Source: a virus. From it: a stretch of DNA of 45,755 nucleotides. The notes beneath the pieces were generated by a model. The model ran no database searches. It saw nothing but the letters and a program-made list of their open reading frames with translations, and was not told the origin of the DNA. The position numbers and the translations under genes are program-made. Where the stretch lies: UHGV virus genome UHGV-0209863. One strand, 5' to 3'. Positions 1 through 45,755 of this stretch are shown here, in pieces; positions within the stretch are counted from its first letter, which is position 1; each line of letters opens with the position of its first letter.

Positions 1-294
1 GTGATGTGGTGGACGGTGCTTATCTTCGTCTTGTCTCAGGGACTGCAATTCACCACAACGGAAAGAGCATTTCGGCAATCAAGATGCGTCGCGTTAAGCA
101 AAGAGTGCACATTCCTCGCTTACGTCCAAATGCTCTTACCTGTTGTGTGCCGGTCTTTCCCGGCTGTCAGTTCTTTATTGCCTGTTGAACTCATCGGCCT
201 AACGAGTTTTAACGTCCTTTCAAGTTTGCGCCCGTTGACGGATGTGCTTTATCTTTCGAAAGGCTATCACCGCCTTAAAACTGAATATACCAGA

Positions 295-780
295 CTAATT
301 CACATCACGTCCAACTTTTTCTGCCTGTTGCCACAACATCCCGTCGAACAGTGCCAGGCGTCCGGTTGCACGACGGCGCAGGCCGAGCAGTGGTTTGCCG
401 TTCTGGTTGATGAACTGCGGCAGCTTCTGACGTAACGTAGCGATGTCGCCAGCTCGTAGCGCCTTACCTGTGCCTGTAGTCGCCGCGATAGCGCCAGGGC
501 CAACGTTAAACACCAGGTCAACCATAGCGTCGAACTGCGACTGATTGAGCGACGGATGGGCTACAGCATCGACAGCTTTCACGGCAGCGGCCATATCCTT
601 GTTAAGAAGGATTAGCGCCTGACCTTCCGTAATCTTCTGGCCCTCTTTCACGTCCGGACCGTAATGGCCGAAGCCGATGGTAAAATATTTCTCGTTCTTG
701 GTGGCCTTATACGCCGTGCTTCGAAATTGTTCGAACGCGGCGCTAAAATGGAGTCCGTTGTCTGAAATGTTACGTGGCAT
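295..780 (-). CDS. endolysin, T4-type lysozyme (glycoside hydrolase family 24)
   Basis: 161 aa ORF. The N-terminal catalytic stretch (E...D...TIGFGH) and size are typical of phage lysozymes. It follows two membrane-protein genes on the same strand. Confidence 0.85.
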   Translation of the reverse strand: MPRNISDNGLHFSAAFEQFRSTAYKATKNEKYFTIGFGHYGPDVKEGQKITEGQALILLNKDMAAAVKAVDAVAHPSLNQSQFDAMVDLVFNVGPGAIAATTGTGKALRAGDIATLRQKLPQFINQNGKPLLGLRRRATGRLALFDGMLWQQAEKVGRDVN

Positions 781-791
781 GATAAATCCTC

Positions 792-1103
792 TTATTCGTC
801 AGTGGCTACTTTGTTCAGCGCGTCAGCGGTCTTGTTACCCAGCTCCGCCAGGCGCTTACTGTTGGCCTCATTGGTAACCAGACACTGCTGTAGCACCGCC
901 TTGCGTGCATCAGAGGCTTCCTTGTAGGCGCGCTCCTGCTGTGCCAGCACCTCTTTCGCGCCGGTCGCGGCTGTCCAGTTGCCGATGAGATACCCGATTA
1001 GTATAGCTGACAGAATAACCGCGATGGCTGGAATCCAGAACTGACGAGTCCGCCAGAACACTTTAGCCGCGACCGTAACCTGCCCCTCCGGCATATTGCT
1101 CAT
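792..1103 (-). CDS. lysis-associated type II membrane protein (holin/antiholin-like)
   Basis: 103 aa with one N-terminal TM segment (FWIPAIAVILSAILIGYLIGNW) and a coiled-coil tail. Overlaps the upstream gene by 4 nt and sits immediately upstream of the endolysin. Confidence 0.4.
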   Translation of the reverse strand: MSNMPEGQVTVAAKVFWRTRQFWIPAIAVILSAILIGYLIGNWTAATGAKEVLAQQERAYKEASDARKAVLQQCLVTNEANSKRLAELGNKTADALNKVATDE

Positions 1104-1477
1104 GACGACCCCCGGACGGCGGCTTTGATGTCGCTCAGTTCCTGTTTCAGGCTGTCAATCTGTGAGGACATGTACTGGATTTTATCGAGAGCGGATTTCA
1201 GGTCAGCCTGGTAGGTGAACTTCTCCTGCATCAGTGACGCGATTTGGTTATCCTTCATATCAATGCGCGCCCGAAGTTCCTTGTTCTCATCCTGGAGCTC
1301 GTTAAGCATGTTAACGACCGCCTGTGAGTTAGCAGCGTCGGCCCGGTCGGCGAAGAACTGCTTCCACAGCTTCAGCAGGCCCATACCCACCACGCCAGCG
1401 CCACCGATAATACCGGCAATTGTTCCCACGTCGTTGGGGTCAGCGGCCATATTGTCCACCTTTGCGACAGTGCCCAT
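1100..1477 (-). CDS. putative holin-like membrane protein
   Basis: 125 aa with a single TM (GTIAGIIGGAGVVGMGLLKLW) followed by a long coiled coil. It is the first gene of the lysis cassette on the minus strand. Confidence 0.4.
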   Translation of the reverse strand: MGTVAKVDNMAADPNDVGTIAGIIGGAGVVGMGLLKLWKQFFADRADAANSQAVVNMLNELQDENKELRARIDMKDNQIASLMQEKFTYQADLKSALDKIQYMSSQIDSLKQELSDIKAAVRGSS

Positions 1478-1577
1478 ATGAACACCCCTGGTTAATAATC
1501 AATAGTGATGCCATTCACTCATCCCCGTTCAGCAAGGTATATAGGAATACTCTTAACGCATAATAACCGTTGACAGG

Positions 1578-1607
1578 GAAAATAAAAAGCCCACCTGTCA
1601 GATGGGC
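1578..1607 (-). terminator. rho-independent terminator after the AP2-protein gene
   Basis: Plus-strand A-run then hairpin GCCCACCTGTCAGATGGGC, so the minus-strand transcript reads hairpin then U-run. Overlaps the stop codon of the 1598..1966 ORF. Confidence 0.5.
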
Positions 1608-1966
1608 CTGATATAAGGGCATTTTCGTACCTTCGTAGTGGGCTGCCGTGGGATGTCTGTCGAGCCCTTCCTTCGCCAGTAGCGGTACAGTTTCAGTGCT
1701 ACAACGGCCCGGGCGTGTGTCTCGTAGACGCCCAGGTGGCGGGTCTGCTCGCCGTCATGCACTTTAACCAGCCACATGTTGTGTTCGCGCATGTGGTAGA
1801 TGCCCTTCACCTTTGGATTCTCCATCACGGCTTTAGGCGTCGGCTCTGGCTGTTTCTTTTTGGTACGCCGGGCAGTGGGGACGCAATCCCGGTTGGGCTT
1901 GTACGGCGACGGCGGCGACAGCGACAGGTTAGCCCGGGCTTTGAGGATGTCAGTAGCAAGGCTCAT
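1598..1966 (-). CDS. stand-alone AP2-domain DNA-binding protein
   Basis: 122 aa. The C-terminal GIYHMREHNMWLVKVHDGEQTRHLGVYETHARAVVALKLY fits the AP2/integrase DNA-binding pattern (G-I/V-Y...W.A.I...G...LG.F.T.E.AA.AY). N-terminus is basic. Confidence 0.45.
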   Translation of the reverse strand: MSLATDILKARANLSLSPPSPYKPNRDCVPTARRTKKKQPEPTPKAVMENPKVKGIYHMREHNMWLVKVHDGEQTRHLGVYETHARAVVALKLYRYWRRKGSTDIPRQPTTKVRKCPYIRPI

Positions 1967-2250
1967 AACATATCTCCCTGCATTAGTTCTTCAAGATACC
2001 TGGCGTGAGCCAGAGTTTTGTCGCGCTTGTCCTGTAACAGCTTTGTCAGTGCGGCGCGGGCTCCGTACAGGTTGCCGTACAATGACCATTTATCCTTGTT
2101 CATGGTACGCTTTGAACCGTTCGCGTACTGAAACCGCCAGTAGTTTTTAGACGACTTGATTACAAAACCAACATGCACCTTTGCGTCGCACATCGACGCA
2201 TCTTCCAGATTCATTGGTACAGCGAACTGTACTTGGGCTGGGTTATTCAT
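1963..2250 (-). CDS. hypothetical protein
   Basis: 95 aa ORF, packed in the operon with 4-nt ATGA-type overlaps. Confidence 0.4.
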   Translation of the reverse strand: MNNPAQVQFAVPMNLEDASMCDAKVHVGFVIKSSKNYWRFQYANGSKRTMNKDKWSLYGNLYGARAALTKLLQDKRDKTLAHARYLEELMQGDML

Positions 2251-2366
2251 TTTCGTTTCTCCAGTTGCTTCAGGGCGCGCTGGTATGCAGCACGCAGCCC
2301 TTCCAGTTCACGCTTCAGTGCGCGATTCTCTTCGCGCAGGCTTTCTGTCTCGTCTTTGGAGCTCAT
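2247..2366 (-). CDS. small coiled-coil protein (39 aa)
   Basis: Hand translation gives MSSKDETESLREENRALKRELEGLRAAYQRALKQLEKRK. ATGA overlaps at both ends. Below the 60-aa cutoff of the ORF track. Confidence 0.3.
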   Translation of the reverse strand: MSSKDETESLREENRALKRELEGLRAAYQRALKQLEKRK

Positions 2367-2593
2367 AAGCCGAGCCTCTCTGTCAGTGCCACCGCGTCTG
2401 CATAGGTGGCCTCGTCGACCATCTCATCGCCCGCATCTGCGATAGCTTTAGCGAACGCGTTACGCTCTTCTGTGCGCTGCCGTAGTTGCGCTTCGAGAAT
2501 CAGGTAGTCTTCGTACTTAACCACTTTAACCCAGTCGCTATAAAACTCATCCCCACCGAGTTCACTACCTCTAACTTCATAGCTCTTAACCAT
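2363..2593 (-). CDS. hypothetical protein
   Basis: 76 aa acidic ORF in operon context. Confidence 0.45.
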   Translation of the reverse strand: MVKSYEVRGSELGGDEFYSDWVKVVKYEDYLILEAQLRQRTEERNAFAKAIADAGDEMVDEATYADAVALTERLGL

Positions 2594-2595
2594 GA

Positions 2596-2793
2596 TTATT
2601 TATCTCCCGCCAGTCGTTTAGTTGCACAGATACCGCGAACCTGAATATCGGTCGGGCGGTCTGTGAAGGTTAGTGGCGCGTTCTCTGCCGCGCGGGCCGC
2701 GACACGGCACGCCTCCAGGGTGTAGAACGTTTCCACACCCTCCAGATGTAGCTGGCCCGCCGACATCACCCAAATGAAAAGGACACTGGTCAT
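2596..2793 (-). CDS. hypothetical protein with hydrophobic N-terminus
   Basis: The likely real start is ATG at 2793 (MTSVLFIWVMSAGQ...), overlapping the stop of the upstream gene as ATGA. The ORF track's longer version would overlap its neighbour by 31 nt. Confidence 0.4.
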   Translation of the reverse strand: MTSVLFIWVMSAGQLHLEGVETFYTLEACRVAARAAENAPLTFTDRPTDIQVRGICATKRLAGDK

Positions 2794-3338
2794 TTTAATA
2801 TTTCTCCACAATCCGGACATTCATCACCGAGGTAGAACGCGCTTTCATGGTAGCACACCTGCGTATCTTCCTTACGGCAGCCCGCCTGTTCAGGCTCGGA
2901 CCCAACACCGCACTTAAGACAATGGGACGCTACCGCACCAGAACGGTATTTAAAATCGTGGCTACAACGTAGCTGCCGTAGTTCGGTCATTACTGCGTTG
3001 TAGCTTACGGTCATGTCATCACGTTCGCCGCGCAACTTCTGGTTGCTCACACGCAACTGCTTAACGGTGTTCTCCAGCTCCTTGACGCGACGCTCTGCTG
3101 GCGTAGCTTTAGGTCGGCACGCCTCAATGTCTCCGGCCAGGGCCTTGTCGTTCAGGCCTGGTGTGGTTGCGTCGACTCGCTGTTTAATACCCAGTGCTTT
3201 CTGGTGCATTGTTTCATTTGACAGGAATCCAAGCACATCATGCATCGCATGAGCCAGACGTGACGCGGAGGCCGGTATACCACTGCCGGATGCGAGCAGG
3301 TCAACCATCGCCTGCTGGTGGTCTTTGAGAGTAGCCAT
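2790..3338 (-). CDS. Cys-rich zinc-finger protein, coiled-coil middle
   Basis: 182 aa. C-terminus has about 10 Cys/His in CxxC/CxxH spacing (CSHDF...HCLKCG...CYHE...CPDCG). Confidence 0.45.
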   Translation of the reverse strand: MATLKDHQQAMVDLLASGSGIPASASRLAHAMHDVLGFLSNETMHQKALGIKQRVDATTPGLNDKALAGDIEACRPKATPAERRVKELENTVKQLRVSNQKLRGERDDMTVSYNAVMTELRQLRCSHDFKYRSGAVASHCLKCGVGSEPEQAGCRKEDTQVCYHESAFYLGDECPDCGEILK

Positions 3339-3577
3339 TATTCTTCATCCTCGTCAAAGCCACCCGCATTTGAAGCAACCCGGTGCAGTTCCGCTAAGTT
3401 AACAGCCACCTGTAATTTCTCTTCCAGTCCGGCTATAGCAAGGTCTTTAAGCGTTTGCGCCACCAAAGCGAAATGCGTTTCGCGTACGTCTGTCCCTTTA
3501 GAAGAGATTCGCAAATCAGGGCGGTTACGGTCGTTTACATCTTCAGAAAGGGTGAGTGTGATTGTGAAAGTCTGCAT
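3338..3577 (-). CDS. hypothetical protein
   Basis: 79 aa ORF. GGAG RBS upstream of neighbouring genes supports operon reading. Confidence 0.4.
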   Translation of the reverse strand: MQTFTITLTLSEDVNDRNRPDLRISSKGTDVRETHFALVAQTLKDLAIAGLEEKLQVAVNLAELHRVASNAGGFDEDEE

Positions 3578-3632
3578 ATCTCTGTCTCCGTTGGTTAACT
3601 GATAATCATATTAGCTGAGTAGTATAGTGATG

Positions 3633-3818
3633 TCAACGCAATCTCTTCAACCAGGCGGTATTAGGTCGATATTGGCGCGGGCGGCGTGCCCACTGACGCC
3701 ACACCTGCACCACGTAACGCTCGCTGCCGTTGAGCTGGTAAACCTGGACGATTACCCCGATGTGCGTCTTTCCGCTGCGTGGGTGCGTCCAGGTGACGAT
3801 ATCTTTTAGCTCGAACAT
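3633..3818 (-). CDS. hypothetical protein
   Basis: 61 aa ORF with GGAGACAGAGAT-ATG RBS. Confidence 0.4.
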   Translation of the reverse strand: MFELKDIVTWTHPRSGKTHIGVIVQVYQLNGSERYVVQVWRQWARRPRQYRPNTAWLKRLR

Positions 3819-3887
3819 ATCAGTGACTCGACGTAATCCTGAAGGCGCTGGCGTGCTATAGCTGCTTTGCTTTTAGCTTCCTCAGGC

Positions 3888-3941
3888 CCATACCACATAA
3901 CGTTCGTTATGTGCCCATACCACATAACGTTCGTTATGCGT
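3888..3941. repeat. tandem 27-bp direct repeat, each unit carrying an 18-bp palindrome ACATAACGTTCGTTATGT
   Basis: Units 3888-3914 and 3915-3941 are identical at 26 of 27 positions. Palindromes lie at 3895-3912 (perfect 8+2+8) and 3922-3939 (17 of 18). Confidence 0.85.
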
Positions 3942-4027
3942 CGCTCGGCGGCCACATATGCCTGTAGCAACTGGTTAAACTTAACTTTCTGCTGGTGGGT
4001 CATTTTGCACCTCTGCAATAGGATATA

Positions 4028-4081
4028 TCTTAGTTACGCGTGCGACGGGGTTGAGAAATGTTATGTTGTAACATCACATCT
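4028..4081. repeat. large inverted repeat (9-bp arms GCGTGCGAC/GTCGCACGC) with a nested palindrome
   Basis: Arms at 4028-4036 and 4073-4081. The loop contains ATGTTA..TAACAT. Lies in an intergenic gap on the minus-strand transcript. Confidence 0.5.
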
Positions 4082-4096
4082 GGTCGCACGCCACAA

Positions 4097-4276
4097 TTAC
4101 TTAGAGTCAACCAAACCGTTAACAAACGCTTCCCAGGCATTCTCTGCCTCTACAAAACGGCGTGCAGCGTCCATAGAGTCATTAGTGCTTGCAGCTACAA
4201 ACAACGCCTGTTGGGCTTCGCGCAGCTCGTCTGTCAGCTCACACAGACGGTCGTACTCTTTACTATCAATAGCCAT
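4097..4276 (-). CDS. hypothetical protein (59 aa)
   Basis: The ORF track gives 4097..4348, but a strong RBS (GAGGAG) precedes the ATG at 4276 (MAIDSKEYDRL...). A sigma70-like promoter lies inside the longer version. Confidence 0.4.
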   Translation of the reverse strand: MAIDSKEYDRLCELTDELREAQQALFVAASTNDSMDAARRFVEAENAWEAFVNGLVDSK

Positions 4277-4305
4277 TTTCACATCTCCTCTGTTGGTGTA
4301 CACAG

Positions 4306-4334
4306 ATATTACGACACTAATACTATGATTGCAA
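4306..4334 (-). promoter_or_regulatory. sigma70-like promoter (-35 TTGCAA, 17-nt spacer, -10 TAATAT)
   Basis: Read on the minus strand: TTGCAA at 4334-4329 and TAATAT at 4311-4306. Confidence 0.4.
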
Positions 4335-4479
4335 GTAGCAGCCAACATAATTCTTTGCGCTGCCGGTAGTCGCTTTTATCTTTGCTGCCGTGTTGCATAG
4401 CGAATAATGAATAAGGCGACGTGAGGGATGATGGTGGGGGAAACCCACCCATCTCTCCTCTAAGGAGCAGCCCCCTTAA

Positions 4480-4606
4480 TTCTCCCCCTCGGCAACAAAC
4501 CCAGGCGTGGCGGGCGGGGGAGCCGGGGGAAGACCTCTCCCCCTCGGCAATTTCTCCCCCAAATCTCCCCCTGAATAACTATTCACTTTTTCTGCATAAC
4601 TATTCA
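4480..4606. repeat. repeat-rich G/C-tract region 3' of the primase/helicase gene
   Basis: 15-bp direct repeat TCTCCCCCTCGGCAA at 4480-4494 and 4535-4549. 12-bp direct repeat ATAACTATTCAC at 4574-4585 and 4595-4606, spaced 21 bp. Multiple C5-7/G5 tracts. Confidence 0.6.
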
Positions 4607-4638
4607 CCGCCAACATATCCTCCTGGCTCCCCCGGAGC

Positions 4639-6936
4639 TTAGTTTTCGAGGTCATCTTCCTCTGATGTTGGCTGCGAATCTTCTAAATCGTTAATGTCGG
4701 TCGGGATACGGTACTTAACAAATGTGCCATCTTCGCCGTTGAGGAGCCGCCCGTTTTCGTCGCGTCCGTACCAGATTATTTTCCGTTTTGCCAGGTCCTT
4801 GAGAATCTTGTAGCGGTCGCCGCCCTTGCCGACTATCTTGATGACATCTGCCGGGGTGAACCCTTCGCCGTTGTCGCGCTCGTTCTGCAACTCCTCCAGC
4901 GCGGCGTAAACAGCCTGCTCAGTTCCGCGCAGCATCGGCCCGTCCTGTTTTGTCTTCTTCACGGCCTGGCGTCCGGCATCGGCAGCCTTCGAGTCGAATG
5001 GCAGCAGGGCCACAGGGATGAGGACTAAGGTTTCGTCGCGCGGCTGTGAGTCCAGCGGTTTCACAGTCTGGCCTTCGAGGTACTGGCTGAAGTCCGGCGC
5101 TTCACGGTCTGACTGTAACGCCAGGATAGCGTCGGCATGGCCCTGTGCGACTTCAATCTTGCACTTCGCCAGCAGGAAGCCACGTGGTAATTGCTTAGTG
5201 CTGCCGCGGGCCTTCTCCATGTAGAAGTTCAGACGCAGCGGTTCGGACTCGTCCGGCTGTTCTATGAAATACACGAAGTCAACCGCGCCGTGCAGCGCGC
5301 CAGAGCCGCGACCGATACGACGGGTTCCTTTCTCCGACTTGGCCGGGTGATGGACGACGCCAGCGCACGCACCGGTTTCATCGGCAATCACCTTGAGCGC
5401 CGACGCCACAGTGCCCATGTCGGAGGATGAGTTCTCGTCGAATGGCTTATCAGACAGCGCAACAGACTGGTTCAGTGAGTCGAATGCCACCAGGCCGACC
5501 GGGTCGGTGCCGGCCGTCGTGCGGATATGACGGATGATGGCGCGCTGGCCCGCCTTGCTGGTGATGTCCCAGCCTTCGGATTGCAGGTCAATAATGTGCA
5601 GCCAGTCCAGGTCGTCGCCATAGGTCTTTTGTAACGCCTGCTTACGGTCCAGCGTCGTGCTACCACCTTCGGCATCGAAATAGAAGCTGTGCGACTTAAT
5701 AACCTTCGCACCAGCAAACGGCAGCCCAGCCGACGCGCACGCCATCTGCCCGAGCAGGAAGAATGATTTACCAATGTTAGACTCGCCCACCAGCTCGAAG
5801 GTCGATTTGAAGTTGTACAGCCCGTCGATAATCGGGTCGCGCTTCGTGAATAACGCGCACGGCTCGTCCATCAGGTCTTCGTCCTGGCACACGTGCGCGT
5901 CCAGACCATCGGCTGCCGCCTCTACCTGGTTGCGGTGGACGTGCTCTACTTCGTCCTCGTCCATGAACGGGAACAGCTCGGCGATTTGCTTCTTCGAAAT
6001 GTTATGCGCTTCGGGCAGGTAGCTGTTCGGCACGCCGACAAGCTGAAGCATCATGTGCTGGTGGCTGTTAAGACCGGTGCAATGTTTATGCTGACAGTTG
6101 AAACGCACTTCAGGGTGCAGTGTGTCCGGGAGCAGTATTGCCGTACTGCCGTCTGTGCCGTCGTTATCTGAGTGGCTCATGTGGTTCGGACACTGCACCG
6201 CCCAGCCGCGGCCGGACGGCATCATCTCCAGGCCCATCTCAAACGCCCAGCCCGCAATGGCCTGGCTGTTTTCCGACGCCGCGGCGAGCGACTCTTCGGA
6301 CCAAACCGTGTTGCCGGACTCACTCGGCGGCTCGTAGCCGTTGTTCAGCATACGTGTGACGCGTACCGGTTTGCCTTCACCTTCCCAGAACTCCGCGCCG
6401 TACGGCGGCACGAACATAATGCGCGCGCGTTGGTTAGCGGTCATATCGACACCGGGCGCATCAATCAATCCGAGCTGGTCGAGCATGGCGTGCTGAACGT
6501 GCCAAATTTCATCTGCGGCCATCGGCACGTTAGTAGGGATAAGGAAGCGCACTGCGCGGAGTTCCTCGTCACCTTTGATCGGATGGCGGTCGCCACTGGT
6601 GCTGTGCGCAAAATAGGCCAGGCCCATATCATTAAGCTGGCGGGTTACTTTACGCACTTCACGGGTAGATACACCATCAAGGTCAATGAAGATAAGTGAG
6701 CGGCCAAGCACCGTATCATTAGAGCGCACCTTATCAACGGCAGACGCAATATAGTTCTGCTGTTTCTTCTTGCGGTTGTACTGCTCTTCTGATTCTTTAC
6801 CTGTGAACTCGACGCCCAGGCTTGGCTCGTCGATGTAGTCCATCATCTCCGCGATGAACTCCGGCCAGGTCATATCGTAGTTTTTGGCGCGACGTGATTT
6901 CGCATCGTTGCCGATGGAGAAGAGAATATTTTCCAT
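4639..6936 (-). CDS. bifunctional DNA primase/helicase (AEP prim-pol N-domain, zinc ribbon, RecA-like AAA_25/RepA-type ATPase)
   Basis: 765 aa. DxD motif LIFIDLDG. Cys/His cluster CPNHMSHSD...CQHKHC. Walker A GESNIGKS followed by a RecA-like core. C-terminal winged-helix-like tail. Confidence 0.8.
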   Translation of the reverse strand: MENILFSIGNDAKSRRAKNYDMTWPEFIAEMMDYIDEPSLGVEFTGKESEEQYNRKKKQQNYIASAVDKVRSNDTVLGRSLIFIDLDGVSTREVRKVTRQLNDMGLAYFAHSTSGDRHPIKGDEELRAVRFLIPTNVPMAADEIWHVQHAMLDQLGLIDAPGVDMTANQRARIMFVPPYGAEFWEGEGKPVRVTRMLNNGYEPPSESGNTVWSEESLAAASENSQAIAGWAFEMGLEMMPSGRGWAVQCPNHMSHSDNDGTDGSTAILLPDTLHPEVRFNCQHKHCTGLNSHQHMMLQLVGVPNSYLPEAHNISKKQIAELFPFMDEDEVEHVHRNQVEAAADGLDAHVCQDEDLMDEPCALFTKRDPIIDGLYNFKSTFELVGESNIGKSFFLLGQMACASAGLPFAGAKVIKSHSFYFDAEGGSTTLDRKQALQKTYGDDLDWLHIIDLQSEGWDITSKAGQRAIIRHIRTTAGTDPVGLVAFDSLNQSVALSDKPFDENSSSDMGTVASALKVIADETGACAGVVHHPAKSEKGTRRIGRGSGALHGAVDFVYFIEQPDESEPLRLNFYMEKARGSTKQLPRGFLLAKCKIEVAQGHADAILALQSDREAPDFSQYLEGQTVKPLDSQPRDETLVLIPVALLPFDSKAADAGRQAVKKTKQDGPMLRGTEQAVYAALEELQNERDNGEGFTPADVIKIVGKGGDRYKILKDLAKRKIIWYGRDENGRLLNGEDGTFVKYRIPTDINDLEDSQPTSEEDDLEN

Positions 6937-7030
6937 GCTGCTACCTTTATTTGACTATTTTAGCAACACGTGGCTATAATCGTGTTGCACACACTGAGGT
7001 TTTGTTGTAATGGTTCGACCCACTCTTCGA

Positions 7031-7070
7031 GAAAAGCCCGCACTGTAATTGGTGGCGGGCTTCTTTTTAT
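7031..7070. terminator. bidirectional rho-independent terminator between the Cro-like gene and the primase gene
   Basis: AAAAGCCCGCAC-loop-GTGGCGGGCTTCTTTTT, flanked by an A-run and a T-run. Confidence 0.5.
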
Positions 7071-7227
7071 CCTGTAGTTTTATCGCGAGTTGCTCGGTAA
7101 GAATCTCGCCACGCCAACCACGTATATAGGGATAGCTCTTCCCATTCTTCATCCGAAAATGTTTTGCGAGGGAAATTCTTATTTAACCAGGCGATGTGTA
7201 AGTCTGCTAAATCAGAATCAGTAAACA

Positions 7228-7449
7228 TTATTCTGCGTCTCCTTCTGCCAGCCAGCGCGGGTCTACCTCCAGCACGTCGGCCATCTTGAACAGCAGGTTC
7301 ACATCGGCAATATTGTTACGCCCGCAGCACAGGTGGCTGATTGCCGATTGGGTCACGCCGCAGCGCTGCGCCATCTCAATCTGCATAATGCCTTTCGCGC
7401 GCATGGTTTCACGAAGGCGGGTACTAAACTCGGTCGGTTGTGGCTTCAT
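7228..7449 (-). CDS. XRE/Cro-like HTH transcriptional regulator
   Basis: 73 aa. The HTH stretch is QIEMAQRCGVTQSAISHLCCGRN. It is divergent from the plus-strand early promoter. Confidence 0.8.
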   Translation of the reverse strand: MKPQPTEFSTRLRETMRAKGIMQIEMAQRCGVTQSAISHLCCGRNNIADVNLLFKMADVLEVDPRWLAEGDAE

Positions 7450-7533
7450 TACATAGCTCCTTAGTTGTTTGTCGTCATAATATACATCAGTAATCCCGCG
7501 CCGTACAAGCTGAAAATTATTTTACTAAAGTGC

Positions 7534-7562
7534 TTGCATAACGGATTAGCTTAGTATTATAG
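7534..7562 (+). promoter_or_regulatory. early promoter (-35 TTGCAT, 17-nt spacer, TTATAG) sharing the motif AGTATTATAGTTCA with the 11228 promoter
   Basis: TTGCAT at 7534-7539 and TAGTATTATAG at 7552-7562. About 30 nt upstream of the first plus-strand ORF. Confidence 0.5.
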
Positions 7563-7594
7563 TTCACATCACCAACTGATACGGAGACGGACAA

Positions 7595-7855
7595 ATGACT
7601 TTACGAATTGATGATTTAGAAGTTGAAGCAATCACTGATATCGAAGCGCAACGTAACGGGAAAGTTGCCGTTACTCTTATCGGGGCCGATATAACCGAAG
7701 TTATTGACGCTGACGAAATTGTGACGGAGTACGGCGCAGACGTTCTGCTTGACGCAATCGGAGGGTTTGAAGACTGGCTTGATAAAGGCGGCGTCAAAGC
7801 TGACGAAGTAGCCGAATGGCTAGAGTCACAAGGCTACTTCGTAGAACGTAATTAA
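7595..7855 (+). CDS. highly acidic small protein (candidate DNA-mimic / anti-restriction)
   Basis: 86 aa with 22 Asp/Glu against 6 Lys/Arg. First gene after the early promoter. Confidence 0.5.
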   Translation: MTLRIDDLEVEAITDIEAQRNGKVAVTLIGADITEVIDADEIVTEYGADVLLDAIGGFEDWLDKGGVKADEVAEWLESQGYFVERN

Positions 7856-7906
7856 TCTCAAACGGCAACGCCGGGGCCAAAATCCGGCATATAAAAGGAA
7901 ACAAAA

Positions 7907-8398
7907 ATGATTGCATATCTTGAAAAATTCTTAGCACTGGTTGAGCGTTTCGTTGTTGCCCACGAACTGATTGCAGCGAACTCCGCAAAACCTAAATATG
8001 AAGGTCCGCTTACAGGTGAACAACTGGTATCTGGCGGCATTAAAGAACTACCGGTTGAAGGCGAAGACGTTATCGATACCAAACCGGCTAAAGCCAAACC
8101 TGAGCCAGAAGACGACATGGACGACGAGGAGCCGGAAGAGAAGCCGAAGCGCAAGCCGCGCCAGGCTAAACCGAAAGAAGAGCCGAAAGGCCCGGACGTA
8201 GCGGCGCTGCGCGAAGATATTAAGACCATCGCAAAGGCCATCGCTGCCGGTGATTCTGACGAATGCGCCGATAAGTTCGACGAGCTGCTGGAGGACTACA
8301 AAGTCCGCACCGTTACCAAGCTGGCCGACGAAGATGTCGAAGCCTTCCACAAAGACGCCACCAAGCTGGTCGGCAAATATTATGAGATTGAGGAGTAG
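7907..8398 (+). CDS. acidic protein with low-complexity KP/E-rich linker
   Basis: 163 aa. Middle segment reads KPAKAKPEPEDDMDDEEPEEKPKRKPRQAKPKEEPK. Confidence 0.5.
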   Translation: MIAYLEKFLALVERFVVAHELIAANSAKPKYEGPLTGEQLVSGGIKELPVEGEDVIDTKPAKAKPEPEDDMDDEEPEEKPKRKPRQAKPKEEPKGPDVAALREDIKTIAKAIAAGDSDECADKFDELLEDYKVRTVTKLADEDVEAFHKDATKLVGKYYEIEE

Positions 8399-8401
8399 GC
8401 C

Positions 8402-8650
8402 GTGGTAACCATCTATGTTACTAAATACGCTCTATCAAGTGGGGCCTTTAAGACCGATGCAGTGCTGAAAAACGATGGCACTTTCGCCTCCTGGCGTTCC
8501 AACGGATGGCCACAGTGCGCCAGCGGCAAAGACTTCTGGTTAACAGAAGCCGAAGCTCTGGCTGACTGTGAGCGACGCCGGACGGCTAAATTAGCGTCAA
8601 TCGAGAAGCAGCGCAAAAAGCTGGAAGCGATGCAATTCACCATTAACTAA
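8402..8650 (+). CDS. hypothetical protein (GTG start)
   Basis: 82 aa ORF starting at GTG. Confidence 0.35.
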   Translation: MVTIYVTKYALSSGAFKTDAVLKNDGTFASWRSNGWPQCASGKDFWLTEAEALADCERRRTAKLASIEKQRKKLEAMQFTIN

Positions 8651-8657
8651 CATCCGC

Positions 8658-8683
8658 GCCCTGGTTCGCCGGGGCCTTTTCTC
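8658..8683 (+). terminator. rho-independent terminator (UUCG tetraloop hairpin plus T-run)
   Basis: GCCCTGG-TTCG-CCGGGGC followed by CTTTTCTC. Confidence 0.5.
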
Positions 8684-8697
8684 AAGAGGATAAACAC

Positions 8698-8934
8698 ATG
8701 AAATACGCACTCTACGAAGCTGTCGACACCCGCGACGGCAAGCCGATGCTATGGCTGCATGACACGGTCAATCACCGCGTTGCTGTGTTCTTCATCAAGA
8801 CCGCGCCGTCACGCATTAAGCAGCGCACCGCCGCAGCGCCAGAGAGTATTGTCTGGGAGCCGGAAACCTCAATGCTGGTACATGCGCGCCTCGGCGACGC
8901 GAAGCATCTGGACGCGTGGGAGTTTCAGTCATGA
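8698..8934 (+). CDS. hypothetical protein
   Basis: 78 aa ORF. Its stop overlaps the next start as ATGA. Confidence 0.45.
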   Translation: MKYALYEAVDTRDGKPMLWLHDTVNHRVAVFFIKTAPSRIKQRTAAAPESIVWEPETSMLVHARLGDAKHLDAWEFQS

Positions 8935-9446
8935 AAATGGATAAAGTCGCCGGGTCAGGTAATGACGAGTTTTATACCCCCGCGTATGCAGTAGAGCCTT
9001 TGTTGAAATACGTAAATCCAGACAGCCGTGTATGGTGCCCGTTCGACACAGATGATTCTGTAATTGTAAAGGAGCTTTTAAGCCATGGTTGCGCCGTGAC
9101 TAATACGCATATCGAAAATGGTTATGACTTTTTCGACACCGATGTGCGTTGCGACATGATAATTTCTAATCCGCCCTACTCACTAAAGGCGCAAGTGTTC
9201 GAATCGTTGTTCTCCAGGGGAAAACCCTTCGCAATGCTGGTTGGTATTGTTGGCCTTTTCGAAAGCCAAAACAGATTTAACATGTTCAAAAATAATAAAT
9301 TTGAAATAATGTATCTCAATAAAAGGGTTTCTTATTTCAAAAGTTATGAGGACCAAAAACCGTCTTTAAACCCACCCTTTTCGTCAGTATGGGTTACTAG
9401 TGGTTTGCTTCCTTCTCAGATTGTTTTCGAAGAGATTAACAAATGA
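8931..9446 (+). CDS. phage Dam-type DNA N6-adenine methyltransferase
   Basis: N-terminal EFYTP and catalytic NPPY motif (IISNPPYS). About 170 aa. The 3' half is markedly AT-rich. The likely start is ATG 8931 (MKMDKV) rather than 8916. Confidence 0.7.
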   Translation: MKMDKVAGSGNDEFYTPAYAVEPLLKYVNPDSRVWCPFDTDDSVIVKELLSHGCAVTNTHIENGYDFFDTDVRCDMIISNPPYSLKAQVFESLFSRGKPFAMLVGIVGLFESQNRFNMFKNNKFEIMYLNKRVSYFKSYEDQKPSLNPPFSSVWVTSGLLPSQIVFEEINK

Positions 9447-10738
9447 AACTAAAATCAAAGAACACCAGCGGCAGCAACCAGGAGCACGCGTTACTGTCGC
9501 CATCGTCCGCAAAGAAATGGCTGAACTGCCCGGCGGCGCTGGCGTGTGAATTTGGTCTGCCTAACGAGTCCGGGCAGGCTGCGGTAAACGGCACAGTAAT
9601 GCACTTAGTCGCGGAAACCGTGCTTAACCGCGTCATCAAGGGCGACGACATCACCGCGGATAAGTACAAAGGCGTTTACGCACTGAACGAAGGCAAAGGT
9701 CCTATCAAGGCGCTGGTTAAGCCGGAGAAAGGCGCGGTGATAATCACGGATGACTTCGTGTCGCAGGTTAACAAGTACGTTGACTACTGCCGCACTATTA
9801 TCGACGCTGCCGAACTGGTCGAGGTGGAGTCCCGCGTTAACCTGACGCGTGTTCTGCATCCTGGCGCAAGATTGCGTATGCCAGCACCAGGTGGGGGATT
9901 GTTGAAAGATGATGCGCTACAGACCTTCGGCACTGCGGACCTGGTAGCTGTCATGCCCGACGGTATGCTCATCGTCGGCGACCTGAAGACGGGGAGGCAC
10001 AAGGTGCTGGCGAAAGAGAACAAGCAGATGATGCTTTACGCGCTCGGCCTGCTGCGAGTCTATAAGCGCCTGTACGATATCACGGCGGTGCGTCTGGTCA
10101 TCTTCCAGCCGTATGCAGGCGGTGCCGACGAGTGGGACACGACACCGGAGGCGCTGGAGCAGTTCGGCAAGTTCGCACAGGGCCGAGCGCTTAAGGCTAT
10201 CGACGCGTTCCAGCGCGGTAAGAAGGGACTGACACCGGCGGACTTCAGACCGGGGAATGATGCCTGCCGTTGGTGCCGCTTCGCGGAGAAATGTACAGCT
10301 AAAAGTCGTGCAGTAAAAGAAACAGACCCGCAAGATGGGGCTTGTGCCTTAGAAACAGAAATGTCGCTCGACCGGCTCAAGGCTGAGTACGATAAGTTGC
10401 CGTTAATGCGCCAGCACATCGCCGACATCGAGAAAGCCATGTACTCGGCGCTGATGCGCGGTGAGCAGGTAGAAGGGCTAAAATTAGTCGAAGGGCGTCC
10501 GGGGAACCGGAGTTGGAGCGACACAGATAAAGTGGAACAGGCAACAAATGACCATTGGGGCCTAATCCATAAGGAAGTGCTACTTAGCCCTACCGAGGCC
10601 GAGAAAGCATTAACGCCGGAAATGTGGGCTAAAGTGGAAAGCTTTGTGACACGCAAGCCAGGCCAGCCGTCCATCGCAACGTCTGACGACAAAAGGCCAG
10701 CATGGACCCCGGCAACCGATTCAGACCTGGAGGATTGA
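9443..10738 (+). CDS. PD-(D/E)XK nuclease, DUF2800/Cas4-like exonuclease with C-terminal Cys cluster
   Basis: N-terminal signature LSPSSAKKWLNCP. Also has a DLKTG..K motif and a CRWCRFAEKC cluster. Sits in the usual context next to DUF2815 and PolA. Confidence 0.7.
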   Translation: MKLKSKNTSGSNQEHALLSPSSAKKWLNCPAALACEFGLPNESGQAAVNGTVMHLVAETVLNRVIKGDDITADKYKGVYALNEGKGPIKALVKPEKGAVIITDDFVSQVNKYVDYCRTIIDAAELVEVESRVNLTRVLHPGARLRMPAPGGGLLKDDALQTFGTADLVAVMPDGMLIVGDLKTGRHKVLAKENKQMMLYALGLLRVYKRLYDITAVRLVIFQPYAGGADEWDTTPEALEQFGKFAQGRALKAIDAFQRGKKGLTPADFRPGNDACRWCRFAEKCTAKSRAVKETDPQDGACALETEMSLDRLKAEYDKLPLMRQHIADIEKAMYSALMRGEQVEGLKLVEGRPGNRSWSDTDKVEQATNDHWGLIHKEVLLSPTEAEKALTPEMWAKVESFVTRKPGQPSIATSDDKRPAWTPATDSDLED

Positions 10739-10739
10739 T

Positions 10740-11105
10740 ATGGATTGGGCGGAACTTTTTACTTACAACGAAGAGACAGGTAGGCTTCACTGGAGGGTAA
10801 AGTTCTGCCGTAAGATTAAGCCGGGGAGTGTAGCGGGTGACATTAACGCTCATGGGTACTACAGAATAACATTTAAAGGTAGACAGTACCTGGCGCATAG
10901 AATTATATGGGATATTCTGCATCCAGAAGACAAACTCAGCATAGAGGATGAAATCGGCCACATAGACCATAACCCATTAAATAACATGCGGGATAATCTA
11001 CGTAAAGTTGACCGTAAAACGAATGGGAGAAATGTTTCAATCGGAACCTTGAATACGTCAGGAACAGTCGGAGTTTACTGGAAAACCGAGAGCAGAAATG
11101 GTTAG
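10740..11105 (+). CDS. HNH homing endonuclease (HNH_3 type), truncated before its AP2 domain
   Basis: Contains YLAHRIIW and GHIDHNPLNNMRDNLR. The ORF ends ...GVYWKTESRNG*. Confidence 0.8.
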   Translation: MDWAELFTYNEETGRLHWRVKFCRKIKPGSVAGDINAHGYYRITFKGRQYLAHRIIWDILHPEDKLSIEDEIGHIDHNPLNNMRDNLRKVDRKTNGRNVSIGTLNTSGTVGVYWKTESRNG

Positions 11106-11227
11106 CACAGATAAAAGTTAACCAGAAAAGCATACATCTCGGTTATTTTTCAGATAAGAATGCCGCCATTGCAGCTCGTAAAGAGGCAGAATTGAAATAT
11201 AATTTTCATAAAAATCACGGAAAGTAG
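11093..11227 (+). pseudogene. frame-shifted AP2 DNA-binding tail of the HNH endonuclease
   Basis: +1 frame gives KWLAQIKVNQKSIHLGYFSDKNAAIAARKEAELKYNFHKNHGK*, the canonical AP2 continuation after GVYW. Confidence 0.6.
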
Positions 11228-11255
11228 TTGACATATAATTAGTACAGTATTATAG
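11228..11255 (+). promoter_or_regulatory. promoter (-35 TTGACA, 16-nt spacer, TTATAG)
   Basis: Shares the 15-mer AGTATTATAGTTCA with the 7534 promoter. About 55 nt upstream of the SSB-like gene. Confidence 0.45.
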
Positions 11256-11310
11256 TTCAATAACTGGCCGGGCAGCTTCCCGGAGTAAACTGAAAAGTGA
11301 GAATGAGACG

Positions 11311-12006
11311 ATGGGAATCAAACTTAATTTAAAACGGGTTCGAATTGGATGGTTGAACGTATTCGAGAAAGCTGCTGATTCTGTGAATCAGCAGGGCCAG
11401 CCGGTCAAAGGCAAGTATCAGCTTACTGCGTATTTGGATAAGAATGACCCTCAAATTTCAAAACTGGATGCTACCGTTCTTGAAGTGCTGACAGAAGGAC
11501 TGAAATCAGCTAAAGCGGCAGAGAAGTGGCTTGACAAAAACTATGGCTTCGGCAACCACGCGGATAAATGCGCCATTCGTGACCTGTCGGAACGTGACAA
11601 GCCAATCGAAGGTCTGGAAGAAGGTCTGTATTTCAAAGCTACCAGCCAGAAACGCCCGGTTATTATGACCTCGCTCGGTGAGCGCCAGGGCGCGGAACGC
11701 GGCCTTACCCTGGACGGCGACGATATCGAAGGCAAGGAAGTTTACGCGGGCTGCTACGCCAACATCTCTGTTGAAATCTACTGGTACGACGCGTATAAAA
11801 CGTTGCTGGTGAACCTGCTGGGTGTTCGCTTCCGCGAAGACGGCGAAGCATTCGGCGGTGCTGGCGAAGTGGCGACCGACAACGACCTGGACGATGACGA
11901 CGATAAACCGTCCAAGCCTAAACGCCGACCAAGCCTTGATGAAGACGATGGAGAGGAAGAACGCCCGCGCCGCAAACGTCGCAACTATGAAGACGACGAA
12001 GAATAA
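11311..12006 (+). CDS. ssDNA-binding protein, DUF2815-like, with acidic C-terminal tail
   Basis: 231 aa. C-terminus reads DNDLDDDDDKPSKPKRRPSLDEDDGEEE...EDDEE. Position between the DUF2800 and PolA genes matches the known module. Confidence 0.5.
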   Translation: MGIKLNLKRVRIGWLNVFEKAADSVNQQGQPVKGKYQLTAYLDKNDPQISKLDATVLEVLTEGLKSAKAAEKWLDKNYGFGNHADKCAIRDLSERDKPIEGLEEGLYFKATSQKRPVIMTSLGERQGAERGLTLDGDDIEGKEVYAGCYANISVEIYWYDAYKTLLVNLLGVRFREDGEAFGGAGEVATDNDLDDDDDKPSKPKRRPSLDEDDGEEERPRRKRRNYEDDEE

Positions 12007-12025
12007 GGATATTGATAACGACAAG

Positions 12026-12048
12026 GCCCGCTCATGCGGGCTTTTTAT
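12026..12048 (+). terminator. rho-independent terminator
   Basis: GCCCGC-TCAT-GCGGGC followed by TTTTTATT. Confidence 0.6.
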
Positions 12049-12060
12049 TAAGGAACTTCT

Positions 12061-14322
12061 ATGAGCCTTTTATTTCTCGATACAGAAACATTCTCCCCGG
12101 TCGACCTGAAGAAGTCCGGGGCTTACGCGTATTCGGAACATCCCGAAACAGAAATCATGATTTGTTCGTATGCGTTCGATGACGAGCCGGTGCAGGTCTG
12201 GGATAGCACAGACGGCAGCCGTATGCCGGAAGACCTGCGCAAAGGTCTGCGCCAGGTGCAGCGTGGCAAGGCTAAACTGGTCATGCAGAACGGCTTACTC
12301 TTCGACCGTCTGTTGATGCGCGAGTGCTGGGATATCGACATCGACCCGCGCAACATTATCGACACAATGATTTGCGCGTTCCGCCACTCCCTCCCCGGCA
12401 GCCTGGACGCACTGTGTCAGGTGTTGCAGGTTGAGGAGGAGAACGCCAAAGACAAACGCGGCAAGGCGCTCATTCAGCGCTTCTGTAAGCCTACGCCGAA
12501 GAACTACAAAGTGCGCCGCTACACAAGCGAGACGCACCCCGGCGAATGGGCGGAGTTCCTCTCCTACGCCAAGTCAGATATTTCTGCAATGCGCGAGGTT
12601 TATCACTCGCTGCCGCAGTGGGGTAACACGGAGTTCGAGAATGTAGTCCTGGCCGTCGACCAGCGCATCAACGACCGTGGCTTCTATGTAGACACGGCGC
12701 TGGCTAACGCGGCAATCGACGCGGTAAAGCAGCACAAAATTGAACTACAGGCAGAGGCTAACGCCAAGTGGGGTGCGGGCCTTACCGGAGCGGCGTTCCT
12801 GCCGACGCTACGCGACCTCGCCCCGGGCCATGAGATTCTCAACGCGCAGAAGTCGACACTTAACGACCTGCTCGCCGACGATGACCTGCCCGACGACGCA
12901 CGCACGATTATCGAAATGCGCCTTGGTGCGAGCTCCACGGCGTCGACCAAGTACAACCCGCTGCTGCTGGGCCTGTCCGCCGACGGCCGCCGCCGCGGCT
13001 GTCTCCAGTACGGCGGGGCTAAGAGGACGCTGCGTTGGGCTGGCCGCGGGTTTCAGCCGCAGAACCTGGCGCGCGGCCACTTCTCAGGCGACGAACTGGA
13101 CCAGGGCATAGATATGCTGCTGAAAGGCCGGGCGCACTGGCTTTACGATGTGTCGAAGCTGACCGCGTCGACGGTGCGCGGCTGCATCATACCGACCGCC
13201 GGTAATAAGCTGGTTGTTGCCGACTATTCCAACGTTGAGGGGCGTGGCCTGGCATGGCTGGCGGGCGAAGAGTCAGCACTTGCTACGTTCCGAGCTGGTA
13301 CGGACATCTATAAGGTGCTGGCTTCTTCAATGTTTAAAGTCCCTTACGACGAGGTAACAAAAGACCAACGTCAGATAGCCAAAGCTGCGATTCTTGGACT
13401 CGGCTACGGGGGAGGTGTCGCCGCTTTCCTTACGTTTGCTAAAAACCTCGGACTTGACCTCTATAAACTGGCTGAAGATATGGCCGGGAGTTTCCCGGAC
13501 CACATCTGGGCCGCGGCCAAGCGGGGGTATGAATATGCGCGCATCCAGGAAAAGAACAAGAAGGGTTTCGCGGGCCAGAAGGCGGACCGCCCATCTTACG
13601 ATTTACCTAAAAAGGTGTGGCTTACCTGCGACAGCATCAAACGCATGTATCGTGAGTCTAACCCGGCTATAACCCAATTATGGAGTGACCTCGAATCCGC
13701 AGCAATGAACGCCATCAAAGACCCGGGTACGGCTTACTGGGCGGGCGCGGCGGTGCGCGAGAACGGCGACCGGGCGATTAAGATTACCCGCACGTTTACC
13801 AAAGAGAAAGGCGAACGCGTGCCGGGGTGGTGGCTTAAGGTCGAGCTGCCGAGTGGTCGGGTACTGAGTTATCCTGGCATCGGTATTTCTGTTGAAAAGC
13901 AGGTCGAAGAAGAGGATTACTGGTACGCCGACGGCCCGGGCAAGAATGTCATGTACCGCGAGCGCATCCGCTACATGGGGGAAAACCAGACCACCCGGCA
14001 GTGGGGTAAACAGTACACCTACGGCGGGAAACTGGCTGAAAACTGCATTTCTGGTGATATGCTAATTTTGCAGGAAGGTATCGGTTTAGTTAGGTTAGAC
14101 CAGGCTAATCCAGATATTAGAGTGTGGGATGGGGTGGAGTTTGTACATTTCGAAAAACTAGTGTATAAAGGTAAACAAACCGTAACTACAAGATACGGAA
14201 TAACACTAACCCCCGACCATAAGGTATTAACTGAAAATGGATGGAAAACCGCATCACAGAGCGAAGGACTTAACAGGGCAGAAGTTGGGCTACCTGACGG
14301 CTTTAAGATGGATTGGGTCTGA
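12061..14322 (+). CDS. family-A DNA polymerase, N-terminal extein (3'-5' exonuclease plus pol motifs A and B) fused to the intein N-terminal splicing domain
   Basis: Exo I motif FLDTETFS, motif A DYSNVEGR, motif B RQIAKAAILGLGYGGG. The extein ends ...GGKLAEN, then Hint block A CISGDMLIL and block B TPDHKVLTENGW. Stop at 14320-14322. Confidence 0.85.
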   Translation: MSLLFLDTETFSPVDLKKSGAYAYSEHPETEIMICSYAFDDEPVQVWDSTDGSRMPEDLRKGLRQVQRGKAKLVMQNGLLFDRLLMRECWDIDIDPRNIIDTMICAFRHSLPGSLDALCQVLQVEEENAKDKRGKALIQRFCKPTPKNYKVRRYTSETHPGEWAEFLSYAKSDISAMREVYHSLPQWGNTEFENVVLAVDQRINDRGFYVDTALANAAIDAVKQHKIELQAEANAKWGAGLTGAAFLPTLRDLAPGHEILNAQKSTLNDLLADDDLPDDARTIIEMRLGASSTASTKYNPLLLGLSADGRRRGCLQYGGAKRTLRWAGRGFQPQNLARGHFSGDELDQGIDMLLKGRAHWLYDVSKLTASTVRGCIIPTAGNKLVVADYSNVEGRGLAWLAGEESALATFRAGTDIYKVLASSMFKVPYDEVTKDQRQIAKAAILGLGYGGGVAAFLTFAKNLGLDLYKLAEDMAGSFPDHIWAAAKRGYEYARIQEKNKKGFAGQKADRPSYDLPKKVWLTCDSIKRMYRESNPAITQLWSDLESAAMNAIKDPGTAYWAGAAVRENGDRAIKITRTFTKEKGERVPGWWLKVELPSGRVLSYPGIGISVEKQVEEEDYWYADGPGKNVMYRERIRYMGENQTTRQWGKQYTYGGKLAENCISGDMLILQEGIGLVRLDQANPDIRVWDGVEFVHFEKLVYKGKQTVTTRYGITLTPDHKVLTENGWKTASQSEGLNRAEVGLPDGFKMDWV

Positions 14323-14943
14323 CGGTAAAAAGTCAATATGGGAGTGCCGCTGCGAATGCGGCACTATTAAAAACATGGACGCTTCTGAATTTGTTAAACA
14401 GCAAAAGCGAGGAATCCTCGCATCATGTGGGTGTATGCGCAGAGCGTCTATAGGTAAAAGATTAACCCGACATGGTATGTCGCGGCATCCAGCGTTCTTT
14501 GTCTGGCGCTCTATGATAGACCGTTGCCGGTTGCCGACGCATCACGCCTGGAAGAACTACGGGGGTAGAGGGATACGCGTTTGCGAGCGCTGGAAAGAGA
14601 GTTTCGAAAACTTCTGGGCGGATATGGGGCCTACGTACAGAACAGGGATGGACCTGAACCGCAGAGACAACAACGGCAACTATACACCGGAGAATTGCAA
14701 ATGGCATACACGACGCAAGAACTCGAACAACAAAAGAAATTCCCGAATTATAGACACACCTTTAGGGAAAATGACCGCAGCACAGGCGTCTCGGCGTTAC
14801 GGGATAAAGTATTCAACACTTTTGTACAGACTGGACAATGGCTGGGATTCGGAAAGCGCGTTAAAGTCTACGACCTCGTTAACTGCGGGCCGAGAAACCA
14901 ATTCGTAGTGTTCGGGAGTGACGGGCCTGTTATCGTGCATAAC
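14044..14943 (+). mobile_element. intein inserted between PolA motifs B and C (900 bp, 300 codons)
   Basis: Begins at the Cys codon at 14044 and ends at HN (14938-14943) before the +1 Cys. Blocks A, B, F and G are recognisable. The first ~200 bp is AT-rich relative to the flanking pol sequence. Confidence 0.75.
14237..14908 (+). CDS. HNH-family homing endonuclease, in +1 frame relative to the intein splicing blocks
   Basis: 223 aa. N-terminus LTGQKLGYLTAL...WECRCECG...SCGC. Core YGGRGIRVCERW...DNNGNYTPENCKW...NSNNKRN (His-Me finger). C-terminal HTH-like GIKYSTLLYRLDNGWDSESAL. This frame is open from 14231. Confidence 0.7.
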   Translation: MDGKPHHRAKDLTGQKLGYLTALRWIGSDGKKSIWECRCECGTIKNMDASEFVKQQKRGILASCGCMRRASIGKRLTRHGMSRHPAFFVWRSMIDRCRLPTHHAWKNYGGRGIRVCERWKESFENFWADMGPTYRTGMDLNRRDNNGNYTPENCKWHTRRKNSNNKRNSRIIDTPLGKMTAAQASRRYGIKYSTLLYRLDNGWDSESALKSTTSLTAGRETNS

Positions 14944-15171
14944 TGCACGCAGGCGCTCTGTCGCGACCTGCTGGCGGTGGCGCTAGTTCGCGTCGACGCG
15001 GAAGGCTGGCCTATTATCCTCCACGTCCACGATGAGATTGTCACAGAGGTGCCAAACGAGCAGGAGTACAGCGTCGCGAAGCTGGAAGAGATGATGTGTA
15101 CTTTACCTAGCTGGGCCGAGGGGTTCCCTCTTGCAGCGACCGGTGATGAACTGATGCGCTACGCCAAATAA
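14581..15171 (+). CDS. DNA polymerase C-terminal part: intein C-terminal splicing domain plus C-extein with motif C
   Basis: Block F KVYDLVNCGPRNQFVV, block G GPVIVHN, then CTQALCRDLL...LHVHDEIV (motif C). The true start is uncertain: candidates are ATG 14581 or ATG 14701, the latter with GGAG 8 nt upstream. Confidence 0.7.
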   Translation: MRALEREFRKLLGGYGAYVQNRDGPEPQRQQRQLYTGELQMAYTTQELEQQKKFPNYRHTFRENDRSTGVSALRDKVFNTFVQTGQWLGFGKRVKVYDLVNCGPRNQFVVFGSDGPVIVHNCTQALCRDLLAVALVRVDAEGWPIILHVHDEIVTEVPNEQEYSVAKLEEMMCTLPSWAEGFPLAATGDELMRYAK

Positions 15172-15239
15172 TATTTGACTAATACTTAGCGATGGCTTAT
15201 CTTTAGGTCATCGCTTAAATACATCTGGAGACAGCCAAC

Positions 15240-15584
15240 ATGGCAAAAACGCCCGAAGGTGAGATTGTTGAATACATTAAAAAACAGCTTAAGGCCCGCG
15301 GCTGTTTAGTTCGCAAAATAGGATATGAGATGCGTCGCGGCTGCCCAGACTTAATCGCGTTTGTACCGATGCGCCCGGTAAACGGCATATGGCCGAAAGA
15401 AGGTGGCGCCGGTATATGGCTGCCGCCAATCACGGTATTCATAGAAGTTAAGAAGGATGAGAACACGCAACCAGAAGAACACCAATTGCGCGAGCATGAG
15501 CGAATCCGGCAGCATGGCGGTTTTGTCTGGGTGATTGGCTCTAAAGCGCAGATGGACGAGTTAATCGAAGAGTTGAAGCTATGA
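15240..15584 (+). CDS. VRR-NUC domain nuclease
   Basis: 114 aa with GCPDLIAF...IEVKK, the PD-(D/E)XK core of VRR-NUC. Sits between PolA and the SNF2 helicase as in known modules. Confidence 0.65.
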   Translation: MAKTPEGEIVEYIKKQLKARGCLVRKIGYEMRRGCPDLIAFVPMRPVNGIWPKEGGAGIWLPPITVFIEVKKDENTQPEEHQLREHERIRQHGGFVWVIGSKAQMDELIEELKL

Positions 15585-15760
15585 GACTAACCCTAAAAGA
15601 ACCAGAGCCACGTAAGCGCTGCATCCAGTGCCGTGAGCGACTGCCGCTGTCGGCGTTCCATAAGTCCAGCGTAGCTAGTATCGATGGTTACCGGAACATT
15701 TGTAAGAGATGCCGCAGGGAGACAGAAGCGGCGCGGATAAGAGAAAAGAGAAGCCAATGA
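15581..15760 (+). CDS. small zinc-ribbon protein (59 aa)
   Basis: MRLTLKEPEPRKRCIQCRERLPLSAFHKSS...ICKRCRRE. Two CxxC pairs. ATGA overlaps at both ends. Below the ORF-track cutoff. Confidence 0.35.
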   Translation: MRLTLKEPEPRKRCIQCRERLPLSAFHKSSVASIDGYRNICKRCRRETEAARIREKRSQ

Positions 15761-16854
15761 ATTATTATAACGAATGGGACCCGCAAGCCGCAGCGTGGTT
15801 GCGAGAGCTAATTGCAGAACGTTTAATTCCTAGAGGACTGGTTGATGAAAGAAGTATCACTGAAGTTAAAGCTGAAGACCTCGAAGGCTTCACCCAATGC
15901 CATTTCTTCGCAGGAATCGGCGGCTGGCCTCTTGCCCTGCAACTTGCGGGAGTCAGCCACAAAACACGGCTCTGGACCGGCAGCCCGCCGTGCCAGCCGT
16001 TCAGCGCTGCCGGAAAACAGCTCGGACAGTTCGACCTTCGGCACCTTGCGCCAGTGTTCCTCAGTCTCATCAGTGAGTGCCGCCCTCCAGTCCTCTTTGG
16101 AGAACAAGTTGCGCCAGCAATTGCAAAATCGTGGATGTGCGATTTACAAACTCACCTGGAAGGAGAAGATTACGCCGTCGGGTTTGCCGTACTCCCAGCT
16201 TGTAGCGTCGGCGCACCGCACAAAAGAGAGCGACTCTTCTTTGGTGCGAAGCAACTGGCCGACACCGGCGGCGAACGAGTTCGAATGCGACCCGGAGAAG
16301 GTGTTAGCGCGCCGGGAGAAATTGAAGGGCGAGAAGAAAAACGGCAACGGGTTTGGGCTGACTTTGGGGCAGAGCGTGCCTATTTATCTGGCGGCGTGGG
16401 CGACGCCGACCGCGAACGACTACAAAGGGAGCGGAGAGACAGTGATTCGCAAGGATGGGAAGGACCGAACATTCGACCGACTGGACTATTCAACGGAGCA
16501 GGGATTGAAACTGACGAATTGGCCGACGCCGCGCTCCGCCGACGGAGAGAAGAATGTGCGAACGCTGGAAGGTGCGATGAGGGAGATAGCACGGAAAGGC
16601 GGACCTCAAGACGTGGCACAAGCAGCGGCGATAACACAACCAATTCGCATCACAGCTTCTGGTCAGATGCTGACTGGCTCGGATGCCGTGATGGAAAGTT
16701 CCGGCCAGTTGAACCCGGCACATTCCCGCTGGCTAATGGGCTTCCCGCCAGAGTGGGACGACTGCGCGGTTACGGCAATGCAATCGTTCCGCAAGTCGCG
16801 GCCGAATTCATCACAGCTTTCATGGGCGCCGCTGGCGAAACGCTTAAGGACTAA
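15757..16854 (+). CDS. DNA (cytosine-5)-methyltransferase, reading frame internally switched (possible pseudogene or recoded gene)
   Basis: Frame 1 carries motif I FAGIGG, motif IV PCQPFSAAG, motif VI FGEQV, motif VIII HKRERLFF, and at its end motif X GNAIVPQVAAEFI. The target-recognition region with three WPTPxAxD repeats and motif IX LMGFPPEW is only in frame 2 (15842..16861). The probable start is ATG 15757 (MNYYNEWD). Confidence 0.7.
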   Translation: MNYYNEWDPQAAAWLRELIAERLIPRGLVDERSITEVKAEDLEGFTQCHFFAGIGGWPLALQLAGVSHKTRLWTGSPPCQPFSAAGKQLGQFDLRHLAPVFLSLISECRPPVLFGEQVAPAIAKSWMCDLQTHLEGEDYAVGFAVLPACSVGAPHKRERLFFGAKQLADTGGERVRMRPGEGVSAPGEIEGREEKRQRVWADFGAERAYLSGGVGDADRERLQRERRDSDSQGWEGPNIRPTGLFNGAGIETDELADAALRRRREECANAGRCDEGDSTERRTSRRGTSSGDNTTNSHHSFWSDADWLGCRDGKFRPVEPGTFPLANGLPARVGRLRGYGNAIVPQVAAEFITAFMGAAGETLKD

Positions 16855-16857
16855 GAA

Positions 16858-18294
16858 ATGAAATTCACACGCCGCCCTTACCAAAAGGACATAACATCTT
16901 TCATATTGAAACATCCTCGTTGTAACATTTTTGCAACTATGGGCGCGGGCAAAAGTTCAGCGACACTCTGGAGTCTGAACAAGATGTTCCAGACCGGCAT
17001 CCTGGACGACTGGAACGCCGACACAATGACTGGCGACCGTGTGCTGGTGCTTGCCCCATTACGTGTCGCTTCAGGTACGTGGCCTAAAGAACAAACACAG
17101 TGGCAATTCCCCGCGCTGCGCGTCGTCGACGGCACCGGCAGCCGCCAGTATCGTGAAGACGTGATGCTTAACGACGACGCTAACGTCGTGTGCTGCAACT
17201 ATGACATTCTGGAATGGCTGGTCGAGTTCTGGGGCGACCGCTGGCCCTTCACAGTTATCGTTGCCGATGAATCGACCAAGCTGAAGTCGTTCCGTAGTCG
17301 CGGCGGTAGCAAGCGAGCCCGGGCGCTTGGCAAGGTGGCGCACAAGAAGATTAAGCGCTTCATTAATCTAACCGGTACGCCAGCGCCAAACGGTCTGAAA
17401 GACCTCTGGGGTCAGTGCTGGTTTCTCGACGCAGGCCAGCGCCTCGGCAGCAGCTATCAGTCATTCACCGACCGCTGGTTCATCAGCGTACAGGAGGGAA
17501 GCCACCATGCAGCTAAATCGTACAAGCCGCGCAGTGGCGCTGACACGGAAATCCACCAACGTATTGCTGATATATCTCTCACAGTGGACGCCGCAGAGTT
17601 CTTCGGTTGTGATAAGCCGATTGTGGTTCCGATAGTCGTCCCACTGCCGCCGAAGGCCCGTAAAGCCTACGACCAGATGGAAAAGGAACTATTCGCCCAG
17701 CTCGAAGCCGGAGAGGTGGAAGCGGCGAACGCGGCGGCGCGCACCCAGAAGTGCCTACAAATAGCCAGCGGTGCCGTGTATACGACGGGCGACGATGGAG
17801 AGGCTACGAAAGAGTGGGAGGCCATCCACAACGCGAAGCTGGAGGCGCTGGACTCGATATACGACGAGCTGAACGGCGCGCCGCTCCTGGTGGCCTACCA
17901 GTTCCAGCACGACCGCGCCCGCATCCTTAAGAAGTTCCCGGAAGCTGTAGCGCTGGCGAAGGGGGTGAAGGGTAACAGGCAAATCGAGGCGTGGAACCGT
18001 GGCGAAATCGAAATGCTGCTGGTGCACCCTGCGTCTGCCGGTCACGGCCTCAACCTTCAGGACGGCGGCTGTCACCTGGCCTTCTACTCGATGACGTGGA
18101 ATTACGAGCACTACGCGCAGGTTATCGAACGTATTGGCCCTGTGCGTCAGCATCAGGCTGGACATCCACGCCCGGTATTCGTGTACCAGATTCAGGCTGC
18201 CGATACGCTTGACCAGGTCGTCCAGGCGCGCGTAGAGGGTAAGGAAGAGGTTCAGGACTTATTGATGCAGTATTGCAAACAGAAGAGAGGTTGA
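16858..18294 (+). CDS. SNF2/DEAD-like superfamily 2 helicase
   Basis: Walker A ATMGAGKS, motif II VIVADESTKLKS, and a C-terminal helicase domain. Confidence 0.8.
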   Translation: MKFTRRPYQKDITSFILKHPRCNIFATMGAGKSSATLWSLNKMFQTGILDDWNADTMTGDRVLVLAPLRVASGTWPKEQTQWQFPALRVVDGTGSRQYREDVMLNDDANVVCCNYDILEWLVEFWGDRWPFTVIVADESTKLKSFRSRGGSKRARALGKVAHKKIKRFINLTGTPAPNGLKDLWGQCWFLDAGQRLGSSYQSFTDRWFISVQEGSHHAAKSYKPRSGADTEIHQRIADISLTVDAAEFFGCDKPIVVPIVVPLPPKARKAYDQMEKELFAQLEAGEVEAANAAARTQKCLQIASGAVYTTGDDGEATKEWEAIHNAKLEALDSIYDELNGAPLLVAYQFQHDRARILKKFPEAVALAKGVKGNRQIEAWNRGEIEMLLVHPASAGHGLNLQDGGCHLAFYSMTWNYEHYAQVIERIGPVRQHQAGHPRPVFVYQIQAADTLDQVVQARVEGKEEVQDLLMQYCKQKRG

Positions 18295-18296
18295 AA

Positions 18297-18524
18297 ATGA
18301 CGCCGGAACAGCAAAAAGCGGAAGTGTACGACATGCTGCGGGAGGACTATGAACTCGATGGTGGGCTGGTTGACTTTGTCGACTGGCAGGCCAAAAGAAT
18401 CAAGGAACTCGAAGCCGAGAACGCCAGACTACGGCAGCAACGTGACGCAGCGAACGCGCAACTGGATTTTATTCTGGAGAATCTGAAAGAAGAATTACCC
18501 CGCCGAAGCGGGGTTTTTTCATAA
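18297..18524 (+). CDS. hypothetical coiled-coil protein
   Basis: ATG 18297 (MTPEQQKAEVYD...) with a GAGG RBS. The ORF-track start at 18273 is a TTG inside the helicase gene. Confidence 0.4.
   Translation: MTPEQQKAEVYDMLREDYELDGGLVDFVDWQAKRIKELEAENARLRQQRDAANAQLDFILENLKEELPRRSGVFS
18498..18520 (+). terminator. rho-independent terminator at the convergence point with the tailspike gene
   Basis: CCCCGC-CGAA-GCGGGG followed by TTTTTTC. Confidence 0.55.
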
Positions 18525-20687
18525 ATCAGAAATCATTATTCTCGCCTTCCTTGACGATGGCTCTGGCGTTGAATCTCTTTTCTCTAAAATAAGGTCACTG
18601 GTATCTGATTTATAATGAATGACCCATCCATCAAAAGTGCCTGACCTATCAGAACCAAAAATTTTATTAGTGCCGGTTATTTTCACTACAGTTCCGTCGC
18701 CACTTCCTGGCTTCCCTCCAATAGCAAAAACACCGGATTGAGTTCCGTCTGCAAATTGTACTGTACAGATACCTATGGAATTCATGCCTGCGCTACTTAA
18801 TATTACATATCCACCTTGAGTTGTTGGTAGATCGAATACTTTTGTTTTGCTGTCAGTAATCAGGCATGAACTCTGGACAATAGTGTCTGGTAAGAACTCC
18901 TGCGGAGTAACACCTGTAAACCCAGATAATGAAATGTCATTATTAATGTATTTAAGACCGCCATTAATTAATGCATCAGAAAAATTCACCACTGCATTTT
19001 TTACAAAACTAACAATATTACCATGAATCATGCATTTATCGAAGGTAACTTTATACCCATTGACTACGGTTTCAGATTCCATTAGTGTGTTATTGCAGAT
19101 ATTTATTCTTATCGCTGCTGTTGGAGACCCAGGATAATTCATATCAATTGATACTTTTTTCCTCCTTACAAAGTTATTTGAAATATCAATATCGCTAACA
19201 CCGTTTGCTAACAGTATTCCATCACCCACCAGCCCATCACCAGCCGCGTTAATAGCTGATTGATTGTCATATATCGTATTGTTGCTGACCTTCACCCAAG
19301 AGCCACCCACATAAACACCAGAGCGCTTTGTTGGTCCCAGAATCGTGTTGTTGACAATGGTTGCGCTATAGTTACCCGCACCTTCATTCTGAGGGGCGAT
19401 TGCGATCCCGTCGTAGTTGGCGTGTTGGCTAGCGTATGCTTTTACAGCGATGATATTTCCATCAACAATGGAACCAAAGTTATCACGCAACAATATTCCA
19501 GGGTTATAACTATTAAGGCAGATATTGCCCTTAATAATTGTTCGTATAGTATGATAGCCAGCCTCAATCCCGGTATCAGCAGAATCTGCGCACGAGTTTC
19601 CTATTATGATGTTGTCATAAACAAATTTCCCATTTGCAGACGAATCCGCACTAGCGGTCACAAAAATATTATTCTGAGCAACCGTCCCTCGGCAAATGTT
19701 ACCGGAAACCATATTCCTGTTCGCGCCTTCATCGGTAATGTGGATGTTATTGTCGTAGGTATCAATAATCGTATTATTTATAATTTTGTTATTTGCTGCG
19801 CCCTCAATGGTGATACCACCCCCTTGTGAACCATCAATGAAGCACCCAGATACAGTATTATTATCCCCTGTAATATGAATGATATTGTTATAATGCATTT
19901 GGTTTGGTGCTGCGTTTCTACCATTGAATTTTAAATCACTAACCGAGCAACCACTCCCGGTTATAGTTAAAAGCCGACCATTGACTCCTGCTTTTTTGAT
20001 GATTCTTCCAGGCCCAAAAATTGATACATTATCCGATGACAACGTTAGACTTGACGCAATATAGTCCCCGTCAGGAAAGTAAACACTACGACCTGAATCA
20101 AGAACTTTTTGCAACTCAACAGTAACATCGGTTATGCCATCACCGGTGACTAATGAATCCTTTACACTGATAAAGTCTGCATTTTTATCATGCTGAGTTC
20201 TAGGTGAAGAGCCTGCATATGGTTGTTTAACGGTTATCAGTGCATCGCCTTTATTTACCGCTGAAGATGCTAACTCTGGGCGAAGAGTAATATCCCCGGC
20301 AGGCATCCAGCCAGAAGACGATACGCCACCAGTTGTTGCCGGGGATGATGCTGCGGGGATTACCTTAGGATATGCGCCTTTCCATACATAGTAGTTGCCG
20401 TCGCCGCCAGAAGAAACAGGCCACAGTACCGCGCGGTCGGAGTCTCCGACAGCAAGCGTACCGCCGGTAACGAAAGTAAACGGTGCCGGACGGAATCCTG
20501 CGTCGCGTAGTACCGCCGGTAGTGTTTTCTGTACCTGCCCGGTAACCGGATTGGTGGCATAGTCAATAGTTGTACCGCCCGGAACACCGCCGGACAAGCC
20601 CGTAATAACTTCTGCTTCAAAGACCTGATGCTGCTTTGCAGTTTTCAGGTCTTCCAGTGATAATACGTCACCGCATCCGCTTGACAT
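18519..20687 (-). CDS. tailspike / receptor-binding depolymerase with right-handed beta-helix
   Basis: 722 aa. Repeated NNxIxD/NxxIxG beta-helix rungs, which are pectate-lyase-like. The conserved-looking N-terminal ~190 aa is GC-rich. The C-terminal 2/3 falls to about 40% GC. Confidence 0.75.
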   Translation of the reverse strand: MSSGCGDVLSLEDLKTAKQHQVFEAEVITGLSGGVPGGTTIDYATNPVTGQVQKTLPAVLRDAGFRPAPFTFVTGGTLAVGDSDRAVLWPVSSGGDGNYYVWKGAYPKVIPAASSPATTGGVSSSGWMPAGDITLRPELASSAVNKGDALITVKQPYAGSSPRTQHDKNADFISVKDSLVTGDGITDVTVELQKVLDSGRSVYFPDGDYIASSLTLSSDNVSIFGPGRIIKKAGVNGRLLTITGSGCSVSDLKFNGRNAAPNQMHYNNIIHITGDNNTVSGCFIDGSQGGGITIEGAANNKIINNTIIDTYDNNIHITDEGANRNMVSGNICRGTVAQNNIFVTASADSSANGKFVYDNIIIGNSCADSADTGIEAGYHTIRTIIKGNICLNSYNPGILLRDNFGSIVDGNIIAVKAYASQHANYDGIAIAPQNEGAGNYSATIVNNTILGPTKRSGVYVGGSWVKVSNNTIYDNQSAINAAGDGLVGDGILLANGVSDIDISNNFVRRKKVSIDMNYPGSPTAAIRINICNNTLMESETVVNGYKVTFDKCMIHGNIVSFVKNAVVNFSDALINGGLKYINNDISLSGFTGVTPQEFLPDTIVQSSCLITDSKTKVFDLPTTQGGYVILSSAGMNSIGICTVQFADGTQSGVFAIGGKPGSGDGTVVKITGTNKIFGSDRSGTFDGWVIHYKSDTSDLILEKRDSTPEPSSRKARIMISDL

Positions 20688-20714
20688 ATGTTGCCCTCGT
20701 TAGTAGTTAAGCCT

Positions 20715-23234
20715 TTATACCGGCGTCTGGTGGTCGTAGAAATAATAGTCATCATGGTAATTATACGCCGTTATTTTGGCCGTTCTGTCTGAGCCTGGGT
20801 CAACGGTGCTGACTATCATCATTTGAGCATTATGCCTTTCTTCGTTGCCGAATGAAAACTCTGTTTTCAAAGCGCTGTTCCCAGTGTAAATGGACTCCTG
20901 CGGTGCGGACTGCATGATGACCTTGCGGTCGGAGGAACCTGGCGAAACAGCGATACTCTGCACCGAACCGTCGCGCTTTTTAAGTATAACGGAGTGGTCA
21001 TCGCCTTCTGTGAACTCAACAGGCTGAGATAGTGTAAGCTCCATTCCGTTAACGGCAACCACATAGCCATCATACGGCGCGACGCGAGCACCCTTAACAA
21101 CCGATATCGGACGTCCTGGAACGGCAAAGATGCCCTCTTCGGTGGCGGTGAACTCAACAGAAACACGGCTAAGCGTGTTCTTCTGATAACGACGGTACGC
21201 GTGCCAGAAAGCCTGAGCGTAATTCCTCACGCCTTTGGAATCATAGGTGTCAGTTTTAACTCCACCCGCCGGAGGAATAGTTATGGTTTCGCGGATATTC
21301 GTGTCCGGGTCTATGAAGGTGTATTTAACAGAATCGTACGCGTCACGGTCGTTGAAACGGCGCGTCCATTTCTCGCCGCCGGGTGTCTTGCTGCGGTGAG
21401 TAAACACCATTTCTGGCCCCGGTCGCGGACGCTCAAAATCGAGCACGATATCTTTACCCTTTCGATACGATGTACAGAAGATAGCTTCGGCAATCGTCGT
21501 TATAATGTCCTGCGCGGTAGTGCGGTAATCGTCAAAGGTGTAGCAGAACTGCCCTGCCAGCGCTGAACCGAAATAAGTTTCTATCTCAGTCTGCACAGCC
21601 AGTAAATTGTCCATGCTGGCGACGGACAAATTAAGACCTCCGACGACCGGGTCACGCATCAGGCGAATAAGGGACTGCACGGCTTTTGTGTTCGGAGTTA
21701 GCACTGTGTCAAAGACACCATTTCCCAGGTATTTATAGACCAGCTCCGTCGCCACCATACGCAGTTGCGGCTGTTTTAGTTCCGTCGCGCGCGGGGTTTG
21801 CTTGCGGGCAGAATGTACCGTAGTGCGGTTGCCGTAGTGTGGTGTGTGGTCGATTGACTGGCCATACAGGTTGATATAAGTCACTTCATCAACAACGGTT
21901 CCAGGCCAGCCTAAATCAAGGTCCGTCACCCGACGCATACGCACACGCACTGGTGATGGTGTTGGGAGATTACCGTACACTGTAACCCCGGTGTAGTCGC
22001 TGGAGCGCCCGGAAATAACACCCTGCTGAGTGTACACAGGGCCCGTGGGGGTCCCAGCCGCGGTTAGCGCCTGGTACTGCATTTCCACAGTAACGGCAGT
22101 GCGGAACTTCGTTTCCCCGTTGTCTTTGTACATGCCGTTGCCGGCGGCGACATTAACCACCACACGCTCCACTGGAGCACGGTTTATGGATACCCAGTCC
22201 GTAAGACTTTTGGCATATGTGTCTTGCGGGCCAACCCAGGACGCGTTGCCCTGTGTGATACGGGAGAAGCCTGCCGGGAGCTTTTGCCACTCGACAAGAG
22301 CGGCCCCAGAAAGCGCTACGCGTATTTCATAGGTATCAACATAGGTTACTGTGTAAGTGCCGGAAAGATTAGCGAGATTTTGAATCAGGATTAACGTAAA
22401 AACAACCGTGTCACCCACGGAGACCAACTCATCAAACTCAGAATCCCCGGTGATATCACGAAGAATCCCTGTAGTTCCGGACAAAGAAACCTCACCGACC
22501 TCGCTCGGGTTAACTCGTATACCGTTTTGCGCTTTTAAAACAATTCCGTCTATCTCGTTTGATGTAAAAGTAACATACAAGCCCTGGTTGATTTGGTCGC
22601 CTACCAGAAGTTGTGGCGTTGCCGTATTATTTGGTGATGTGTACGGTGCGTATACGGCAACAGAAGTCCCGGTGATTTCCTGTACTCTTGTGTCGCCGTC
22701 GGTGATATCTGCGGCGTTAATCTGTAACGGCCCGCGCCCGGCGTCGTAGTACGCATACTCGATTACATTACCCGCAGCATTAAAAACCTTGTAAGTGGTC
22801 ATCAGGTCATTTGGTATCGTCTGCACTGTGCCGCAGATATCGTAAGACCGCTCATACGGGCGGGGCTTGTTACTGCGGTCTGTAAGGCTGTTGTTAGGAC
22901 TTTCAACCTGGTTGTTTCCCAGGCGTGGCGATGGTGATTTTGCCGACGGGAAGATTATTTTGTTGATTCGGTTGATAACGCCGAGCGGGTCGAGAACTTT
23001 CATAATCCCGCCAAGTCCGCCGCCCGCGCTTTCTACGACATGAAAGACCGCGTCCTGTTGTAATGCGTCGAAGTCTTCGGTTACCCGGTTGTCTTCGCCA
23101 ATCTCATCAATATAAATTTCAAACGGCACGCCGTCCGGCACATGTGCGATAACGAAATCCATTGGCGCAACTTCCTGCCGCGTCTCCGAAAAACCGCCGT
23201 CTGTATTTCGGGTGTAGTGTATTGTCAGCGCCAA
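20715..23234 (-). CDS. central tail fiber / tail tip protein (J-like host-specificity protein)
   Basis: 839 aa. It is the largest tail gene after the K-like protein, as in lambda-type tail tips. No stronger motif evidence. Confidence 0.5.
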   Translation of the reverse strand: MALTIHYTRNTDGGFSETRQEVAPMDFVIAHVPDGVPFEIYIDEIGEDNRVTEDFDALQQDAVFHVVESAGGGLGGIMKVLDPLGVINRINKIIFPSAKSPSPRLGNNQVESPNNSLTDRSNKPRPYERSYDICGTVQTIPNDLMTTYKVFNAAGNVIEYAYYDAGRGPLQINAADITDGDTRVQEITGTSVAVYAPYTSPNNTATPQLLVGDQINQGLYVTFTSNEIDGIVLKAQNGIRVNPSEVGEVSLSGTTGILRDITGDSEFDELVSVGDTVVFTLILIQNLANLSGTYTVTYVDTYEIRVALSGAALVEWQKLPAGFSRITQGNASWVGPQDTYAKSLTDWVSINRAPVERVVVNVAAGNGMYKDNGETKFRTAVTVEMQYQALTAAGTPTGPVYTQQGVISGRSSDYTGVTVYGNLPTPSPVRVRMRRVTDLDLGWPGTVVDEVTYINLYGQSIDHTPHYGNRTTVHSARKQTPRATELKQPQLRMVATELVYKYLGNGVFDTVLTPNTKAVQSLIRLMRDPVVGGLNLSVASMDNLLAVQTEIETYFGSALAGQFCYTFDDYRTTAQDIITTIAEAIFCTSYRKGKDIVLDFERPRPGPEMVFTHRSKTPGGEKWTRRFNDRDAYDSVKYTFIDPDTNIRETITIPPAGGVKTDTYDSKGVRNYAQAFWHAYRRYQKNTLSRVSVEFTATEEGIFAVPGRPISVVKGARVAPYDGYVVAVNGMELTLSQPVEFTEGDDHSVILKKRDGSVQSIAVSPGSSDRKVIMQSAPQESIYTGNSALKTEFSFGNEERHNAQMMIVSTVDPGSDRTAKITAYNYHDDYYFYDHQTPV

Positions 23235-23590
23235 AATTCAATCTCCTGAAATTGCTGCCGTAGGTCAAATAGTGATTCCAGTTTAACCTGTCTGGCGTAC
23301 AGCGCACAATGGCTGACAAAACCGTCGTAATACACCCCGGCGTGCCAGACAATACGACCGCCGGTACGCTGGCCCATCAGGACAACGTCGAAGTTCTGCG
23401 GCAGAAACGCCTGTATCAGACCTTTAGGTGCGGCGTGGCCGTCGACAAACGCTTTTTCAATGTCACGGGGTGACAGTACGTCGAACTCTGGTGTCTGGAT
23501 TCCTGCGTCACCGCGCACATTGCGCACATGATGCCAACAGTTCCTAGTGCGAAAGTTATAAGGCAAACCAGTGTATGAGCCGATATTCAT
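23225..23590 (-). CDS. minor tail protein with NlpC/P60-like Cys-His motif (gpK-like)
   Basis: Likely start ATG 23590 (MNIGSYTGLPYNFRTRNCWHHV...), an ATGA overlap with the upstream gene. The ORF-track version (188 aa) overlaps its neighbour by 200 nt. Confidence 0.45.
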   Translation of the reverse strand: MNIGSYTGLPYNFRTRNCWHHVRNVRGDAGIQTPEFDVLSPRDIEKAFVDGHAAPKGLIQAFLPQNFDVVLMGQRTGGRIVWHAGVYYDGFVSHCALYARQVKLESLFDLRQQFQEIEFWR

Positions 23591-24099
23591 GACAACACCC
23601 CGCGCAGAATTGGTATTTCGGTCGGAGTCATCAGGATGCCAGTTGAGCGCTCGTTGAGGCGCGGCACGCCGACGTCGGCAGTAAACAGTCCCTTCTCCTG
23701 GGACAGAGACTGTAGGTCGTAAACTATAGGCCCTTTGCAGGGGTATGATAAATCGGTGCTGATGTATGCCCGGAACGTAAACACAGGCCACACCTGATTG
23801 TTGAGCGGGATACGTGCCATTTCATCGTCAAGTTCATTGCCAACATCTGGCAGCGTAAAAGCTGCCTGCTGGTCCATGTCATTATTGTTGGCCGGGTTTT
23901 TAGCGTCCATGGGCGACGGTTCGAATGTTACCGTCTCGCCTGTCTCAAGTGTTGCCGTTAGTTGTGAAGTACCACGCACGATAAGATAGCGTTTTGACAG
24001 CAAGGGGTGCGTAATTTCCACTGTCGTATAGTCAATCTGGCCTTCCGGGTTGGAGGCCAGTTTCAATTTATACGCCGCTAAAACTGAATCCTGACTCAT
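23587..24099 (-). CDS. minor tail protein
   Basis: 170 aa, positioned between the distal tail protein and the K-like protein. Confidence 0.4.
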   Translation of the reverse strand: MSQDSVLAAYKLKLASNPEGQIDYTTVEITHPLLSKRYLIVRGTSQLTATLETGETVTFEPSPMDAKNPANNNDMDQQAAFTLPDVGNELDDEMARIPLNNQVWPVFTFRAYISTDLSYPCKGPIVYDLQSLSQEKGLFTADVGVPRLNERSTGILMTPTEIPILRGVLS

Positions 24100-24107
24100 A
24101 GGCTTAC

Positions 24108-25508
24108 CTACACGATAAAATCAATGCGCGTGATGTATTTAGAGCCCCAGGCGCTGTCTGCCTGTGGTATCGTTGCGTACCCGTTGACCGCTGCCACATT
24201 TGCGGTAGAAGCGTCTGAGTAGGTTATTTTTATTGACGTTGCTTTGTTAGTCCTGACCTTTGCAATAGAAGCAGCGCGGGTTATTACGGAGGCATCCGTT
24301 ACTATCGGCTCCGCGACATCTGCGTTATTCTGCATTTGTACGTTAGCAAAAATAACACCGTCAACCCCATTCCCTGAAAAAGTTGGCGCCCGTGGGCTGC
24401 TGACTAAAGGAACCACCGCCATTATCGCATTACGCAGAGATGACATATCGCCAGTTACCTGAGCCGAACACGAGCATAAGTACCAGCCACCCCCCAGGGG
24501 TGTTACCCGCCTGTTTGTCGCGCTCCCGGCGGTACTCTGGTTACTCAAATCAAAATTTGCATATTGGTCAGTTATCCCGGTTGAACCACCAGCGAAATAT
24601 AACTGCACCACGTTCATTCCGGCGGCTTTAACAACGGCAGATATGTTGATTAAAGTTCCGGTCGGTAATGGGTTTACAGCAGAAGCACGATAGTGCTGCG
24701 CCGATGTGCTATTGGGGATTAGCTTAAAACCATAAAAGTCGCCAAATATTCGCTCGTTAGATGTTTGAACGTTTAAATTAAGCGAGAACCAGTTTGAATT
24801 GCTTAAATCACGGCTATATTTTAACAGATTAGATTCTGCGTTTCTTGGTTGGCCTCTCCCAACAGTGTAACCACCAATGTACATAACAGGCCACTCATCA
24901 ACGGCAGAAGGCACAAGAAGCCCGGCGCTGTTGAGATAGTTAACAGAGGGACCTGTGTACTCAATACGTGAGTCCAGGACGGATGCCAGCATATCAATCG
25001 GAGGATACCCAGCCGGGCCTTCGTTACTCCAGATACGCGGGAAGGTCGTTTGCGCGGTTCCGTATTCCGTCAGGAAATAGCCCAGGCAATCACCGTAGCA
25101 ACCGAACAGGTCGGGCAGATTTTCGGTAAGGCAATTCTCTTCCTGAATCGCGGTACGTTCGGCAGTTGCCGTGAAGGAGATTACCCAGTTCTTGCCGTCC
25201 TCAGTACTGTCACTTATCGTGCTGGTAATCATCACCTGGTGGTCGGCTAAACCGTAGCCTGTGTCGTTCACCATAATAAACGAATCAGCGCCGCCGTTAA
25301 TCTGCGTCAGGAAACTGTAAAAAGCCTGGCGGCCGAGATTAGACACGACCAGAGTGATGCTAATCGGTACAGGCTCGAAATAGGTGTCACGACCCTGGCG
25401 CGGCAGACCGCCCTGAACGTCGGTGCGCCAGATATTATTGCCGCGTGTCTGTGAGTAGCCTTTCGATACGATGGGGCGTAAAGACGCCGGGAACCGCAAA
25501 TCGCTCAT
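24108..25508 (-). CDS. distal tail protein with C-terminal extension (Dit-like)
   Basis: 466 aa, immediately downstream of the tape measure gene. Confidence 0.45.
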   Translation of the reverse strand: MSDLRFPASLRPIVSKGYSQTRGNNIWRTDVQGGLPRQGRDTYFEPVPISITLVVSNLGRQAFYSFLTQINGGADSFIMVNDTGYGLADHQVMITSTISDSTEDGKNWVISFTATAERTAIQEENCLTENLPDLFGCYGDCLGYFLTEYGTAQTTFPRIWSNEGPAGYPPIDMLASVLDSRIEYTGPSVNYLNSAGLLVPSAVDEWPVMYIGGYTVGRGQPRNAESNLLKYSRDLSNSNWFSLNLNVQTSNERIFGDFYGFKLIPNSTSAQHYRASAVNPLPTGTLINISAVVKAAGMNVVQLYFAGGSTGITDQYANFDLSNQSTAGSATNRRVTPLGGGWYLCSCSAQVTGDMSSLRNAIMAVVPLVSSPRAPTFSGNGVDGVIFANVQMQNNADVAEPIVTDASVITRAASIAKVRTNKATSIKITYSDASTANVAAVNGYATIPQADSAWGSKYITRIDFIV

Positions 25509-25510
25509 GT

Positions 25511-27805
25511 TTAGTATCCTGGTAGCCCGCGGGTATTGCGGCGCGATTTAGAAATATCAGAATTGCTGTCCTGCAAAGCGCGTGAAACAGTTTCACTGAT
25601 GATAACACGTAACCGACCCTCGTCGTCACGTTCCGTAGTTGCACTGTCAATGCGACCGGTCGTGTTGTTGACAATAACCACGCTGTCATTCCCGCTGCGC
25701 TTATTATCTTCACCCATAATCTGGCGCATCTGAGCGGCGGTACGGACACGGGAGGCACCGGCGGGCATGATAACTTCCGCGCGGCCACGCTCGGCAATCG
25801 TGGAAATTTGACCGGCAGCAAGGTTACCGCCCTGCTCACGCGCCGAGCGAATCTTTGCTACGTTAGCCAGACCCGCGGCAACCGCCGCAGCAGCCGCTAC
25901 AGGCGCGGCAATCCACCCGACAATAGGAATGGCCGCCGCAGACTGGAACGCGGCCACAGCACCCTGGTAAGTGTTCATGATGGCATTGGCGATAGCAAAG
26001 GCTTTGTACATCTTGTTACCTTCGCCCAGAGCTGTACGCAGGTCATCCGTAGTCTGACCCAGCATGTTGGCGTATTCGGTGCGACGTTTTTTGTTGTAGT
26101 TACCCGCGATAGCGACCAGGGATGCCTGATACTGGTCTTCGCTGATAAGGCCCTGCTCCCTGTACTGCTGGGCTATATCGTATTTTTGCTTTTCCTGAAT
26201 CTCCAGCAAATCAAGCTCGACCGCATTTTGACCCAAAATCTGGGCCATGAAGTCTTCGCCTTTCTGCTGCTTCTCTTTCCGCTCTTTCTCACGTTTGTCC
26301 AGTTCTTCCTGGCGTGCGGTGTCTGCCTCCAGCATAATCTGCGTTTTAGCGTCTTCGTACTGCTTATCCGACAGCGCACGTAATTCACGGAATTTATTCA
26401 GCTTATCCAGCTTCTGCTGTTCCTGAGCATCGATAGCCTTCAGCTCGTCCTGCTGCTGCCGTGCGAGCGTATCCAGGAAATCCTGCGCCAGCTCACGGTT
26501 CCGTTTAGCCTCGTCGGCAGCTTTCTTGGCCGCTTTCGCAGCATCCGGGTCCGGCTGTGCCGAGGGCGAACCAGGCTTGTTCTTAACAAGGTCTGCCAGG
26601 TCGGCCTGCTGCTTGGCGCGGTCGTCGTATTCTTTCCGTAACTTCTTACTGGCTTCTACTTGGTCTTTGAAAGCCTGGATAGTGTCGTCGCGTTCTTTAT
26701 GGACAATCTTGATTCGTGCGGCCAGCGCACGCTCAATCTCTTTTGATTCAGCGGCGTAAGTGTCGGAGAAACCAGACTCGCTGAACGGGTTGAGCGCATT
26801 AGCTACGGCAACTCCAACAGCTCCAGCTTTTTTAACCAGCGCGTCAAACTCGTAATATACCTCTTTCATTATTGCGGCAACATACGGCGGTAAGGCTGCG
26901 ATGCCGTCGGAGATATCAGTCGCTATCGTATTGCCGAAGGGGGAAATGGCTTTAGCGGTATTGTTGAAATCTTTGTTTAGGTCGTTCAGCCAGTCAGAGA
27001 TAAACGAGAAAGAGTTATCGAACAGGTCTGTCCAGGCGCTAATCTCGGCGGATAGCTGGCCTGATGCGATTAAGCCCGTCATCTCGTTAATGGCGGTTTC
27101 CGCGTTTCGCACCTGCTCAGCAACCAGGTCACCAAATCCAGACTGCGCAACGCTTAATTTGAACGCCTCAAAACTGTCTTCCAGGCTGGAGATAGCCCCA
27201 TCAAGCGTCTTGGCACGCTGCTCCATCGCACCGGCGAACTGGGTGTTACCAATCGCCAGTAAATATTCCTGGATGGCTTCAGAGTTGTTTTTTACATTTG
27301 TGGTGACGCCCTGGAACGTGAAGGCGATATCATTGCCCTGTTTACTGGACTTGATACCAAACTCTTTGAGTCGCTCAAATTCGCCAGTAGAGGCGTCAGC
27401 GACGGCCTCAATCATCTGGTTTAGGTCTTTACCCATCGCCGCAGCGGTGTTGCCGTAGGAGACCAGGGCTTCCTGCGACGGTTTAAGGCCCAGCGCCACC
27501 AGTTTCGTAAAGCCCTCAACGGCCTGATTGAGACCGTAAGGGGTATCTTTGGCAAACTGCTGCAACACGCCAAACGCTTTCGCGGCATTCTCGGTGCTGC
27601 CCGTCATGGTGATAAGTCCGGCGTTTAACTTGTCAAAGTTACGCTGGGACTCCACCAGTGAACTGAACACTTCTTTAGCTGCTGCCAGGCCACCAACGGC
27701 AGCGCCAGCCGCCAGGGCTGCCTTACCGAGGCCCCTCAGAGCGCCGGAGGCATTGTCAACCCCTTGCGTTGTTACCCTGACTATCAGGCTGGCAATATCA
27801 GACAT
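25511..27805 (-). CDS. tail tape measure protein
   Basis: 764 aa. Long coiled-coil middle, G/A-rich hydrophobic segment (GWIAAPVAAAAAVAAGLANVAKI). Sits downstream of the G/GT chaperone. Confidence 0.8.
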   Translation of the reverse strand: MSDIASLIVRVTTQGVDNASGALRGLGKAALAAGAAVGGLAAAKEVFSSLVESQRNFDKLNAGLITMTGSTENAAKAFGVLQQFAKDTPYGLNQAVEGFTKLVALGLKPSQEALVSYGNTAAAMGKDLNQMIEAVADASTGEFERLKEFGIKSSKQGNDIAFTFQGVTTNVKNNSEAIQEYLLAIGNTQFAGAMEQRAKTLDGAISSLEDSFEAFKLSVAQSGFGDLVAEQVRNAETAINEMTGLIASGQLSAEISAWTDLFDNSFSFISDWLNDLNKDFNNTAKAISPFGNTIATDISDGIAALPPYVAAIMKEVYYEFDALVKKAGAVGVAVANALNPFSESGFSDTYAAESKEIERALAARIKIVHKERDDTIQAFKDQVEASKKLRKEYDDRAKQQADLADLVKNKPGSPSAQPDPDAAKAAKKAADEAKRNRELAQDFLDTLARQQQDELKAIDAQEQQKLDKLNKFRELRALSDKQYEDAKTQIMLEADTARQEELDKREKERKEKQQKGEDFMAQILGQNAVELDLLEIQEKQKYDIAQQYREQGLISEDQYQASLVAIAGNYNKKRRTEYANMLGQTTDDLRTALGEGNKMYKAFAIANAIMNTYQGAVAAFQSAAAIPIVGWIAAPVAAAAAVAAGLANVAKIRSAREQGGNLAAGQISTIAERGRAEVIMPAGASRVRTAAQMRQIMGEDNKRSGNDSVVIVNNTTGRIDSATTERDDEGRLRVIISETVSRALQDSNSDISKSRRNTRGLPGY

Positions 27806-28166
27806 CGTCTTTACCCTCGTATATGGCGTCCAGGCCCATTATCAGTTCGGACTCAAACATGCTGATGTTTTGCCCGGTAATCTGGCTATAAGATACCAAA
27901 TCAGACCACTCAAGCATATCTCTTGCATACAGTTTAACGCCGCTTTCGTCCTCACGGCGGATAAACTTTAGCTCCCGGTACTTTTCAAAGGTGCTGATAA
28001 AGACCGGCGGGCACTCGGGCCCGCTGTCCTGCGCTGTTCGCTGCGCACTTTCGATTACACCCATTGCGATTAGTGCGGCCTCGTGCGCGTCGGCTATGCT
28101 GTCAAACTTTTGACGTGCCTGGCGCGCGACGAGATGCCAGGAGGCGAACGCGTACAGCGCGTTTAC
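27798..28166 (-). CDS. T-segment of the tail assembly chaperone (GT), reached by -1 frameshift from G
   Basis: The -1 frame is open from the G stop region (28166) to 27798: ...VNALYAFASWHLVARQ...MGVIESAQRTAQD.... It overlaps the tape measure start. Candidate slip site is GAA-AAG-UAA at the G terminus. Confidence 0.4.
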   Translation of the reverse strand, partial: VNALYAFASWHLVARQARQKFDSIADAHEAALIAMGVIESAQRTAQDSGPECPPVFISTFEKYRELKFIRREDESGVKLYARDMLEWSDLVSYSQITGQNISMFESELIMGLDAIYEGKDDV

Positions 28167-28579
28167 TTTTCCTGTAACAGTTTCCGCTGTTCCGCCTGGA
28201 ACTCAGCGACCTGGTTGCCGAGTGTGCGGTATTGGGCGAGAAGGTTTTCCAGCGCTTCTTTTGAGAAAGGCTCGTCGAAACTCCAGCCATTTACAATTTC
28301 GGCGGCGAGCTGGCGGTTTAGCTCGGTACAGGCGTCATTAAGAAGCACGTTATATTCTGTGAAGTCTTCCTGCTTTTTACATTTCTTCTGTAAAGGCTCC
28401 AGCTCTGCCACTTTAGCGCGATACGCAAACAGGAACGCGCGGCCTGCCTTGACAGCGGCGTCGGCTTCAGGCGCGACAACATTCAGCCATTCGCCAGAAT
28501 CAGTGCCATCCGGCAGCAAAATCGGCATACGTGCGCCAGTCTGGGCTTTATCTTCAAAATAAAAATCGCTGAGTTGCAT
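28163..28579 (-). CDS. tail assembly chaperone (gpG-like)
   Basis: 138 aa acidic protein between the major tail and tape measure genes. Ends ...QAEQRKLLQEK*. Confidence 0.5.
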   Translation of the reverse strand: MQLSDFYFEDKAQTGARMPILLPDGTDSGEWLNVVAPEADAAVKAGRAFLFAYRAKVAELEPLQKKCKKQEDFTEYNVLLNDACTELNRQLAAEIVNGWSFDEPFSKEALENLLAQYRTLGNQVAEFQAEQRKLLQEK

Positions 28580-28685
28580 TTTCTTTTCCTTTGGTTAAGA
28601 GGTTACTGGTCTGGTTGAAGCGGCAGGCGGTGACCATCCGCCTTTCGGGTATGACCCTAGCCGCAAAAATATATTAACACGGGTA

Positions 28686-28715
28686 TTGCAATCATCCAAA
28701 TATTAGGCCAGTATT
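28686..28715 (+). promoter_or_regulatory. putative promoter of the plus-strand moron island
   Basis: TTGCAA at 28686-28691 with AGTATT or TATTAC 17-19 nt downstream. Weak. Confidence 0.3.
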
Positions 28716-28744
28716 ACATCACACCAACCAATGAGGGTATTAAA

Positions 28745-28942
28745 ATGAAATCAGTTATCACCGTTATTTCCGCTCTGTGGCTCGCTGTCATCTTTGCATT
28801 CCTGCAATACTGGTTCTGGAGCACTCTGTCCGTAAACGCCGACGGCGCAATGGGTCGTATGTTTGTTGCCGTTGTGGTATTCCTGCTGGTCGGCCTGGCT
28901 CCGGTCAAGCTGATTAAAGTAGTCGCTAACCTGTTTAAATAA
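28745..28942 (+). CDS. small two-TM membrane protein
   Basis: 65 aa: MKSVITVISALWLAVIFAFLQYWFW...FVAVVVFLLVGLAPV. An 18-aa hydrophobic peptide ORF follows at 28952-29008. Confidence 0.45.
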   Translation: MKSVITVISALWLAVIFAFLQYWFWSTLSVNADGAMGRMFVAVVVFLLVGLAPVKLIKVVANLFK

Positions 28943-29004
28943 GAGGTGCGTATGCAATATGTATTCGCATTAATCGGTCTGGCTATGTTATGGAGCCGCC
29001 CATT

Positions 29005-29430
29005 ATGAACACAACCGAGCTAATCGCCCGCCCAAAATATGCAGAAAAGTTCTCGCGGCTCTGGGAACGGTACGACGAGGCATGCCACGGCAACGCCCAG
29101 CAGATGCGCGATATTCTGGAAATAACTCTCGACGCACTGGAGACGGCAGAGCGCCACATATTCAAAACTGACCGCGACTATTTGGCGCTGGTAGAGGCGC
29201 TGGAGAGTGCGCAATCTCAATCATCTAAATGGCTAGAGGCATACCATAAAGCTGTGTCGATTGGTGCCCGGTATGAGGAACGCATCGCTGAACTGGAGGC
29301 GCGAACGGTCACCCTGCCTGAGCCAATAAGAGCTGTGGCGCTTGGGCGTGATTTTCCGGCACTTCAACATAGCGCTGTGGTTACGTTACTGCGCGAAGCT
29401 GGCATCAAATGCGAAGTGAAGGGGTCTTGA
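29005..29430 (+). CDS. hypothetical alpha-helical protein
   Basis: Likely start ATG 29005 (MNTTELIARPKY...) with a GGAG RBS. Confidence 0.45.
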   Translation: MNTTELIARPKYAEKFSRLWERYDEACHGNAQQMRDILEITLDALETAERHIFKTDRDYLALVEALESAQSQSSKWLEAYHKAVSIGARYEERIAELEARTVTLPEPIRAVALGRDFPALQHSAVVTLLREAGIKCEVKGS

Positions 29431-29437
29431 CTGTAAA

Positions 29438-29686
29438 ATGACCGACTGGCCCCGCGAACAACTGGACTATCTTACGGAGAATGCGGGCATATTGCCGCCC
29501 GCTGAGATAGCACGGAATACCGGGCATACGGTTAAAGCGGTGTACGATAAGGCTCACGTTCTGGGTGTACCGCTAAGACGCGAAGGCGTGGTTATGAAGC
29601 AATGCCGTCGTGGTCACTATAAGGGCCCTGGAACATGTAAGATATGTCGAAGACTCTGGTTGTTGAGAAAGAAAAAGGCCCCTTAA
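29438..29686 (+). CDS. small HTH-like protein with C-terminal Cys/His cluster
   Basis: 82 aa. ILPPAEIARNTGHTVKAVYDKAHVLGV resembles sigma-region-4/TerS-type HTH. Then CRRGHYKGPGTCKIC. Confidence 0.4.
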   Translation: MTDWPREQLDYLTENAGILPPAEIARNTGHTVKAVYDKAHVLGVPLRREGVVMKQCRRGHYKGPGTCKICRRLWLLRKKKAP

Positions 29687-29703
29687 TTGGGGCCTTTCTT
29701 TTA
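29676..29703. terminator. bidirectional terminator between the island and the major tail gene
   Basis: AGGCCCC-TTAATT-GGGGCCT flanked by an A-run and a T-run. Confidence 0.55.
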
Positions 29704-30867
29704 TGCGTAGGTGATTCGCTGGATGACGATAGAAGACTGATAGGCGTTACCCGTGGCCTGACCTTCGATAGACAGCGTAACGGATTCCGGTCCGCCAATC
29801 TCAGGTGTTGCCGCGGTAATCTCCGCACGTTTCAGCGTGAAGGACATTGCCCCCTGCGTGCCGGACAGAACAGAGGTTAATTCCACCTGCGTTTCATTCA
29901 GGAACAGGTTTAGCAGTGTCATGTCGTACAGCTTACCAGCAAGCGAGAAGGTGTTAGCCGCGCGGCCACGCTCAACGAAAGCAACGCTGTCATTACCAAG
30001 CTCAAACTGAGCGGACGTGCCGTTATCATTAGTGATGGTGAAGGTGTCAATCAGTTTAAGCGGAGCAGTGCCGTTGTACGCGGACACATCCACACTTGAG
30101 AACGGCTCGGCGGTAAAGCTGGTATACGTCGACCCGGCGGGCGGCGCGGTGAGAATCTCCTGACTCAGACCGATGAACGGGAAGGAACCGGTTACCATTG
30201 CGTTGACCGCCTGCTCGATAGTGAAGCCGGAGAACTCAACGCCGCGGGTAATGACGTAACTGTCAGCGCCGCCGCAACGACCTTTAAACCAGGTGAGAAT
30301 GGAGTAGGTCTTACACAGGTTGCCAGTTTCCAGCTTGTCGCCAGTTTTATAATCAGTGGCAGTAGCTACCGCAGTTGTCAGCGGCTTCTGGATGCCCGCG
30401 CCGGTTACCACAGTAGCGGTTACCGCGGTAGCGATGAACGGCTTACCATTTTCACCCGGCAGGTCAGTAAAGACAATCAGGTCGCCGACTTCAACGCCAT
30501 CGGTAACAAAGCTGCCCGTTGAGCGGGTGAATGTTTTCGCCGTAGTATCAACGGCAACAGAAACCGCCGTCTGAGATACACCCGCCACCCATGAACTCGT
30601 CATTGCGCCAGCAAGTAATTCGTCCTGGCTCTGCGCGCTCAGTTCAATGGCGTATTCACCGGTCACCTGTTTGTTACCGGTCCGGATAGATGAGGTTTCG
30701 CGGCTGCCATCCAGTTCGTTGGAGACCAGTGCGTCGCGGGTTACAGCGGGCACGCCTCCGGTGTTGCGCAGCGGCGACCATACCGGGCTCGTCGGAGTGA
30801 CGCCAGGCGTAGTCTCCAGTGTGTAGAATTGTGCGGTATTCGCGCCTTTATAGGGTTGCAGTGCCAT
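29701..30867 (-). CDS. major tail protein
   Basis: 388 aa, T/S/G/A-rich and beta-rich. Sits upstream of the G/GT chaperone and tape measure as in siphoviruses. Confidence 0.6.
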   Translation of the reverse strand: MALQPYKGANTAQFYTLETTPGVTPTSPVWSPLRNTGGVPAVTRDALVSNELDGSRETSSIRTGNKQVTGEYAIELSAQSQDELLAGAMTSSWVAGVSQTAVSVAVDTTAKTFTRSTGSFVTDGVEVGDLIVFTDLPGENGKPFIATAVTATVVTGAGIQKPLTTAVATATDYKTGDKLETGNLCKTYSILTWFKGRCGGADSYVITRGVEFSGFTIEQAVNAMVTGSFPFIGLSQEILTAPPAGSTYTSFTAEPFSSVDVSAYNGTAPLKLIDTFTITNDNGTSAQFELGNDSVAFVERGRAANTFSLAGKLYDMTLLNLFLNETQVELTSVLSGTQGAMSFTLKRAEITAATPEIGGPESVTLSIEGQATGNAYQSSIVIQRITYA

Positions 30868-30870
30868 CGG

Positions 30871-31287
30871 TTATATCCTCGCAGTGAAGGCAACAAAATT
30901 AATTGATAACGGGCGCTTCGCCCATCCATTCTGAACAATCAGCGGCCCCAGGCTAACCGACTGCACTTCGGCGCAGATGTCATTACGTTGAAACGTATTT
31001 GATGGTTTAAACGCCGCCATAAGTAAGTCTGCCATTTTATTCACTGGCGCGCTACCTTTGACCGATGCGACGTTGATATCTATCTGATAAATACCGGCGC
31101 GCTGTTCCGTCCAGAACAAATCGGCCTGTTCTGTGTCCGCCAGTAGCATGTAACTCGCCAGATACGGTGTTGCCGTGTTGGTCGGAGCGTCAATGTTCTC
31201 CAGCGCAACGGGAATGTTGTTTGCAGCCCCGAACGACATCAGCGCGATGTCGAATGCTTTGGTCAGGTCCTCAAAATAGGTAGCCAT
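30871..31287 (-). CDS. tail terminator-like protein
   Basis: 138 aa, immediately upstream of the major tail gene. Confidence 0.35.
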   Translation of the reverse strand: MATYFEDLTKAFDIALMSFGAANNIPVALENIDAPTNTATPYLASYMLLADTEQADLFWTEQRAGIYQIDINVASVKGSAPVNKMADLLMAAFKPSNTFQRNDICAEVQSVSLGPLIVQNGWAKRPLSINFVAFTARI

Positions 31288-31725
31288 TTAGCTCATCCTC
31301 GCCGCAGCTTCATCAATAAGTCGCTGGAAACGCTTAACGGTTACACGCACAACGCCCTGTGGTGCCTGTTTTGAATAGCCGCCTACCGTGTTGGGACCGT
31401 TACCTGGATATCCGCCAAATTCAATGGCTTCAGCGTAAGGAAGGTTATTGGTGAAACGAAACTCCTCCCATTCCGGGTTGCGCATAACAAAGTTTGTTGC
31501 GTTGGCTATTGCGCGACTACCACTGGGGTCGTTGGCAATAAGTACAGAGGTTGCGGGTTGCCCATAGCTCGCCTGCCAGTTCATGCGAAAACGCCCGGTA
31601 TCAACGGGACTTGCCAGGATAATCTGTGAGAAAAGTTTAACCGTTACCTGGCGGACGACCAGCTCCGGGTTTTTCCGAGCTTTCTTTATAAAATTCTCAA
31701 TAGAGCGTTCGAAGTCTGTACTCAT
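31288..31725 (-). CDS. head-tail adaptor, HK97 gp10-like
   Basis: PVDTGRFRMNW motif typical of the HK97 gp10 family. Confidence 0.5.
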   Translation of the reverse strand: MSTDFERSIENFIKKARKNPELVVRQVTVKLFSQIILASPVDTGRFRMNWQASYGQPATSVLIANDPSGSRAIANATNFVMRNPEWEEFRFTNNLPYAEAIEFGGYPGNGPNTVGGYSKQAPQGVVRVTVKRFQRLIDEAAARMS

Positions 31726-32084
31726 TTACGCACCCTGATAAACCAGGCGATGATGTCATCGTTCACCATTTTAGGTTCAATGCCAACGACGGACCACTGT
31801 TCGCCATTAAAATAAACCTTGTCTTCCATTTTAGGCGTCACGCTGTACTCGGCTTTAACAACCATGTCGCCAGCCTGGATAGTCGTGCCGTTAACCAGCG
31901 CAATATTAACCGGAACAGGAACCGCACCGACCAGAGGAATTTGGGTATCCGCCGACTGAATATACTCCCCGGACACAGCATCCCATACACGGGCTCCCGC
32001 ACGGATTAACGTCACTGAACTACCGTATTTGGTCAGCAGCCGCGTTGCGGTGCTTTGCATCCGTTTACTGAAAGCGGTGCCCAT
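31722..32084 (-). CDS. head-tail joining / head closure protein
   Basis: 120 aa, placed between connector-like genes. Confidence 0.35.
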   Translation of the reverse strand: MGTAFSKRMQSTATRLLTKYGSSVTLIRAGARVWDAVSGEYIQSADTQIPLVGAVPVPVNIALVNGTTIQAGDMVVKAEYSVTPKMEDKVYFNGEQWSVVGIEPKMVNDDIIAWFIRVRK

Positions 32085-32086
32085 AG

Positions 32087-32596
32087 TCAGCCCCGGAACA
32101 CGTTAAAAGAGAAACCGCTCGTATCACCGCACAGCAGCGCCCGCAGCGCGTCCATAGCGGCGGTAATTACGACTGTGCTGCCGTTGTTACCGTTGTTGAA
32201 GTAGGATACAGCGACAGCGCCTTCCACGCGCTCAGACGCAACGGCACGACCGTCAGTTGTGCCCCGTACGTCAGTACCTTTTCCATATTCAACGGCGGCA
32301 ATAATTTGCGCCTGCACAACCTGCGCCGGAATAATGTTGCTCGCAACATGGAAACCGTGGAGGCGAATACCGGTCCGTGGAAAAGACAGTGACTGGGTTG
32401 CGGATACGCGGCGACCGCACATGGTGGGCTCCTGCAAGCCGATGTAAACCGCGCCATTTCGCAAAGCAGCCTCCGCAGCGGCGTCCTGCTCAGGTAAAGA
32501 CAGGCCATACTTAGCCGCAAGCGCGCGGGCGGACTCCAGGCTCACGTAGGAATCGGCGTCACTTTTACCCGTCCCATCCTCAACGACTAAAGCCAT
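32087..32596 (-). CDS. head-tail connector protein (gp6-like)
   Basis: 169 aa. The N-terminal region is similar in character to phage gp6-like connector proteins. Confidence 0.4.
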   Translation of the reverse strand: MALVVEDGTGKSDADSYVSLESARALAAKYGLSLPEQDAAAEAALRNGAVYIGLQEPTMCGRRVSATQSLSFPRTGIRLHGFHVASNIIPAQVVQAQIIAAVEYGKGTDVRGTTDGRAVASERVEGAVAVSYFNNGNNGSTVVITAAMDALRALLCGDTSGFSFNVFRG

Positions 32597-32599
32597 GGT

Positions 32600-32788
32600 T
32601 TATTCCTCGAACGTGCGACGACGGCGTTTACGTTCGACTCCGCCACCGTTGTTATGCGCGTCTTCGTTATCCGGCTGCGTTTCTACCAGGTCGTCAGGCA
32701 GCGCGTCGCCGCGTTGAGGGATTAACTGACCGTCAACTTCAACGAGGCCGTTGTAGCGCTCGCGCTTTACGTAATTGTCGTTTGCCAT
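32600..32788 (-). CDS. hypothetical protein
   Basis: 62 aa ORF with a basic C-terminus (KRRRRTFEE). Confidence 0.35.
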   Translation of the reverse strand: MANDNYVKRERYNGLVEVDGQLIPQRGDALPDDLVETQPDNEDAHNNGGGVERKRRRRTFEE

Positions 32789-32824
32789 CTCTAATCCTTA
32801 TGACGGCCCCGGAGGGCCGTTGTC

Positions 32825-33175
32825 TTATGATACGGTTACTGTAGACGCGCCGGAAATGATATTGCCGTAGTCATCGTGCACCACGACTTTATAGGTACCG
32901 GAGTCAGCTGTGGTGGATGACGCTTTGCTATAGCTCAGGCCAGTTGCTCCCGCGATAGCATTACCATCTTTGTACCATTGCAGGTTGTATGGTTCGGCCC
33001 CGCCAGTTACCGCTACGGTAAGCGTCAGAGTCTGGCCCGCGGTTACAGCTTTGGTTGCAGGGAGCGCGGTAGAGAACGAAGCCGGAGAAATATTCTCCAT
33101 GTCAATCTCAACCTGTCCGTCAGCCGGACCATCATCAGAAATACCCGTCATGCGGCGTTTGATTACATCAACCAT
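32825..33175 (-). CDS. Ig-like domain protein (head decoration candidate)
   Basis: TLTLTVAVTGGAEPYNLQWYKDGNAI...GTYKVVVHDDYGN, a Big_2/I-set-like fold signature. Confidence 0.5.
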   Translation of the reverse strand: MVDVIKRRMTGISDDGPADGQVEIDMENISPASFSTALPATKAVTAGQTLTLTVAVTGGAEPYNLQWYKDGNAIAGATGLSYSKASSTTADSGTYKVVVHDDYGNIISGASTVTVS

Positions 33176-33186
33176 TTCAATTCTCC

Positions 33187-33456
33187 TTAAGAGGATGCGA
33201 TAACACCGGCGGAGCGAAGCTTAGCCAGTAATGCGTTAAATTCTGCCTGCGTTGGTGCGGCGGCGGAGTCAGCCTGGGCCGCCTGTTGCAGTACGCCGCC
33301 GCGCTGAGTGGTGGTCGGCGCTTTGTTACCAGCCATAGCTGTAGTGCCGGTTGTGCCAATTGTCGGCGGGTACGTAGTCGGTTTCCCTGTAATCTGGGTA
33401 AACGACATCGTACTGTCTTTCAGACTGCGCGGCATCCCTTTACCTGTGGTAGCCAT
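33187..33456 (-). CDS. hypothetical T/G-rich protein
   Basis: 89 aa ORF immediately downstream of the capsid gene. Confidence 0.35.
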   Translation of the reverse strand: MATTGKGMPRSLKDSTMSFTQITGKPTTYPPTIGTTGTTAMAGNKAPTTTQRGGVLQQAAQADSAAAPTQAEFNALLAKLRSAGVIASS

Positions 33457-33517
33457 ACAAATTCTCCTGTATGAATGTTAAGAAGGGGCCGAAGCCCCTC
33501 CTGATTATACGCTACCG

Positions 33518-34567
33518 TTAAGCGCCGACACCAGTTACCAGGAACGCAATCGGAATGTGCTTGCGGTCCATTACGCGGTTCCAGTTAGTTGCGTTCGCCA
33601 GGTCCTGCCAGGAAGCGGAGCGCGCGATAGTTTCACTGCCGTTGCCTGTGATTACCGCGCTGGTGAAGCTGTAGCCCAGTGGGTGCATCAGCCAGGTGCG
33701 GCGGCTCCACAGGGTTTCTACGCCACCACCGTTACCGCGCTCTGGAGAGCGCTGATATTCCAGCGGCATATTTGGATTACCTTCACCGTAACCGATAGCG
33801 CCGTTGCCAAAGATGACGCTGATGAACTTACGGCTTGAGCCGGTGCCAACCACGGTCATTTCGTCGTCTACAACTACGCGGTAGCCCTGGTATGTGGAGA
33901 ACATGGTGTTGTTTTCGGCGTCACGCACGAAGTCGATAAGCTGCTGCTTACGGGCCTGTGCGTATACGAAGCTGTGCATCGCAATAACGCCCAGCACATC
34001 ACCGCCCGCGCCCATCAGAGCGTCGCCCATAGTCTGGGTTGCGTCGATAAACGCGCCAGCGTCAAAACCAGATGTAGCAGAAACGTCAATAATCATGTCG
34101 TTCTGCGTGTGGTACGCGTCAGTAGCGGACACGTTGTCGTTGTACAGACCCAGGGTAGTCGCCAGGAGGCGGCGTTGCGCCTGGCGCTGCCAGAAGTTAT
34201 CCAGACGACGTGCAACTGATTGCAGCGGGTTTTGGCTGGTCAGCTCAACGGTTAAATCCGCCTGGCCGAAACCTTCGTTAAGGTATGCAACACGAACATC
34301 CATTTCGCCGGTGTTAATTGCGCGCGGAGTCGCGATGTCCTGGTACACGTCGTTCGAGTAGTTAGGCTCGATAGATGCGTCGATAGATTTCCAGTACGGC
34401 AGCACAGCTCTATTCGACGAGCCACGGGCGATTTCAGCGGCGTATGGCGTCGGGGTAAGAATACCGGACTGGAAGAACGCGGTTTTTTCTACCGGGTCTT
34501 CGGTCATGTAAGACGCCAGTACAGGGATGTTACCGGTTACGATGTCGCCAATAGTGGTGATTGCCAT
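33518..34567 (-). CDS. major capsid protein (HK97 fold)
   Basis: 349 aa following a scaffold gene. Size and composition are typical of this family. Confidence 0.7.
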   Translation of the reverse strand: MAITTIGDIVTGNIPVLASYMTEDPVEKTAFFQSGILTPTPYAAEIARGSSNRAVLPYWKSIDASIEPNYSNDVYQDIATPRAINTGEMDVRVAYLNEGFGQADLTVELTSQNPLQSVARRLDNFWQRQAQRRLLATTLGLYNDNVSATDAYHTQNDMIIDVSATSGFDAGAFIDATQTMGDALMGAGGDVLGVIAMHSFVYAQARKQQLIDFVRDAENNTMFSTYQGYRVVVDDEMTVVGTGSSRKFISVIFGNGAIGYGEGNPNMPLEYQRSPERGNGGGVETLWSRRTWLMHPLGYSFTSAVITGNGSETIARSASWQDLANATNWNRVMDRKHIPIAFLVTGVGA

Positions 34568-34570
34568 TTG

Positions 34571-35278
34571 TTATTTCCTCAGGGCTTTTAGTTGCCGCTC
34601 AAATTCGGCGGGATTGGTACGGTTCAATTCGAGGCGCTCGGCCTCTGTCATATCCTTAAACGCTGGTGCGGCCCCGCCGCTTTTGCCGCCGGAAGCCCCG
34701 CCGCCGGAAGCTGCATTTGCTTTAATCAAATGCGAAAATGCTTTGTGCTCGCGCAAGTATTTGCGGAACTGTTCAGGGTCTGTCGTGATAACGTTACCAT
34801 CTGCGCCGATGAACTTCGTTACCACGTCTTCCCCGTCAAACTCGGTTTTAACAAACGGCGCCAGGATGTCTACTGCTTCCGGCGTAATGAAATCACCGGC
34901 GAAGCTACCCAGTACCGCTTTACGCTCGCTGCCGAGTACACGGTTAGCCAGCGCGGAATACTTCTCTTCTTTCTCTTTCAGTACAGGCTCATACTGGCTA
35001 CGAATCGTCTTTTCGAACTCGTCCATCTTACCCGCCGACTTAAGCGCTTCCTGGTGCGCTTGCTGGCGTGCTTCTTCAGCTTCCTTCGCCTTGCGCGCTG
35101 CTTCTTTCTTCTCGGTCAGCAGTGCTTCATTGTTCGCCTTCAGGCCGGAGACTTCTTTCTCGACAGCTTCGGCAATCATCTTCTGCACTTGTTCTGCCGT
35201 GAATGTGGTTGCGCCGCCTGCGGGTTTAAGGTCGTCTGGTGCTTCTTCTTGAAGCGGAAAACGTAAAAAACGATTCAT
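34571..35278 (-). CDS. capsid scaffolding protein
   Basis: 235 aa, highly charged coiled-coil (EKKEAARKAKEAEEARQQAHQEALK), directly upstream of the capsid gene. Confidence 0.6.
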   Translation of the reverse strand: MNRFLRFPLQEEAPDDLKPAGGATTFTAEQVQKMIAEAVEKEVSGLKANNEALLTEKKEAARKAKEAEEARQQAHQEALKSAGKMDEFEKTIRSQYEPVLKEKEEKYSALANRVLGSERKAVLGSFAGDFITPEAVDILAPFVKTEFDGEDVVTKFIGADGNVITTDPEQFRKYLREHKAFSHLIKANAASGGGASGGKSGGAAPAFKDMTEAERLELNRTNPAEFERQLKALRK

Positions 35279-35370
35279 AGTCAGTATGTCCCCTGGACGT
35301 TAGTAGCCGGGCCACCCGGCTTTACACTGTCAAGAATAAATTATTCCGCAGGAGAAGGCAACTATTCCTA

Positions 35371-35399
35371 TTGACACTATGATATTACGGTTCTAATAT
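35371..35399 (+). promoter_or_regulatory. strong sigma70-type promoter (-35 TTGACA, 17-nt spacer, -10 TAATAT)
   Basis: TTGACA at 35371-35376 and TAATAT at 35394-35399. A GAGGAGG RBS follows before ATG 35428. Confidence 0.6.
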
Positions 35400-35427
35400 T
35401 AACTCAACTTAACGAGGAGGTGTCTAA

Positions 35428-35577
35428 ATGACGACTTTAATTGTAATGGAATTTGAAACCAGCAAACCTGAATACCGCCAAATGACAATGGAACAGGCAT
35501 ATAAGCTTGCGTCACGCGGGTCTTTCTACAAAGCACAAATTATCAGCGAAGATGGGGTTGTTGAATATGAGTTTTAG
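35428..35577 (+). CDS. small protein (49 aa), first gene of the two-gene moron
   Basis: MTTLIVMEFETSKPEYRQMTMEQAYKLASRGSFYKAQIISEDGVVEYEF. Strong RBS. Below the ORF-track cutoff. Confidence 0.4.
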   Translation: MTTLIVMEFETSKPEYRQMTMEQAYKLASRGSFYKAQIISEDGVVEYEF

Positions 35578-35911
35578 AAATAACCTAAAAAATCACATTA
35601 AAATTTTCGGCGAAGATGGCCTGCACTCATGGAATGCCGGATATGATGTCAACGATGATATTTTCATACACAAAATAGTAAGAGCAACTCGCCGTGAAGT
35701 TAAATCCGGAGATATATTAAAGATAAGAGATAACGGCGTTATCGTTGCAGTAGAGAAAGTATTAGGGGTATTTCTTATAGTTGTGGCCGTAGACCCGGCG
35801 CTAAGAGACGCGGCACCATACAGGGCGGCCGGAGAAGGTAAGACGGGAAAGTATGTGTACGGTAGAGTAAAAATCAATAAAGCCCATGTCGATACCATAA
35901 AAGCCCCGTAA
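35567..35911 (+). CDS. hypothetical protein (114 aa), second gene of the moron
   Basis: ATG 35567 overlaps the upstream stop. Sequence MSFRNNLKNHIKIFGEDG...GDILKIRDNGVIVAVEKV.... AT-rich relative to the flanks. Confidence 0.45.
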   Translation: MSFRNNLKNHIKIFGEDGLHSWNAGYDVNDDIFIHKIVRATRREVKSGDILKIRDNGVIVAVEKVLGVFLIVVAVDPALRDAAPYRAAGEGKTGKYVYGRVKINKAHVDTIKAP

Positions 35912-35924
35912 GGGGCTTTTCTCA
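35898..35924. terminator. bidirectional terminator between convergent genes
   Basis: AAA-AGCCCC-GTAA-GGGGCT-TTTCTC. The stop codon of the plus gene lies in the loop. Confidence 0.6.
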
Positions 35925-36161
35925 TTGTGTAACGTTCTTAATCCAGTCCTGCAACCTGTACACCTTTAGCCTGAGCTGGCGCACGCATTCCGCGTTCTGC
36001 ACATCCGCAGACAAATCCTCATCGGCATCTGCTTTCGCATCACCTAACTTACACGGCGCGGTCATAAGCTGCGGGTCAACCGGCGGCAACGTGTTAGGCG
36101 TATATTCTGGCGCACAACCAGTTATTCCAATTATTACAGCCAACAGGAATAATTTATTCAT
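35922..36161 (-). CDS. o-spanin (Rz1-like outer-membrane lipoprotein)
   Basis: Lipobox LAVIIGITGC after a signal peptide, then a proline-rich periplasmic segment. Overlaps the i-spanin gene by 8 nt. Confidence 0.6.
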   Translation of the reverse strand: MNKLFLLAVIIGITGCAPEYTPNTLPPVDPQLMTAPCKLGDAKADADEDLSADVQNAECVRQLRLKVYRLQDWIKNVTQ

Positions 36162-36522
36162 TGTCGTAGCCTTTGATGTGATTGGCGTTATCGACGGCGG
36201 CCTGTTTCAGCTTAACGCGCGCTTCATCGAACGTGCAGACATTCCGGCCCGGCGTCTTGATGTACTTAACGACTTCCTGGGTGATGGTTACTGTGCGGGC
36301 GGCACCCTGCTGCTCGGCGGCGGCGGCGTGGGTGTCGTTCTGCTGTTGCCGTGTGACTTGCTTCTCCAGCTTAGCCTGAGCCTGCTGGCGCTGTTGCGTT
36401 ACCAGAGCCGCGCGGCCCTCTTTCCAGCCGTCACGATATTGCATGCTGCCGTAGCCCCATCCTGCCAGGAGTGAGACAGCTACAACAGCCAGAATAATTC
36501 GTAGATTCATGTTGTCTCCCAA
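36154..36522 (-). CDS. i-spanin (Rz-like)
   Basis: N-terminal TM LRIILAVVAVSLLAGWGYG followed by a Q/A-rich helical periplasmic domain. Confidence 0.6.
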   Translation of the reverse strand: MGDNMNLRIILAVVAVSLLAGWGYGSMQYRDGWKEGRAALVTQQRQQAQAKLEKQVTRQQQNDTHAAAAEQQGAARTVTITQEVVKYIKTPGRNVCTFDEARVKLKQAAVDNANHIKGYDNE

Positions 36523-36774
36523 CCCCTCGTAACAGTGGGGGTAGCCCTAGCGAACCCCACACCATTACTTTGCGGCAACACACTAAGAATCATTGTTGCC
36601 GTAAGTCATTGAGGGATAAGGTGTCCGTTGATTCTGCGCGACTCGTAAAAGACTCTGGCCCTTCCGCGCGGTTCCGTAGCTCCGTGTGCCGCTGTGGCGG
36701 CCTACGCAACGTCGCCTTGCGGCGTTCGTAGAACGAAGTGAGGTTATCAGAATAATTTGTAATAGTCCACTTTT

Positions 36775-36823
36775 GGAATAATTTATTCCTATTTATTTTT
36801 ATTGTTGGAATAATTGGAATAAT
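36775..36823. repeat. operator-like array: palindrome GGAATAATTTATTCC plus two direct TTGGAATAAT repeats
   Basis: Palindrome at 36775-36789. Direct repeats at 36805-36814 and 36814-36823, abutting the -35 of the downstream promoter. Confidence 0.5.
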
Positions 36824-36825
36824 AG

Positions 36826-36854
36826 TTGTGTAATAAATAACCAGAGCCTAGTAT
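36826..36854 (+). promoter_or_regulatory. promoter of the HTH-phosphoesterase gene (-35 TTGTGT, 17-nt spacer, -10 TAGTAT)
   Basis: A GAGGG RBS follows before ATG 36904. Confidence 0.45.
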
Positions 36855-36903
36855 TTAGACGATGTTAATATTAGAATCGGATAAATCCTAATGAGGGCCT
36901 ACC

Positions 36904-38037
36904 ATGCCGCACCCAAAGAAAATTACGGACGAGCAATTACGCGATTGTCTTAATCAGGGAATGACCGAAAAGGCTATTGCCGATAAATACAAGATGGCAA
37001 CCAGAAATGTGCAAATCAGAAAGGCCCGCCTGGCGAAGAAAGGTTTAGGTCACGGGCGTGATGTAGGCGGTCTTGTACCGGACGGGTATAAAGTAAAAGG
37101 CACGTCAACGCTAACGGACGCAGACGGCAACACGAAACTCCAGTGGGTGAAGACGGATGTTGATGCCGAACGCCAGCTTGAAATTATGCGTGCCGTTATC
37201 GATGGTATGTGCTCCGAGATTAAACCTGCCGAACCTGTCAAAAAACCCACCATTAAATCCGACGACAAACTGCTTAACCTGTACACCGTTTCGGACTTCC
37301 ACCTCGGCATGTTGAGCTGGGCCGATGAAACCGGTGACGACTGGGATATGAAAATTGCTGAAGAACTGTTTGCTAAATGGTTTGATGCCGCTTTTCAGCA
37401 GGCCCCAGCCGCGGGTACTGCCGTGATTAACCTGCTCGGCGACCTGGCGCACTTCGATTCACTCGATGCAGTAACCCCGGCATCCGGTCACGTGCTGGAC
37501 GCCGATACGCGCTATCAGAAACTGGTTCGTACGATGATTCGTATGGTTCGCCGTGTGGTGGAAATGGCTCTGGTTAAGCATCCGTTCGTGAAGCTGCTTA
37601 TAGTCCAGGGCAACCACGACGAATCCGGGATGATTTGGCTGGCGGAGATGTTCAGCGCGCTGTACGACAACGAGCCGCGCGTGTTTGTCGATACGTCGGC
37701 CGACGTGTACAAGATGGTGCTACACGGCAAAACAACACTGTTCTTCCACCATGGGCATAAGGCGCGCTTCGACGCAATCGAGCCAATCATGATTGCGAAG
37801 TTCCGCAAAGCATTCGGTGACAGTGAATATAGTTACGCGCACGTAGGCCACCTGCACCACCAGAAACTAGTAGAGTCACGCAACATGATTGTCGAGCAGC
37901 ACCGCACGCTGGCGGCTAAAGATGCCTATGCGTCGCGCGGCGGCTGGATGTCCGGGCGTAGCGCGAATGTGATAACCTACAGTGCGGAATATGGCGAAGT
38001 CGGCCGTCTGACTATTTCACCGGAGATGTTGAAATGA
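36904..38037 (+). CDS. HTH domain fused to a calcineurin-like metallophosphoesterase
   Basis: N-terminus ITDEQLRDCLNQGMTEKAIADKYKMATRNVQIRKAR is an HTH. MPP motifs are DFHLG (I), GDLAHFD (II), GNHDE (III), HHGH and GHLHH (V/VI). Confidence 0.7.
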   Translation: MPHPKKITDEQLRDCLNQGMTEKAIADKYKMATRNVQIRKARLAKKGLGHGRDVGGLVPDGYKVKGTSTLTDADGNTKLQWVKTDVDAERQLEIMRAVIDGMCSEIKPAEPVKKPTIKSDDKLLNLYTVSDFHLGMLSWADETGDDWDMKIAEELFAKWFDAAFQQAPAAGTAVINLLGDLAHFDSLDAVTPASGHVLDADTRYQKLVRTMIRMVRRVVEMALVKHPFVKLLIVQGNHDESGMIWLAEMFSALYDNEPRVFVDTSADVYKMVLHGKTTLFFHHGHKARFDAIEPIMIAKFRKAFGDSEYSYAHVGHLHHQKLVESRNMIVEQHRTLAAKDAYASRGGWMSGRSANVITYSAEYGEVGRLTISPEMLK

Positions 38038-38168
38038 CTTGTGATTGGCTTATTTTGATTCCTGTGGCGTTTCTAGGAATGTATCAATTGCACAAGGAAG
38101 GCAAGCTAAATATTCGCGGTGTACTGATAGAGCCCGTGAAGATTTTAATAAACCTGTTCCGAAAATAA
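38034..38168 (+). CDS. small membrane peptide (44 aa)
   Basis: ATG overlaps the stop of the phosphoesterase gene. Sequence MTCDWLILIPVAFLGMYQLHKEGK.... Confidence 0.3.
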   Translation: MTCDWLILIPVAFLGMYQLHKEGKLNIRGVLIEPVKILINLFRK

Positions 38169-38195
38169 GGCCCCCTTCCGGGGCCTTTTCTTTAC
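38166..38195. terminator. bidirectional terminator
   Basis: AGGCCCC-CTTCC-GGGGCCT followed by TTTTCTTT. Confidence 0.55.
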
Positions 38196-38653
38196 TCTGC
38201 TTTCGGCTTAACCTCGGCAGCTTTCGAAACTGCCTGTACACCGTCGGCATCAGTCACCACAGCCCAGTATTTCCCGGCCTCTGTAACTTTCAGCTTCTCG
38301 CCGCCGTCTGGCACGTTAACAACCTGTTTATCGTCTTTGTACCACTGGATAGCGTACGGCGCTTTACCGGCTTTAGGTGTTGCCGTGAGTGTAGTCGCGG
38401 TTGAGCCGAGCTGTGCGTCTTCTGGCTGCACTGCGAAATACACGTCGCCTGCGTCTTCCAGGTACGGCACTTCGTACAGGGTGCCGCCAGCGGCAGCCGC
38501 GATACCGGTCTTATCGGCATAAGGCATTTCGTCTACGGCTTTACCCAGGACGGACTCGTCTTCCAGGTGGATAGCGCCTTCAGCCGAGCCGGAGACACGT
38601 TTATATTGTACGACTCGGCGCGCCGGGACATCGTGAACGGTAAAGAAACCCAT
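38192..38653 (-). CDS. Ig-like domain protein
   Basis: TLTATPKAGKAPYAIQWYKDDKQV...GKYWAVVTDADG parallels the Ig-like motif of the 32825..33175 protein. Confidence 0.45.
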   Translation of the reverse strand: MGFFTVHDVPARRVVQYKRVSGSAEGAIHLEDESVLGKAVDEMPYADKTGIAAAAGGTLYEVPYLEDAGDVYFAVQPEDAQLGSTATTLTATPKAGKAPYAIQWYKDDKQVVNVPDGGEKLKVTEAGKYWAVVTDADGVQAVSKAAEVKPKAE

Positions 38654-38654
38654 G

Positions 38655-39710
38655 TCATAACCCCTTCAGGTAGTCGGCCACTCGCTTATCGAGGTCAGCC
38701 ATCTGTTGTAGTGTAAGTGGGCGGCCGTAGCCGTCAACGGAAATTACGCGGAACTCTTCCGGGCTGATGCCGGAGTTACGGAATATTTTACCACGTACTG
38801 GCCCTAAAGCCTCGTCCTGGAACCACGCGGGCTGTTGTTTAAGAAAATCATAATATGACGTTTTAGCATCGACCTGTGTACCGCCGTCAGCCCCGCGCGC
38901 GGCACGCACTGCGCCTTCGTCCAGAAAATCAAGGAAGTCATCCGAAATAACCGGGATGGTGGTACTGCGACAGTTCGGATGCGCGGGCGGCATCGGACCT
39001 TTACCGATTAGATACTCCTGCCCATCACGCGACTTACACACCGTCGACGTGCGGCTGTCGAGAGTCGACACCCACTGGTACTTGCTGACAATATCGCTGT
39101 TGTCGTCGTAGGTCATCTGGCGCGTGGTGTTGGATACATGGCTAACGGCGGTGCGGACAACAGTCATCACGTTGCGTTCGGAAATGTCGGCCAGGCCGCC
39201 AGCTCCAGCTACGCCAGAGACAATCTGACGTGTCGTCTGGCCCTGCACAAACCCGGTCTGTACGCCGCGTAGAAGACGATTGCGCTCGTTGTCACCCCAC
39301 CCCGACAGAAGGTCGTTTAAAACCACAGGAGCATTGCTTAGCGCCAGAGGGGCGAATTTGATGCGCGCCCACAGCTCGGTCGCCGTTGGGCCACTGACAA
39401 ACACATCCTTCCTGGTGTTCTCGTTTAGCGTGTGGATAAACCATTTATTTTCATAATCGGCAATATCGCGCAGGCTTTTTTCAATAGTGCTTTTCCAGTC
39501 TCCGGTAACATCGGACAGCACGCCGTCAAGACTTTCCAGCATCTTATTCAGTTTCTTGACTGTGCGCGCGTCGTCGCCGAACTTAAGTACCGCGTCGCGC
39601 ACTTCAGCACGCATTTTGTTGACAAACGGAATTGACAGGGACGCGGTCTGCGTGCCAAGGCGCTGGAGCCATATCTGGTGGCTGATTATCGTTTCTGAAA
39701 GCTGGCTCAT
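38655..39710 (-). CDS. head morphogenesis protein (SPP1 gp7 / Mu F-like)
   Basis: 351 aa, immediately downstream of the portal gene, as is canonical. Confidence 0.6.
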   Translation of the reverse strand: MSQLSETIISHQIWLQRLGTQTASLSIPFVNKMRAEVRDAVLKFGDDARTVKKLNKMLESLDGVLSDVTGDWKSTIEKSLRDIADYENKWFIHTLNENTRKDVFVSGPTATELWARIKFAPLALSNAPVVLNDLLSGWGDNERNRLLRGVQTGFVQGQTTRQIVSGVAGAGGLADISERNVMTVVRTAVSHVSNTTRQMTYDDNSDIVSKYQWVSTLDSRTSTVCKSRDGQEYLIGKGPMPPAHPNCRSTTIPVISDDFLDFLDEGAVRAARGADGGTQVDAKTSYYDFLKQQPAWFQDEALGPVRGKIFRNSGISPEEFRVISVDGYGRPLTLQQMADLDKRVADYLKGL

Positions 39711-39802
39711 TCATTAACCATCATGTAAAGTGCGCAGGCGATAGCGAGGATGACCGCGCAAGCCACCACCATAAACGCTACCAGAATAACGAATTTAATC
39801 AT
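39711..39802 (-). CDS. tiny hydrophobic peptide (30 aa)
   Basis: MIKFVILVAFMVVACAVILAIACALYMMVNE. ATGA overlap with the portal stop. Confidence 0.25.
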
Positions 39803-41283
39803 GGCTGCGTACCCTGTTCAATCTCGCCCTGTTGTGCGGTTGTCGGGATGTCTCCGACGGTCGGTTGAACCGGTGCTACTGAAGTAGGCGCCTGCGCCTC
39901 TACGGCGTCAAGAATATCAGCATCTTCCCAGTCAGTTACGCCCGCCTTACGTAGTGCCGCATAATAGGCTGTAGCCGGTAACAGACCCGCGTTAATGTCC
40001 GCCATCCATGCAGCACGGTCCTGTGCGGTCATTGGCTGCAGGAAGAAGTCCATATTCAGTTTAAATTCAATCTCCACACCCTCACGCATCCCAAGCATTG
40101 CGGCGACCCACGTTAAGGCGTCGGTGTAGGCCTGGCTTACGTTGCGGGCGATGGTCGACATAACGGACGTATCAGCACCGCGCTGGATGCGCGCCGACTC
40201 CGCAGTAATCTGTGTTGATGGTGTGATAAGCTGTGCGCCAATCTGCACGGCCTGCGTCTCTTTATCCAGCATGTTCTGTTTTGCCAGGTTGTTCTCTGTG
40301 GCCTGAACCAGTTTAGCGTCGCCGCCAGAACCGAGGTTATGGCCTGTGCGGCTGCCGAATTTAATACCGTTCGGGTTAGCCTCTTTGAACAAGGACGGGC
40401 TCATCTGCTCACCAGGGAAGATAAACAGCGTGGGCTGGCCTACCACAAAGCTGGATTCTTCGTTATCCGCACTGTTCCGGAAATGGCCGATGTTAAGCTC
40501 CGCCAGCGGCAGCATCGGCGCGTCGTCTACAGTAGCGTCGTTGTTGCTGGCGCCAATAAACGTGAACGGAATCCGGCCTTCCAGTTGGGGCCCGAGCTGC
40601 GGATAGATTGTCGTTATGTCCTGCTGAGCGCCACCGGCCGCATCGAAACGGTAAATGCGCTGGCGATACTTGCCGTTTTCGTCCAGGTCAAGCACGCGAT
40701 ATTGCTCGCCAATTTTGGTTTCGAACTCGTTGTCTGCTTCGTAGTATTCCCACACCTCACGCAGCACAATCATCACTACGCGGTTAACCGAACCGAAGCG
40801 CTTCATGCGCCAGTTGATGATGTTCTCTGCGGTGTAGAATGCGATAACCGGGTTTAATAATCCATCGTTCTGCTCGGCAGCCGTGGCCGCGCCTACTTCA
40901 GGAGCGTCTACCAGCAGCCCACCACGGCCAATGGCGTCAATCTCCATCAGCGTATCCTGTGCGTGCTGCCACAGGCCAACGCCAGAACCGTCGCAGTTGG
41001 TGAGCAGGTATTCAAGCTGGTCGGGAATAATCTGTTCCGGGTCTTTGCGCATGACGCTGCCGACCATGCCGGAAAGTGTGCGCTTGGTGAAGTTATAGCA
41101 GATAGCGCCCTGCTCATATTCTGCCTGGCGTGCTTCACCGTAGGTTTTATCTGGCTCGTTCAGGCCGACGTTGCGCAGGTAGCTGATAAGGTCGCCCGCA
41201 ACAGCGTTACGCACCTTCTTCCATTTCTCGAAGTGGTAAAGCCACTCGCGGTGTTTTGTTTTTACGCTGTTGTCGTTGCTCAT
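39799..41283 (-). CDS. portal protein
   Basis: 494 aa between the TerL and MuF-like genes. Confidence 0.75.
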   Translation of the reverse strand: MSNDNSVKTKHREWLYHFEKWKKVRNAVAGDLISYLRNVGLNEPDKTYGEARQAEYEQGAICYNFTKRTLSGMVGSVMRKDPEQIIPDQLEYLLTNCDGSGVGLWQHAQDTLMEIDAIGRGGLLVDAPEVGAATAAEQNDGLLNPVIAFYTAENIINWRMKRFGSVNRVVMIVLREVWEYYEADNEFETKIGEQYRVLDLDENGKYRQRIYRFDAAGGAQQDITTIYPQLGPQLEGRIPFTFIGASNNDATVDDAPMLPLAELNIGHFRNSADNEESSFVVGQPTLFIFPGEQMSPSLFKEANPNGIKFGSRTGHNLGSGGDAKLVQATENNLAKQNMLDKETQAVQIGAQLITPSTQITAESARIQRGADTSVMSTIARNVSQAYTDALTWVAAMLGMREGVEIEFKLNMDFFLQPMTAQDRAAWMADINAGLLPATAYYAALRKAGVTDWEDADILDAVEAQAPTSVAPVQPTVGDIPTTAQQGEIEQGTQP

Positions 41284-41459
41284 TGCAGGGCCTCAAAAGT
41301 GTAATCGCTGTCGTGCGGCACGTCATCGTGAACATACACAAAACCGCCTGCATCCAGCGGGTCTTCGGCGTCTTTCACGATTAAGGGCTCGCCGGTTTCT
41401 TCATCGATAAAAGGTTCAATGTCACGTTGGCAAAACGGGCAGTAATGTTTGTTTGTCAT
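41280..41459 (-). CDS. small Cys/His protein (about 59 aa)
   Basis: MTNKHYCPFCQRDIEPF...HDDVPHDSDY. ATGA overlap with the portal start. Confidence 0.3.
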   Translation of the reverse strand: MTNKHYCPFCQRDIEPFIDEETGEPLIVKDAEDPLDAGGFVYVHDDVPHDSDYTFEALQ

Positions 41460-41465
41460 AACGCC

Positions 41466-42737
41466 TCACAAGGCAAAAGATACAGGGATGTTGATAACCG
41501 GTTTAACAATCGGCATTTCATAGGCGATTGGGTAGCCTGTCGCGTCGTTCTGGTGGTCGTTGCCGCTGGATTTATTCGGCTCACCGTTCTTGTCATAAGC
41601 CTGCTGCTCAAGACAGCGCGACGTAACCGGGCACGCCTGTTCGTTAACCATCAGCATACCAGATTCAAACGCCTTATTGACAGCGGCAACACGGTCTTTC
41701 ACCGCCGGGTTAGTTGACTTTGCCCGAATCTCGAATCCGGCCTGCTGCAACTGTGCGATATCGGAAGTTGATGCGTTGTTGCTCTTACGGTTCTTTCCGC
41801 TGGCGTCCGGGTACATAACGATGTGATGTCCGTTGCGCTTCCATCGTTCGCTAATGGCGCGGATGACGTCAGGCGTATCGTACATCTCTTTAAGTTCGTC
41901 AACTGCGTGCCAGACGTGCCCGCGCTGCACGTAGACCGTTGAGGCCATCTGCCCGACGTTGAAGTCCTGGCCGATGTACAGCGTTTCGCCAGGTTTAATC
42001 GTCTCACGGCTGCTGTGTCGCTGCCGGTTGTAGGCGTAGTACACTGTGCCGGATGTCAGGTTGGTAAACTCACCGTTAATGTACGCTTCGATAAGCTGCG
42101 CCGGATATGTCGCGCGCAGTGAGTCAACGTACCCCTCTGGCAGGAACGGATTCGACAGCGTTGAGGCCTGAATCATCTCGTAACCGGGTTTCTTGTTCAC
42201 TACCCAGCGGTCATGTACGAAGCGGAAGCCTTCCGGCGTGGTGAAGATAGACACCGTGTTAACCGGCTTCGGTGATATCGCTACGTAGGTGTCCGGCTTC
42301 TGGCGGTTACGGGCGATGATTTTGTTGAATGCGTGCTCTGCGTGCTCGCGTCTCAACGTGTCCAGTTCGTCTATTTTAGCACGGAACGACTCATAACCTA
42401 CGATACGCGCCGGGTTGTCCAGGGTGCGCAGAACGAAATCGCCCAGCTGCCGGTTGGACGTATAGATGATGTTGTCAGATTTGTTGTAGCGGTATCGCAC
42501 GCCCCATTCCTGGAGTTTTTCCTCCATACGTGGAGCCAGTATAAGGCGCACCAGGTCGTATGTTGGCTCGTACATGGCAATCATGGACGATGAACCGCCT
42601 TCCAGACTGTCCAGGAGCGCGGAGTTGCACATCACCTCTGACTTGCCCGTGCCAAAACCGGCAACAAAGGCCGGGAATTTACAGTGCATACCGAGGAATG
42701 CGGCCTGCGGCTCAGTCGCCTTTATGCTTATCTGCAC
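41466..42737 (-). CDS. terminase large subunit
   Basis: Walker A GFGTGKS plus a C-terminal RNaseH-like nuclease region. 423 aa. Confidence 0.85.
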   Translation of the reverse strand: MQISIKATEPQAAFLGMHCKFPAFVAGFGTGKSEVMCNSALLDSLEGGSSSMIAMYEPTYDLVRLILAPRMEEKLQEWGVRYRYNKSDNIIYTSNRQLGDFVLRTLDNPARIVGYESFRAKIDELDTLRREHAEHAFNKIIARNRQKPDTYVAISPKPVNTVSIFTTPEGFRFVHDRWVVNKKPGYEMIQASTLSNPFLPEGYVDSLRATYPAQLIEAYINGEFTNLTSGTVYYAYNRQRHSSRETIKPGETLYIGQDFNVGQMASTVYVQRGHVWHAVDELKEMYDTPDVIRAISERWKRNGHHIVMYPDASGKNRKSNNASTSDIAQLQQAGFEIRAKSTNPAVKDRVAAVNKAFESGMLMVNEQACPVTSRCLEQQAYDKNGEPNKSSGNDHQNDATGYPIAYEMPIVKPVINIPVSFAL

Positions 42738-43218
42738 TGACGACCTCCACGACCACTTTCTGGATTGGTTCGTTGCTCTGTTCTGATTCTTCTTTCGCAG
42801 CCTTCCAGCCGTGGCGGTCCTGCATGAACAGGTTTAACAGGCTCGTACCGATGCCTGCTGCGGCCAGCTCTACGGCGAAGGATTGTTGAAGCTGGCGGGC
42901 CATCTGATAGGCTTCTGCAAACTCCGGGTGGCGGCGCTGCCAGTCGTCCAGCACGCGGGTTGATACGCCGATGCTGTGGCACCAGCGGGCAACAGTAGGG
43001 ATTTTGCTTTTAGGGATAGCCTTCATGCTACCCTTCATGTCTTCGTTGATTTCCCACGACTCAGGATTGGCGAAGTAGTCGACGATGGCCTGGCAGTATT
43101 CAGGTCGGTAGTTAGTCGGGCGGCCAAAGACATAGCCCTCCGGCTTTTCCTTGTCGCCTGTTTTACGTGCTGGCGTCACACCGGCAACACCTTTCGGTTT
43201 AGCCTTGCCAATCTTCAT
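42712..43218 (-). CDS. terminase small subunit
   Basis: Likely start ATG 43218 (MKIGKAKPKG...) with an AGGAG RBS. The HTH stretch ARWCHSIGVSTRVLDDWQRRHPEF is typical of TerS. Confidence 0.6.
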   Translation of the reverse strand: MKIGKAKPKGVAGVTPARKTGDKEKPEGYVFGRPTNYRPEYCQAIVDYFANPESWEINEDMKGSMKAIPKSKIPTVARWCHSIGVSTRVLDDWQRRHPEFAEAYQMARQLQQSFAVELAAAGIGTSLLNLFMQDRHGWKAAKEESEQSNEPIQKVVVEVVSADKHKGD

Positions 43219-43291
43219 GGGGTAAATCTCCTGTCTGATGCGGTTATGACCATCATAACGCATGAGACGCGCCCTGCGCACCTCTGAGGGG

Positions 43292-43320
43292 ATTATATAG
43301 CGAGATATTGACAAAGGCAA
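43292..43320 (-). promoter_or_regulatory. late promoter for the packaging/structural operon (-35 TTGCCT, 17-nt spacer, -10 TATAAT)
   Basis: Read on the minus strand. A 17-bp palindrome GTTATGA-cca-TCATAAC (43243-43259) lies in the leader. Confidence 0.45.
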
Positions 43321-43343
43321 AAGAAGCCCGCAGAAGCGCGGGC
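43312..43343 (-). terminator. terminator-like hairpin immediately upstream of the late promoter
   Basis: On the minus strand: GCCCGC-loop-GCGGGC followed by UUCUUUUGCC. Confidence 0.45.
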
Positions 43344-43350
43344 AGGATGG

Positions 43351-43506
43351 TTAATTGTCTTGCAGAAGTTTAAGCGCGTTTGCTATCTCTTCGATAGGGT
43401 CATCTGCCTGGTTAAGTATCTCCCAAACGGAATCGTCGTCCTCAACTTCGTAGTATGCCCTGAGGGCGTCAAACAATACGCCATAGTTTAGTTGCGATAC
43501 TTTCAT
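43351..43506 (-). CDS. small acidic protein (51 aa)
   Basis: MKVSQLNYGVLFDALRAYYEVEDDDSVWEIL.... ATGA overlap with the upstream gene. Confidence 0.3.
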   Translation of the reverse strand: MKVSQLNYGVLFDALRAYYEVEDDDSVWEILNQADDPIEEIANALKLLQDN

Positions 43507-43724
43507 AACCCATTCGCTCTGTCAGTTCTGGTACGACCCCGGCGCGAGTACAGCACCGGGCTGGTTACAATATGCGTCATCAGGCGCCCGTTATAGATAA
43601 TATGTTTCCCGCAGTCCACGTCATCGCGGTACTTGGCGATAGTCATCTCGCTAAGACCGGTTGCGCGACACGCCGCAGCAATGCTGCCGTAGCGGGCGAT
43701 AAGTTCCGGGATGCTCGTGTTCAT
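43503..43724 (-). CDS. small HTH DNA-binding protein
   Basis: 73 aa. IAAACRATGLSEMTIAKY is HTH-like. Confidence 0.45.
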   Translation of the reverse strand: MNTSIPELIARYGSIAAACRATGLSEMTIAKYRDDVDCGKHIIYNGRLMTHIVTSPVLYSRRGRTRTDRANGL

Positions 43725-43969
43725 AAATGCACCTCCGGGAGTTTAAATTCAGCCATGTCAGCGGCGCGGATACAAAGCGATAAACAGTCGGCAAATACCA
43801 GTTCGCCATCTTCCAGAGTAACAAAAGCCCAGCCCTCAAACAGATTATCGCTGCACCAGGACGCACGGAGCGGGACATCTTCTGGCATTGCTACCGGAAA
43901 CTCCGGGTAGTGTTCCGCAACCCACTCCATAGCGTTGCAGCGATTGATATGGTACTTGTCATACATCAT
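43721..43969 (-). CDS. hypothetical protein
   Basis: 82 aa ORF with 4-nt overlaps. Confidence 0.4.
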   Translation of the reverse strand: MMYDKYHINRCNAMEWVAEHYPEFPVAMPEDVPLRASWCSDNLFEGWAFVTLEDGELVFADCLSLCIRAADMAEFKLPEVHL

Positions 43970-44154
43970 AAACGCCCCTCTTCAAACTCTTCTCGCATCT
44001 GCTTCTCCGCTTCTTCGTTGCGTAGATACTCCAACAGCATACGATAAGCTTCGAGCTGGTATTCTTCGAGGATAGATAACTGGCAGCCGGCCTGATAATG
44101 CTCCAGGAGCTTAATCTTTTGGTTAAGGGATTCTTTAGTTACGTTTGGCATCAT
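43966..44154 (-). CDS. hypothetical protein
   Basis: 62 aa ORF. Confidence 0.4.
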   Translation of the reverse strand: MMPNVTKESLNQKIKLLEHYQAGCQLSILEEYQLEAYRMLLEYLRNEEAEKQMREEFEEGRL

Positions 44155-44389
44155 ATGCCTCCGCGTAACCGGCCATAATCGCCTCTTTAAGCATTGAGCC
44201 CGTTGCGCTTTCCGGCTTGTTCAGATTGTACCGGTTGCAAATCTCCCGGCGCGCCTCTTGTGCCTTAGCAAGAGCTGCTTCCAGAGTAGCAATATGCCCG
44301 TCACACTGTTTCAGCTTGTGCTCGCCTTCGAATCGGTCGTAGCACTTGGCCGCCGTGATGCATGCGGCTTCATATTCCTGGTTAGTCAT
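44135..44389 (-). CDS. hypothetical protein
   Basis: 84 aa ORF. Confidence 0.4.
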   Translation of the reverse strand: MTNQEYEAACITAAKCYDRFEGEHKLKQCDGHIATLEAALAKAQEARREICNRYNLNKPESATGSMLKEAIMAGYAEAYDAKRN

Positions 44390-44398
44390 AACGCACCC

Positions 44399-44599
44399 CT
44401 AATAGCACATGTAGTAAATGTCATCACTAGCCATCTCGTCGGCGTCGTCTTGATTAACTATTTCGACGTCCTCATAATCCCAGGCCAATGCCATCTGTCT
44501 GGCCATTGCGCGACGTTTACGTTTACAGTTACGCATGTCTCTAAATACGCACAACTCTTTATCGTAAGCACGCACCATTCTTTTGATATGACTTTTCAT
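44399..44599 (-). CDS. hypothetical protein with acidic C-terminus
   Basis: 66 aa ORF. Confidence 0.4.
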   Translation of the reverse strand: MKSHIKRMVRAYDKELCVFRDMRNCKRKRRAMARQMALAWDYEDVEIVNQDDADEMASDDIYYMCY

Positions 44600-44763
44600 T
44601 TCCGTTTCTCCAGCAGTCGGTCCAGATGGCGGTTGTTATTCACAGAGCCGAAGCTATTGCGTGCCAGCAGTTCTTCGCGGCTCGGCATCGGGCGGTTCAG
44701 CTTATCGTACTTAGGTGCTGCCGTGGTAGTGCCATATTGCTGGTAGTCGTATTGGTCAAACAT
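44596..44763 (-). CDS. small protein (55 aa)
   Basis: MFDQYDYQQYGTTTAAPKYDKLNRPMPSREELLARNSFGSVNNNRHLDRLLEKRK. ATGA overlaps. Confidence 0.3.
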   Translation of the reverse strand: MFDQYDYQQYGTTTAAPKYDKLNRPMPSREELLARNSFGSVNNNRHLDRLLEKRK

Positions 44764-44951
44764 CAGAGCACCTCCTCGGCGTAAACTTCAGCGCCATCAC
44801 AGTAGATATTGTCAGGATGGCCCAAAGCTAATTTACGGCAGCGCTCAATTTCCGCGGCCCGTGTCTCTGCTTTAGCCTTTGTGTCAAATACTGAGTCGAT
44901 AGACTCGCCTTCATAGTCATAAACTCGGCATACGATATAAACGTGCATCAC
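44763..44951 (-). CDS. hypothetical protein
   Basis: 62 aa ORF. Two further tiny ORFs, about 43 aa at 44949-45080 and about 47 aa at 45082-45222, are coupled upstream. Confidence 0.4.
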   Translation of the reverse strand: MMHVYIVCRVYDYEGESIDSVFDTKAKAETRAAEIERCRKLALGHPDNIYCDGAEVYAEEVL

Positions 44952-45255
44952 TTCTTCCCCTTATACGCAGCTTTCAGTGCCTGCATCGCGGCGAACCAGA
45001 AAGCGCTGTCCAATTTACCCACGGCAATGCGAGCCATGATTTGTGCGTCTTCGAAAGCGAGTTTGTCGTGGATGGTCATTCTGCAATCTCCCCGGTACGC
45101 GCGAAGGCTACGGCTTCACTTTGGGTAGCGAAGTATCTTTTGCACTCGCCGTAGATGCCGACCCACGGCAGATGATAAGTAAAGTCCTTATACACACGAC
45201 CAGTAACGATTACGTTTTCCATTATCTTCGACCTCATGTTGTATGGTGTAATCAG

Positions 45256-45284
45256 ACTATAGGCCGGTCATAGATATTATGCAA
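45256..45284 (-). promoter_or_regulatory. sigma70-type promoter (-35 TTGCAT, 17-nt spacer, -10 TATAGT) for the small-gene cluster
   Basis: On the minus strand: TTGCAT at 45284-45279 and TATAGT at 45261-45256. Confidence 0.5.
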
Positions 45285-45303
45285 CTATTATTTACGAATA
45301 AGA

Positions 45304-45327
45304 TAAAAAAAAGCCCCTCACGGGGCT
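45304..45327 (-). terminator. rho-independent terminator
   Basis: On the minus strand: AGCCCC-GUGA-GGGGCU followed by U8. Confidence 0.55.
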
Positions 45328-45330
45328 TCG

Positions 45331-45624
45331 TCAGAAGTAGTTGCGAACCTCAAGCACAAGGTCCTGAATTTCTCCGATAAGGTTCTTCTGTTCCGAGTTT
45401 TTAACAGACAGTCGGCCGAAGAAACCTTCGGGCGGCAGCGCCGTGGCCCCTACACCGCCATTAATCCCCCTGGCACCGATAAGATAATCTCGAAGTTCTG
45501 CAACCTGTGATTTCAGCTCGACAAGAGAGTCGATGTTGCCGTCCATATCGGCTTCTATTCTGGAGCCTGTATCAGGTTCGCGGCTTACGTTCACACTGAC
45601 AGTCATTTCACCTACATTAGCCAT
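45331..45624 (-). CDS. hypothetical protein
   Basis: 97 aa ORF followed by a terminator. Confidence 0.45.
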   Translation of the reverse strand: MANVGEMTVSVNVSREPDTGSRIEADMDGNIDSLVELKSQVAELRDYLIGARGINGGVGATALPPEGFFGRLSVKNSEQKNLIGEIQDLVLEVRNYF

Positions 45625-45705
45625 TTCTGTATCCTCATTGTAGTTGACAGAGGAAGGCTACCATTCGGCCCGTAAGATGTTAAGCAAGTAATATTTATCG
45701 TTACC

Positions 45706-45734
45706 ATAAAAAAAGCCCCGAGGGTTAGTCGGGG
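45706..45734 (-). terminator. rho-independent terminator for a gene beyond the window end
   Basis: On the minus strand: GCCCCGA-loop-UCGGGGC followed by U7. Confidence 0.5.
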
Positions 45735-45755
45735 CAAAGGCTGGCTGCTTGAAAT

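Follow-up and report, generated by a model that had tools for sequence, protein, structure and literature searches.

A family-A polymerase gene interrupted by an intein

The window analysed here is a 45.8-kb stretch of viral DNA that otherwise resembled a complete Cornellvirus-like genome. On its plus strand it carried a family-A DNA polymerase gene with an intein insert at 14044-14943, exactly 900 nt or 300 codons long. The polymerase ORF (12061-14322) ran in a single frame through DYSNVEGR and RQIAKAAILGLGYGGG to YGGKLAEN, as seen from the ORF and its translation. Residues 1-661 (12061-14043) matched Pfam DNA_pol_A and formed the N-extein, with the 3'-5' exonuclease domain, motifs A and B, and the end ...YGGKLAEN. 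The same frame then entered CISGDMLIL (block A, from 14044) and TPDHKVLTENGW, with block B (TPDH), and ended with the tail ...GLPDGFKMDWV at a TGA (14320-14322), giving an N-intein half of 92 aa (14044-14322). Seven stops interrupted this frame (frame 0) within 14320-14568, after which it was open again from 14569. The zone between the intein halves (14323-14700), with six of the seven stops, encoded the HNH-family gene only, in the +1 frame. The C-intein half (14701-14943, 81 aa), with a predicted start at ATG 14701, consisted of a 53-aa unconstrained leader followed by blocks F and G, KVYDLVNCGPRNQFVVFGSDGPVIVHN|C, ending at 14943. The C-extein (14944-15171, about 75-76 aa to the polymerase end) began with C+1, continued as TQALCRDLL...HVHDEIVTEVP, which includes motif C, and matched PHROG DNA polymerase families. 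The depositors had annotated the 156-aa C-half ORF as DNA polymerase I (DAH52757.1).

The limits of the insert were set by intein-less alleles. The megablast match to Cornellvirus polymerases (about 82-85% nucleotide identity) stopped exactly at window position 14043, the intein-less polymerase of PhiSTP1 read ...YGGKLAEN-VTQALCRDLL, and other Cornellvirus polymerases were likewise continuous at the insertion site. The original prediction, made from the letters of the window, had described polymerase motifs running into an intein with a stop at 14320, blocks F and G with motif C about 900 bp further on in the same frame, and an insert of exactly 900 nt, and all of these were borne out. Its remark that the insert started AT-rich was roughly right, because GC content was 0.40-0.47 across 14000-14400 versus 0.55-0.63 for most of the flanking polymerase gene.

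The intein assignment was examined by alignment and profile search. The block A nucleophile C1 was invariant in a 29-sequence family alignment and in the members of the window's clade that covered the site. T56 and H59 of block B were invariant in the same alignment, and the motif was kept in the clade (as THDH in L076). In blocks F and G (VYDLVNCGPRNQFVV...IVHN|C), N120 and C121 were invariant and H119 was at least 90% conserved in the family, while every clade member had VHNC. No clade member had lost any of the catalytic residues C1, T-x-x-H, HN and C+1. A Pfam search with the single sequence gave no Hint-family match. A linker-deleted family profile searched against the PDB matched only solved inteins, namely NEQ068, the N-fragment of the naturally split Neq PolB intein (best, 2.4e-7), the Mtu RecA mini-intein (about 3e-5) and the Spl DnaX mini-intein (3.8e-5 over profile positions 2-109), and the intein anatomy is for this reason not a product of chance. 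Sequence features of a class 1 intein were thus present: C1, T-x-x-H, His-Asn with Cys+1, HINT homology, and a precise in-frame insertion with intein-less alleles. Conservation of the N-intein in the family alignment stopped at ...rLPDG, so that the TGA at 14320 cost nothing conserved.

The intein family and its out-of-frame HNH-family gene

The +1 frame was open from 14231 to 14908 and held a 223-aa free-standing HNH-family homing endonuclease gene with its own ATG (14237-14908). Its overlap was 86 nt with the tail of the N-intein and 208 nt with the C-intein ORF, including the whole leader and block F. The translated ORF matched several PHROG HNH-endonuclease families (phrog_374, E=1.9e-57; phrog_3377, 7e-48; and others) and had an HTH_psq match at its C-terminus; searches of Pfam and NCBIfam gave no nuclease-domain match. 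Its APSE-1 homologue was annotated as an HNH endonuclease. These matches support the predicted 223-aa +1-frame HNH gene with a C-terminal HTH. The start codon and Shine-Dalgarno site of the gene were conserved across the family, and its N-terminus was the same as in free-standing homologues; the Shine-Dalgarno energy in the window clade was mediocre (-4.0 kcal/mol). Gene callers had missed the HNH gene in eight related loci, where the polymerase was called as two unrelated-looking pieces.

Intein-bearing loci were found in APSE-1 to APSE-7, Shewanella phage SFCi1, and viral, metagenome and genome contigs, and in all of them the HNH gene lay at +1 relative to blocks A/B and F/G. The original prediction had proposed checking whether relatives have an intein-less polymerase or an in-frame intein, and every intein-bearing relative found had the offset. 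As judged from these loci, the +1 offset is ancestral to the intein family as a whole. The 47 distinct contiguous relatives had no stops in about 205 frame-0 linker codons, whereas in 45 free-standing HNH homologues the equivalent frame held 9.9 stops per 100 codons, and GC-rich ones still had three to six per gene. This comparison showed, at the level of sequence, that frame 0 is kept open by selection in the contiguous relatives. The relatives are, by their reading frames, contiguous inteins in which an endonuclease gene is nested out of frame, an arrangement recently reported with other types of endonuclease. With its seven frame-0 stops, the window lacked the open splicing frame that characterises a contiguous non-canonical intein and that the 47 relatives had, and it is on that account a derivative rather than a member of this kind. 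What the original prediction could not see is that the out-of-frame endonuclease is, on this family-wide comparison, a family trait, and the window clade its derived split form. One locus, L004, had slipped by 1 nt in a run of C upstream of block B.

The window clade comprised 12 loci (nine distinct sequences from at least nine samples), all metagenome-derived, with no cultured phage among them. It formed a monophyletic group nested within contiguous members, with the contiguous L007 as its sister, and its loci carried no indels. Each locus had four to eight frame-0 stops, which in the clade as a whole fell at 10 different positions between 14320 and 14692, and the stop at 14320 was found in every member covering the site. 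ATG 14701 was the only start codon common to all members and 3' of all their stops. Lineage-specific stops at 14605, 14671 and 14692 came near it but never beyond it, the nearest being three codons upstream (in L167-170). The potential stop sites were used at 10 of 28 positions upstream of 14701 versus none of 13 in 14701-14859 (P=0.012). A Shine-Dalgarno-like GGAG (14689-14692) lay 8 nt before this ATG, as had been predicted, and the arrangement was conserved in the 12 loci. Its duplex with the anti-Shine-Dalgarno sequence (-6.6 kcal/mol) fell in the 5th percentile of 618 ATGs in the window, and that of the polymerase start was -6.1. The GGAG also forms the P-E codons of the HNH motif PENCKW. 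Conservation of the ATG and Shine-Dalgarno site is by itself weak evidence, because the HNH motif P-E-N-C-K/R-W forces both and because an ATG was present at this position, by chance, in about one quarter of contiguous relatives.

Substitution patterns were then compared between the parts. pN/pS was 0.28 for the N-extein (versus L078), 0.19 for the C-extein, 0.14 for N-intein codons outside the HNH overlap (at pS 0.70), 0.09-0.15 for blocks F-G and 0.09-0.14 for the HNH gene, whereas frame 0 between the intein halves gave 1.6-1.75. The overlap zone at 14231-14320 was strongly conserved in nucleotides, with pS of about 0.1-0.2 in both frames. These ratios (0.09-0.28) indicate that purifying selection acts on each intein half, on the HNH gene and on the two pieces of the polymerase. 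The extein values may partly reflect evolution predating the arrival of the cassette, given its lateral movement. Cassettes of the clade were 97-99.9% identical to that of the window, in contrast to 80-86% for C-exteins and 87-98% for N-exteins; the cassette was found across polymerase alleles differing by 14-20%, and close relatives carried intein-less alleles. This discordance indicates that the cassette is mobile and still spreading between phages. Likewise, the shared break and the selection on its parts indicate that the split arrangement is inherited and maintained by selection, and is not a sequencing error.

Probable trans-splicing and the alternatives to it

We consider it probable that the locus encodes a functional, mobile, naturally split intein that acts by trans-splicing, with an overlapping free-standing HNH gene. 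This was one of three interpretations in the original prediction, and it was supported by the same break in 12 loci, by selection and by the conservation of ATG 14701. One polymerase ORF would have been replaced by three overlapping translation units on one strand, presumably co-transcribed: the N-terminal polymerase part with the 92-aa N-intein (12061-14322), a +1-frame unit for the free-standing HNH-family homing endonuclease (14237-14908), and the 81-aa C-intein with the polymerase C-terminus and motif C (from ATG 14701 to 15171). After translation the intein halves would associate and join the polymerase pieces by protein trans-splicing, leaving a junction in which Cys replaces Val. The HNH enzyme, a putative nuclease, would cut polymerase alleles that lack the intein in co-infecting phages, and during repair the whole cassette would be copied into the cut allele, which amounts to homing. 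The ancestor would have been a contiguous intein with a free-standing-type HNH gene nested out of frame, and the choice among synonymous codons in that gene would have held the splicing frame free of stops. In the window lineage this constraint would have been lost by point mutations, the 14320 stop first, producing the split intein. The 53-aa unconstrained leader of the C-intein is longer than in characterised natural split inteins, and this counts against the trans-splicing interpretation.

The intein halves might instead only dimerise, yielding an active two-chain polymerase with no peptide ligation. Split phage enzymes that work without inteins, such as Aeh1 NrdA and T4-like gp43 (discussed in PMC2677866), make this conceivable, and purifying selection on the intein halves would also be expected of a module that serves association only. 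However, C1, TxxH, the block F Asp, the terminal HN and C+1 were strictly kept in 12 of 12 clade members. The insertion also interrupts the conserved active-site motif N-x-x-x-Q (AEN|VTQA), and some 170 extra residues at that point would presumably be disruptive; we regard mere association as unlikely. Decay of the element, in which nonsense mutations have inactivated the intein and left a polymerase pseudogene in a phage that is defective or reliant on another polymerase, would account for the four to eight frame-0 stops and would fit a clade with metagenomic members and no cultured isolate. It agrees poorly with pN/pS values of 0.09-0.28 at pS of about 0.6-0.7 in the halves, HNH gene and exteins, with the lack of stops downstream of ATG 14701, and with the same cassette in at least nine samples and several polymerase backgrounds. 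An intact second polymerase, which the original prediction had named among the signs of a pseudogene, was looked for and not found in the 45.8-kb window, and decay thus appears very improbable.

The remaining readings retain a single 300-aa HNH intein that splices in cis. Recoding, the third interpretation of the original prediction, would need a +1 shift near 14231-14320 and a -1 shift back near 14860, or a stop bypass. The length of exactly 300 codons and the high nucleotide conservation of 14231-14320 would suit it, but dual coding explains the conservation, and across the family the HNH gene begins at a conserved start codon of its own, preceded by a Shine-Dalgarno site, with the N-terminus of free-standing homologues. 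Since frame 0 is open over about 205 codons in the 47 contiguous relatives, an openness that would be pointless if the HNH frame were read through, recoding is disfavoured; an Rfam search found no element, and an essential gene that relied on two efficient frameshifts would, to our knowledge, be without precedent. We hold it to be extremely unlikely. A sequencing or assembly artefact, in which two single-base errors compensate each other in an ordinary in-frame HNH intein, deserves hardly any credence. Indel errors do occur in metagenome assemblies, as in the slip in L004, but the same frames without indels were seen in 12 independent clade assemblies, and frame 0 of the window was broken by seven substitutions with no shift. 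The offset is not an error, because all intein-bearing relatives found share it, including Sanger-era APSE-1. Compensating indels, whether real mutations or base-calling errors as the original prediction had allowed, were refuted by this family-wide offset and by stops that arose as point mutations.

Relation to known split and non-canonical inteins

The window resembled the fractured genes of Dassa et al. [quoted passage not shown] Features of a split intein in such a fractured gene were found here, namely separate halves, a predicted start of its own for the C-half, an endonuclease gene, and selection. A second, independent split in the window's intein family (L017) had the textbook layout of these loci, with the N-half, HNH gene and C-half in three frames and an ATGA stop/start overlap at the C-half. 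The window differed from the published loci in that its endonuclease is of the HNH family and its host gene a family-A polymerase. Its HNH ORF did not lie cleanly between the halves but extended into both (86 nt on the side of the N-intein, 208 nt on that of the C-intein ORF), versus overlaps of only 6-69 bp in the published loci (PMC2677866). In addition, contiguous ancestral forms with the same nested gene survive in the window's family, and the route from contiguous to split is therefore directly visible.

The origin of split inteins has been argued mostly from models, and the intermediates of Dassa et al. 2009 were inferred from unrelated loci (PMC2677866). Here one homologous family displays intein-less alleles, contiguous inteins (47 distinct sequences) and two independent split derivatives. 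We think it likely, with somewhat less confidence than for trans-splicing itself, that these form a three-stage living series, in which a free-standing HNH gene invades a mini-intein, about 600 nt become dual-coding with HNH codons restricted to those that leave the splicing frame open, and at least two independent conversions follow to a trans-splicing split intein that retains its endonuclease and goes on homing as a cassette of three overlapping ORFs. Since the window clade was split by simple nonsense substitutions while its parts stayed selected and the cassette kept moving between alleles, the contiguous-to-split transition becomes directly testable. The dual coding of about 600 nt, upheld purely by synonymous-codon constraint, is a clean and sizeable example. 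If this series is real, the window clade would be, as far as our literature search showed, the first HNH-type fractured gene, with a demonstrably still mobile split intein in an experimentally accessible enterobacterial (Cornellvirus-like) phage lineage. In practical terms it is a candidate natural split intein with a Cys+1 junction, potentially a new orthogonal one for protein engineering.

Non-canonical inteins with an out-of-frame or antisense endonuclease ORF have been reported (Gorbalenya 1998; Gosselin, Arsenault & Gogarten 2025, 10.1101/2025.01.02.630785; Phillips et al. 2026, 10.64898/2026.09.14.751524). The 47 contiguous relatives, APSE and SFCi1 included, were like them in having a stop-free, unstructured-looking splicing frame over the endonuclease region, an endonuclease in an overlapping ORF with its own start and Shine-Dalgarno site, and a proposed origin in which a free-standing endonuclease gene invaded a mini-intein. 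The reported endonucleases are EndoVII-like (frame 3), LAGLIDADG (+2 or antisense) or Vsr-like (antisense) and occur in actinophage genes or cyanobacterial dnaX, whereas in the window family it is the PolA of proteobacterial phages that holds an HNH-family gene at +1. The intein of the window has lost its contiguity and corresponds to the split form that those authors had foreseen as likely to arise. The ShiLan domain in a phage methylase (Arsenault et al. 2025, PMC11855218) similarly combines an out-of-frame HNH with a host-frame stop-free insertion and signs of active homing. However, that insertion has no splicing domains and is retained in the mature protein, whereas the HNH gene of the window is flanked by canonical intein blocks.

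The intein of the APSE phage P45 DNA polymerase (van der Wilk et al. 1999; "intein domain" in PMC7313666) is homologous to that of the window, lies in the same PolA region and carries a homologous +1-frame HNH gene, annotated P46. A literature search found no paper noting the frame offset in APSE. Unlike the window, APSE has a contiguous intein with frame 0 open; its insertion lies three codons upstream (YGGKS|CEN... versus ...AEN|CTQ), and its mini-intein is only 48% identical. Cyanobacterial DnaE and Nanoarchaeum equitans PolB (NEQ068/NEQ528) also encode a replicative polymerase as two polypeptides, joined by trans-splicing as proposed for the window, and their N-halves of about 90-120 aa are similar to its 92 aa. 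Their halves are at unlinked loci without an endonuclease gene, whereas those of the window lie 379 nt apart on one strand, with an apparently live overlapping endonuclease gene, in a cassette that is mobile.

The interrupted polymerase gene and its relatives

Translation of the + strand showed a family-A polymerase ORF (12061-14322) that contains motifs A and B, reaches ...YGGKLAEN, and continues in the same frame (frame 0) into the N-half of an intein, with block A (CISGDMLIL) starting at 14044 and block B (TPDHKVLTENGW), until a TGA stop at 14320 after 92 intein residues. Frame 0 contains 7 stops in all, the last by 14568, and is then open again; it carries blocks F and G, which end at 14943 (KVYDLVNCGPRNQFVV...GPVIVHN|C), and, continuing after block G, the C-extein with motif C (TQALCRDLL...HVHDEIV, to 15171). 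Positions 14231-14908 are open in the +1 frame and encode, from ATG 14237, a 223-aa HNH-family protein (match to PHROG HNH-endonuclease families, E=2e-57) with a C-terminal HTH. The HNH sequence had no match in PDB or NCBIfam, and a Foldseek search of PDB with its predicted structure gave nothing significant. The megablast match to Cornellvirus (Guernseyvirinae) Salmonella phages ends at 14043, the intein-less polymerase of the Cornellvirus relative PhiSTP1 is continuous at the junction (...YGGKLAEN-VTQALCRDLL; intein-less Cornellvirus DNA at the insertion point, ...GGCGGGAAACTGGCTGAAAAC|GT...), and the insert is exactly 900 nt long. VSiP is another intein-less Cornellvirus. The anatomy given in the original prediction, namely a polymerase entering an intein and stopping after about 92 residues, splicing blocks and motif C resuming downstream in its frame, a complete endonuclease gene in the +1 frame, and a 900-nt insert, was thus confirmed. 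MAG depositors had independently named both a 753-aa piece (DAH52749.1) and a 156-aa piece (DAH52757.1) DNA polymerase I. A protein search with the end of the N-terminal polymerase piece plus the N-intein returned only 12 matches, none of them informative besides L078, a related locus with the same broken frame.

Distant blastn matches of the insert lay in the polymerases of APSE phages and Shewanella phage SFCi1, whose translations place the splicing blocks in the frame of the polymerase and a complete HNH gene at +1, with frame 0 open throughout. The suggested comparison with polymerase genes of relatives found both forms, intein-less and with an open-frame intein. Of the 862 relatives of the HNH protein at E<=1e-10, nearly all were annotated as stand-alone proteins of ~210-230 aa. 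Related loci were gathered from IMG/VR, metagenomes, and genomes, and the N-blocks, HNH gene, and C-blocks were placed by tblastn. In all intein-bearing loci collected, the HNH gene was +1 to the frame of block B and blocks F/G, and frame 0 was stop-free over ~205 linker codons in 47 distinct sequences. The equivalent frame of 45 free-standing homologues, used as the control, contained 9.9 stops per 100 codons, and GC-rich ones still had 3-6 per gene. This ruled out chance openness and indicated that frame 0 is held open by selection in the relatives. The linker amino-acid sequence is a mere shadow of the HNH frame; since a frame-0 stop needs an HNH codon ending in T before AA, AG, or GA, avoiding stops costs the HNH gene synonymous choice only. 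In almost every family member an ATG or GTG stands at the conserved HHRAKD motif or shortly upstream of it, often preceded by GAGG, GGAGG, or AGGAGG at a distance of 8-9 nt, within the T-E-G-W codons of the N-intein, which fits independent initiation of the HNH gene. Based on the open frame and this putative start, we classed the relatives as contiguous inteins in which an endonuclease gene is nested out of frame. In two loci (L106, ~2500-2950, and L108) the HNH gene was shorter and lacked the C-terminal HTH, and the linker of ~155-160 codons was still stop-free in frame 0, so the stretch that is kept open follows the nested gene in length. Nested-HNH polymerase inteins were also present in an Oscillospiraceae MAG contig (L159; Firmicutes-associated) and in an apparent prophage of Parapusillimonas sp. 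JC17 (L157; chromosome 1174855-1180526), a cultured betaproteobacterium that could be an experimentally accessible contiguous representative.

Descent and constraint of the broken form

Frame 0 is broken in the window and in L076, L077, L078, and L164-L171, the last eight being recovered by way of the 156-aa C-piece and its 90% cluster. This split clade comprised 12 loci with 9 distinct sequences from at least 9 samples, with no indels within the intein. Every member covering the site had the stop at 14320 (in L076 as TAA instead of TGA), and the stops of the clade occupied 10 positions from 14320 to 14692, none beyond. In an NJ tree of HNH proteins the clade was monophyletic, had the contiguous L007 as its sister, and branched from within the contiguous members, which indicates that the broken frame is a derived and inherited state. 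L100 (1.5x coverage, mixed frames) was left out as unreliable. Gene calls had also presented L005 and L004 as clean splits; frame analysis showed L005 to be contiguous. L004 (~3950-3985) is of the contiguous type with a 1-nt deletion in a C-run before block B (GACCCAGACCAT versus ACCCCAGACCAT), which puts the N-terminal polymerase piece and block A into the HNH frame; the deletion may be an artefact of metagenome assembly, or else a genuine site of inactivation or slippage. In all eight of L164-L171 the gene caller reported the N-terminal polymerase piece and the 156-aa C-piece and no HNH gene, despite an intact HNH ORF; the overlap rules of gene callers conceal the endonuclease.

One further locus, L017, has its N-half, HNH gene, and C-half in three different frames and lies elsewhere in the HNH tree than the split clade. 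Its HNH stop overlaps the start of the C-half (..CGA TGA / ATG AAA) immediately before block F. L017 is a second, independent split, laid out like the classic fractured gene of Dassa et al. 2009 (PMC2677866).

Selection on the parts was measured as pN/pS from Nei-Gojobori counts between split-clade members. The ratio was 0.14 for N-intein codons without HNH overlap (pS 0.70), 0.09-0.15 for blocks F-G (pS 0.68-0.83), 0.28 for the N-extein, and 0.19 for the C-extein. The HNH-only region gave 0.09-0.14 in the +1 frame versus 1.6-1.75 when read in frame 0. Where the HNH tail runs over block F, the HNH-frame ratio was 0.6-3.3, implying that block F dictates the sequence of the overlap, and this weak constraint agrees with a disordered tail in the HNH structure model. 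The catalytic residues C1, T-x-x-H, terminal HN, and C+1 were intact in all clade members. Moreover, a profile of linker-deleted family inteins matched only solved inteins in PDB, the best being the N-intein of the naturally split Neq PolB intein (E=2e-7), that of Mtu RecA and, over nearly its full length, the Spl DnaX mini-intein. These results indicate that the broken element is maintained and is not decaying.

The original prediction had proposed ATG 14701, preceded by GGAG, as a possible start of the C-half. This position held up as the sole start codon that every member has and that lies beyond the stops of each, bracketed by lineage-specific stops at 14605 (L078), 14671 (L076), and 14692 (L167-170, 3 codons upstream). 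Of the potential stop sites, 10 of 28 were used in 14320-14700 but none of the 13 within 14701-14859 (Fisher P=0.012). Pairing of GGAG with the anti-SD (-6.6 kcal/mol) ranked at the 5th percentile of the 618 ATGs in the window and was no worse than at the polymerase's own start. However, the conservation of GGAG...ATG (14689-14703) was down-weighted as independent evidence, because its bases double as the P-E-N-C-K-W codons of HNH and are forced by the motif PENC[KR]W, and because ATG occurs at the equivalent position in 10 of ~37 contiguous relatives (about a quarter). The 53 residues from ATG 14701 to block F were unconstrained in sequence (pN/pS 0.8-1.6) but their frame was kept open.

Proposed expression, rival explanations, and mobility

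The comparisons show the anatomy, the selection, and the mobility pattern; transcription, splicing, and nuclease activity we infer as follows. All three units would lie on one transcript, since a promoter and terminator scan gave no match on the + strand within the insert, with counts at shuffle level. Three products would be made: the N-terminal polymerase piece with the N-intein, the HNH endonuclease, and the C-intein with the C-terminal polymerase piece. The intein halves would associate and trans-splice to a ~737-aa polymerase with Cys replacing Val (...AEN-V/C-TQA...), and empty, intein-less alleles would be the target of the HNH endonuclease.

Among other explanations, assembly of the polymerase pieces by non-covalent contact, with no ligation, is unlikely, as it does not explain why the catalytic residues are so strictly conserved. 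That the element is a decaying pseudogene is more doubtful still, being contradicted by the selection on its parts and by its spread; nor did any ORF of 250 aa or more in the window encode a second polymerase. Programmed recoding across the stops, raised in the original prediction, is very improbable: it would make the open frame 0 of the relatives pointless, and no known element was found, Rfam at E<=1 being empty over 13000-16000. The base-calling errors or compensating indels considered there did not survive the comparison either. The same +1 offset was present in APSE-1, SFCi1, and all intein-bearing loci, and together with the 12 independent, indel-free assemblies it refutes a sequencing or assembly artefact almost beyond doubt.

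In its split form the cassette is mobile. Compared with the window, the intein was 97-99.9% identical in L077, L164-166, L167-170, and L171, whereas the C-exteins of these loci were only 80-86% and the N-exteins 87-98% identical. The drop at the 3' junction was sharp, and neighbouring genes differed among these loci. Such a pattern is expected from homing or from recombination focused on the cassette, and it implies that phages with the split form replicate in nature.

The intein family also occupied two insertion sites 3 codons apart within one polymerase motif: the APSE-type site YGGKx|C-EN-xxQA (Cys for Ala; L002, L005, L006, L009, L013, L014) and the window-type site YGGKLAEN|C-TQA (Cys for Val; the window, L003, L007, and others). 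In L099 and L160 (~2260-3210) the same intein with a +1 HNH cassette and open frame 0 was located in a non-PolA host protein with a helicase-like C-extein (...VLVSYEFKSDV...ILLAHPKSAGH), and in L022, L023, and L105 the C-extein had no PolA match beyond block G. The non-PolA hosts suggest extein switching by the nested cassette.

Known systems and a neighbouring overlap

Contiguous inteins with an out-of-frame endonuclease gene, the kind to which the relatives belong, were reportedly noted by Gorbalenya in 1998. More recently such inteins have been described with EndoVII-like, LAGLIDADG, and Vsr-like endonucleases (bioRxiv 10.1101/2025.01.02.630785; bioRxiv 10.64898/2026.09.14.751524), and a hidden HNH is reported from a methylase insertion (PMC11855218). 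Both these and split inteins with free-standing endonuclease genes are already known. New here are the HNH family of the endonuclease, the phage PolA host, the three-way overlap of ORFs, and the coexistence of contiguous with split inteins in a single family, the split form still mobile; no prior description of this arrangement was found in the literature searched, the coverage of which was incomplete.

Downstream of the polymerase, at a place where PhiSTP1 has no methylase gene, two long + strand ORFs in different frames overlap almost completely (15709-16861). The first (381 aa, 15709-16854) has the C5-methylase motifs FAGIGG, PPCQPFS, and ...GNAIVPQV (Pfam DNA_methylase; phrog_363, E=5e-81). 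The second (339 aa, TTG start, 15842-16861) has NWPTP... repeats and LNPAHSRWLMGFPPEW, no Pfam match, and a match to phrog_1008, 'DNA methyltransferase' (E=1e-54). Each ORF matches a different PHROG methyltransferase family nearly end to end, and the region could be a second dual-coding one, or the families could stem from alternative-frame gene calls.
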